Below, piece after piece: positions 1 to 64,000 of a stretch of DNA of 64,000 nucleotides (position 1 is the stretch's first letter; each line of letters begins with the position of its first letter). This DNA comes from Octopus sinensis (Eukaryota). The notes beneath the pieces are model-generated. The model ran no database searches. It saw only the letters and a list, made by a program, of their open reading frames with translations, and was not told the origin of the DNA. A program made the translations under genes and the position numbers. The stretch lies in contig NC_043002.1 of assembly GCF_006345805.1 (NCBI RefSeq), forward strand, positions 40,548,001 to 40,612,000, read 5' to 3'.

Positions 1-290
1 TAATGTATGAAACAAATAAGAGGGGACAAAAAACAAATCCCTGGCATTGCATAAAGTGCAGAAGCGTGTCCCAGTACTGTGAGTAACTCTTTTCAACTAA
101 GTATGAAAGACTTCAACCAATTATAAAGATTAACCTTTATGTCTGTTTCAGAGAGCTTTGCCATAAGTTGTCTGTGTGACACAGAGTTAAAGGCTTTTGC
201 AGAGTCAAGGTGGATAACATCCACCCACAAGCCATCATCTACGGGTTGGTCATGGCAGCTGGAGTTAGGAATAAATTGTGAGGGTTGAAT
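1..290 (-). mobile_element. CR1-like LINE reverse-transcriptase fragment (degenerate)
   Basis: The minus ORF has VDVIHLDSAKAFNSVSHRQLMAKL..NLYNWLKSF, followed by a PLLFVSYI-like motif. This matches CR1/L2 RT motifs (VDVIYLDFxKAFD, GPLLFLIYIND). Confidence 0.85.
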
Positions 291-496
291 AAAGTTATGA
301 AAGTTACAAGGAAAAAAAAGACTTATTACAAAATAGCCATAATGTTGTAGCAAAATATTAAACTATAATAATTGAATTAAAAAATATGTGAAGATGGATT
401 CTTAAATTCGATAAGAAATGAATTTTTAAAAAGATATTTCATGTAAGTAAATTAGGAAGCGAAAAGCTGTACGAAGCGAAAAAAAAAGTCACTTAC

Positions 497-528
497 CAAT
501 AATGACGCCACTGTCACGTTTAGGACCA
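497..528 (-). CDS. CPNE8: Copine exon (32 nt), (H)GPKRDSGVII, end of C2A / start of linker
   Basis: Acceptor ttttcattgtaatttcattaatttcag, donor GTAAGT. Phase 2 start joins the 71-nt exon in frame. Aligns with copine GIPGKKCGTIIL. Family call is strong; the specific orthologue within CPNE5/8/9 is not established. Confidence 0.85.
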
Positions 529-652
529 CTGAAATTAATGAAATTACAATGAAAACTAAATATAGCATCAAACCAATATTAATGGGAAAAGCATAGAGAA
601 ACATATGTATGAATGGACATGTATGTGTGCATGCTTATACATACATACATAC

Positions 653-691
<39 letters not shown>

Positions 692-904
692 TCATACATA
701 CACACACACACATATATACATATATATATGTATGTATGAGAGAGAGAGAGAGATATGCATACACATACAGATACACACAGAGAAATATTTACATATGTAT
801 GTATGTATGTATGTATGTATATATATATATATATTAATGTTTGTTTTTTTGTTGAGTTATAATAAAATCAATTTAACACTGAATTTAAGAATCACTCAAT
901 AATT

Positions 905-1050
905 TTTTTGTTGAGTACATATTTACTATACTTTTATTAGAAGATGGGCGACAGTAATTTGAAGTTTCGACTTTTGTCAGACCATCTGAGGAGGCCTAGC
1001 TGGGCGAAACTTCAAGGTCACATTACTGTCATCCTTCTTGTAAAAGTATA
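905..1050 (+). repeat. Imperfect foldback element with hammerhead core motifs
   Basis: gacagtaat-ttgaagtttcg ... cgaaacttcaa-ggtcac-attactgtc arms. CTGAGGA at 986-992, GAAAC at 1006-1010, GTC at 1017-1019. Flank is shared with 24380 and 38750. Confidence 0.55.
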
Positions 1051-1599
1051 ATTTACACACACACACATAGACACATACACATTTCATTGGGAAAAGTAAA
1101 AGCGAAAGTACATACAAGAAAAAAAATGAATAAGAGAAAAAGACAAGTAAAACTGGAGGGAATTTTCTAGATTAAAAAAAAAAAGCATTAAATAAGTCAG
1201 TACATATTTTTCTGTAAAGCAAGACATTCAATGTTTTAAATACATATATATTTCATGTCCCAATACATGCAGTCCACCAATATCTGCAGCTATGTGTAAT
1301 GTAAGTGAAATGACAGGGCATGCTTTATTGACATCATATGGCAAAAAGACAAAATAATAAAATGAAAGAAAAAGTAAAGAAAAATGTTGAAGGAGAAGCG
1401 ACAGAAAGTTTCACTGGTACGGAAATATAAAAATTTGAAGGGAAATTCTTCATTTTCTACTGATAAATCTGATGGAAAATTAAATTGAATTACGTTAAAT
1501 TACATAAAATTTACTTTCTAGATCTTGGTCATTGATGGGAGATGGGGAGACAACATAGATGATGACTGTATGGGAGATTATGATGGTGGTGATAGTAGT

Positions 1600-1623
1600 G
1601 AGAGTAGTACTAGTAGCAGCAGC

Positions 1624-1662
<39 letters not shown>

Positions 1663-1740
1663 GATGATGATAATGATGATGATGATGATGATGAAAATAA
1701 TAATAATAATAATAATGATAATAATAATAATAATAATAAA
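1600..1740. repeat. (AAT)n/(GAT)n low-complexity tract
   Basis: Direct reading. Confidence 0.95.
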
Positions 1741-2290
1741 TGCCTGATGCAGTACCAGGCAGTGGCTCTCATGACTTCTGATCTTAACTGATTGGAAGTG
1801 TTATCATGTACATTGTTTTGGCTTGGTATAAAAGATGGGCTACAGCAAATATTCAGCTCAATACCACACATTTGCTTGTCAGTTGTTTGACCTTAACCAG
1901 TCCCTTAGTGGCTGACGATATGTGCATCTCTGATCATGAGCAGAAGTAGTTGGGGAACATCATAGCCATGTATTGAGAGGGATTCTTTGGGGTTTGGGTA
2001 ATTCACTTTTGGAAACATGGGTGTTTTGTTCAACATCCTTAAACAACCCTTAATCAGGGACCTTTTGAGTTGGATGGACTAGTTGACCTGAAGAAAATTC
2101 TAACTTGGGCCCCACCTGCAAGGTCATGTGCTGCTGTTTATCTTGATGTGAGATCACCGTATTGCACACATATTGTTCTGATGCACGTGCCTGGTGTACT
2201 CTTATCAGATGGGTAGTCATGATGGGTATACTTGGCTTTGTACATTTAATCCCAGTGTCACTTTGATGGTATGCACTGCTTGCTCACTCA
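1738..2290. mobile_element. ~550-bp interspersed repeat embedded in (AAT)n
   Basis: Higher-GC block bounded on both sides by (AAT)n, with no ORF. It resembles an octopus repeat from recall; not verifiable here. Confidence 0.45.
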
Positions 2291-2814
2291 ATAATAATAA
2301 TAATAATAATGAAATAATAACAATAAAATTCATTCTACTGTAGGTACAAAGTCTGAAATTTTGGTTGGATGAGGCTTGTCGATTATATCAACCCCAATAC
2401 TCAACTAGTATTCATTTCATCAACTTCAAAAGGATAAAAGACAAAGTTCAGGTCAGAGACATTTGAACTCAGATCTACAGGGACATACTCAGAGCAGGCC
2501 CATTCACAAAGATTATGCTCACATTCTCATACATTATTCAACACCATTTTCACAATAGACACAACTGAAAGCTGGATCTATCGCATAGATTATAGCAGGG
2601 TTTGAACTCAGAACATAAAGAACTGGAATAAATGCTACAAGATGTTTTGTCAGACTCTTTAACATTTTTACAAATATTTTCTTGATTTGCCACAAGAACA
2701 ACAAAGAAACAACATTATGTAAAAACACAAGTAGTTAGTAAAATTCAGGACTACTATATTCAGAAATTTTATAATCAATCTGTCTGTCTGTCTGTCTATT
2801 TATCTATCTATTTA

Positions 2815-3020
2815 TTTACTCTTTTACTTGTTTCAGTCATTTGACTGTGGCTATGCTGGAGCAGCACCTTTAATTGAATGAACCAACTCAAGGACTTATT
2901 CTTTGTAGGCCAAGAACTTATTCTATTGATTGCTTTTGCTGAACCACTAAGTTGTGGGAATGCAACTATATCAAAATTGGTTGTCAAACGATGGCAGGGA
3001 GACAAACACAGACACACACA
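2815..3020 (-). mobile_element. SINE family A/B, 3' (B) part
   Basis: tactcttttacttgtttcagtcatttgactg...gacaaacacagac recurs at 25590, 48420 and 59850. Confidence 0.8.
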
Positions 3021-3027
3021 TACATTA

Positions 3028-3080
<53 letters not shown>

Positions 3081-3138
3081 CGTTTGCCAGCCTCGTTTGG
3101 CACCTGTGTCGGTGGCACGTAAAAAGCATGGCCGAGGA

Positions 3139-3736
3139 TGAAAAATTGGATATTAAGTTAATTAACATCAATTTAACACCAGTGGTCTAGCATATTAAAA
3201 TCTGAAGGTTTAGTAAATTATATTATATACATATGAGAGGGATGATCACTATGTGGACAACTCTTATGCTAGAAGTAGATCCGCTATGGTCTTACCACTA
3301 AGAAATGTTCTCAAGAAAATTTAGCAAACACCAGAACGTAAGCGAGCAAGACAAATGAAAAGTAACAAAAATATAGATTAATCACAAACATGTTTCATTA
3401 TTAACAGATTACGTAATTTTACTTACGCAATTTGTCTGTAGACTTTCAGTATGATCGGCAATACAAATATAATTTTCAGAACTATACACGAGACGTCTGC
3501 ATGAGGTTGCACATGTATCTAGTTCTACCTATTACACTTGTGGTTATTTTTCAAAAGTCTTTGTTTTGGTGTGCTAAATTACCGGAAATAATACTGCAGA
3601 AAATAATTTACTGCAGTGGCTTTTGTTGTTTAGAGAACGTATTAATTTAAATTTAAAATGAGGGTGAAAAATTGGATATTAATTTAATTAAAATCAATTT
3701 AACACCAGTGGTCTAGCATATTAAAATCTGAAGGTT
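3139..3736. repeat. Element bounded by 72-bp direct repeats (3139-3210, 3665-3736), pLTR-like
   Basis: tgaaaaattggatattaa...ctagcatattaaaatctgaaggtt occurs twice, 526 bp apart. Confidence 0.7.
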
Positions 3737-3757
3737 CAATACAATTTACTGAACCTT

Positions 3758-3793
<36 letters not shown>

Positions 3794-3808
3794 AGAGAGA
3801 GAGATATG

Positions 3809-3965
3809 ATAGGCTTCTTTCAGTTTCTGTCTACCAAATTCACTCACAAAGCTTTGGTCGGCCTGAGGCTATAGTAGAAGACACTTACCTAAGGTGCCAT
3901 GCAGTGGGACTGAATCTGGGACCATATGGTTGGGAAGCAAACTTGTTATCACACAGCCATGCCTA
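3809..3965 (-). mobile_element. tRNA-derived SINE family A head
   Basis: Reverse complement of ggcatggctgtgtg...ggttcagtcccactg...gaaactgaaagaagcc. At least 8 copies in the window. Confidence 0.85.
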
Positions 3966-4030
3966 TGTATATATATATATATATATACACACAAATACAT
4001 ACATATATGTATATACATACACACACACAC

Positions 4031-4197
4031 ATCATCATCATCCTTTATCGTCCATTTTCTATGCTGGCATGGGTTGGACAGCTTGACTAGAGCTGGAAAG
4101 GAGGAATGCTGCACTATGTTCCAGTCTGATTTGGCTTGGTTTCTATGGCTGGATGCCCTTCCTGATACCACTCTCTTTACAGAGTGTACTGGGTGCA
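4031..4197 (-). mobile_element. RTE 3'-end fragment ((TGA)n tail family)
   Basis: catcatcatc..tccattttctatgctggcatgggttggac matches the 3' end of the RTE at 12600-13435. Confidence 0.8.
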
Positions 4198-4834
<637 letters not shown>

Positions 4835-5034
4835 GTATAATTATGTATTTCCAATACCTTAATGCCTATCCAAGAAATTGCTAAAATCTTGATGGTTAGT
4901 GCAATATAATTCTCTTATATGATATAACTGGTTCTCTGAAACTTTGAGCATTCTAGTTCAGCCTATGGAATTGAAACTTAGAACCTAGAGAGATTAAACT
5001 ATTTACTGTAAAAATGCATTTACTATGATAATAC

Positions 5035-5215
5035 TGTTGGCATTCCTTCTGTCTCTTCACATTCTGAGTTCAAATTCTGTCACGGTCAACCTTGCTTATC
5101 ATCCTTTTGAGGCTGATAAAATAAGTACCAGTTATGTACTGGAGTTGATGTAGTCGATTTCCCCACCCTTTCCTAAAATTGCTGGCTTGTGCCAAAATTA
5201 GAAAAAATTATGATA
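5035..5215 (+). mobile_element. tRNA-derived SINE with Deu/Nin-like domain
   Basis: ctgagttcaaattc (B box), then gtcaaccttgcttatcatccttttgaggctgataaaataagtaccag, resembling the Deu/Nin core gcctttcatcctttcgaggtcgataaaatgagtacc. Confidence 0.7.
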
Positions 5216-6339
5216 ATACTCTTGAAAGAACTATGAAAAATAAAAAAAATAAATGAAGAGGAAGAAAAAGAAAAATTAGAAATAAATTTAGAAAAAGAGA
5301 AAAGGATAAAAAAATTGAAGTGGAGGGAGATAAGAAGAAAAAAAGAGGAGAAAGAAGAAAGTAGAAGAAAAGGAAGACTAATTGGATCAAAATATTCTAG
5401 GAAGATTAGAAATAGATTTTGTCGTGACAAATAAAGCTATTTCATTTGGTAATGCTTTTATCACAGATTAAAATCCAGAAGGTTCCATTTAGATATAATC
5501 AAAGAATAAGATTACAAAGCTATTTCATATTTTCATAAAAACATTTCGTGAGAATTACAAAAGGAATTACATTCTATTGAAATTCAGTTTACATTTATTT
5601 TACATCATTTCACTTTAATTGTAGCTCTTGTACAGATACAGATATTGATAATCTATGTCTTTATATTGCTCTGAATAAAACTTTAATGTGATCATAACAT
5701 GTAAATACATCACATAAACATAACCTGTGAGGATAGCAGGTGAGAACCTTTGCTTAGATTGAGGCAGATTTAGGATTTAGATTTAGTTTTATATTCATAA
5801 ATGCTTCCTAACAAATATTCACATCAGTTGATATGTATTCACAAAGGGAGAAATTTAAGAGGAAAATAGGATATGTTTACCAAGAGTATACAATGTGCTG
5901 GTTAAGGATGGGAAGTAAAATATAGAAAACTAAACTGATAAAGGATTTAATCTTCTTGTAAAGGGATTTGGGGCTAAAATTCAAATTGGATTGTAGGAAT
6001 TTCAGTCACTGCTGAAATGACAGAAATATTGATGGCAATTTTGATTCTCAATATTCAGACAAGGATGGTGCCAGGATATTCAACATCCTTGGTCAGTCCT
6101 ACAATGAGCAGGCCCCTTCTTCCAGTCTGACAGAGGGCTCCTACTTCTCCCAGTTCTCTAATGTACAGTCCTTCTCCTAGCCCTACATGTGCTCCCTCTT
6201 CTCCCTGCTTTAGAATATTCTCCCTCTTTTTCCAGTCTTACAACGTGCATTTCCTTATCCTACTCCTACAATGTGTCTCTTTTCTCCCAGCCCTACATTG
6301 TACTTTTCACTTTCTTAGTCCTACATTGTGATACCACTA

Positions 6340-6660
6340 TCATCATCATCATCATCACAATCATCCTCATCATCATTTAACGTCCATTTTTCCATGCTGG
6401 AATGGGTAGGACAGTTTGACAAGAGCTAGCCAACTGAAGAGCTGCCCAGGTTCCATGTCTGTTTTGGCATGGTTTCTATGACTGGATGCCCTTCCTAATG
6501 CCAACCACTTTACAGAGTATACTGGGTACTTTTATGCAGCACTGGCATGCGCGAGTTTTCATGGCACCAGCATGGGTGCATTTTACATGGCACCAGCACA
6601 CAAGAGTCCACAAGATTAGGAACATTCAGCCGGGGAAGGATGCAGGGGACATGCCTGTAC
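6340..6660 (-). mobile_element. RTE 3'-end fragment
   Basis: (CAT)n-tttaacgtcc...ggatgcccttcctaatgccaaccac motif. Confidence 0.8.
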
Positions 6661-6930
6661 ACTATTAAGATAAATTAAGGAAATAAGATATGTGTGAAAC
6701 CCGATTCTTGAGAATGTGGACTCTCAAGAACATGATTTCCAACTACCATGACAGGAAGACTGTTTTAGTCATTCTTGTGACATTGTCAGCCTGTGAACAC
6801 TCTTTAGACGTTTCACCTGCTTCTGGTATACCGTAAAGCATTCATTTCTTCCAGAAAGTGTTCACTTCTACTAGAAAATGTTCATTTTCCCAGTAATGTT
6901 TACAAGAAATGAGCAATAATCATACAATTT

Positions 6931-7000
<70 letters not shown>

Positions 7001-7002
7001 TT

Positions 7003-7100
<98 letters not shown>

Positions 7101-7219
7101 ATTTGCAGCTTGGTTAAATACCACCATCTGGTTACCAAATCAAAATAAATTTATACCAGGGAGATCCACATCTCAGATCTTAGCTCTGAAGGAGTTAAAT
7201 CAAGACAGTCACATGCCAT

Positions 7220-7980
7220 TATAACTTTTGTGGACTTTGGCAGCATCCACCATGACAAAATGTTAAAGATCCTTCAAGCATATAGCATTCCAGAAGTATT
7301 AGTTCTTGCCGTTGCAAAGGCTTATGAGAAGACCAAAGCTTGTGTGTTGGCATCTGATAGAGAAATGGAGTTCTTTTAAATGCTAGCTGGGATGCTACAA
7401 GAAGACATGCTTGCACCTTACCTGGTTGCAATTGTATTGGATTAAGCAATGTGGCAGGCTATAGACAATAGACCTTGGTTTCAACATTGACTGGCAAAAC
7501 CATATAGTGTATTAACTGAAACATGTCTTACAGAAGATTATTTAGCATTCAGAAATTAAACAAGTTTACACTTAATTTCTAGGAGTGGGATCTGGACTGC
7601 AGCTTCTGATGGCTTTGCCTTTATCCATGTCTGGCTATGTTGAAGCCATTCAGATGGATATTGTTTTGGGGTAGTAGACTTAATCCCAATAGAAAACTAC
7701 AAAGGTTTATCAGTGTTGCAGCAATATGGTTCTTTTAGAAGAATGTTAAGTATGTTTTATATGATTTGAGTGACAAACATTGAGGTCTTTAAAGAAGCAA
7801 AGACCACCAGGTTTCCCATCAATGTAAGGAAACAACAGGTTCAATTAATAGGATACAGTATGAGAAGAAAAAAACCCTGAACACTTAGTGACAATTGGGG
7901 AGCTGAAAGGAAGAGAAGGACAATACTCTTTGGTCTTTAACAGCTGACTTCAGAAAAACTGACCAGATAAAGTTGTGTGT
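7220..7980 (+). mobile_element. Degenerate RTE-clade LINE ORF2 fragments
   Basis: TFVDF..SIHHDKMLKILQAYSIP...AGMLQEDMLAPYL (RT domains) at 7220-7480, plus a decayed C-terminal stretch at 7740-7980. Confidence 0.7.
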
Positions 7981-8011
7981 GAGACAGGAAGGCTTGGGGG
8001 TATGACACATG

Positions 8012-8086
<75 letters not shown>

Positions 8087-8944
8087 GGAGAGAGAAATTT
8101 AATTCATAGCTTGGTAAAATCCCACTATCTGGTCATTGGGTACCTTTAGAAGAGGTGGAATTTTTAGGAAGACTTTGACCAGATCTCTCCTCTAAGAATA
8201 AATAGCACTTTGATGCATTACTTTCTATAATAACAACTCAGACTGGTTAGAGGGAGTGGTTTTCTCCTGCCTGTAACCAAAATGGCCTTGCAAAACATTC
8301 ATTGTACTACACTTCCTTCTCTGAACTAAAGCATATAAACAAAATCATATGCTAGCAATAAATTTAATATTTAGGGGAAACAATTCCAATAAGGTATTTG
8401 TTAACACAATAACAAAATATTCCACAAAAGAATGTAAAATTTTGATTTAAGACATTAATAAAGATGAAATAGTTACATTCATTGATTGCCCGCGGAAATT
8501 AGATTCTGGGTGGGATGTTGAATGGGTAGGGCAAGAGAAGTGGGTAAGATATTTAATTTTCTTTTTTAAATGATTAATATATAACAAAAAGAATGAATAA
8601 TAAATAAAAAGTAAAATATTTAGAGTTGTTTTTTTTAATATTTATTTAGGACTTTGAAGTATTATTGTGTTGCAAAACATTTTCAGGTGAAAATCAATGT
8701 GTCTTTTATTGGTAAGAGTAATGTTTCCTTCATCAAAACACAACAGCAACACATAGAATGAAGCAAATACATATTATACAAATGGATATGTGAAAAATAT
8801 ACATTCAAAATGAGTCTGGAAATCTTAATAAATGGCTTCACAATGTCACAGGGTAGTGAATAACCAGAAACATTTATAGAATATATATATAAATAAAATG
8901 AAATAAATATTGAAGTGATGTGTAGGTGAGTGTGTATGTGTATG

Positions 8945-9009
<65 letters not shown>

Positions 9010-9174
9010 AGTGGTGGGAAAAATGTATTTGAAGTGAATGGAGAGTGAAAAAGTTCTGGGGAAATGCTAACAGACAGACTGACAAATAGGCTGTTAAAGA
9101 AAGAAACATAAAGGCTACATGCACAGACATACATACATATCTATATATGTGTGTATATACACATGTACATAATG

Positions 9175-9208
<34 letters not shown>

Positions 9209-9650
9209 TTATGGTTTTTCTTGGAATAACAAAACCACAGGCTGTGAAAATGACTCTGCAGGCCAGCAGAGTATTACATAGATAATATGAAACTTGCTCC
9301 ATACATGTTGCAATTATAAATTTGTTGTAATCAGCAGATTACACACACATACACACATGCACACACACACACATGCATGTACATTTAGTTCCATGCTAGC
9401 ATGGAAAACGGACGCTAAACGATGATGATGATGATGATGATGATGTACACTTGCTTTTTTTCATGCATGCAGAACTTAGTTCAGGAGTCATCTCAAGTAA
9501 GATATGCAGCTGAATGCTCTTGCTAACCTGTATATGTTTTCAGGTAAGAGATTTTAATATACCAGAGGATTTGTAAGTGCAGAGTGACCAATGATAATAT
9601 TACTAAGGGTTATCAATATCATCACCATTTCATTCATATAGTGATAAGCA

Positions 9651-9695
<45 letters not shown>

Positions 9696-10122
9696 AACAC
9701 ACACACACAGGCTATGAAAGCCACGGAGAGGATCATAGCACAATTGACCAAGAATAGAGTCAGACTTGATGAAATGCAGTTTGGTTTTAGGCCTGAAAGA
9801 GGTACCACAGATGCAAGTCATCCTGGTGAGGCAACAGCAAGAGAGATACCTTAGCTAAGAGTAAACCACTATACCTACCTTTTGTGTGAATATATATAAT
9901 CTTTCTTCCAGTTATCTCAACATGAGGAACCACTAAAACCGACACATTTTCTCTCTCTCCTCATTTTTACCTCTTATCCCTTTCTGTCAAAGAGCATTGA
10001 CACACAATGTCAAAGGCTTTCCCATTTTTACTGAGTATCAAACTAATACACCTGCTTGTTGTTCCCTCACTGTCTCTGTCTTTTGTCTTCTGTACATTTG
10101 AACCATATATATATGTATGTAT

Positions 10123-10244
<122 letters not shown>

Positions 10245-10269
10245 AGTGGTGGGAAAAATGTGTCTGAAA

Positions 10270-10319
<50 letters not shown>

Positions 10320-10800
10320 AACACACACACATATTATATATACATAGTATATACACACATATATAAGTACATGTATGTATACAAAGATACATATGTAGAA
10401 ATAGGCTCTTGGGACATATTTGTCGAAAGCACATTCATCACATTCATTGATTGAAAGTACATTGACCCAAAGGCAAAGTAGTGGAAAGAGATGTTTGTAG
10501 AAGACAAATTGACCGAAACACATATTGATTAAGAACACATTAGTTAAAGAAAAGGTGTAATATCAATTGAAATTTCAATACTTTTCAAAGAAATAGTTAT
10601 AGAAATATACAAAACATAGTGCAATTATTTATTGATATTTAAATGAAATGTCATATATTTTAATGTCTTAAACTTTGGAAATTGTTTCTATGTAAATTAG
10701 AATAAATAGATTATGTATAAACTACAAATTTGATGTCTGGCTTAGGAAGATGTTTGAGATAGCCATTAAATATGGACATTCATGTCACAAAATCGTAAAA

Positions 10801-11315
10801 GTCTTTCAGAAAAACATGCTGGATTAATTGATTTTGACTGTTTAAGTGTCAGTCAAGTACTGGTATCCATAAAATTATTCTGGTTTTGTACTTCTGTTGG
10901 AAACAATTATTACAAGGATGATGAGTGATGGTCAATGAACTCAGTCTGTGGGACCTAGCTTTTGTGATCAAATCCAGTCATTGTCAGCTTTGCTTGTCAT
11001 CTTTCATGGTTAATGAATTAAGTATCAATCAAAGCATTAGGTAGGTCATTCACATCAATAAATCATGCGTGTCTTTCAGAAAAACATGCTGAATTAATTG
11101 ATTTTGACTGCTTAAGTATCGATCAAGTACCAGTATCCATGGAACTGTTCTGGTCATGTGATTCTGTTGTAAATAATAATTCAAGATCAATGGGTAATGA
11201 ACTCATAGAGCATGGAACGAAATAGTTTGTGGCATTTGATTCTGAGATCAAATCCAACCATTGTCAACAATGCCTGTCATCTTTCATGGGTCAATGAATT
11301 AAGTATCACTCAAAT
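10801..11315. repeat. Old tandem duplication, ~270-bp unit
   Basis: gtctttcagaaaaacatgctg...gtcatctttcatgg..aatgaattaagtatca at 10801 and 11071, diverged. Confidence 0.85.
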
Positions 11316-11954
11316 TATTTGGCAGGTCTAACCCTTTAGCATTATAAACCAACCATATCTGGTCCAAAAATTCTGCATGTTTTATGTTCAAACTGGCCAT
11401 ATCTAGCCTCTTACACCTACCCTGTAATGTCATTCTAAAAATACAAGCTACAAGATAATGTATGATTAATTCAAAACAATGTGAATAAATAACCATTACT
11501 TTTGACAGTGGGCTATTTGATTACTCATTGCTATAATAGTTGTGTGCCACTGTTAGCAATTATTATGGCCATGACCAGTAAAGAAGTTAGAACATTCATG
11601 TTTATTCTTTTAAATTTTGCTTGAATTTCTGAGACAAGGAATTATCCTTATTATATACTGGCAACTTCACTGTCATGTTCTCATCTTATAATATGCTTTT
11701 GATCAATTTGTCTTTTGACCAATCTGTTTTTCTATGAATATATATTTTGGCTAATTTCACTTTCAACAACTATATTTTGGTCACTTTATCTTTTGAACAG
11801 TATGTTTTCAACCAGTGTGTTCTCCATGAATGTTCTTTTGATGAATGTGTTGTTTCCACCCTACTACACATGTATATACATATACATACATATATGTGCA
11901 TAACGATATACATATACATCTCTACATATACATATTTATACAAAAAACACATAC

Positions 11955-11999
<45 letters not shown>

Positions 12000-12144
12000 G
12001 AAAAAAGTTGAAGATGTTTGTTATATGACAACAATTACCATTCCTTCATTTGAAGAATCGTAGTTAATTAAAATCTGTCTGCTCACATCTTTATATGTGT
12101 GTGTGTGTGTGTGTATACATACATACATGCATACACACACACAA

Positions 12145-12195
<51 letters not shown>

Positions 12196-12596
12196 ATAAA
12201 ATAAAATAAAGAAATCAGGATTTAAAACTATTGCAGCATATTGGTAGAAGAGTTACTTTGACCCATTTTATTTGTCTATTTAGTTTCACATCAAAGAGTA
12301 CTTGTATATTGTTAGATAGTTTTGGAACACAGCTAATAACGTTTCATGTTAATTGATTGAAGTGATCTATTTTCCAATTTACAAACATCTTTTTTCAATA
12401 TACTATAGTTTCTCTATTGATTGTAGTAGCATTTCATTGAAAAGACCTCAATTTATTTACATAGGTTTTGGACAAAATCTAACCCCCAAAGAGAAAACCA
12501 CTTAAGACAGGAATTTAACAACCCTTTTGTAACCAGATCTCTGTTAACATACAACACCTAATTTTGTACGGCATTGCTTCTTTTAATCACTATATA

Positions 12597-13435
12597 TAGC
12601 TGTGTGAAAAAGTGCCACACCCTAGCGGTTGAGGGAACCTGTGGAAGAGGTAGGCCCAGGAAGACCTGGGATGAAGTGGTGAAGCATGACCTTCAAACAT
12701 TAGGCCTCACCAAGGAAATGACTAGCAACCGAGACTTTTGGAAATATGCTGTGCTTGAGAAGACCCGGCAAGCCAAATGAGACCATAACCTGCGGCCTAT
12801 GAAATGAGACCATAACATGTGGCCTATGCCAGGAGCGTAACCAGCCCGCTTATGCATACCTTTTCCTTCTTTGGTCACTAAACTCTGCTTGCGAAGACCT
12901 GTTGAGGCAAGTGAAATCAAAATCAAATTCGATGACTGGCATCCATGCTAGCGGGGTGCAAAGAGCACCATACGAGGGTGATCATTGACAGAGCGGCTAA
13001 CCGGCTTCCATGCCAGTGGCAAATAAAAGGGCACCATTCGAGTGTGATCATTACCAGTAGGGTGCCACGAGCACCATCCGAGTGTGATCATTGCCAGAGC
13101 AGCCAACTGGCTCTGTGCCGGTGGCACGTAAAAGGGCACCATTCAAGTGTGATCATTACCAACGTCGCCTTACTGGCACCTGTGCTGCTGGCATGTGTAA
13201 AAAGATTCGAGCGAGGTCATTGCCAGTACCGCCTGACTGGCCCCGTGCCGGAGGCACGTAAAAAACACCCACTACACTCTTGGAGCGGTTGGCATTAGGA
13301 AGGGCATCCAGCTGTAGAAACTCTGCCAGATCAAGATTGGAGCCTGGTGTGGCCTTCTGGTTTGCCCACCCTCAGTCAAAATCGTCCAACCCATGCTAGC
13401 ATGAAAGGCGGACGTTAAACGATGATGATGATGAT
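12597..13435 (+). mobile_element. 5'-truncated RTE LINE: ORF2 C-terminus plus full 3' UTR with internal repeats and (TGA)n tail
   Basis: VEGTCGRGRPRKTWDEVVKHDL... (RTE GxRxRGRP motif), ending gcggacgttaaacgatgatgatg. Confidence 0.9.
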
Positions 13436-13610
13436 ATAGCTGGCTAAAGCTACAACATTGTGCTTCTCTTGGATTCTTAAAGAGTATCTGATTATTCAGC
13501 TTGATCTTAAAGGGACCCTCTGTTGTGTCAACCTGTTTTGCCCCATTATTATTGAGCAACACCATCTCTGCTACGTAAACTATGGCTTCTTTCTCATATT
13601 GAAGAATTTA
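13436..13610 (-). mobile_element. Penelope-like GIY-YIG endonuclease fragment (degenerate)
   Basis: AIVYVAE...KQVDTTEGPFKIKLNNQILFKNP resembles the PLE motif VYxA...YIGxTEGxFKxRxNNH..F.N. Confidence 0.65.
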
Positions 13611-14486
13611 GTAAAGTAACTGTTATCATAAATCTGGTGTTTGGAACATAAATTAATATGAAATGTTGATGGAAGTTTTAAATTTAGATTACTTTAAAAT
13701 AGGAAGTTTATATAACAGAACCAAGAATATTCTCAGGTGAGCTGGTATCAAAAGGATTAAACAGTATGATTTCTTTTGGATGGGTACAATATATTCAATC
13801 TCTAAATCCTTTACAACATCCAGAAAGCTATCTAAACAGACCAAACTTTCAAAGAATTTATTTCTGTTCTGTAAACTGTTTCTTATTCATGTTTCTTATT
13901 TATGAATGAAACTTTATAGTTTTATAAAGAAAGCTAGAAATTATGATATACATATAATTTTGAAACGCATTTTTGTGATAGAGCCAACTTGTAGGAAACT
14001 TAACTCTATTCCAAAAAGTTCATAATAATAGTAACAATCACTATTAGCATAGGTAACCAGCAAACATCTATGATTAAATTAAAATTTTCTACTTAAGCCT
14101 TTATCATCAGAGTATGTTGCTGTACAGATAAAAGTGGCAGAGAAAATTCAACACAATAAAGGGTTGTAGACATGTTTTGAAAGGGTCAGTCTGCAGACAT
14201 TCTTTAAAATGTGACATAGATGTTGTCGCTGTAATCATTACCATTTAACATCCACTTTTCCTAGCCTACATGGGTCCAACGAAATTTGTTGAGGCAGATT
14301 TTCAACAATCACATGCCCTTCCTATCATGAACCCAAATAAGAAAACATTTCTCATGGCCAGACATATTTTTCACTGAAGGCTGGGAATGAACAACATATT
14401 CATTTCATGACCACCACATGATATCAATACAAGGGTACACACAAACACATATGTACACACATATACACATGAGTATACATACATAC

Positions 14487-14530
<44 letters not shown>

Positions 14531-14537
14531 ACATACA

Positions 14538-14870
14538 ATGGGCTTCTTTCAGTTTCTTATTGCTTTATTGCCCACAAAGGGCTAAACATAGAGGGGACAA
14601 AAAAAGATGAAAGGCAAAGCCAACCTTGGCGGTATTTGAAGTTAGAATGTAACAGCAGACGAAATACTGCTAACCATTTTGTCCGGCATGCTAATGTTTC
14701 TGCCAGCTCGCCACCTTCTCTCAGTTTCTGTCAACCAAATCAAGTCAGAAAGCTTTGTTTGGTTTGTGGGTATAGTAGAAGGTACATGCCAAAGGTGCTG
14801 TGAAGTAGGATTGAACCCAAGACCACACAGTTGGGAAGCAAGTTTTGTAACCACACAGCCATGCCTGTGC
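14538..14870 (-). mobile_element. Family A SINE interrupted by a Deu/Nin-type SINE (14558-14720)
   Basis: The insert is flanked by a 9-bp direct repeat tcagtttct (14549-14557, 14721-14729). Confidence 0.75.
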
Positions 14871-15582
14871 CTACATAATTAAAATAATAAAAGAAGTAAG
14901 AAGGATTTACTATCTCTTCTATGAGAATACTACTCAACATTACTCCATATTTATACTTGTAAAACAAAAGTTTAAGGCTGATACACTTCTCACTTTAAAA
15001 AGAGAAATAAAAGTTACCTTCATGTTGTTTTGATGATGTTAAAATACAGTCAAACTACTTTTCAAAACAGTTTACTGTGAAATAGTCAAATATAGCTATT
15101 ACAATGAAGAAGTAGATAGATGAATAAAATGAGAGATAAATTGTGGCTGTGCAATAGAGAAAATGATACTATACTGTTTTTTTCCCCCCTTAAGCTTATT
15201 AGTTATCTCAAACATTTCATTACTTTCTGCATCAACATCTTGGGACCTATTTCTTTTCAATCTAGATCAACGTATCTTTCCAATCTCAGACTGATCTTTT
15301 TTCTTCTCAGTCTCCCAAGATTCAAACTTCTATTGAAGTTCTTTAATCATGCTTTCAATGTGAATCAAGTCTTCAACCTGTAACACCTTACTGAAAGCAT
15401 AGAGTTCAAAACTCTGTTGCTAAAATTTAAAAGTAAAACATGAGTTTTTTTGACCAATAGCCAAATAACCTTCGAATTAAACTTGTTAATTTTCACACAC
15501 ACACACACACACTACCTCCCTTCGTCACTCCTCTCTAAATTTAGGAATAATGGAGGCTCAATGTAGTTGCTTTCAGTGAAGA

Positions 15583-15910
15583 CACAGGGCTCAGTGGTTA
15601 GAGCACCAGGCTCACAATCATGAGATAGTGAGTTTGATTCCTGGACTGGGCTGTGTGTTGTGTTCTTGAGCAAGACACTTTATTTCATGTTGCTCCAGTT
15701 CACTCAGTTGTAGAAATGAGTTGTGATGTCACAGGTGCTAAGCCGTAATGTCCTTTGCCTTTCCCTAGGATAACATTGGTGGTGTGGAGAGCAGAGGCCG
15801 GTATGCATGGGTGACTACTGGTCTTCTATAAATAACCTTGCCCGGACTTGTGCCTCAGAGGGGAACTTCCTAGGTGCAATCCCATGATCATTCATGACCG
15901 AAGGGTTTTT
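15583..15910 (+). mobile_element. tRNA-derived SINE with CORE/V-like domain
   Basis: gctcagtggttagagca (A box), gtttgattcc (B box), gtgttcttgagcaagacactt core. Copies at 60893 and 55715. Confidence 0.8.
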
Positions 15911-18900
15911 TACTTTTTTCTTTTTTCGTGTGGTTGCTCAACTTATCAAAAATGGTAGCTTAATTTCAAATCACATCCTACCTTTAAAAAAGGACACATT
16001 AGATAATGTAAGTACACTAGGTCTAAACAGAAGACAAGATGGTCCTGAGTGAAGTGTCTGTAACCTGTGATGATAGGTCTGCTTGGGGATGAAACAGCAA
16101 TAACAACATCACTGCTTTGCTTTTTGCATTATAGAAGTAATAAAGTTTCTTCCTTCTATTAAAAAAGTATTAATCCACTGGTTATCCATTTTAAATGGCT
16201 GGAGTGAAATGATAAAACAATATTCAAGGGATTATTAAAATGTCTAGAGGGAAAAGTTCAGATTGAAGCAAACCAGCTGCAAAAAGTCAACGTTGCAGAA
16301 AATCCTGTCAGTTCTGCAGGGCTGGCAATAGGAAGTGCAGGGTCCAATTAGAGAATTGTCAGTGGGGTCCTCTACTCTGCAAGTACTGAAGATTGATGTT
16401 TTATGCTTTGTGTAGTATGCTAGACCCAGACAAAAAGCATTGAAGACTTGAGGTTACATCGTTAGCCACAATGATATACTAAAATTTCATCATAGTGTCT
16501 TCTGCTTGAGTGTATGTACAGGGTTCAATTAGAACAAATCTGTCTAATTGGCTTATACCTTGACTGAGCACTCAAAAGCAACCAACAGATTCTGCATCCT
16601 TGATATGTCAAGTTTCAAGTCTAGTTAGAGGTTATTCCTTGCACAATATTCCAAAATCTAAGGTTTATATTTTACTGTCCTGTAGAGTAAAATAACCTAC
16701 CCTTTATTATGAGAAATACATTCACTTTACTTACTTAAGCACTTTACTTCCTAAGAAGCATAGGCTATCAATGAATTTTCCCCACTGTTTCCAACTCGGG
16801 GGTGTAAGGCGTTCCTCTCCCACATTTTGAAGGTTTTGAATGGTCATTGATGTTTCAGTAATTTTGCTTTTTTCTAGTTAAGAGTACTGACCCTATGTAA
16901 ACTCATTTTTACCTCTGGGAAAATGGTCTTCTTGTAGATGTGGTCTATGATGCTTGTGTGCATAGCAACAACACTATTCCTATAACAGTATCCATTCTAG
17001 CCCATTGTCGAGCTTTGTAGAGGGTTAGCAACTGATAAGAGCTGGAATATTTCCGGGCTCAAGAGAAGAATTCTAGTCTTTGCAATAATTTTGGCAATGT
17101 CATACATATCAGAGCCACACAAGGGATGGTCATTATAGATTTGGAAACCTGGTGCTGGGAATTTCAAGGTTTCAGTTGTGTTCTACTGATGAATTATAGA
17201 GTACATAGACTTATATACACATATGTACCTATATCTATATACATTATATAACTAAATATCTGTGAACTCTGAGGCCTCCTGATTACTTGTGTCTTAGGTT
17301 TCATTGAAGCACTTACAAAAGTCACACTTTATTCATAGTCTGTCAACAAATTCTGCTATGACTACCAAATACTTAATTCATTTGCTACTGCTTCAGTAAT
17401 ACTAAGATGACTTAAGACTAAATTTATTGTGAAATTCAATGTATTTATACCCGGCTATACATTAATTTACAACGAGTTAACAGGTAATTCTAACCATACT
17501 TTTTGCACTTCACCTATTATTTGCAGTATTTTCATTCAGACACTGAAATTGTTATTTAATAGATGCCTTAGCTCCTTTGACTCTTTTTATGCTTTTCAAG
17601 ACTGTCTAATAACTTTAGAACATTTCATGTTGCAGCTGTAACTTCTCAGGTGGTCATTTATCATCCTTATCTTTCATAAAAATCTGATAGTCTAATTGTC
17701 TTGATACCAGACCAACTTAGACTGCCCCTTGTTCTATGTTAAAATCTCTTTGTTTAAATTGGTATGTATTAAAACCTCCCATTAAATTTGTATCTTAACT
17801 AATGTTCCAAGCAAGAGTTTAATAATGACACATATTTTACTAAAGTTGTTGTTGGCAGCAGCAGTGGCATTGGTGGTGGTGGCATCATCATTTAATGTCT
17901 GTTTTCCATGCTAGAATGGTCTGACAGGAGCTGGCAAGAGTTAGATGCTCTTCTTAGTACCAACCATTTCACAGAGTGTGTCTCATATCTTTGAAAATTA
18001 ATAGAGACGAAAGCAGTATTTTTTTTTGTCTTTTTTTTCACCAGAAATATGGTAACAAAAAGGTGAAAACGTAAAAAAAAAAAGCATTTTGACTAGCCAA
18101 CTTCACAACAACAATTCCTGAGATGTTTCATAGTCGTCCTTATGTTTATGCTCTGAAATGCTTTCCCCACTCTGTCATAAACAACTTCTACAAATGAACA
18201 CTTTTATGACTTCACAGAGTAAAGGACTTTGCTATCTTAGTTATACATTTGTGCAAGAATTTCTTACAACAATACTTTTGTCTCGTCTCTTTTTTTTTGT
18301 CTATGAAGGCAAGTGCACCCTTATCATTTCAGACAGACAAACTTTATTCCATCGACATATTGATTTTCATTGTGATGTTCTTATATTTCAACTTAAAAGG
18401 AATTATGTTTCTTATCATCTCAACAGATAACATACTCAGTGCTTCTCTATCAACTAGATAAACCATCTATCTAATCTTAGCTTCTAGGTATAGTTCCTTG
18501 TTGTTATTCCCTTCCATTCTTTCATCTTAAGATACCAAAATTCATAGCATAAATATTCCATGATTCTTTCTTTCAAAGTTAAAAGTTACAAGAGAAATAC
18601 ACAAAAATAACTTAAATCCACTTTTTAAGGAAGTGACATGGTTAATCGATTGATAAATAGACATGTATAGATATACACACAAACATGCGTGTGCACACAG
18701 ATGCACACAGAGAGCTTTCTTTTTATTTAAATAAGCATTTATTTGTAAGCTCACAAATTTTACACAATACTAGCAAATACATGTGTATATGTATGTGTGA
18801 GTACATGCAATAACAGATGGAGATGTGAATATATGCATGTGTGTACAAACAAACCTAAAGTTTAAAAAGTAGCTAAAGATATGTGCGCACACACACAAAT

Positions 18901-19231
18901 ATATTCGTCTATCAATCTATATATATATATATGCAAATATATACAGACAAATATAGGCATATACATTCATATATATGCACACAAATATAGGCATATATAT
19001 ACATATATATGCACACACACACACACACACATATATATACACACATATGCACACACACACACATATATACACACATATGCATACACACACACACACGCAT
19101 ATATACACACATATGCACACACACACACACACATATATACACACATATGCACACACACACACACACATATATATATACACACATACATATATATGCACAC
19201 ACTAATACATCTAACTATCTATCTATCTATC

Positions 19232-19263
<32 letters not shown>

Positions 19264-19306
19264 AAACAAAAAAGATGACACTAGAAAAACCAAATATTAC
19301 ATAATG

Positions 19307-19615
19307 AACTTCATTAGCTTACAGTTGTTTCTGCAATAAGATGTGGTGGACTCTTAACTGAGTATCAGGATATCATCCTATAGCTTCATAAGAGCCTTGA
19401 AAACCAAATGCACTTTATTTTTTCCTACCTTGGGATAAAACTTTCCCTATCCATCAACATAAACTTTCTCACTCATGTACCTGTATGTTCTGAAAATGTA
19501 ACTTTTTCAAATAAAGTACACTTCATATTCAAGGATCTGATGAAGCTATAAAATGTTATCTCAACTAAAAGTCCACCACATTTTATAGGAGAAACAGCTG
19601 TAAGCTAATGGAGTT
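19307..19615. repeat. Foldback element with ~90-bp imperfect inverted arms, each with hammerhead-like motifs
   Basis: Arms 19307-19401 and 19528-19615. Plus strand: CTGATGA 19537-19543, GAAAC 19591-19595, GTA 19600-19602. Confidence 0.7.
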
Positions 19616-19882
19616 CTTTACATAACAGTTGGTTTTTCCAGGTCATCTCTTTGTTTTCTTTTACCACTCCATACTCATATAACATTGTGTTCTTGACCAT
19701 ACGTATACTGAGTTCAACACCAGGTTATCAGACTTGCTATGCCTAAGTGAAGTATTTACATACATATACATACATACATACAATTGTTAAACAGGACAGT
19801 AAACATTAAGGCAAGGCAAACATCTCAAGTCAAATACAATATTATTATAGGAAGAAATTCAAAATCTTACAGGAAGAAGTAA

Positions 19883-20279
19883 TCTTTATATATAAAAGAG
19901 AGGTTGTGTGCTGTCTGTCTCCTACGATTTAGATTCCTAACTACTCCCACATTTTGCAGTGCAGTTTAACCAAAACCGGGTATCTTATAGTCGTGATTCA
20001 TATCGAGCCCTTCTGGGTATTAGCGCGCGTCTACGATGAGTCTACGATTTAAAAAAAAAATTACCATCAATTTTTCACATTTTTAATGCATTTTTTGGCA
20101 TATATAGGGGAAGTAACTCTTTAAAAATTTATTATTAAATCTCAGAACGTAAAAAGCTACAGTAACACCCCACCTTTGTGGTTAGCCATATTGAGATGGC
20201 TATTATACTTTACATCTCTAAAAATGCTTATATAGTTATTTCCCTTACAAACCCGAGCAACGCCGGGCGATACTGCTAG
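19883..20279 (+). mobile_element. Non-autonomous Helitron
   Basis: A|TC start, CTAG|T end, subterminal hairpin cccg-agcaacgc-cggg (20252-20267), and no TSD. Confidence 0.85.
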
Positions 20280-20501
20280 TATTGTATATGACTTGAGATG
20301 TTTGCCTTGCCTTAATGCTTAACAATTATATATTCACTGCATTGGAAATCTGCAATGGCTCCATAATTACCACCTCGGCTATAACCTTGGAGCCCCAGTA
20401 GTTTGTTACAGCACTTACCTAACGTACCTAATTGTTCAGATCACCTGTGAACTAAATTCTCATACTTTGTACACACACACACACATATACTTATATATAT
20501 A

Positions 20502-20591
20502 TTGGATCAGCCCATAAATAATGAGTTTTTTTTCAATTGCTTGAACTAAAAGTCGGAGGGGCATATACATACATATATATGTATGTATATG

Positions 20592-20633
<42 letters not shown>

Positions 20634-21912
20634 TGCATATGTATATAGATATATATATATGTATATACATATGTATGTATGTACATATACATACATATAT
20701 ATGATGCAGGTAGTTTATCCCTGCATCACAAACCACCTGCATCAACTTGCTATAAAAGCAGGTAGTAATTTTACCTTAATCTTATTCTTAGTGCAAGTTT
20801 TGAAGAGTGTAGTTCAATTTTAACAGTTATTTTTTCAAAGCAATAATGGAAGTGACAAAGGAACATATTCAGCATATTTTGCTTTATGAGTTCAATAAAG
20901 GCAACAATGCAATGGAAAGTGTGAGGAATATTAATGCAGTATATGGGGATTGGAAAATAAGTGTAAGCCAGTGTCAACAGTGGTTCCAGAAATTATGAGC
21001 CAGAAACTACAGCCTAGAAGAGAAGCCTCATCGTGGAAGGTCTGTAGAAATCAAGAACATCCTGCAAACCCTGGTGGAACAAAATCCCACGTAATTGTTG
21101 AGGAACTAGCAGAGAAGCTTGGATTTGGTCATATATCAACACCTGGAAAAGTCAGCAAATTGTGGGTTCCTCACAAATGTTCTGAGTCTAATTGTGTGCA
21201 GAGAGTGAATGTGTGATCTTCTTTGCAGCCATGTCTCATGAATGAACCTTTTTTGGACTGGATAGTGACTGGAGACAAGAAATGGGTTCTCTATAAAAAT
21301 GCCAAGTGCCAAAGACAGTGGGCAGGGAAAGGAGAAACACCAGCACCTCAGGCTAAAGAAGGTCTTCACCCATGTAAGATGTTGTTATTTGTTTGGTGGG
21401 ATATGAAATGTTTAGCCCACTTGAACTTTCAAACGCCAACCAAACAATAACAAGGGAGATCTACTGCAAGCAGCTTAAGCCAGAGCTAAAAGAAAAATGA
21501 CCATCTTTGCTTTCAAGATGAAAGGTGTGCTTCCATTAGGATAATACTCAGCCACATACAGTGAGGATGACATTCCAAAGGATGAAGCAGTTTGAATGGG
21601 AAACGATGTCCCACCCACCATATTCACTGGACATTGCCCCATCTAATTATCATTTATTCCGCAGTCTTCAAAATCATTTGGACAGAAAAAATATTAATTC
21701 TGTTGACAAGGTCAGAACAGTACTGGAGGAGTATTTTTCATCACGGACAGATGAATTTTGGAAGAGGGGCCTTGCAAGTCTACCAGATAGATGGAAGAGC
21801 ATTGTAGAAAATGAAGGAGAATATATTTTAGATTAAAAAAGAAATTTGTTTTTCTTAATTTTGAAAAATAAAAGAAGTATAAAAAAACCACATTATTTTT
21901 GGGATGACCCAA
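20502..21912 (+). mobile_element. Decayed full-length mariner (DD34D) transposon
   Basis: TA-flanked TIRs (ttggatcagcccataaataatg / cattatttttgggatgacccaa). Motifs WVPH, IVTGDKKW, HPPYSLDIAPSNYHLFRSL. Frameshifted, with a microsatellite inside the 5' region. Confidence 0.95.
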
Positions 21913-22577
21913 TATATATATATATAAAACTAATTTAAAGATGAACCACCATTCCACAACTCAGTCAATGAAGAACCTGTCCAAAACCATGCTGTGAGAC
22001 ATATACCATACAAAATACTAATCTAAAATTTTAATAATATATAATATTGAACAGTAAGATTAATACAATCATATAATATATAAGAGCAAATACTTTTAAA
22101 ATCACAGTGAATACCATACAAAGAAATATTCATCATAAAATTATTAATCTAAAATCAAATAAAGTATAAATTGAACAATAAACAATAATACAATAATATA
22201 ATGTATAAAAGTACATGTATAAAAGTACATGTATAAAAGTAAGTACATGTACACCGACTACGCGCATTTCATGGCTGCATTAGGACTATATAAAATCATA
22301 TAAGCAAACCATATCCAAGTTCATTAGAATGGAAAAATGATTTTACTTCCAAAAGCAGTCACTCCTCAGGTCAAATTCCTAAAAAAACCCTAAAAACTAA
22401 AAGTTTAACTTGCCTCATGATATGATAAGGAATAAAAAATAAGGAAATATATATATATATATAAAGAAACAAAACCTTTAATTTAATCCCTAGGTTAAAG
22501 ACTTTAATATTATTAAAAGTTATGAACTAAAATATTCCAATAGAGTATTATTGTGAACAAGATTAATTCATTATGGA

Positions 22578-22998
22578 GAAGGTAGTGGAAACTATCAACT
22601 ACTTCTAGTTTCTCCCCCTGCAGTGTGATGGAATCTGTTTTCTGAGTATCTGTGGTGTATATTGCTCCTGTGCATCTGCCGCACACAAAAGCTATCTTCT
22701 CAGTTAATTTTCCTTTGATGTTGCTGCACCTCTTATATGTTCATAGCTTACACTGGGTACATCTTATGGAGTTTCTACCTACACCTTTTCTACAGATCGA
22801 GCAGGGCCACCTACCAAAAGGGGTGTGTGATGAGTTCGCCTTCCTACTTACTAGAACTTTGGTCTTTGCTACATTGATCCTAAGGCCTTTTGATTCTAAA
22901 CCTAGCTTCCACACACAAAATTTCTTTTCTAGTTCTGGTAGTGATTCTACTATGAGGGCCAGGTCATGAGCATTGAGGAGCTCCCAGGGGCAACCCAT
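22578..22998 (-). mobile_element. RTE LINE RT/thumb fragment with Cys-rich insert
   Basis: ELLNAHDLAL (YADD-like), GLRINVAKTKV, GRWPCSICRKGVGRNSIRCTQC. Confidence 0.9.
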
Positions 22999-23029
22999 CT
23001 TGAATATATATATATATATATATATATTG

Positions 23030-23400
23030 TCAAGCAGTATATTACTGGATGGTTATAATTTCTTTAAAAGATATGGTTTAAGTATTACTATTTATAATGA
23101 GAACTATAATGTTAATTTTAATTTAATAACGGGTAAAACCCAACCATTCCATAAAATTAATGAAAATCTCAGATATATTAATGCTTATAGTAATCATCCA
23201 CCTTCTGTGAAAAAAAGCGTTGATAAATAATGTATGTAAAAGAATATCATTACTTTCTTATAATTTAGAGATTTTTAATAAACATACACCTTATAATAAA
23301 GTCCTGCATGAGGAGAATGTAATAATAATATTAAATTCTTTAATATTTGTAAACATAATTATAATTTGAAAGAGTATAATATAAATGATTTTTATAATGA
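23030..23400 (+). mobile_element. Penelope-like RT thumb fragment (AT-eroded)
   Basis: QPFHKINENLRYINAYSNHPPSVKK..KRISLLS..EIFNK matches the PLE motif YKP..K....YI...SNHPP. Confidence 0.75.
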
Positions 23401-23665
23401 TAAACCTAATTATCTAAATTATGATAAATTTTATTTAGGTATCTATCGTCCTAATAATAATAGGTATTTTGATGATGTAAATAATACATTTAATATTGGA
23501 ATAAAAAATAAAAATATAAATAAAAATAAAAATGAAAATAAGATAAAATTTAATTCAATTAATGAAGATAATAAATTTAATAATATAACAAAAAATATAA
23601 TAATAATAATAGATAGACAAGATAAGATAAAGGCTGATAATGATGAATTGAGAGAGTAAACCTCC

Positions 23666-23698
<33 letters not shown>

Positions 23699-23773
23699 AT
23701 ATATGAATATATATACACCCACAAACATACATGTATATGTATACATATGCATATATATATACATGTATGTATA

Positions 23774-23819
<46 letters not shown>

Positions 23820-23844
23820 GTATGTTTGTAGGTGTATATATATA

Positions 23845-24375
23845 TCATCATCATCATCATCATCATCATTTAGCGTCCGTTCTCCATGCTAGCATGGGTT
23901 GGACGGTTCAACTGGGGTCTGGGGAGCCCGAAGGCTGCACCAGGCCAGTCAGATCTGGCAGTGTTTCTACAGCTGGATGCCCTTCCTAACGCCAACCACT
24001 CCGAGAGTGTAGTGGGTGATTTTATGTGCCACCGACACAGGTGCCAGACGAGGCTGGCGAACGGCCACGCTCGGATGGTGTTTTTATGTGCCACCGACAC
24101 AGGTGCCAGACGAGGCTGGCAGACGGCCACGCTCGGATGGTGTTTTTATGTGCCACCGACACAGGTGCCAGATGAGGCTGGCAGGTGCCAGACGAGGCTG
24201 GCAGACGGCCACGCTCGGATGGTGTTTTTATGTGCCACCGACACAGGTGCCAGATGAGGCTGGCGGACGGCCACGATCGGATGGTGTTTGTTACGTCCCC
24301 AAAGCACGGAGGCCAGTCTATGCGGTACTGGCTACGGCCACGTTCGGATGATTTTCTTGTGTGCCACCGGCATAA
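23845..24375 (-). mobile_element. RTE 3' UTR fragment with expanded ~59-bp tandem units
   Basis: ttttatgtgccaccgacacaggtgccagacgaggctggc..acggccacgctcggatggtg repeated about 4 times. Confidence 0.85.
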
Positions 24376-25488
24376 TAATAAATTTGTACTCTACAAAAAT
24401 ATAGAGTAACCTATCAGATTTATGTAAAATTGTTTTTACTATAACTGAACATAAAGATACACACACACACACACACATACATACACACACACACACACAC
24501 ACAAACATATGTTCAGTTAGATTCATAACTATTACTTGCAAGTTTAGAACTCTTCATTGAGTATCATGAGCCAGACCGCTTCCAGCATAGAAGTGTGGTT
24601 TAGTAGTATTAGTAGTATTTTAGGTTATGTTGTACAAAGCAAATGTAGGAAAAAATATGATAAACACAAGTTTATATGATTTGCTGTCAATGTACATTTC
24701 TCCATTGTGGTTACTTGCAAACTCTGCATTGGATGTTCCAAATATAGTTGGATGCTGAACAACAATACATCATCAGGGGAACAATTTCTTGTAATATGTT
24801 ACACAGAACATAGATCAAATGCCTGAATTTGGATAGATGGCAAGACTTTTTATATGCATGTTGAGAGGGAAGTAAATGGAGAGCAAAAGGCAGGGAGAAA
24901 TAGAGAGAGAAAAACAAACAAAAGAGAGGAAGCAAAGGCAGAGAAGTGGCTAAAGAAAGAAAGAAAGAAAGGAGTTATAGGAAAAGGCTAAAAAGGCGAA
25001 GGGGAAGGCGACAGAGACAGTGCAAAGGTGTGTTTTGTTTGGGTCAGCCTTTCAGCCAATGCCAAGCCTTTGAATATTTTAGAATTACATCTAGAAAACA
25101 GATATGCACATCCATTAATACAAACAGATACAAGTTAAATACAGAAACAAAAAAATATACAAAGATGTAATAGTGTAAAAGGGTCATGTATATTTAGAGA
25201 TAAACAAATAACCCAGTACACAAACATACACACATGCATACATGTGTATGTGCAGACAAGAGTACACACACTAACACAAACACACACATGATCAAACTGA
25301 CCCCAATGAAGATGGTTTTGGTCTGTTCAGCAAGACTTACATTACATAGTAAACTCCATAGGAAGAGTACAGTGAAAATACCATAGGGAGTGGAAAAACC
25401 CAATGTTTTGGAAAAACCTTCCTCAGAGAAATGTTGAATAGAGAGGATTAATTAGAGACATTGATTATATAGATACACACACTCATGC

Positions 25489-25536
<48 letters not shown>

Positions 25537-25589
25537 CATACATATATATACATGTATGTATATATATATATATGTGTGTGTGTGTATAT

Positions 25590-25810
25590 ATATTCTTTTA
25601 CTCTTTTACTTGTTTCAGTCATTTGACTGCGGCCATGCTGGAGCACCGCCTTTAGTTGAGCAACTTGACCCCGGGACTTATTCTTTGTAAGCCCAGTACT
25701 TATTCTATTGGTCTCTTTTGCCAAACTGATAAGTGACGGGGACATAAACACACCAGCATCGGTTGTCAAGCAATGCTAGGGGGACAAACACAGATACACA
25801 AACACACACG

Positions 25811-25862
<52 letters not shown>

Positions 25863-26025
25863 TGCGACGGGCTTCTTTCAGTTTCTGTCTACCAAATCCA
25901 CTCACAAGGCTTTGGTCGGCCCAAGGCTATAGTAGAAGACACTTCCCCAAGGTGCCACGCAGTGGGACTGAACCCGGAACCATGCAGTTGGTAAGCAAGC
26001 TACTTACCACACAGCCACTCCTGCA
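25590..26025 (-). mobile_element. Young complete bipartite SINE (A head, (TA)n, B tail)
   Basis: CpG-retaining copies of both blocks. Confidence 0.85.
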
Positions 26026-26068
<43 letters not shown>

Positions 26069-26499
26069 TGTTGTGTCTAAGGAGAGTCCTTCTCTTTTAG
26101 TACCTTATAAATTTAACACTCTCACTGGTAAAATTTCCACTTATTTCTTTCCTTTTTTCTAAAATTTTCATTGCGTCTTGCAACCTTTTCATTAGTTTTG
26201 ACTGTCCATTATTCACACTGCATTCCTTTTTGTTTGTTTGTGTGCATGTGTGTGGCTTAGTGTGTGTGTGTGTGTGCATATACATGCATATGTGTGTGTA
26301 TGCATGTATTTATGTATGTGTCTACATTTGTATGTATGTATTCTGCATATTTATGTGTTTGCGTGTCGGTATTTGTGTGTTTTTATGTATGTGTGTTTGT
26401 ATATGTGTGTGTGTACCTCTGTCTCATTGTGTGTGCATGTCTGAATGTGTGTGTGGATAAGATGCGGATGTTAAGTTGACCCAGGTTGCCTCCATGTTG

Positions 26500-27040
26500 G
26501 TAGAGTATGGATGACTGTCTTTTGTCGTCATATTGTCTCAAATGTTCATTTAGTCATTATGCAATGCTCCTAGATGTCTCTCCTATGTATGCCATGTTCA
26601 TGTCTTTACAAGCACCTTCTATGCATCTGATGCAGTAAACTACAATTCTAGTTCTACAGTTAATACCAGGGCTAATCCTACATACCATGCAGTTATCATT
26701 GGCACATATGGTATTCTCAAAGGAGTACATCCTACATAGTTGTGATCTGATGGAATTTGCTGGCTTTTCAACAATCTTAATGTTGAGTTTGGTCTCCTTC
26801 AGAGCTTTTCTAAATCTACGGGTGAGTTCTCCATGGGCTGTGACATCTACAAACATCACTCCTTGATATTTTTCAGTTTTATACCATGTGTTCACTCTGT
26901 TTGCTTCGTCACAAGTTCTTTGTATCCTATTCCAATCTTTGTTTCTATATCAAGGGCAGGTACCACTGGTATCATTACATATAATGTTATCTAATTTCTT
27001 TCTAGCACCCCTGTATACTCGAACGCTATCTTTCTGATCA
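26500..27040 (-). mobile_element. Penelope-like element (Neptune-like) linker + Zn finger + GIY-YIG fragment
   Basis: NTWYK, C-x4-C-x2-C linker, VVYCIRC..C...YIGETSRS. The clade call is from recall. Confidence 0.85.
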
Positions 27041-27299
27041 TATCACTACATACATAGATGCGTGTATATGTACACACACACTAACCCACACACATGCACA
27101 CAAACAAACAAAAAGGAACGCAGTGTGAATAACTGACAGGGTCAAAACTATTGAAAAGGTTACAAGACACAATGAAAATTTTAGAAAAATAAATAAAGAA
27201 ATAAGTGGAAATTTTACTGGTGAGTGTGTTAAATTAAAAGGCACTAAAAGAGAATGACTCTCCCTAGACACAACAGTATATGCTTCAACATGCAAACTC

Positions 27300-27453
27300 A
27301 CATAAAAAAATTCACCATCTACTTAAATAACTGTTTCCATTTGCTTGGCAGACGGTCAGACCATCATTTAAAGATGTTTTTGTGAAATATTGTTGTTGGT
27401 TTTGTTGAATAAAATTTGTTGAAAAAAGTCGCAATAATTATGCACCAACCCAA
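27300..27453 (-). mobile_element. Internally deleted mariner remnant
   Basis: TIR ttgggttggtgcataattattgcgac next to a C-terminal DRLPSKW-like remnant. Confidence 0.65.
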
Positions 27454-27650
27454 TACATATATATATATGTATGTATGTCTTCAGACCCATAGAACTTCAG
27501 GCATATGTTCTGTGTAGCATAATGCAATAAAATGTTTCCCTGATGATATGTTGCAGTTCAGCATCCAAGTGTACTAGGAACATCCAACACAAAGGTCACA
27601 AATAATATAAACTTGTATTTATCATAATTTATCATTTATACATATATATA

Positions 27651-27708
<58 letters not shown>

Positions 27709-27772
27709 GGAGTAAGCACATAAATGTGAAACAAGGTGGAAAAAAGAGTACTCAAATACCAGCGGTAGATTT

Positions 27773-27827
27773 TAACAAAACTGTCTGACGAACAGGAATG
27801 TGTAACTCTGAGTAACAGCTTTTGTTA
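27773..27827 (+). ncRNA. Minimal type I hammerhead ribozyme with one core substitution
   Basis: 12-bp stem I with 1 bulge, CTGACGA, stem II ACA-GGAA-TGT, GTAAC instead of GAAAC, AC-tctga-GT, GTA triplet. Confidence 0.6.
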
Positions 27828-28421
27828 TATTTCTGCTGCTTTTAAATAAAGTATGCATATATACATATATATATATATAAATATATGTATATATATATAT
27901 ATATACATACACACACACACATATATATATGAATATATATATGTGCATACACACACACACTCATACGTACATGTACACAAATGTACACACATTTATATAT
28001 AAGAAAAACGTGACATCATATACAACTGTGAGTGTTTGTACATGAAAAATGCATATCCAACTTTCAGCATGTGTACATATAGATACATACATATACACAC
28101 CAGCTTGAATCTATTATTTTTTTTTTCTACACAGACGACAAGTCTAGAGTGAAAAATCTAGAACATCCAAAATTCCTGAAGATATTTGCAATATCTCAAA
28201 ATGATACAGATATCTCTGAAAATTAGATAATATATGAAATGTGTTAGGAACAACTAGTTAGGTGATGTTGATGAGAAAAGATGTTACTAAGTGTGAAAAA
28301 GACTAGCAAATGAGTAAATGGGAACGTGCAACAGAAGACCCTAAAGAACTGAAGTAATGTAAGCAATGTGAAATAAAAGATTAACAAGGAGAAAATAATA
28401 GAGTACACCAATTCATCTTAC

Positions 28422-28466
28422 CCTTGTTGATTGTTTTTCTTGGCCTCACTCGAGTCAGTGTCGTCT
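28422..28466 (-). CDS. Candidate 45-nt cassette microexon of copine, (Q)DDTDSSEAKKNNQQ(G)
   Basis: Acceptor catatcctttccttcag, donor G|GTAAGA. Phase 2-2, so it fits the phase-2 intron without a frameshift. Confidence 0.6.
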
Positions 28467-29224
28467 CTGAAGGAAAGGATATGCTTTGGTTTCACCTTAA
28501 TTCATGAACTTAGCATGAAACTCTCAAATTTTCAATCAACAATTGCAGACATATATATATATATATCAATACATTAAACTGTAGAATTTATGGTGCTTCA
28601 AAATTACAGGCATGAGTGGTGAGATGTGGGAACGGGGGAAGCAAGAAATGAAAAACAAAAAGTAAAGAAATAGGAAAAAAAAAAACGGTTAAAGAAAATT
28701 AAAGGACAATGAAACTCGGGAACTATTCCATATTAAATAAGATGAAACTAAAGAAGTGTTTTTCTCATATTTCATTTGAAAGAGATATTTTGAAATGCTG
28801 TCCATGAGTAATATTGCATTTAAAATAGTGTATATTTGTGTTTATATATATATATATACACATCATCATCATTTAATATCTGCCTTCTATGTTGGTGTCA
28901 TAAATATGTGTATGGGTGCGTGTAGTGTATGTGTGTGAGTTTGGTTTTAAATATCATATTACTCATGAACATTACCATAGAAATATTCAGCTACACAGTT
29001 AATTTCCATTTATCTCTTATATGTACATATATATGTATATATATATATACATATATATATAAATAAATAGATGTGTGTATTTTTCCCTTGTTAACAATTA
29101 ACATGGGAAAAGTATATAAATAGTTACCAGGGAAGCAAAAAATCACACAAATAAAAAGGTAGAAACTTCGGGTTTAAGTGAAATATTTTGTATAATATAT
29201 ATAAATAATTAAATGGAATTAAAC

Positions 29225-29443
29225 GCAGGTGTTATTCAAATTCTTTTACTTCTGACACATGTTTCGAAGATATCACTGGTATTATTCCAATATATATATT
29301 AGAATGTCTTATTGGCGAGTTTCATTTCTTCACTTCCCTGAAGAGAGGATTACATTGTTTTACACTATTTTATTCCTTTAGAATAATACCAGTGATATCT
29401 TCGAAACATGTGTCGGAAGTAAAAGAATTTGAATAACACCTGC
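29225..29443. repeat. Foldback element, 63-bp inverted arms (29225-29287, 29381-29443), 1 mismatch
   Basis: gcaggtgttattcaaattcttttacttc...tattattc and its reverse complement. Confidence 0.92.
29332..29420 (+). ncRNA. Complete minimal type I hammerhead ribozyme motif
   Basis: Stem I acttcc/ggaagt, CTGAAGA, stem II gaggat/atcttc with G10.1-C11.1, GAAAC, AC-atgt-GT, GTC triplet at 29412-29414. Confidence 0.75.
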
Positions 29444-30121
29444 TTTTAACCACTTTTGCCACTATAATATACCACCAAGTATATTAAAGTCAATATTGTA
29501 CCCTACTTTTGTGTTAGCAGTGTGTTTTCATTTTTAAGTTTATCTGTACATAAACATATTTGTAAATGAAGCATCATAACTTTCAATACTGGCTCTGAAT
29601 TCTACAGAAAATCTGTAGAGATAAACTAACATGCACGCACACACACACACACATGAATGGTCACACACACTAACATACACACATGTGCATACATATAGGA
29701 ATTCTGGTTAGAATAGTCTAAAAAAAAAAAACATGTACTTACAAAAATACAAGGGCAAAATTAGTACTGAATCAGAAATATATAAAAATTCTTGTACAAA
29801 CTGTTAATAACTACTAGTTTTGAATCCAAAAGTTATTCAAACTCTCATCAGGCTGTAGGAACTGTCCATGCCAATGACAGATTAGAATTTGCAAAACAAT
29901 TGTTATGGTTATGCAGAAGTTATCTTTCACTGCATTCAGAAAATTTGAAGTTAAAAGAATATTTTTTTCTTTTAGTATACTTGGAAGGGACTATATGCAC
30001 TTTGGGAAGGAAGTTATCTTCCTTCTCACAGTCTGTATGCATATGTGCATACACACATACACATTTACATGTATACACATTGGCATACAAAAATATCCAT
30101 GAACATGCTAGAGATGTGAAG

Positions 30122-30155
<34 letters not shown>

Positions 30156-30989
30156 AGAGAGAGAGTAATGGGGACAGATAAAGAGAAAGAAAGAGAGGGA
30201 CAGAGAAGAGAGACTTCAAGAAATACCTGAAATCCAGGAAAGATTTTGGGAAAATGGTGGCAGGTGATATACTATAATCATATAAAAAATATATAAACCT
30301 ACAAAACATATACTGAGCTGAAAAGTTAGTTGAGCAAAGTGTTTACAAAGGCAAGATAAAATTTATTCATAGATGAAAGGAATCATGACCTGAGTCCAAG
30401 TAATAATTTCCCTTTGTGTATGCTGGGTGGGGTAGTTTCTGATTTGGTATTATGGCACAAGCCTGTCTTCTACACATCATTTAGGCCTGTATGATTTCCT
30501 TTTTGCTATGCATAACTTGCAACACTTGGTGGAATGCAGGTATACTCTGAATTTTACAGTATCTTCCAGTTCCTATGAAATATTGCTCCATTTTTCCTTC
30601 AATGCTAGTCAGCTTTGTAATATTCCATTTTTCAATATTTTGCAAAGGATTATTCAAGTGAAGATATAACTACAGAGCTATAGATAACCTGGGCAGCAGT
30701 AATTGTTATTTTGGGAAATTTGGTTGGCCATTGGCATGGTGTGATTATAGATCCTTATGAGAGTCGAAACAAGAATATTAATATATTTCTGAATAAACAA
30801 AACACATATACATACACATAATCTGAATAAATATATCTGGAAAAAATATATATGTGTGTGTGTGTGCATACATATATATATATATACACACAGGCACAAA
30901 TATATATATAAACACACACATATATTTATATATATACACACAGGCACAAATATATATATAAACACACACATATATTTATATATATATTT

Positions 30990-31220
30990 CTTTATTGCCC
31001 ACAAGGGGCTAAACATAGAGGGGACAAACAAGGATGGACAGAAAAACAGATTAAGTCGATTACATCAACCCCAGTGCGTAACTGGTACTTTATTTATAGA
31101 CCCCGAAAGGATGAAAGGCAAAGTCAACCTCGGCGGAATTTGAACTCAAAACGTAGCGACAGACGAAATATCGCTAAGCATTTCGCCTGGCGCGCTAATG
31201 TTTCAAGCCAGCTCGCCGCC
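30990..31220 (-). mobile_element. Deu/Nin-type SINE, fairly young
   Basis: actggtacttatttatagaccccgaaaggatgaaaggcaaagtcaacctcggcggaatttgaactc. Confidence 0.8.
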
Positions 31221-31559
31221 TTTATATTTATATATACACATGCATATATGTGTGAACATATGCATCCATACACATTACCAATCTTCCATGAAAATATATC
31301 CGGCCATAGGGAAATATTACCTTGTTTTGAAACAAGTGAGTGTTGACCATGACCACAGGAAGGGTATTTTGTATGGCATTCAGCCATAGAAAATCTGTCT
31401 TAACTAATCCTGTCTGACCCATATGACAACTGAGAAGTGAAAATTAAGACGATACACATACATGCATAAATACACACACACACACCTACTAAGAGAATAA
31501 AGAAAATATATCTTATTAAATGCCAAGAAGGATGCTTAGAAAGAGTAGTTAGTTTATGT

Positions 31560-32070
31560 TACCTAGGTGACCTAATTAATAGTGAAAGAGAATGCTCTGA
31601 AAGTATGGTTACTAGTATAAGAACATGCTGGAGAAACTTTAGAGAGTTATTGCCACTGTTTCTCTCAGAAAAGCTTTCTCTCAGAGTGGAAGGCAGATTA
31701 TATATTACTTGTGTACAAATAACAATAATATGTAGTTGTGAGAAATGGGCCCTGATTGCAGTGGGCATGCGAAAACTAGAAAGAAAGGATGCTAGCATGC
31801 TCCACTAGATATGCAATGTCAGTGTGCATGAATGACAAAGTACAAATGTGTTGAGAGAAAAACTGGATATAAAAAATCAGATGTAAAAGAAAGAAGACTG
31901 TGTGCCAGTATAGTCATGTGATGTATACAGATGAGGACAGATGCATAATGAAATGCTGATTGCTTACAGAAAGAAATAGTGAATGCTGATCCTAGGACTC
32001 TGAATGTCACAGAGAAGATGACAAAGAACCAGGATGATTGGTAATATCCAGTTCCTGAGAAGCATAATTG
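31560..32070 (+). mobile_element. Degenerate RTE ORF2 C-terminal fragment
   Basis: YLGDLI...CWRNFRELLPL..LSLRVEGRLY..CV...SMLH.ICNVSVH...LREKL. Confidence 0.85.
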
Positions 32071-32339
32071 TATATACACAACTGGGCACCTTGCTAGATT
32101 TCCTCAAGTCTTTCTCACCTTTCCTCATCTCTCAGTCACTGATTGCTCCACTAGTAGTCTAATTGTAGTATTCTGTTACTATATTTAAAGGAAGGTAGAA
32201 CTACATATTTCATTATCTTTTTCTGTGATACTAGTAATCTTCCTTCCAAGCCACTTCACTTGACATCCTTCCTTCATTCTTAACACTATCACTCTTCACT
32301 CACATTTTACATTGATCATTAGGTCCTTCTGTGCTGCTC

Positions 32340-33760
32340 CTTCTGTGCTGCAAAACGGTGTGCCAGAAACAGTGCAACAACAGTGGAGAGAAGTGTATTT
32401 GTAATGACAGTGGAATTCTTGCCCTTACTAGTGCTGAAAAGAAAGAGTTGTGGGAGTGCTATTAAGAGAGGTTGCTAAATGAAGAAAACAGTGTATCAGG
32501 AATCACCACTAAAATGCTTAAAATGTCAGCGGATAGGTTAGTCTCTATGATAATCAATCAGATGATTCAGGAAGACACCATACCTAATAACTGGCAAAGC
32601 AACATTATTGTCAACTGCTATAAGGGCAAAGGCAATGCTTTAGAGAGGTGTAGTTTTAGACATATCAAGCTATCGAACCGGGGTATGAAAATTACAGAAA
32701 GAGTTATAGCTTAAATAATGAAGACGAAAATTAAACTAAATGAAATGCAGTGGAACTTTGTACTTGGGAGAAGCACTACTGATACCACCTTCTTAGTGAA
32801 GCAACTGCAGAAGAAGTATTTAGCCAGGAGTAACAGGCATTTGATGACTTAGTGAAGCACTTAGAAGGTTCATGGCTTTGTGATCTGCTGGACTCTGAGG
32901 TCGGGAGGTTGGCTTGTGAGAGCAATACAAGCCCTGTACAGAAATGCAGACAGCAAGATAAGAGTTCAACAATAAATTTAGGATTCAAATGAGGATACAT
33001 CAAAGCTCTATCCTCAGCCTTCTCCCATTCATTCATTATAGCCTTCCAAACTATAACAGAGTTGTTTTAGAGTAGCTGTCCATTGGAACTTCACTCTACT
33101 GATGACCTACTTAAGGCAGAATCTGCACAAAATTTACAACAGTAGAAGTAAAATCTAGAACTGAAAGGCTTCATACTTAACTTAACAAAGACTAAAGTAT
33201 TAGTAAAGTAAATAAAAGAGAAAATAGTAGCCTGTTAACATCAGGAAAATGGTCATTCCCAATTTGCAGGAAAGTAATAGGACAGAATTCCATCTGGTGC
33301 AACTTTTTGAAACTATCGATAAAGGCTATAGCAGGATCAGAGGTAGACTAACAGATAAGGTACACTTCATATGTAGAAGATGCATGGGAACAGTGAAGAC
33401 TAAGAGTTCACAAGAGATACATACAATTAAATGCCCAAAAAACTCCTTAAAAATACCATATATGTCAGCATATGACACACTTTTTTTATTCTTAAATGTC
33501 ATAAAACATTGTAATGCATCTAATGAAACCATATTATGGATGGGATACCAAGTGTATGAGTGAGTGAAAAATCATTAATTTTTTTTTTTTTTTACACAAT
33601 GTAAGCTTGTAAAGCAACTTATGTGAGAGTATGTCTTACACACTGATAAATACAGTAGATGATAGCTTCTGTTACTTAGGTGACTTAATTAACAGTGGGG
33701 ATAGGTATCCAGAGAGTGTAGCAAAAATGGTAAAAGTTGAAGGAGCTGTTGCTTCTAGTA
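32340..33760 (+). mobile_element. Degenerate RTE RT region
   Basis: IPNNWQSNIIVNCYKGKGNALERCSFRHIKL, GRSTTDTTFLVKQLQKKYLA, GIHQSSILS-like stretch, YLGDLI at ~33670. Confidence 0.85.
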
Positions 33761-34161
33761 AGTCCACTAATACTGCCTCCTCATCACATGAACTCTCTGT
33801 CCTATCTTGATGTTTATGTAAGGTGGATAAAGAAACCTATTGTATCCACTACCTTTGACTGCTCTACCTGTACTACCAGCAATCACCCAGTCTCTCAATG
33901 TCTGCTATTATACTCTTGCCCCTTTTCACCTATACACCCTCACTCTTCCTCCGTCATTGTCCTATCTCTTGAGTGTCACTGTGTTCTGTCATCATTCTAT
34001 TCCCTACTCATATGAATGGCTTCATGTACATCTCAGAATACTGAGTACTCCATATCACTCATCCTTTTGTCATACATCCCACTTATTACTTATCACTATC
34101 ATTCATGCTTGTAAAGTGGATGGTGAGTGAGCAGAGATGCAGGGTCTTGTTGAGGACATGG

Positions 34162-34645
34162 CTATCGCCCTAGGGCTAGAACCATGAAAAGATGCACTTC
34201 ACATACTCTGTCAAGTGTTGGATTCAGAGGATCCTTCAGTCTTGTCAAGGCCATAACATCATCTTTAGAGTTGGTGCCACAAAAACTGCACCCCGTACTC
34301 TCGGTAAAGAAGTTGCTATTAGGAAGAGCATAGCATCTGATTGTAGAAACCAAGCCACAAATGAAACACATGAGCAAAATGCAATCCTCTGGCCAGTCAG
34401 ATCCAAAGTTAACTCCAGTACATACCAGAAAAATAAAAACGTTCCTTTTTTTGTTTGTATAATTATTTCTAGTTTGCTTTTTAATGCTCCCTTCATGAAA
34501 TGTTAACATTAACATATCTTTCATTTTTGATGGGTTTGGAAGTATTTCATCAATCAACTTGAAAGCACCATTTTTAGATAACAATCTCATGGTTTCTTTA
34601 TCCACCTTAACATAAAGTTTGATTTTATTTTTAACATGCTTGAAA
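34162..34645 (-). other. Unexplained 160-codon open frame behind a good splice acceptor (possible alternative terminal exon)
   Basis: Acceptor ttgtatttattgtattttactgcag; phase compatible with the copine 71-nt exon. No recognised homology. Confidence 0.3.
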
Positions 34646-36765
34646 CTGCAGTAAAATACAATAAATACAAGTGATAGGTGTAGTAACCAAATGACAAAGC
34701 CTTCCAATTATGTGCACACAGGCAATGCTCTCTTTGATTTTTAATGTCCTATGTGCACAAAATTTTATGGTGTGTAATTTTTTCACAGTGACAATAAAAT
34801 ATTTATGTGCTGAATTCTTAAATGTAATAAATCTGACAAAATTAAGATAATTTTAGCTAGTTTCTCCCAAGCCTATAAATTTGCATGTAATGTTTTAAAG
34901 ATCTTAAATATGCAGTACATTTAACATTGCATTAAATTTTGGTTATTTATCATCACAAGTGTCTGAACCATTGGCCTATTTTGAATAAAAGATATTTAAT
35001 TCTTTGTGTACAGTTTAATTTTCTTTGTTCACTAGTTACATAACATGTGCATGTATGCATGCATGCATGAATATGAAGCTCTCAAATGGATTATTGCATG
35101 TGAGTTTGAAATTTTAAAACCACCAAATTATATTCTGCAAAATTCTTTAACTAAATTGTGGATTAAAACTTCTAAAATTTGTTGCATAATGATGCAAATT
35201 GAGAAAACCAAGGGAGTACCTTATTTTCTTAATTAGAACACCTTTAACAAAACATTTAAATTCTGTATGTGAAAAGGATGTAGCTTCGTTAACAGAAATT
35301 TAAAAAAAAAAAGACTAACTAAATAAGTATTATGACTTTCAGACATTTTTTGTGAATAATACATTTTCGGACAATTGCAATGTAGAAAGTTTATTGAAAT
35401 ATTAGCATAGGAAAACAGAGATTTTAAATAAAACATTCACCAAATATTTGATATAAATTATCAATGCATTAAAACAGACTTACACGTATACTTTGATATG
35501 TCAAAACAAAAGTTACTAAGTGAATTATCGATACAGCAAAATAGAATTACTAAATGAATTACCACATCAAAAAGTCACTGCTTAGCAAGTTACTTCATAT
35601 TTCGTGAAATATTTTTTCCTGAATACATTAACATATTGAAGCAATATTTCAAATGATTTATGAGTTATTAGAAAACCTCATGTCTATAAAGAAGGTAAAA
35701 TGTGGCTATATAACAGTACATTAGCAATATAAGAGACATTACTAGTTTCAATCAGAAATCACGACTATCCAGGTTTCCTCCATTCTTTGGTGTCTTCCAA
35801 ACTGAGTTAGCAACATATTGAGACAATATGCTTTCAGTGAGTTAGCAACATATTGAAACAATATGCAATAAGTTACTGGAAATTATAATGAGTTTCCTAC
35901 GCACATAACAAAACTAAAATAGCATTTATAATGAGGTAACAAAATGTTTTAGCCAAGCTATTAGTATTTTGAAAGAGTATTTTAAATGAATTATTAGGTA
36001 ATAGAGACTGTAAATTACCTAGAAATATATAGATTTATTGATTAAATATTTCAAGATCCACAATAAACTTTAGACTATTAATTTCATCTTTAAAGTATAT
36101 ATTTACAAGATTAGCAGACACTATATTTCAGTTGGTTTAATCTCTGATCATTGAGTGTCTTATTACTGAATATGTATATTTACCCAAACTAACAAACTTT
36201 TACAGGGTGGAAAACACATATCAGCCATTTGAAAACACACAAAGACTGTTAACATCACTCAGATTTGGCGCTAAAACTTTTGTCGCACCAACTGCATACT
36301 GTTCACTGATGCAATTCTGCTGAGAGGACACCAAATAATAAACATTTAGGTAAAGTATATACAATCTTTGTGTATTTTTGAATAGCTAATATGTATCTTC
36401 CATTCTGTAATTGTTTCAGTTTCAACACACATTCTTAGATCAAATCACCTGCCTGGCAAGTACATCTCTGAAATAAGAAAATTTTCTTCCTAAACAAAGG
36501 ATTTTAATAGTGAACCAATAAAAAATGGAGGGTAAATACAAATATTGTAATTATACACATGCTAAAGATAGTGTTACTGCAGAAAATTATCATCTTTGTA
36601 TTGATAATTTTTAGAAATGTAAACATTCTCAGATATAGAAGAAGGGAGAGAAAATGAAATTGTGTGGTGTTCGTGTATTTTTCAAAACTATTACTGACAA
36701 AAAGAAATGACTATAACTTACAAGAGAAACTGGGTTTGAAGATTATATATCTCCAGGACCTTACT

Positions 36766-36910
36766 TCTAATCAGGAGCATTTGTATCTAAATCAAGACCA
36801 TTTGTGTCTAAATCAAGATTGTTTGTGTCTAAATCAAGATCGTTTGTGTCTAAATCAAGAACGTTTGTATCTAAATCAAGAACGTTTGTATCTAAATCAA
36901 GAGCATTTGT
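36766..36910. repeat. 21-bp minisatellite x7
   Basis: Unit tctaaatcaagaNNNtttgtR. Confidence 0.95.
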
Positions 36911-37440
36911 AACACAACTTATATTTGTATGTCTAAACAAAACTTGTGATTTAATAAAATAATTTAATAATATTTTGAAATGATCTCTACATAAAGAGAG
37001 AGGGAGGCACAACATGAACACTTCATGTTTCTGCAATATTTCTAAACCAGGTCAGTATGGCAGAGACCATCCCTCTCCAAGCCTTCACTCTGTCTCTCAC
37101 TATCTCTTTTCATAGAGAAAGCGAGAGAAAGAGAGATAAATGAATAGATAGGAGGATGTCAAGGCAGCAAAGACCTAATGAGAAAGGGGCTCCATGCACA
37201 ATATGTACACAGATGTTACAGGGTAGCATCTGCCTCAGTCCAGTCAACAGATTATTGTTGTGACATCTGTGGGTGCCAGTCTGTTTTCAGCTTTGGACTG
37301 TGAACTTATATGCACTCTCATCACTGAGATCACAAACCTTGTCATCGTTGGACACTGATGGACTACCAACATACACACAAAAACACATTTGTTCATCTAT
37401 CTATCTATCTGCCTGCCTGCCTACCTGCCTGTCTACCTAC

Positions 37441-37488
<48 letters not shown>

Positions 37489-37511
37489 ACACACAGATAC
37501 ACATATGTATG

Positions 37512-37572
<61 letters not shown>

Positions 37573-37589
37573 CTATATATATATATATA

Positions 37590-37803
37590 TCATCATCACC
37601 GTCTAGCGTCCATTGTCCATGCTGGCATGGGTTGGATGGTTTAACCAGGGCTGGCAAGCTGGAAGGCTGCACCAGACACCAGTCTGATTTGGCATGGTTT
37701 CTATGGCTGGATGTCCTTCTTAATACCAACCACTCTGAGAGTGTAATGGGTGCTTTTACATGCCACCGACACAAGTGCCACACGCATAGCACTGCGTATA
37801 TGT

Positions 37804-37845
<42 letters not shown>

Positions 37846-38000
37846 CAGACACAGACTTTTTTCAGTTTCCATCTTCCAAATCCACTCACAAGGCTTTGGT
37901 CAGCCTGAGGCTATAATAGAAGACACTTACCCAAGGTGCCATGCAATGAAGCTGAACCTGGAGCTATGTAGTTAGGAAACAAACTCTTTAACATACAATG
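37590..38000 (-). mobile_element. RTE 3'-end fragment (37590-37790) and family A SINE (37853-38000)
   Basis: Same diagnostic motifs as the other copies. Confidence 0.75.
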
Positions 38001-38650
38001 CAGCTAAGCTGGAGCACTACTTTGAAGGGTTTTAGTTGAATGAATTAATTCTTTTAAAGCTGGTACTTATTCTATCAGTTTCTTACCGGGATGTAAACAA
38101 ACCAGCACTGGCTGTCAAGCAGTGAGGGGAGACAAACCCAAGCACACATAGATAGATAGATACATACATACATATATTGTGATACTTGGGGATGGTCATA
38201 TTTTGCCAATTAAACACACACACTAAATATTTGGTCTTCACTTCAGCTTTATTATTATTATTATTATTTTAGTTTCTTTGTCAAAGCTCTTTTATTACAC
38301 ATCTTGCGACCTATTCAACAACCCTTTATCCTATATTCTGCTCATTCCATTTTTGACAAAATGGAATAAGCAGAACAAGAGGAAACATGTGGGATAAAAG
38401 GTCATTGAAAAGGTCACAAAATATGTGACAAAAGAGATTTGACACAAAGGAACTAAAATGATAATAATAATAATAATAAAGCTGAAGTGAAGACCAAATA
38501 TATAGTGTGTTTAATTGGCAAAAAATGACCATCCCCAAGAATAACAATATCAGTTTCAACACATGATTTCACATCAAGAATCTTGAAAAACCAAATACAT
38601 ATATATATATATATATATATAATATATATATATATTATATATATATATTT

Positions 38651-38754
38651 ATTTATTATTTTCATACAAAAATGTTGTTGACAGTGACTTTGAAGTTTCG
38701 GCCAGCTAAGCCAAAGTCACTGTCAACAACATTCTTGTATTGAAAATAATAAAT
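38651..38754. repeat. Hairpin with ~42-bp arms and 19-nt loop
   Basis: atttattattttca-tacaaaaatgttgttgacagtgactttg / caaagtcactgtcaacaacattcttgtattgaaaataataaat. Confidence 0.9.
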
Positions 38755-38848
38755 TTGTACTCAACAAAAGTATAGAGTAACCCATCAGATTAAAGTAAAA
38801 TTGTTTTTACTATAACTGAACATAAAAAAAAGAATTTATATATATATA

Positions 38849-38935
<87 letters not shown>

Positions 38936-39089
38936 GTATAATGGGCTTTTTTCAGTTTCAGTCTACCAAATCACTCAGCTTTGGTGGCCTGCAGCAATAA
39001 TAAAAGACTCTTGACCAAGGTGCCACACATTGGGACTGAACCTGGAACCAGGGAGTTGGGAAGCAATCTTTTATAAATACACATGCATA

Positions 39090-39184
<95 letters not shown>

Positions 39185-39189
39185 TTATA

Positions 39190-39751
39190 TTGGGTTGTCC
39201 AGAAAGTTCGTGCTGATTTATAGTATCTTACCTTTTGACTTATTTTAGAACATGGTTGGGTCCATAAAATGGGATTTGACTACACCTCCATTTAAAGCAC
39301 AGTTTAAGCTATCTTTTTGTGGAAGAAGGTTTATGTTCCTATAACCTGCATTAATTCTGTAACTCTTTAAAATGGAAGATAAGAAAGTTAATTTTCGGTA
39401 CTTGATGCTTTGGGAACCGGACAAAAATTGCTGCAGCTTGGCTGGGATGTGTTACCCCACCCTCCATATTCACCAGATATTGCTCCTTTGGATTTACACT
39501 TATTCAGGACTCTGCAGAATAGTCTTAATGGTAAAAATTTCAATTCCTTGGATGATGTAAAAAGATACCGTGATGAATTCTTTGCCATGAAGCCACCTCA
39601 ATTCTGGGAAGTGGGTATTTTCAAGTTAAAGGAAAGATGGAGACACATTGTGCAACAAAATGGTTCATATTTGGTTGATTAAGAATGTAATGGCAAGTAT
39701 TTATTGACCTTTTTCTTTCCTTTAAAAATCAGCACAAACTTTCTGGACAAC

Positions 39752-39755
<4 letters not shown>
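39190..39755 (+). mobile_element. Internally deleted mariner (566 bp), second subfamily
   Basis: TA-flanked TIRs ttgggttgtccagaaagtt. N-terminal MEDKKVNFRYLMLWE fused to LGWDVLPHPPYSPDIAP...NGSYLVD. Confidence 0.93.
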
Positions 39756-39814
<59 letters not shown>

Positions 39815-41836
39815 GATAGATAGATAGATAGATAAAGATAGTTATGGCCAGTTCATAGGGTTACCCTTCAAAATCTGAAGAGAGGTTATAGGCCACCAGT
39901 CATTAGGGTCTGACAAGATGTATGTAAAACCAAGAGGTTTATGGATGTGAAACCATGGGTAACCGGTCATAACTATCTTAATCCATCCGTGTTCTTTCTT
40001 TATGTAAACACCTAACCTGAAACTTACAATCGATCATGAAACTGCATACTGGCATGCATGGGCAAATAACTTCATATACAAGTATATTTATATGTATGTG
40101 CATATTGATATGTTCATGTATCTGTATATCTAAGTGTTTGGACATGTTTGTATATGCATAGATAAATGCGGGAGTGTCTGCATATGGTATATACACAGAC
40201 AGATATGATGATCTTGACCCCGACTTGGTGTCCTCATTATTAAAATAGCTTGATTCAGGTGAATCCTACAATTAATTGATAATATGACCCTCACAAAGAG
40301 AAAGGATTTTCTTCTCCAACACTTCTGGTACTTTGACTGCCTTACACAAAGGATAAACTAACTTAGAATTTTCACTAAAGGATATTGCTTTCCACAGAAA
40401 AGATGTGTGTGTGTGTGTGTGCGTGCGCGAATGGGTGCATTGGTGGATAAATTTTTTTTATTTGTGTATTAAAGCTACCATTGGTTTCATGTTAAGAAAA
40501 ATATCTTCATATCTTAACAATTTTTCAAGCCGATCACATGGAGATTTTTTTGACCAGTTGAAAATGTCATTGTTCAAGACTTGGAGTTCCAGGCAAAACA
40601 AACTTTATAACATACACACACACGCACATATACACACACACACATATATACACATGCACATACACAAGAGGAGTTGGTTCCTTCTATTTTTTTTTTTGAG
40701 ATCAAAAATGCTGATAAACTGACACAGACATCTTGTAAGTGGTACTTAAATTATTTGAAAATCTTAACTTTCTTTATTTTTTTCCAAGTTTGAGTAGCAT
40801 TGAAGCATGTATGTAAAGCCTCACATCAACCAGTGTGGTACCACAAACCGATTGTATTAGAAATAATCATGCTGATAAAGTTGTAGCCTTGTAGAGACAT
40901 TGCACTTGACATTGATTGCATCAGTTTAGCTATGTTAGGGAAATGGGGGCCGGTTTGTATGGAAGATTAAAGCTGATATAGACAATTATTGTAATCAGAA
41001 GATTAATCTCAATGGAAACCAGGAGATAAGCAATGATTATAGAAGATACAGTAGGCATGTGGAAGGATATCAATAATTCTCTCAATATCATTTATTATTG
41101 AGAAGGAATAAAATGATATTAAAGTAAGATAAAAATTGGAGATATTTTTAGAAACATTTCCTTTTATTCATGTCAGTTTGTTCAATGAAGTTGGTGTGGG
41201 GCTGCAGAGAACTAACCAATCAAATCAATTCATCTATCAGCCAACAAAGAATTCTCTATGAGGTTGCTGAACCTAGCAGAATTAGCAGTCAAAGATTGAA
41301 GACATCACATAATGTAGTCCTCAATAGATGCGCTACCTGAATAAAAGACTGGATGGTCATATATAGAATGCTTTTGACCATGGGTACACTGAAACAGAGC
41401 TGACCTGTGAGTAATTAACAACTTATTAACAAATTATGATGATGATAATAATGATGATGATGATGGTGGTGGTGATGGTGATGATGATGACAATGATAAT
41501 GATGATGTTGATGATGATGATAATGATAATGATGATGGTGTTGATGATATCATCATCACAAAACTGGATCACTAAAATTCACCATAAAAGAATCTTTTTC
41601 CTGAATTCTTACCCAAAGATCACCAATACCAATCTCTTAGAAAACTTAGTTTCATTAAATAATTAATTTCAATGAAATAACACTGACTTACAATATCTCT
41701 TAGTTTCCCTGTTTTTTATAACATTTCTAAACTCCAGTTTATGCCCGTTGTTTCTGACATTGGTGAAATAAGTCTTCCTAATACTGACTACTATATTCTA
41801 ATGAGATTGGTGTGTGTGTGAGTATATATTTATATA

Positions 41837-42167
41837 CAGTTGTCTAAAATCCACGAGTAAAAATAAAAAGTAACAGACACTCATACATTTGGTAATAGAG
41901 TGGCTATATTATTAATAATATAATATTATATAGCAATTTAGCCGAAAGGAATAGTATAGCCATTTTAATCTTTTTAGCTATTTCTGATGATTACTAGATT
42001 TAGATCTTAGTATCTGGCATGAAACCATTTGACAATTTGGCTATCATGAGACAACAATACAATATTATTTAGATAATGATAATGATGATGATGATGATAG
42101 TAATATAGCCACTCTATTACCTAATATATGAGTGCCTTTTTTTGTCTGATGCATTTTTAGACAATTA
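41837..42167. mobile_element. Tc1-like MITE (old)
   Basis: TA|CAGTTGTCTAAAA start, ttttagacaatta|TA end, subterminal IR ggtaatagagtggctatatta. Confidence 0.6.
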
Positions 42168-42979
42168 TATATATAATGTTGATTGCCTGTTTATGATCTT
42201 GCTCTACTATACATATACCAGCTCAATTGATACATTGCTTGTAGCCAATCTTCTTTAGGGAGGCATCACATCCCTGCACTTAAAGCTAGAGTTTAAACAC
42301 AAATTCAGTCTGAGCACTCATAGTAATGTACCTGTTGTGTCATTTGAAATCTTACTACCCACAACTTATATATAGTAAAAATAAGCTAGACTTGTAAAAA
42401 AATAGTGCAAAAAGGGTGGTGAACCTTGCTCAAGCATACACATAGAAAAGTTCTTTGGTTGTATTTATCAGTGAAGTGTTGTAATTAGAATACTACTCAA
42501 GACAAAGAATTGCCTTTCAAAATGCTGATCGTTTAATGACCTACTTTCAAATCTACGTTTGCAGAAAGATTTCTTAAAGAGCAACTAGAACTGGACCCCC
42601 CCCCCCCCCAAAAAAAAAATCAACTTAACCTTTACAATATCCAAATAATATCATATGATAAATAATTCAGTTATTAAAAAATGTAATTTCCAGAGATGGT
42701 CACCACATAGGAATTATAATTAAAAGGTATGGAATAAAAACTGAAACAAATAAGATAGAGGAATAAATAGAAGGGTAAAAACAATCACATTTTCTCTATT
42801 AGAATTATTTAATGAGTTGCTTTTCTTTAACACTTAGTATCTATTAATATGGATGAATGGTAATTCCTGATATTCATAAGAGTGATTTACTTAAAATTCA
42901 CTTTGTCTACTATTTTTTAAACCTTTGTCTTGTTTTATTTCATTTGATTTTTGCTTACATTTTTTAAACTGATATTTCC

Positions 42980-43015
<36 letters not shown>

Positions 43016-43604
43016 GTGCATGTTATGTGTGTGTGTGTGCGTGTGTAAATATATGTAAATATATATAAACATGTGTATACACACTATTATAATTGCCTTA
43101 TTTGATAATGAAAATACTTTATTTTCTGTGTTATTTTAGTAGTGAGATAATTTTCTTCTTTAAAAAAAAAATCTTTATTTTTTTTTTGTCTTGTTTCTAA
43201 AAAAAATCACTTAAATTGTATTGTAAATAGATTAACAAGAAAAGTAATGAAGGAAGAAAATATATCAGAAAAAAAAAGAAAAGCACAAAAAGAAATCATT
43301 GAAAAAAAAAATGGAAGAAAGAATAAAGAGACAGAAAAAAGAAAGAGAGAAAGAAAAAGCAGTTTTAGAGGAAATTATGTTGAAATGCAAGAAACACTGG
43401 AGTATGAAGTTAGAAGAATTAACTTCAGCAATACAAAGTCATTTATATGGAGAGAACCAAAATAGAACATTGTTGTTTTCCCAAAGTTATTAAATGTTAA
43501 TAAAAATGGATTCTTTGGTTATTATTATTTCAGTATACATCCATATATAAACATATATATATTTATATTCATATATATATATATATAATTTTTTTTTTAC
43601 TTAC

Positions 43605-43675
43605 TGCAATCTTTTCACATATCGATTTGCTATCATAATTTCTGCAAGAGTACATTCCAATTTTCCAAGGAAGTC
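43605..43675 (-). CDS. CPNE8: Copine exon (71 nt), DFLGKLECTLAEIMIANRYVKRL, transcript-downstream copy
   Basis: Acceptor atttcttattgatttcattgcag, donor GTAAGT. Matches copine C2A DFLGxxxCTLGEIV. Confidence 0.9.
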
Positions 43676-45198
43676 CTGCAATGAAATCAATAAGAAATGA
43701 CATTGTGAGATTAGTGATCTCAGAAGAAGACTGATGACAAATATGCGACAGCAATTTTTCTGGCATTGTTTAAGAATAGCAAGCAGGATAAATGTCTTTG
43801 TAAATTCTGTCACAGCAATGTCCCTTGACTGTGGCATGGCAGTTAGATTGTTAGATTTCTGGTTGCTCAAAATAGGTGCAATCTTAAGAAAGAAGCCAAG
43901 AATTTTTACTCCAGTTCTTTAATCTTTCTAAAATAGCACAAACTATTTCTGCTTTAAGATACACATTCTGTTCTTTAAAACAAGAAATATTGCTGGAAGG
44001 TCTTTCCAGTCATTACTCATTTTGTAAAGAAACGCTGTATATAAACAGAGTGTATAAATACTGCTCATAAACAATGTGCCTAAACACTTCTTGTTTTATA
44101 TTCCCCCCCCCCATTGATAACTAATTATTTTACTAACATACTGGCAGCAGCGGTGGTGGTAGCAGCTTTATCTCTTTTCCTTCTTTGCTGAACGCTTTCT
44201 TTATGCTAATACTGTTGATGACTCTGGAGACCAATTCTTGCATAAAAGAGTGAATGGCATTGACTGCATGGCAATGTTGGTGGAGGGTGAGGTTGATTTT
44301 TTTGAACTTCTCTCTCCTGTTGTTTGACAGGATAACTAATATATACCATTAATTTAATTACTTAACTACACATACATACAGGAAATACATAAATCTAATG
44401 GTTAGGTTCAGACTACAAAAACCTCAACATGACATTGACATTTTCTCCTGCTGTAGCAACTGTGCTAGAATTCAGCCAACATAAAGTCATTATTTTGCAA
44501 CACATATTAGCTTCATTGATATTTGCTATGTCTCTTAGCAACAATTTTCTAATTCTTGGAACCAATCATAATAGTTATTATGAATACCAAATTTTGTATA
44601 AGTAAAAATTGGATTGATATTACCCTCTTTGTTTTATTTTGGCCCTATTAGACGGAAAACAAAGGACAGAATTTAGAGCCATTCTAGGCCCTCCTGTACT
44701 GATAGGGCTGGATTAAAGTCTAAGCACAGTCCAACAGTGGTTAACCCATGACCTTTCCATTGATTAACTGACAAGTTATTGAGACATAATTGAAATGATT
44801 GATTAATAAGCAATTTTTTCCTCCAAACCATCCAATAAGCCAAATTCCACACTTATGATTGATTGATTCTAGTTTCAGCTCACGAGCTGTGGCCATGCTG
44901 GGGCACCGCCATTATGTACATATATACATACAAACATACATATCTATATGTACACACACACATGCACATACATACACACAAATAAATACATGTGTGTGTG
45001 AGTTTAGAAGGATATATTATATGGGTGGATATTGTGGTAGCTTTCAGCTATGTTCCAGCCAAGCTGGTTGAAAGATCCTGAACAAAGCTGCACAGAAAAT
45101 CATGCCGGGTTGCTTGTGCAACAGCGCATACTCTATACAGTGGAAACACATGATGATGATGATGATATATATATATATATAATTTTTTTTTTACTTAC

Positions 45199-45269
45199 TG
45201 CAATCTTTTCACATATCGATTTGCTATCATAATTTCTGCAAGAGTACATTCCAATTTTCCAAGGAAGTC
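45199..45269 (-). CDS. CPNE8: Copine exon (71 nt), identical transcript-upstream copy
   Basis: Same sequence and splice sites, inside the duplicated unit. Confidence 0.8.
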
Positions 45270-47059
45270 CTGCAATGAAATCAATAAGAAATGACATTGT
45301 GAGATTAGTGATCTCAGAAGAAGACTGATGACAAATATGCGACAGCAATTTTTCTGGCATTGTTTAAGAATAGCAAGCAGGATAAATGTCTTTGTAAATT
45401 CTGTCACAGCAATGTCCCTTGACTGTGGCATGGCAGTTAGATTGTTAGATTTCTGGTTGCTCAAAATAGGTGCAATCTTAAGAAAGAAGCCAAGAATTTT
45501 TACTCCAGTTCTTTAATCTTTCTAAAATAGCACAAACTATTTCTGCTTTAAGATACACATTCTGTTCTTTAAAACAAGAAATATTGCTGGAAGGTCTTTC
45601 CAGTCATTACTCATTTTGTAAAGAAACGCTGTATATAAACAGAGTGTATAAATACTGCTCATAAACAATGTGCCTAAACACTTCTTGTTTTATATTCCCC
45701 CCCCCCATTGATAACTAATTATTTTACTAACATACTGGCAGCAGCGGTGGTGGTAGCAGCTTTATCTCTTTTCCTTCTTTGCTGAACGCTTTCTTTATGC
45801 TAATACTGTTGATGACTCTGGAGACCAATTCTTGCATAAAAGAGTGAATGGCATTGACTGCATGGCAATGTTGGTGGAGGGTGAGGTTGATTTTTTTGAA
45901 CTTCTCTCTCCTGTTGTTTGACAGGATAACTAATATATACCATTAATTTAATTACTTAACTACACATACATACAGGAAATACATAAATCTAATGGTTAGG
46001 TTCAGACTACAAAAACCTCAACATGACATTGACATTTTCTCCTGCTGTAGCAACTGTGCTAGAATTCAGCCAACATAAAGTCATTATTTTGCAACACATA
46101 TTAGCTTCATTGATATTTGCTATGTCTCTTAGCAACAATTTTCTAATTCTTGGAACCAATCATAATAGTTATTATGAATACCAAATTTTGTATAAGTAAA
46201 AATTGGATTGATATTACCCTCTTTGTTTTATTTTGGCCCTATTAGACGGAAAACAAAGGACAGAATTTAGAGCCATTCTAGGCCCTCCTGTACTGATAGG
46301 GCTGGATTAAAGTCTAAGCACAGTCCAACAGTGGTTAACCCATGACCTTTCCATTGATTAACTGACAAGTTATTGAGACATAATTGAAATGATTGATTAA
46401 TAAGCAATTTTTTCCTCCAAACCATCCAATAAGCCAAATTCCACACTTATGATTGATTGATTCTAGTTTCAGCTCACGAGCTGTGGCCATGCTGGGGCAC
46501 CGCCATTATGTACATATATACATACAAACATACATATCTATATGTACACACACACATGCACATACATACACACAAATAAATACATGTGTGTGTGAGTTTA
46601 GAAGGATATATTATATGGGTGGATATTGTGGTAGCTTTCAGCTATGTTCCAGCCAAGCTGGTTGAAAGATCCTGAACAAAGCTGCACAGAAAATCATGCC
46701 GGGTTGCTTGTGCAACAGCGCATACTCTATACAGTGGAAACACATGATGATGATGATGATATATATATATATATATCAGGCATTATATTGTTAAATATGT
46801 TTTCCCTTTATTTAAATGACAGGATGGTATTTGAGGGAAATTTGGCTGCTATTTGTGGCAAGTCAAGCAGCCTCATAATTGCTCCTTCATTGGTTTAGCG
46901 TAATGCTGCCATGTTGTTTTTTGGATGAATAATATTAAATGACAATGATGATGAACACTCAAAGACTATGGAAGCTTAATGTGGAGAGAATGGACAATGA
47001 AAAAATGAATACAAATATGTTAGTGGTCGATTGTTGTTGTCATTAATGGCAGTGGAGTG

Positions 47060-47800
47060 GTATGACAGTAAGAAGTAAACAATAATAATAATAATAATAA
47101 TTAGAAGAAGAAGAAGAAGAAGAAGAAGAAGAAAGAAGAAGAAAAACCAGAGGAGAAGGAGGAGAATAATTTATACATATCTAAGAAACATTGTGATAAA
47201 GAAAAGAAGTAACCAAACATAGATAGCAACAGGTGGGGAGAGGCAATTTTCCAGATTCATATACAATGCCAAATAGTGGCAGTAACAAAATCAGTAAGAA
47301 TGGCAGCAGTAGTAGTAGTTGTAGTTGTAGGAGCTATAAGGATGGTAGTGGCAGTGGTAGAGGGGATGAATGATAACAACATATGTAACAACAATAATGA
47401 TGATGATGCTGCTGCTGATTAGTGACGATGATGTTGGTGATGGTCAAGATGATGATGATGGTGATAGTAATGGTCATAATGATGGTGACATCAATGATGG
47501 TGGTGGTGGTGGTAATGATGATAAAAATAATATTTGACTTTTGGCTGATAATGATGATGCTGACAACAACAACAGTAATATGGTAATGGTGATCATAACA
47601 GCAAAATCTGTACTAGCAATAATGACGATGACAACGATGACGATGATAGCGGTAGTGGTGGTGTTGATGATGATAATGGTGATGCTGGTGTTGGTGATGA
47701 TGATGATAATAGTGATGATGGTGGAGACAACAACAAATGATATTGGTGGTGGTGGTGGTGGTAATGATGATGAAAATAATATTAACTTTTGGCAACAGAA
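47060..47800. repeat. Mixed trinucleotide low-complexity tract (AAT/GAA/GAT/GGT)
   Basis: Direct reading. Confidence 0.9.
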
Positions 47801-48414
47801 ACAGCTAATCATGAATTTGTCTTAAGGAAATATATTTTCTTTCCTAAATAGAACCTGGTTATTGTTAATTAGAATTTGATGTAATCTGTAAATATTTAGA
47901 ATGTAAGATACAAAAATCTACAAATACTTTCTAAAATAATGCAATGACAAGCAACAACAACAACAACAACAAAGTATATGTTAAAATTTAATTAAAGATC
48001 CTAATTGAAGTTTATGTAAGGTAAGACCAAAATTAAATTTAGCTTTACAACATGATATAATGTACATTACTGTCCATTGGAAAACATTTTATTCCTTCCA
48101 GTAGATTTTTATTTGTCAGATTCTGTTGAATTCTGCTTGTATCACAGCGAGTCATAAATTAATAACGTTTAGTTGTAATGTTGGCTTATAGTATATTGAT
48201 AGTCTGTTAGTTACATCATCTGAGCAATGTAAAAGCTATCTTGGAAATGATGTTATTGTTAGTAGAGAACCACAGCAGGTTTTGATCAAAGCAGACTTGC
48301 AGCACAGATTTCAGCCAATCAAATATTTAGAAGTGACCCAGAAACAAATTAACATAATGATTGGATTTCTTATTACATTTTGTTTGTTTTTTCTTTCTTT
48401 TTTTTAGAAGAATT

Positions 48415-48860
48415 CTTCTATTCTTTTATTCTTTTACTTGTTTCAGTCATTTGATTGCAGCCATACTGCAGTACCACCTTGAAGTGTTTTAGTCAACCAA
48501 AGTAACCCCTAGGACTTATTCTGTGTAAGTCTAGTACTTATTCTATCAGTCTCTTTTGCCGAACTGCTATATTACAGGGATGTAAACACGCCAACACTGG
48601 TTGTCAAGTGGTGATGGGGGAGACATACACAGGCACAAAACATCATACAGACATATACAAACGCATGCTTGTTTGTGCATAAGCACATTTGTGTGTGCAT
48701 GTATATAGGATGCAGGCATGGCTGTGTTTACTTCACAATCATGTGATTTCTGGTTCAGTCCCACAACATTGCACCTTGGGCAAATATCTTTTACTATAGC
48801 CCCAGACCAGCCAAAACCTGGCGAGTGGATTTGGCAGATGGAAATTGAAAAGCCTATCAT
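48415..48860. mobile_element. SINE B block (minus) next to an A head (plus)
   Basis: Family motifs. Confidence 0.7.
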
Positions 48861-48896
48861 ATATGTGCGTTGTGTGTGTGTGTGCGCGCGCGTGCG

Positions 48897-48935
<39 letters not shown>

Positions 48936-51900
48936 ACATGTGCTAGCCTCTTTGCTTTGACATCATGTTGCCTAACAGTAGAAGATGGAAAATGAATCAA
49001 GAGAACTAGAGTAAAATAAATTTAGTATGATCTGTTGGATGTGTAGTGTTAATTTAAGAGAATAGTTAAATGAAATTAGCAGAAAAGGCAACCATGCTGG
49101 ATTGGGTATATAATGTAAATAGATGGTACAAACTGGATGGAAAAGATGTTATGTATTGATGAACCTTGTAGCAAAGAAAGACGAAGGAAAACTTGGGAGG
49201 GAGTAATCAAATCACTTCTGAGAATGTTGGAGTTCATAAGCAAGATGACACAAGATCGATAAAGATAATACAAAGATCAATGATAAGGTCAATACTAGTC
49301 AATACAGATGCTATACTGTAGACCTTACCACCTCATGCCAGTATGGGAAAATAGATTTTAAATGGTGTGATAAGGATGATCATTATGATGACCTAATACT
49401 GCTACTGCTCTCAATGATGATGATGATGATGAAACTTGTTATATCAATATTCTATATTGGAATTGGAGTAACACAATTCATTGTCATGGTTACATAAATA
49501 TTCTGTGTCACATATACACTTACTTCCATGATATACCTCTTGAAACTGATTTCATCCAATCAGTAACAATTATTTTTCATACATAGTATGATGGATACCT
49601 TAGCAGTTTGTGTACAGAAAAAAAAAAAAGAAATTTTTTGGGGGCTTATGGCTTAAGCCAAGCTCTTGAATTTCATTGGACTTCATTTATGTGTACATGG
49701 TAGAGGCTATGGTTTTTACCTAATTATGTGTACATAGTAGAGACTATGATTTTTACCTAGATGTTGACACTAAAAGGGAACGTTCCTTTTTAATGTCAAT
49801 ATTTGATTAGATGAAAACAAGGTCCAATGAAATTCAAGAGCTCGACTTGAAAAAAAGCTGAAAAACACTGTGATCATTTTATACAAAAACTGGTAAGACA
49901 ACCACCAAATTATGAAGGAAAAAATGGCTGTCAGTGATTGAACAAAATCAGTGTTGAGCTGTATCATCAAAGTGTGTATGTGACCCAATGCATTGACATT
50001 ATGAAGGCTGACAACAGTAAGCTATGCTGCAACAGAATCATCCATATTCCATTTTATTTTTTGTCTTTATGTGGGGGAATTGCTCTTATGGATGAATGTC
50101 TCTACTGATAAAATAAGAATAAATAATTCAATAGAGAGGGCAAGGGTTACATTTGATTTATTAAATTTATTAACAGAGTATTTACACTATGGTGTTCTTG
50201 TTTGTATTAAATGTCAAATATGTCAGTAAAATTGAAACTGGAGCTAAATGAGCAAAGCTAGCTGTAAAACATTTTCTAGAGTTATTTTTATAATTTTATA
50301 TTATATTTAACCCTTTGGTGACTCTATTTCCAGTGAGTAACTACCCATGAATTTAATTTGATTTTCAATTAATAAAGATTTGGAAAATTTCTGTAACTTT
50401 ACATCATTAATAAATTATTTGGTTTTTGACCAACTGACATATCGTTCGTTCATGTTATGAGATTTTGATCAAGATTTTAATTTCACTACAAACACTTTGG
50501 TATGGGTAGTCTCATGTGGGTTAGTATTTAAATGTTTTATATCTGCTTTCTTGTCAAGGTCTTGGTAGCTGACAGTTGTTCATTTTCTAATAATCTTATG
50601 TTTTAATGTTGGCAGAGACTCTTGAGAGATTTTTACTGCTTCATCATTAAAATTTTAAATTTCTTAAATAAACTAATGAAGCAACATAATTTGAACATTT
50701 CCTACTTGACAGGAGCAACTTGTAATGTTAAATACACTAGTACAAATGTAATGAGAATAATAGTGTAGAACAATATATATTGGCTTATAAGTTGTATTCT
50801 TCTTTCATATAACACAGCACGAACAAGTAAATTAATAAGTTACTCTTGGGGGAAATATAAATATCTTTTGTTCAAAAATACCTTCATTTCAGCAATGTTT
50901 TAATTTCCATTTTTTTAAAACTAATTTTCTTAAGATATGCACCAAAGACAAACTGTGATTCTCAAAATTCAATATTTTGTATAGTTCAACCATTATCACA
51001 ATCAATTTTATGTCTTTCAAGAATTGTATTTTTTTTTTCTACCTGCTAGCACATAGAAAATGATGTTTCTATAATCATTAGACATGAAGGGTGCAACAAC
51101 AGAGGTTTGTTTATTTCTGATATCATTTTTGAAACTATTCATGTGTTAAGAAAAATATAATTTGCAGTGACTCATTCAAAAATATTTTCTGCACAGTGAA
51201 ATAATTGGCAAGTTAAAAGAGTAGTGATTCGATTGAAAACACTTTGTGCATAGTCTGAATTTCTCACAAGAAGGTTTTGTTTTATTTTCCATTTGAAGGC
51301 ATCATTTGATTGCTGCCACTGCCACCGCCATCATCAACATCATCATCCCCTAGTATCACATCACCATTGTTAATATTGTCGTTGATAATGAACTAACAAA
51401 AGAGCCTCTATGTGGTCACATGACCTGCTAGAAATATCAACCAAATTCCTCTCAAATTACACCTTACCGTCTTGGAAACAGAAAGGATACATTAGATAAT
51501 ATGGTCTTAGATACACTGCAATGATGATGATGATGATGACTGATAATAATACAAAAGAATTAGAAGTCTTTAGGGATCAACAAGTTCCTCACCAGATGAA
51601 GGTGATTGTTAAGGACAGCAGATGATGTTATGGTCATAGGGTGGATGAATGAATGAATGAAGATAAAATCCCCGATTCTTGGAGATTATCTTTAATAAAT
51701 TTATTGAAGTTATATTGTTCACATTATCAGTCTACTAGAAGCAGAAGATAGTAAAGTTTTTTTTATTAAAATATACCAAGTAAATTCTGATGTTCTGCCA
51801 ACTAACAGATTTTAGACAAAGTTCCTAATATTGTCCCACTAAGCAGACTTGCTCTAAATTCACAACATGAAGACAAAAGTTGTAGTGGTGTATCTACAAT

Positions 51901-52410
51901 CCAATAGATATGCCATTAACTATCACCTAAATTAAAAGGTATTCTTAAAGGTTCTTGTAGTTTAACTCCAGGTTAATGTTGGATAGGCAGATCTAAATTC
52001 AAAGGTGCTACAATACTCATGCTTTTTTAAGTGTATAAAAGACTTCATTTTCTAATGTGATCTTACTCTTTTAATACAGAAAAATGTGATTTGAGGGAAA
52101 CTTAACTAATATTTCTAGCAGGACAACTGTCTGCATTGAAACTCATTGGCTTATCTTGTCAAGGGACAGTTAACAGGTGATAAACTGGAATGTGTTTATG
52201 TATAGGGTGTATCTGTAGCATACACACACAAACACAATTACGTATGTATGTATGTTCATGTCTTGCCTCCTGCGTACAATCTACTGAACAAACAAATATT
52301 CCAAGAAAGTGTTCTTCAAACTAAAACAGAAAAACTAAGACATTTTAATATTTTTTTTCTAGAGAAGTTACAATTTCAAATAAACACAAATTAGAAATGG
52401 CTTTACTTAC

Positions 52411-52450
52411 ATGTTTATCCAAGTTTGCACTTTTGCAATCCACATCATAA
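52411..52450 (-). CDS. CPNE8: Copine exon (40 nt), YDVDCKSANLDKH
   Basis: Acceptor cattctttttttctattacag, donor GTAAGT. Phase 0 end joins DFLG. Matches copine YDVDSKSPNLSKH with the Ca2+-ligand aspartates. Confidence 0.92.
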
Positions 52451-52619
52451 CTGTAATAGAAAAAAAGAATGTTGAAAAGTATTGAAATGAAAAAGTGAAG
52501 ATGAAAACACTTATGTTCTAGAAAATGTAAAGCATACTATTAGAAAATTTATAAATATGACTTAAGTTGGTTGGATTTAAGCATTACCAGATGAAGACTA
52601 TGCTTTGTTTAAATGTGAG

Positions 52620-52641
52620 CACATCTATGTACATATATATA

Positions 52642-52674
<33 letters not shown>

Positions 52675-52747
52675 ATACATATATACATCTATATATATAT
52701 AATATACATCTATATATCTATCTATATCTATCTACCTATCTATCTAT

Positions 52748-52783
<36 letters not shown>

Positions 52784-52812
52784 CACATACATACATACAT
52801 ACATACATACAC

Positions 52813-52862
<50 letters not shown>

Positions 52863-52971
52863 GGGAGAGTTTACGAAAAAAACAAAAGACAAAGACAGGT
52901 GGTGTACAAAACAAACAGATGTATTGTATAATGCTCAGGAATAGAAAAAGTCTTTTACATTTCAAACCTAC

Positions 52972-53021
<50 letters not shown>

Positions 53022-53209
53022 CTATATATATAATACATATATACATCTATATATATATAATATACATCTATATATCTATATATAAATACATATATACATC
53101 TATATATATATAATATACATCTATATATCTATCTATATCTATCTACCTATCTATCTATACATACACACACACACACACATCACATACATACATACATACA
53201 TACATACAT

Positions 53210-53240
<31 letters not shown>

Positions 53241-53354
53241 GGGAGAGTTTACGAAAAAAACAAAAGACAAAGACAGGTGGTGTACAAAACAAACAGATGT
53301 ATTGTATAATGCTCAGGAATAGAAAAAGTCTTTTACATTTCAAACCTACGCTCT

Positions 53355-53430
<76 letters not shown>
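52620..53430. repeat. ~380-bp tandem duplication of a microsatellite-rich unit
   Basis: gggagagtttacg...cctacgctcttctctc occurs identically at ~52863 and ~53241. Confidence 0.85.
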
Positions 53431-53449
<19 letters not shown>

Positions 53450-53630
53450 TCTATCTACATATACGTATATATAGTCAAGGGTAGAGATCCGATGTAATCC
53501 AAGATGGTAATCCAAAGGTATCAAAGGTGTAAGTGTAAGATAATCCTAGAATTAAGGTACTCTGATGTATTGGTTGGATAGATGTGGAAGGTCCATGTAA
53601 GCATGCAATGATAAAAGCAAAGCAAACACA

Positions 53631-53685
<55 letters not shown>

Positions 53686-54049
53686 TCAAGGTATGTCCAT
53701 ATTTAACATTATTAGGTTGATACTCAAGGAAGGAATAAAAATCATAGCATAAAAGTATGATGTCTCAGAGATAATCCTTTGTTTGATACCAGAGGAATGT
53801 TCAGAATAGATTGGGAAGAGAAGGAAGAGATAAAAAGAGAAAAAAAAAAAGAGATGCACAAAAAATGTTCATGGGTAAAGTTAATATATTTGACCTATGA
53901 CCTAACCTACATGAGTTTTTTCCTGGGTCTCTTCTTTTTAATCTTCTGTCTTTTCTCATTTCCCCAGGGATTTTTCTCTGGTATCCGGCAAAGGCTTATA
54001 GCTGAATAATTCTACTTTTACTCCTTAACTTCTTATTCCTTACTTGAGC

Positions 54050-54285
54050 ATCAAACAAATGATACTAGTCTCAAATCTTGGCACAAGGCCAGCAATTTTG
54101 GGGGAGGGGTTAAGTCAATTAAATCCCTGCCCACCCAGGTGCTCAACTGGTACTTATTTTATCAACCCCCTAAAGGATGAAAAGCAAAGTCAACCTTGGC
54201 AGAATTTGAACTCAGAACGTAAAGACAGATGAAATGTCGTTAAGCATTTTGTTTGGCACACTAATGATTCTGTCAGCTCACCCAC
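54050..54285 (-). mobile_element. Deu/Nin-type SINE
   Basis: caactggtacttattttatcaaccccctaaaggatgaaaagcaaagtcaacc. Confidence 0.75.
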
Positions 54286-54324
54286 TAAATAATAATAATA
54301 ATAATAATAATTAAAATAATAATG

Positions 54325-54377
<53 letters not shown>

Positions 54378-54378
<1 letters not shown>

Positions 54379-54850
54379 TGGATATTATTATAAAAGATCA
54401 GACAAAAAAGGTGTGTTTATTAATTGACATGAGTATTCCTTGCGGTTACAATATAACGGCGAAAGAATTTGACAAGATCAAGAAATATAAAGACTTGCCA
54501 ATAGAAATTGAAAAAAATGTGGCATCTCAAAGCAACTACAGTACCAGTGATTGTAGGATCTCTAGGAATTATAAAAAAAAGGCACTGAAGCCTATTTGAA
54601 AATGATACCAGTCTTACTATCCCTATAGGAAGTGCAAAAAATCGTGTTAACTGGAACAATTCATGTACTGAGAAGAGCATTATCACTGTGAAAACAACAT
54701 CCATTTATGGATTTATTAATTTTTTTAAATACATATCTTACCAGTGAATTTGCGTGTGTAATCTGGGAATGCATGCAATGAGCTTCTCTGCCCTAGGTGT
54801 ACGGAAAACCCCCGGCAAGAAATGGAAGAAAATTTGAAGAAGGAAAAAAA
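54378..54850 (+). mobile_element. 5'-truncated R4/Dong-clade non-LTR element (restriction-like endonuclease end + 3' UTR) in (TAA)n
   Basis: DIIIKD..K.CLLIDMSIP...KEFDKIKKYKDL..E...MWHLKATTVPVIVG...QKIVLTGT. (TAA)n upstream, A-tail plus taataa downstream. Confidence 0.85.
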
Positions 54851-54929
54851 ATAACAATAATAATAATATTAACCATAAATATCGCCTGGCCTTTTGTTGT
54901 TTTTTATTATTTGTATTTGCTTTGATATA

Positions 54930-55100
54930 CATCATCATCATCCTTATCTAACATCCGTTTTCCATGCTGGCATGGGTTGGATGGCTTCATAGGAACTGGT
55001 AAGTCAGAAGACTGCACCGAGTTCTGCTGTCTGTTTTGGTATGGTTTCTATGGTACAATGCCCTTCCTAATGACAATCACTTTACAAAGTGTACTGGATG
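54930..55100 (-). mobile_element. RTE 3'-end fragment
   Basis: Family motif. Confidence 0.7.
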
Positions 55101-55383
55101 CTTTTTACAAGGCAGAGACAGGGGGGGGAAGAGAGTGTGAGAGAAATAAAGAGGTGGTGACGGTGAGTAGGCTGGGGATTAGAAAGGGTGAGTGGATGAG
55201 TTCACGAGATTGTAAAAGGAGAGTGGTAGATGGAGGGCAGTTGTAATGAGTAGGTGGAAGGATGGAGTATTGGGAGGTTATGTTGTGGGCCAGGTTTGTT
55301 GGTAGGGGAGAGGAGAACAGATTGTGCGCAGGAGGCAAGACATGAACATACATACATACAAACATATATATATATATATATAT

Positions 55384-55628
55384 ATAAGAGGCATTAGCCA
55401 TCTGAATATGGCTAGGGACAGGGCAGGGTGGTGGGGGTGTTACTGTTGCATTTAGCCCCAGGCGAACATCAACGTCACCAGAAAGGCTTGACACCATCAC
55501 GGCGTTCTCTCGTGATGTTGTCAAGCCTTTCTGGTGACGTTGATGTTCGCCTGGGGCTAAATGCAACAGTAACACCCCCACCACCCTGCCCTGTCCCTAG
55601 CCATATTCAGATGGCTAATGCCTCTTAT
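55384..55628. repeat. Near-perfect hairpin, 118-bp arms, 9-nt loop
   Basis: 55384-55501 pairs with 55511-55628; single mismatch 55494/55518. Confidence 0.97.
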
Positions 55629-55714
55629 GTTATGGAGCAGTTACTGTCGATATCTCATTTAGAGAATTATTATTGCTATATATATATATATACATATATA
55701 TATATGTGTGTGTG

Positions 55715-56215
55715 TGATCCCCTTCGGTCAAGAATGACCATGGGATTGCACCTAGAAAGTTACCCTCAGCGGCACAAGTCTGGCAAGGTTGTTTATGGAA
55801 GACCAGCAGTTGCCCATGCATACCACCCTCCTCTCTCCATGCCATCAATGTTATCCAAGGGAAAGGCAAAAGCCGATACATCTTGGCACCAGTGACATTG
55901 CAGCTCATTTATTAACGTGCAAGTGGCCGAGCATTTCACAGACACGTGCACCCTTAACATAGTTCTTGGGGAGATTCAGCATGACACAGAGTGTGACAAG
56001 GTTGGTCCTTTGAAATACAGGTACAACAGAAACAGGAAGAAAGCATGAGAGAAAGTTGTGGTGAAAGAGTACAGCAGGGTTCACCACCACTCCCTGCTGG
56101 AGCCACATGGAGCTTTAGGTGTTTTTGCTCAATAAACACTTACAATGCCTGGTCTGGGAATTGAAACTGCGATCCTACAACTGCAAGTCCGCTTCCCAAG
56201 CTACTGGGCTATGTG
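55715..56215 (-). mobile_element. Composite tRNA-derived SINE with the CORE/V-family tail
   Basis: 55715-55880 is the reverse complement of the 15720-15900 tail; tRNA-like head near 56215. Confidence 0.7.
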
Positions 56216-57645
56216 GCCTGTCATGTTGAATTTTCCATGGTGTGCAATGGCTTCTTCAGACAAAATCAGACTATGCAGAATATGTGGAAGATTCAGTTGA
56301 TATTTCTAGAAGTTTGAATGACTGCATAGGGGTAACCTATCTTTTCCTCTCACTTGTAAAGGTGAAGATGTTGATATTTACATCTAAATTGATCTTAGAA
56401 TCTGAATGTTTGGAGTAAGAAGTATTATATTGTTGGATTCTCTACTTGCCATTGTTCATGAAGTAGAACTGGTTGCAATTTTTGTAAGTAGGCTATATTG
56501 TAGCAATAAGAGAAATATGCCTTGCCTAAGGGGCAAAATAAAATAGTTGCAGCTAAGTTCTAGCTGATTAAACTGTGATCAATAGCTCTAGTACTTTAAT
56601 GTTCTGGCTAATTACCATTAATTGAATACACTGTATTGGTTAAAATTTAATATGCACTTCAGTAGTTCAGTAAAAAAAAAAATATTTGTTATACTTAAAG
56701 TGAAAATGTACCATATAAGTAAAGAAAATCATATTTAAGTATATGCATATACGTATAGAAAGACATTACAATTTTATAGGAGAAAAAAATAAAGCATACA
56801 CACACACACACACACACATACATATCAATGTGTTGTCAGACACTGAAACACATTTTTAATGTCGACAATGGTTAATATCTACATACAGAACCATTAGTAA
56901 GAGTAAAGATAGCAAGGCAGGAAGAGAAAAATGCAAGAAACAGTGAAAAAAATAGAAATATTGGCAATGTAGAACACCTGCTGGTTCACATATTATTTTA
57001 ATAGCTTTATGGATTTTCTAATAGTTTCAAAGAAGAGTAAATAAAGAAATTATGTCAATGATTTAAGAAATATGCCAATTCTATAGAAGAAAGCAATTGT
57101 GAAATAGCTACACTTTAATTTTCTTCAAACTTTTGGAAGTTCAATTTATTATTCATATATAGAAGTAAGTAGTGTAAAATAATAAGTGTATTGTAGACAA
57201 AGGCATTAAAAACTGTACACTGTATAAGAGCATTTAATAATGATAACAACCAATGAACAGATGATAATGAGTAATGAAGCAATTCTAACAGATGACATAT
57301 CTCTTTGAGAAATTGAGAAATTATCCGAATGTAAAGATCTGTAAACAGAAATAACTAGATTGTGGGAATTGAAAATAGAAGCAAAGCTCTATAATGATAG
57401 ATGAATTGAAAGTGGTTATAGATACAGACAATTCATCAACTGGCTGAGTTTGCTCAGATTTCTAAGACTTGGTCATACTATCTTGAAACACAAGTAAACA
57501 TTTGAGATAGAAAGGACATCTGGCCATGGAATACTGCCTTAATAACTTTCATTCAACTCATGCCAGTATGAAAAAAAAAACATGTAAAAGCAATGATGAT
57601 GATGATACACAGGTTGGTAAGCTGGTTTTTGTTGCGTCCCCAAAG

Positions 57646-57990
57646 TCCATCTCCTCCTCACCATGGTGGGGACGCTGGCAATGGGTAGTGTCAGAGCTAT
57701 GCCGTCGGGAACTTCGGTTCCTGGTAGGGCCACCCAAGGCGGATTGGTCTGACACCGAGTGATATTAAGGCTACAACCCGGCAGACAGGGTTCTGGTGAA
57801 AATCTTTGGAGTGTCTGTTTTGGCAACCGGCAGCTCCTTGATCATTCTGTCCCTGCGTCTGCGGACAATCTGTGGCAAACAGGATGTCTCTACATGCAGG
57901 ATTGTTGGGGACCACTTGTGAAATCCACATATTCCCACGAAACTTTTTCCATGGTAGAAGAAGCCGACTCAACCCGCCCAGGATGAATGT
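57646..57990 (+). mobile_element. RTE 5' UTR-like fragment
   Basis: gagctatgccgtc...cctggtagggccacccaaggcgg resembles the BovB/Expander 5' UTR gagctatg..ggtagggYcacccaag (from recall). Confidence 0.6.
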
Positions 57991-58067
57991 TGCCACAAGT
58001 ACAAGTACACACATGCTAATACACACACACACACAACACACACACACACACACACACATCTATGGCA

Positions 58068-58280
58068 GTGAGCAGGCAGAATCTTTAGCATGCTGGGCAA
58101 AATGCTTAGCAGTATTTCATATGTCTTTATATTCTAAGTTCAATTTCTAATGAGGTCAACTTTGCCTTTCATCCTTTCTGGGTCAATAAAATAAGTACCA
58201 GTTGAGCACTGGGGTTAATGTAATCGACTTATAACCTCCCCCTAAATCGTTAATCTTGTGCCAAAATTTGAAATTAATAT
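58068..58280 (+). mobile_element. Deu/Nin-type SINE
   Basis: gtcaactttgcctttcatcctttctgggtcaataaaataagtaccag. Confidence 0.8.
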
Positions 58281-58614
58281 AAATACACACACACATATTT
58301 ATGTATATATAGTAAATCAATAACAACAGATAAAGTCAAATACAAAAAGAAACTAAGCCCAAGGGACATTCACAGTTAATATCATTATGTTGATGTTCAA
58401 AGAAGGAAAAAGAGTTATAAAGTGAAAGTTATGCAGTAAAAGTAAATGTTTCAGACATAGTCTTTTGTCAGATATACAGAGAAAAAAACTAGGGAAAAAA
58501 GAAAAATAACAGAGGAAAAGATAAGAAATAAACAGGAGCTTGGAAGATATACACATGTGGGTAACTCACATGTTCAATATATAATAAACAACTAGAATGC
58601 CAATGTGGTATGGG

Positions 58615-58648
<34 letters not shown>

Positions 58649-59849
58649 AAAAGGCACAGGTATAGATGTCATATATATATTTGCACACATATATTAGCAT
58701 ATATTAGCTGAATCAAGTGGCCCTATGATCAATTGGATTTCAGTTATGAACATGCTGTCTTTTATTCAGGCCTACATTATCTAATGTGAACTTCTGTTTA
58801 CAGTATGGTTGTGTGTTATACGAGGGAAATTTGGCTGCTATTTCCTGCAGGTCAAGCAGCCATGAGAAAGGCCCCCTTTAGCATTGCTTGTTATGTTATT
58901 TGATGAAGGAGAAGCCATACACAAAATCTTTGCAGGTCCTCCCATGCTAGCGTGAGCGATGTGTCCAATTATACCCAATTTGAACATTTGCCAGTCAATG
59001 TCTGCAGGAAAAAAATATGGATAAGCAAGGAAGGAGATGGAGTAGAGGAGAGGTCTGGTCTGAATGCATGCTGCAGAGTGGATTCTGGTAAAAAGCACTC
59101 AAAGACCAGGTGGTGGTGTTAAACTGTGTTAGGACTACCACCCAATTAACAAATAATTCCTAAATAGATCTAGTTCTATGAGAAATATTACTGCTGATGA
59201 GATCATAAAGACAGTTGGCACTAGTTATATTTACGTCAATGTACTAATTAATCATTTACAAAACATAATTCATACATACAATTCAACAACACGGTTTATA
59301 CAGCTTTCGGTTTATGAACACTTCCAGGATTTTTTTTTTCTTTTTCTATGTTTAAATATTTATTTATATTTTAGCTTTGAAAGAAACACTGGGTCTACGT
59401 ATAAATCAATAACTTTATGTCTATAGAAATATTTAAAAATGCCGACAAATACAGGCAGACACATACACAAACAAGATGATGGGCAGTTAGAATGAATAAT
59501 GTCAAACAGTTTGACATTTGAGAGGGACAGTGGAATAACAGCATCAACTGAACAGCAGACAAGATACCTCACAGTATTTAGCTACATCAGTTTATGCAGA
59601 GTTCAAATCCTGCCAATGGCTATCAACTGAATAATGGTTACAAGACTATAAAGCTTAAATGAAATCCACAATGAAAAACTGCTTTTACATCTAGGATGGT
59701 GGTGGTGGTGGTAGTAGTGCTGCTGCTGCTGAATATGAACATCCTAAACCATATTCTGAAGAAAGTCATCCAGCCATTTCGCAAAGGAATCATTTGCCAA
59801 CACACTTCAATGTCTATTTCACAAATTCATTGTTTCTTTGTCTTTTTTC

Positions 59850-60215
59850 TTTAACTTATCTCTGTCAATAGACTGTGACCATGTTGGGGCACTGCCTTGA
59901 AGGGTTTAGTCGAACATACTTATTTTTTAATCTTTGGTACTTATTATATTGGTCTCTTTTGCTGAATCATTAATGTTATTGGGATGTAATCAAACTAACA
60001 CCAGTTGTCATGCAGTGGAGGAAACAAACACAGAGATAAAGGCACGCACACACATATGATGGGCTTCCACATACTTTCTCTCAATCCAATTTACTCCGAA
60101 GGCATTGGTTGGTCTTGGGATATAATAAAAAACACTTGTTCAAGATGCTGCAGAGTGGGACTGAACCCAAAACCATGTAGTTACAATGTAAGCTTCTTAA
60201 TCACACAGCCATGCC
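59850..60215 (-). mobile_element. Older bipartite A/B SINE
   Basis: Diverged family motifs. Confidence 0.7.
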
Positions 60216-60637
60216 TACCATAAGTGTAAATGCATTTGTTCCTAAGGACAAGCTAGTTAAAGATCCCCTCCACCAAATTTTATCTGGGGCATGCTCAGCT
60301 CACCTCTTCTACAAGCTTATATTACCCTCTCAATCTATTTAGCTTCCCCCATTACATTAACTACTATACCCAACCCCCTCAGCTGAATAATACTGCTTTC
60401 TAAGTTTGCTTTTTCCTACAGTCATCAACTTAATGGTTGTGTCACCTAAATGTCGACAACATCATTATTGCAAAGCTTAGAAGGTCAACAGTCTGTGAAA
60501 GTCTTGTATACATCCCTTTGCTCTTGATTAAACCATCCAAAAATAATACACAGGAATATCAGCCTGGTTGCATTCTGTCTGGTCTCTCTATACATGTGTG
60601 TGTGTGTGTGTGTGTGTGTAAATAGAAAGATAAATCG

Positions 60638-60668
<31 letters not shown>

Positions 60669-60777
60669 AAGTTAATCCAAACATGAAAACACAAAGAGAA
60701 AATACAACAACGCGAGGACCGAGGACGTGGAACAAGTATAGTGCTATTGGACGCTCAGGAAAGGAAGGAAAGAAGGA

Positions 60778-60812
<35 letters not shown>

Positions 60813-60892
60813 GAGAGAGAGGTAGATAGCTACATTGATAGACTGACAGACAGACACACACACATATATATATAGAGAGATAGATGGATGAA

Positions 60893-61215
60893 GGCACATG
60901 GCTCAGTTGTCAGAGCAGTGGGCTCACAATCATGAGATAGTGAGTTCAATTCCCAGACCAGGTTGTGTTGTGTTCTTAAGCAAGACACTTTATCTCATGC
61001 TGCTCCAGTTTACTCATCTACAGAAATTAATTGCGATATCACTTGTGCCAAGCTGTATCAGCCTTTGCCTTTCCTTTGGATAACATCAGTGGTGTGGAGA
61101 GGGGAGGCTGGTATGCATGGGCAACTGCTGGTCTTCCATAAACGATCTTGTCCCGACTTGTGCCTTGGAGGGAAACATTCTAAGTGCAATCCCATGGTCA
61201 TTTATGATGGAAGGT
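60893..61215 (+). mobile_element. tRNA-derived CORE/V-like SINE
   Basis: Homologous to 15583-15910. Confidence 0.8.
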
Positions 61216-61592
61216 ATTTTTTAAAATTTTTTAATAAATAAATAGGTAGGTAGGTAGGTAGGTAGGTACGTACGTACGTAAGCAGGCAGGTAGATAGATA
61301 GATAGATAACCTGATTGACAGGCAGAAAGAGGATTATGGTGTCATACTGGTGCTAATTGCAATTAAACAAAGAAGTACTCAATACTATTAGGTAGAGTTG
61401 GATAACATTTATTCAAAGCAAAGTCTGTATAGGTTACTAGTTGAAGTTTCTAATTGATGTTCCTCATATAAATTATATGTACCATTGTATTGATCAGACA
61501 ATCAAATGTTGTTATATACTATTGGTCATGATGTGCCTCCTCAATTGTTGTAGCATTTAAATGATGCCGCTAGACAGGCAGACCAATGTGTT

Positions 61593-61628
<36 letters not shown>

Positions 61629-61846
61629 AGAGAGAGAGAGAGAGAGAAAGAGTGTTTGAAGTGGTGTACAGATATTGCATATTGAGAAAAAGAGGCAGTC
61701 AGAATTTTGGATAATTCTTACTTAGTTCATTTAACCAAAGTCTTCAAGGCAAAAATTATTTTGGTTTTAATTTTTATCTTGAAGACTTCAATTAAATGAA
61801 TGAAAGTGCTAATAAGGACCAACCAACCAACCATCCATCCATCCAT

Positions 61847-61898
<52 letters not shown>

Positions 61899-62811
61899 TA
61901 TATATATATGTTAGAGTAAGAGAGAGAGAGTGATGGCGAAGGTGTACCCTTAAGGTGCAAGGTGAATATGCAGAGAATAGGGATAGAGGAACAGAAAAGT
62001 TGGGTGGATAGGTAAGTTTGTAAGAAAAACACAGAAAATATCAGTATTTTATGCTTTTACATACACATATTTCAAGGAACCAACAGACACCTCGGTAACA
62101 TTAGCTACTGCAACTAAGTAGTAATTTGTGGGCATGTGGTTCAATTCTTGTTAGTTTGTTCATGACTTACTGTCTAAGGAGTATTTTACCCAATATATTA
62201 TGAGCTGTTATAGCTTATATGTATGTGTATATATTTTTATGATTAAGTTCAAATAACTATAATTTTTCTAACATAACAATAAAAGACCATATTCTTCAAG
62301 AATTTGACATGATCATTCCAGAAATCAATTGCATCTAGAATCTGGAATGTGGTACAGATATTGGATAAAAAAGCTTCATTTATAGTGATCAACAGAAGAA
62401 TTGTTTTCAATGATATCTAAGACTATGACTAAATTATGCCTCAAAGAAGAGAGTGTTATTTATGTACAATATTCATTAAGGATCTATAATCATTAAAGAT
62501 CATTTTCTTGTAGGAAAGATTTTATGGATAGCCTTTCAACTGATTACAATATTTATGAAGCTCTCATATGATAACAGGTTTATGGTTCTTGATTAGCATT
62601 CAATGTTCGACAAGTGGAAGAAGCAGATTTAAAATATTTAACTATAAAAATCAACCTCAAGAAAGACAAAATCTTAGAAAATCTGTCAACCATCAATGAG
62701 ATGTAATAGACACATGTTATTTAAGATGCAGAGGAAAGCTTAGATCTTAAAAGCAACAAGGTTTCCAACAAACTAAGTAATAAGTCTGAAATAGACAAGT
62801 AATCAGTGTAA

Positions 62812-62910
62812 AAGGCAAGCAATCAATATAAGAGGCAAGCAGTCAATATTGAAGGCAAGAATCGATACTAAAGCCAAGCAATCGATATTAAAGGCAAGCA
62901 ACCAATATAA
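62812..62910. repeat. ~20-bp minisatellite x5
   Basis: Variants of aaaggcaagcaatcaatat. Confidence 0.85.
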
Positions 62911-64000
62911 AACAAACAAACAATTGATTCAAGAATAAATTTTATAAATATTGAAAGAACAATAAATTTAATAAAAACACACACAAAAAAATTTTGATAT
63001 CCTATTGCAAATGGGGTAGTTTTTACAGATTATTAAAGATCTTTCTTGTGTAAAAGAATCTGTAAAGAATTTCCGGCTATTTTCTTTTCTTATTACGAGG
63101 AAGAATTTATAGATAAAATTTTTTCTAGAAGTATGGAGATTACAAAATTTTAACATAAATTTCAATAATAAAACAAAATATAGAATGGTATTTTTGGGAA
63201 GAAAAATGTTAGCGTATTATACAAGAATGGACATCAAACGCCAGCAAATCGCTTCCTGAATAATTATTGTAAAGTGATGTACTGAATGATTTTGTTTAAA
63301 GACAATATTGATCATTTAGAAGACTGGATTAAGAAATGGCTTTCTTTTTCTCATTTATTCCTAAGAAGCAAGAATTATTTAAAATTATGAATGCTTGTAA
63401 TAGAGAATCAATCTTATGATCACTACAAGAACAAATTATTACAATCTTGCATATTTTTATCTTAATTTTTCCATATAATATACAATGAAAAGATATGCTC
63501 AATAAACCCCCCACTCTCTCTCCAAGCAACTTTTTATCCATTTTCCAAAATTTTCCTTTATCTATCCCTACTTTACCAACTATCATTACACTGTACTTCA
63601 TTTGCTTTCCTTTTTCTTCTCATCATTTCTAAGAACTTTCAACTGATTCCGTCTTTAAAAAAGCAAAAATTTATACTCCAAATTTATATAATATATTTAA
63701 TAGATAGTCAAATATTTAATGGCTTGTTCTATTGCATTCTTCAGAAGTGTTCCACCTTTAGAATATCAAATTATTATCAGGTGTTTAGTACTAAAGCAAA
63801 AGAACAGGAAAAGATATCTTAGAGGAACTCCAGTTAATAAGCAAAGATGATGCTTCATCACATACAACTGTTAAGTATTGGGTGAGGGAATTTAACCTTT
63901 TGTCATTCAGATTACCCTGTCAAATGTAATACTTATCTATTCCCATTGATTTGAAGTAATCAAGCATTATCTTGTAGCTTTGAGATCTTGATGATGTGAT

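What the first reader, a model, noticed from the sequence alone, without database searches (positions are those of the whole stretch)
55384..55628. Near-perfect 245-nt GC-rich hairpin 2.9 kb upstream of the 40-nt exon
Seen: 117/118 paired bases, a 9-nt loop, GC content well above background, TA at both ends, and no similarity to other repeats in the window. It folds on both strands. Inference: a very young foldback MITE (TA|AGAGGC termini) or a hairpin-RNA/endo-siRNA locus, and an ideal ADAR/Dicer substrate inside the copine pre-mRNA. Such palindromes are usually unstable, so it is either recent or maintained.
Basis: partly seen in the sequence, partly recalled or inferred. Interest (0 to 1): 0.7.

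Follow-up and report, generated by a model that had tools for sequence, protein, structure and literature searches.

The report
Near-perfect palindromic MITE-like insertion
The 245-base, almost perfect DNA palindrome is real, but it is most likely a young "foldback" miniature transposon of a kind that occurs several more times, in older decayed form, in the same 64 kb, so it is an ordinary type of element that stands out only for its perfection and GC-richness.

Summary
Arms 55384-55501 and 55511-55628 pair at 117 of 118 positions around a 9-nt loop. The fold is about -248 kcal/mol on either strand (z = -34). GC is 52% against 34% for the window, and TA sits at both ends. I found no known RNA family, no protein-coding origin, and no match in plasmid, phage, viral, prokaryotic or metagenome collections.

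In the window the arm has one partial relative, about 60 nt inside a 522-bp TIR element at 19.8-20.3 kb. The window also holds at least four older whole-length palindromic elements. Two mariner-family elements have all four ends against (TA)n runs, as the hairpin's left end does.

My best reading, at about 50%, is a young, low-copy palindromic non-autonomous DNA transposon with a TA target. It lies 2.9 kb 5' of a 40-nt copine-type micro-exon, which is on the minus strand. Rivals are an in-situ inverted duplication at the (TA)n tract (about 20%), an assembly artefact (about 15%) and a selected hairpin-RNA or editing element (about 5%).

Copy number, empty sites, reads, small RNAs and editing could not be tested, because the source genome is not in any collection on hand. 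Interest is low.

The parts
55384..55501 (.). Left arm of the palindrome (118 nt). It contains a sub-hairpin TAGCCAT..ATGGCTA (55395-55414) and a G-quadruplex-type run GGGACAGGGCAGGGTGGTGGGGG (55415-55437).
55502..55510 (.). Central 9-nt spacer/loop GCGTTCTCT
55511..55628 (.). Right arm (118 nt), the reverse complement of the left arm except T55518, which lies opposite C55494
55385..55386 (.). Candidate left TA target-site duplication. It is ambiguous because it is also part of the (AT)n run and of the palindrome.
55626..55627 (.). Candidate right TA target-site duplication (ambiguous)
55364..55386 (.). (AT)11A microsatellite that runs directly into the left end of the palindrome; (ACAT)n precedes it
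52411..52450 (-). 40-nt exon-like segment with acceptor ttttttctattacag, donor GTAAGT and peptide (x)YDVDCKSANLDKH, a copine C2-type motif. The hairpin lies 2934 nt 5' of it on this strand.
   Evidence: the copine resemblance comes from my own recollection of copine sequences, used as the query
20151..20203 (-). The only partial relative of the arm in the window. It shares the two-block motif ACAGTAACACCCC..TAGCCATATT and lies inside a 522-bp element with 45-nt TIRs (19800-19844 / 20277-20321).

Best explanation
This is a young, low-copy, whole-length palindromic non-autonomous DNA transposon: a foldback-type MITE made of two 116-118-nt terminal inverted repeats around a 9-nt centre. It inserted at a TA at the edge of an (AT)n microsatellite, in what is probably a large 5' intron of a copine-like gene transcribed from the minus strand.

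Inferred mechanism: a transposase supplied in trans, of the Tc1/mariner kind or another TA-targeting kind, binds the arm termini and cuts and pastes the unit into TA. The element has no function of its own. If the host transcript runs through it, either orientation folds into a 118-bp dsRNA stem. That stem would be hyper-edited by ADAR and might affect local splicing or editing. At the DNA level it can extrude a cruciform or hairpin, so it should be prone to deletion.

Shown: the structure, its composition, its boundaries and its context. Inferred: mobility, age (1 mismatch in 118, so recent) and every RNA-level consequence.
For: - The palindrome is real and far beyond chance.
- It is a discrete block: GC 52% against 34%, the top 1.4% of windows. 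Its edges are sharp, at TA on both sides.
- It shows no coding origin. The word-index search found nothing. The exhaustive HMMER search gave only two hits inflated by repeats in the targets. Pfam found nothing.
- It matches no RNA family and nothing in plasmids or phages.
- Its left end abuts a (TA)n run exactly. A random boundary does that with probability of about 0.0015 per side. All four ends of the two mariner-family elements in the window also abut (TA)n runs.
- The same 64 kb holds at least four other whole-length palindromic elements: 38174-38550, 19281-19641, 38659-38745 and 61726-61800. There is also a 72-nt-TIR MITE at 29219-29449. At least two of these are TA-flanked. Palindromic MITE-like units are therefore a regular component of this genome.
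- About 60 nt of the arm is related to the interior of another TIR element, which ties the arm sequence to this genome's repeats.
- Made1/mir-548 shows the same architecture at a smaller scale (PMC1784062).
Against: - There is no second copy in 64 kb, and none in any collection I could search. None of those collections holds the source genome, so this is weak evidence.
- The TA duplication is not diagnostic. TA is self-complementary, and the left flank is (AT)n anyway.
- The termini do not resemble the TIRs of the mariner elements or other TIR elements in the window.
- Its GC-richness sets it apart from the other, AT-rich, palindromic elements.
- A 100%-identical 1.6-kb tandem duplication 9-10 kb away shows that either (TA)n-bounded rearrangements or assembly errors occur in this stretch.
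Confidence: 0.5

Rival explanations
1. This is an in-situ inverted duplication and not a transposon. Replication stalled or broke at the (TA)n tract. The nascent strand folded back at the short CACG...CGTG inverted repeat beside the loop, copied 118 nt of native sequence in reverse, and rejoined at TA/T microhomology. Under this reading one arm is original sequence.
For: - The left end lies exactly at an (AT)11 run.
- The only other near-perfect repeat in the window, a 1611-bp 100%-identical tandem duplication, is also bounded by (TA)n tracts. (TA)n-associated rearrangement may therefore be active here.
- No other copy of the arm is present in the window.
- The arms end in a 4-nt inverted repeat around the 9-nt loop.
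Against: - Both edges of the GC-rich block coincide with the ends of the palindrome. If one arm were native, a 118-nt GC-rich island would have to end exactly at the microsatellite.
- Several other whole-length palindromic elements of different sequence in the same window point to a recurrent mobile class rather than to one-off accidents.
Confidence: 0.2
2. This is an assembly or sequencing artefact: the second arm, or the whole insert, is not in the animal's genome.
For: - A 100%-identical 1611-bp tandem duplication lies 9-10 kb away. It duplicates a 71-nt exon-like segment, which would shift the reading frame, so it looks like an assembly error.
- The region is dense in microsatellites: dinucleotide SSRs make up 5.8% of bases. 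Consensus errors are common in such sequence.
Against: - A fold-back chimeric read gives A-B-B'-A'. Here the flanks beyond the palindrome differ: microsatellite on the left, 48 nt of unique sequence on the right.
- There is a 9-nt spacer and one mismatch between the arms, which a simple strand-switch copy would not produce.
- The sequence matches no plasmid or phage record, which covers cloning vectors. From my memory it matches no common adaptor.
- The arm sequence occurs nowhere else in the window, so there is no nearby source from which it could have been mis-copied.
Confidence: 0.15
3. This is a selected RNA element, either a hairpin-RNA/small-RNA gene or an intronic duplex that recruits ADAR to the copine transcript as an 'editing inducer'. 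On this reading its perfection is maintained by selection or by arm-to-arm gene conversion. This is compatible with a transposon origin.
For: - The stem is 118 bp and folds on either strand.
- It lies 2.9 kb 5' of a micro-exon on the gene's strand.
- Palindromic MITEs have become miRNA genes (PMC1784062).
- A distant intronic duplex can induce exon editing (PMC3479170).
Against: - No Rfam family reaches threshold. The best is mir-2010 at 27.9 bits against a gathering score of 66.
- There is no covariation or conservation data at all.
- If the animal is a mollusc, Dicer processing of long dsRNA was not detected there (PMC12479628).
- A 99% perfect stem is what a young neutral insertion looks like. 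Selected hairpins usually carry bulges and G-U pairs.
Confidence: 0.05

Closest known systems
Made1 MITEs / hsa-mir-548 (human, mariner-derived)
   Same: Both are whole-length palindromes built from two TIRs around a few internal bases, and both form a very stable hairpin when transcribed (PMC1784062). By my own knowledge of Made1, it also has TA target sites.
   Different: Made1 is 80 bp (2 x 37 + 6), has thousands of copies, has a known autonomous relative (Hsmar1) and gives documented miRNAs. This element is 245 bp (2 x 118 + 9), only one copy is seen, and it has no known partner and no RNA data.
Stowaway-type (Tc1/mariner-mobilised) MITEs
   Same: Both are small, non-coding, TA-flanked, have TIRs and are often found in introns. 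In this window the mariner-family elements likewise sit against (TA)n runs.
   Different: Stowaway TIRs are short and resemble those of the partner transposon. Here the TIRs make up the whole element and do not resemble the window's mariner TIRs.
Foldback (FB) elements
   Same: Both have very long inverted arms with little or nothing between them, and both are prone to rearrangement.
   Different: FB arms are built from tandem subrepeats and are usually kilobase-sized (my own knowledge). Here the arms contain no internal tandem repeats.
Long-inverted-repeat hpRNA loci (Drosophila, plants; LIRBase)
   Same: Both are inverted repeats that would give a long hairpin RNA.
   Different: LIRBase requires arms longer than 400 nt, precisely to exclude MITE-type repeats (PMC8728187). 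Small RNAs are untested here, and a mollusc survey found no dedicated endo-siRNA pathway (PMC12479628).
Intronic inverted-repeat dsRNA as ADAR substrate / Gabra-3 editing-inducer duplex
   Same: Both are long intronic duplexes, the class of structure that ADAR hyper-edits (PMC9989829) and that can boost editing of a nearby exon (PMC3479170).
   Different: The known duplexes are conserved or are formed by two separate repeat copies. The Gabra-3 element lies 150 nt from its exon, not 2.9 kb. No expression or editing data exist here.

Membership tests
MITE (non-autonomous TIR DNA transposon, TA-targeting type) | Terminal inverted repeats at both ends | tested here: met
   The arms are 118 nt and 117 of 118 positions are complementary.
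MITE (non-autonomous TIR DNA transposon, TA-targeting type) | Small size and no coding capacity | tested here: met
   The element is 245 bp. The ORF through it has no true homologue and no Pfam domain.
MITE (non-autonomous TIR DNA transposon, TA-targeting type) | Target-site duplication (TA) | tested here: inconclusive
   TA is present at 55385-6 and 55626-7. However, TA is self-complementary and the left flank is (AT)11. No longer direct repeat flanks the element.
MITE (non-autonomous TIR DNA transposon, TA-targeting type) | Multiple dispersed copies (a family) | tested here: not met
   Within the 64-kb window there is only a 59-nt partial relative. Genome-wide copy number cannot be tested because the source genome is in none of the collections. 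The window result does not settle the feature.
MITE (non-autonomous TIR DNA transposon, TA-targeting type) | Termini shared with an autonomous transposon | tested here: not met
   The termini score no better than shuffles against the TIRs of the two mariner-family elements and three other TIR elements in the window. A genome-wide test was not possible.
MITE (non-autonomous TIR DNA transposon, TA-targeting type) | Empty site in an allele, paralogue or sister species | not testable with these tools
   No genome or reads are available. The left flank's paralogue at 52242-52282 diverges inside the microsatellite.
Foldback (FB) element | Arms composed of tandem subrepeats | tested here: not met
   There are no direct repeats longer than 6 nt inside an arm.
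miRNA or other described RNA family (Rfam 15) | Score at or above the family's gathering threshold | tested here: not met
   There are 0 matches at gathering threshold in the whole window. The best sub-threshold hit is mir-2010, 27.9 bits against 66.
hpRNA / endo-siRNA locus | Long inverted repeat able to form a hairpin | tested here: met
   The arms are shorter than the 400-nt criterion of LIRBase.
hpRNA / endo-siRNA locus | Transcription and Dicer-sized small RNAs from the arms | not testable with these tools
   No RNA data are available. Literature on molluscs argues against a dedicated pathway, but the organism was not identified by any tool.
ADAR hyper-editing substrate | Long, near-perfect intramolecular duplex within a transcript | tested here: inconclusive
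   The duplex is shown. Its location inside a transcript is only inferred, from copine-like exon segments on the minus strand. No upstream exon was found in the window.

The most novel reading that the evidence does not exclude
The hairpin is kept nearly perfect because it works. On this reading it is an intronic duplex that recruits ADAR to the copine pre-mRNA in a heavily editing animal, as an editing or splicing inducer for the downstream micro-exon. Alternatively it is a newly born hairpin-RNA gene that arose from a palindromic transposon.
Probability: 0.04. Interest if true: 0.6.

Novelty: new member of a known kind. Interest (0 to 1): 0.2.

Why it matters
If it is a young palindromic MITE, it is a useful marker of recent or ongoing DNA-transposon activity in this genome. 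It would also be a natural test case for how a perfect 118-bp intronic dsRNA is handled (editing, splicing, innate sensing) in an animal that probably edits RNA heavily. On present evidence it is one more repeat insertion in a repeat-rich intron. Its main practical value is as a check on assembly quality in this microsatellite-dense region, alongside the suspicious perfect tandem duplication nearby.

Tried and rejected
**Known RNA.** Rfam gave nothing at gathering threshold over the whole window and only generic sub-threshold miRNA-hairpin hits locally. ARAGORN found nothing.

**Vector, plasmid, phage, viral or bacterial origin.** BLASTN against plasmids and phages gave no match. Exact-pattern scans of viral, prokaryotic and metagenome contigs gave nothing, apart from one chance 21-mer hit in a coding-looking metagenome contig, L001.

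**Arm derived from a protein-coding gene.** The word-index search was empty. The exhaustive HMMER search returned two hits that only reflect repeated weak matches to internally repetitive proteins.

**Independent assemblies of the locus.** Exact look-up of the two ORFs that run through the hairpin found nothing on record.

**Identifying the species.**
- Transposon ORFs gave either no hit or only 40-47% hits.
- SINE strings were not found in papers.
- My octopus guess rests only on my recollection of the SINE families seen.

**Copine domains by Pfam.** Concatenated ORFs from 33-64 kb gave no family. The sensitivity of that trick is unproven. Regexes for copine vWA motifs found nothing.

**Helitron reading of the 20-kb relative.** I dropped this once 45-nt TIRs were found.

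**Other target-site and origin readings.** hAT (8 bp) and PIF/Harbinger (TWA) duplications are not present around the hairpin. I also considered a parvovirus-like ITR or telomere hairpin, but the flanks contain no viral genes and the viral-contig scans found nothing.

Full report
**Observation.**
The arms are 55384-55501 and 55511-55628, each 118 nt, and are complementary at 117 positions. They are separated by GCGTTCTCT. The one mismatch is C55494 opposite T55518. As RNA the + strand folds at -248.0 kcal/mol and the - strand at -247.6. Dinucleotide shuffles give -77.5 +/- 5, so z is about -34 and none of 200 shuffles comes close. As DNA the value is -158.8 kcal/mol. GC is 52.2% in a window of 33.8%, and only 1.4% of 245-nt windows are that GC-rich. 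CpG observed/expected is 0.42 against 0.26 for the window, which is not unusual: 20% of windows are as high. The only canonical G-quadruplex motif in all 64 kb lies in the arms (55415-55437 on +, mirrored at 55575-55597 on -). Each arm also holds a small sub-hairpin, TAGCCAT..ATGGCTA. The palindrome starts ATAAGAGGC and ends GCCTCTTAT.

**Surroundings.**
The window is animal-like DNA: AT-rich, strongly CpG-depleted, with 5.8% dinucleotide microsatellite and many interspersed repeats. The hairpin's left end runs straight out of an (ACAT)n(AT)11 microsatellite at 55364-55386. On the right come 48 nt of single-copy sequence, then (TA)n(TG)n, and then a repeat with copies at 61.0 and 15.7 kb. Another interspersed repeat lies at 54925-55120. 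No tool identified the species. The protein database holds no close relative of any transposon ORF tried. From memory, the SINE-like repeats at 3840-4300 look like those of octopus genomes. I flag that as recollection, not as a result.

**The gene.**
It has a pyrimidine-rich acceptor (ttttttctattacag), a consensus donor (GTAAGT) and the peptide (x)YDVDCKSANLDKH. Further down the same strand, a 71-nt segment with good splice sites encodes DFLGKLECTLAEIMIANRYVKRLQ (45199-45269). Both resemble the start and end of a copine C2A domain. The comparison used a copine sequence typed from my memory, and the tblastn E-values (about 3) are not significant alone. The colinearity and the splice sites make it credible.

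Pfam found nothing in concatenated ORFs of 33-64 kb, but I could not show that this trick is sensitive. The micro-exon starts in phase 1, so a coding exon must lie upstream. I found no candidate in 52.45-64 kb, so it is probably beyond the window. The hairpin, 2934 nt 5' of the micro-exon, would then be intronic. This is likely but not shown.

**What it is not.**
- No Rfam family reaches threshold. Locally the best hits are generic miRNA-hairpin models at less than half their gathering scores.
- It does not derive from a recognisable protein-coding sequence.
- It matches nothing in plasmids or phages (so no vector) and nothing in the viral, prokaryotic or metagenome contig collections. The one exception is a chance 21-mer hit.
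- It is not a simple fold-back chimera, because the flanks beyond the arms are unrelated to each other.

**What relates to it.**
Inside the window the arm has one partial relative. Arm nt 11-71 match 20203-20151 (BLASTN 74.6% over 59 nt, E 4e-5; nhmmer E 4e-4). The match shares the two-block motif ACAGTAACACCCC..TAGCCATATT, which occurs three times in the window against zero in shuffles; the pattern was derived from these same sequences. That relative lies in the interior of a 522-bp element with 45-nt TIRs (19800-19844 / 20277-20321). The arm sequence therefore belongs to this genome's repeat vocabulary, although the two elements are not one family.

The structural context is more telling. 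A minus-strand self-comparison shows that whole-length palindromic units are common here (with for the last):
- 38174-38550 (377 bp, nested arm blocks 79-98% complementary, 4-nt centre, TA at both ends)
- 19281-19641 (arms 81-83%)
- 38659-38745 (34-nt arms, 91%)
- 61726-61800 (33-nt arms, 85%)
- a 72-nt-TIR MITE at 29219-29449

Two mariner-family elements are present. One is at about 20503-21911, with an HTH_48 domain at E 1.7e-17. The other is an internally deleted copy at 39188-39757. All four of their ends abut (TA)n runs. Only about 0.15% of positions abut such a run on a given side.

**Best explanation (about 50%).**
It is a young, low-copy, whole-length palindromic non-autonomous DNA transposon that integrated at a TA at the edge of the microsatellite. 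It has the Made1 architecture on a larger scale (PMC1784062). One mismatch in 118 implies that the arms diverged recently, or are homogenised by conversion; that is an inference.

It needs no function. If it is transcribed within the copine-like pre-mRNA, it would form a 118-bp duplex. That is the class of structure ADAR hyper-edits across metazoans, octopus included (PMC9989829). Processing into siRNAs is doubtful if this is a mollusc (PMC12479628).

The weak points:
- No second copy has been seen.
- The TA 'duplication' cannot be told from palindrome extension.
- The termini are unlike the window's mariner TIRs.
- Its GC content is unlike that of the other palindromic elements.

**Rivals.**
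- In-situ inverted duplication by fold-back or template switching at the (TA)n tract (about 20%). It is favoured by the microsatellite junction and by a second (TA)n-bounded perfect rearrangement nearby.
- Assembly artefact (about 15%). That nearby rearrangement is a 100%-identical 1611-bp tandem duplication that doubles a 71-nt exon-like segment, so it looks like an assembly error and lowers trust in this stretch. The hairpin's unrelated flanks, spacer and mismatch argue that it is real.
- A selected hairpin RNA or ADAR-recruiting duplex (about 5%, compatible with a transposon origin). PMC3479170 shows that distant intronic duplexes can induce editing, but nothing here speaks for selection.

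**Verdict.**
I classify it as a new member of a known kind. Interest is low (0.2).

Noticed in passing
window 43571-45181 and 45165-46775: A perfect tandem duplication: 1611 bp at 100% identity, period 1594, with both copies starting in (TA)n AATTTTTTTTTTAC. Each copy carries a 71-nt copine-like exon segment on the minus strand (45199-45269 and 43605-43675). Duplicating that segment would shift the reading frame, so this is either a very recent event or an assembly error.
   Followed up: partly
window 52411-52450 (-) and 45199-45269 (-): Two exon-like segments with canonical splice sites carry copine C2-type motifs: (x)YDVDCKSANLDKH and DFLGKLECTLAEIMIANRYVKRLQ. The gene therefore runs on the minus strand. 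No upstream start exon was found in the window.
   Followed up: partly
window 38174-38550: A 377-bp whole-length palindromic element: nested arm blocks 79-98% complementary, a 4-nt centre, TA at both ends, AT-rich. It is an older structural analogue of the finding.
   Followed up: partly
window 19281-19641; 38659-38745; 61726-61800: Three further short-spacer palindromic units, with arms of 82, 34 and 33 nt at 83, 91 and 85% complementarity. Palindromic MITE-like units occur about once per 13 kb in this window.
   Followed up: partly
window 19800-20321: A 522-bp element with 45-nt TIRs (93%) and a possible 8-bp duplication, ACAATTGT/ACAATTAT. Its interior holds the only partial relative of the hairpin arm. 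Its 3' part ends ...CCCGAGCAACGCCGGGCGATACTGCTAG, which at first looked Helitron-like.
   Followed up: partly
window ~20492-21922 and 39188-39757: Two mariner-family elements. One is about 1.4 kb with a broken ORF and an HTH_48 domain (E 1.7e-17). The other is internally deleted, about 570 bp, with TIR TTGGGTTGTCCAGAAAGTT... All four ends sit against (TA)n runs.
   Followed up: partly
window 29219-29449: A 231-bp MITE-like unit with 72-nt TIRs (96%) around an 87-nt centre.
   Followed up: no
window 26063-27281: An element of about 1.2 kb with roughly 240-nt inverted ends (87%). It encloses a 130-aa ORF on the minus strand (26560-26949) that ends ...YIGETSRSIA, which looks GIY-YIG-like by eye. 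There was no Pfam or database hit.
   Followed up: partly
window 55415-55437 (+) and 55575-55597 (-): The only canonical G-quadruplex motif (four G3+ runs with loops of 7 nt or less) in the entire 64-kb window lies in the hairpin arms.
   Followed up: no
window 3840-4300, 54925-55120, 55720-55910 and copies: Several SINE-like families have 3-6 copies each in the window, often next to (TA)n(TG)n tails. From memory they resemble octopus SINEs. No tool or paper search confirmed this.
   Followed up: partly
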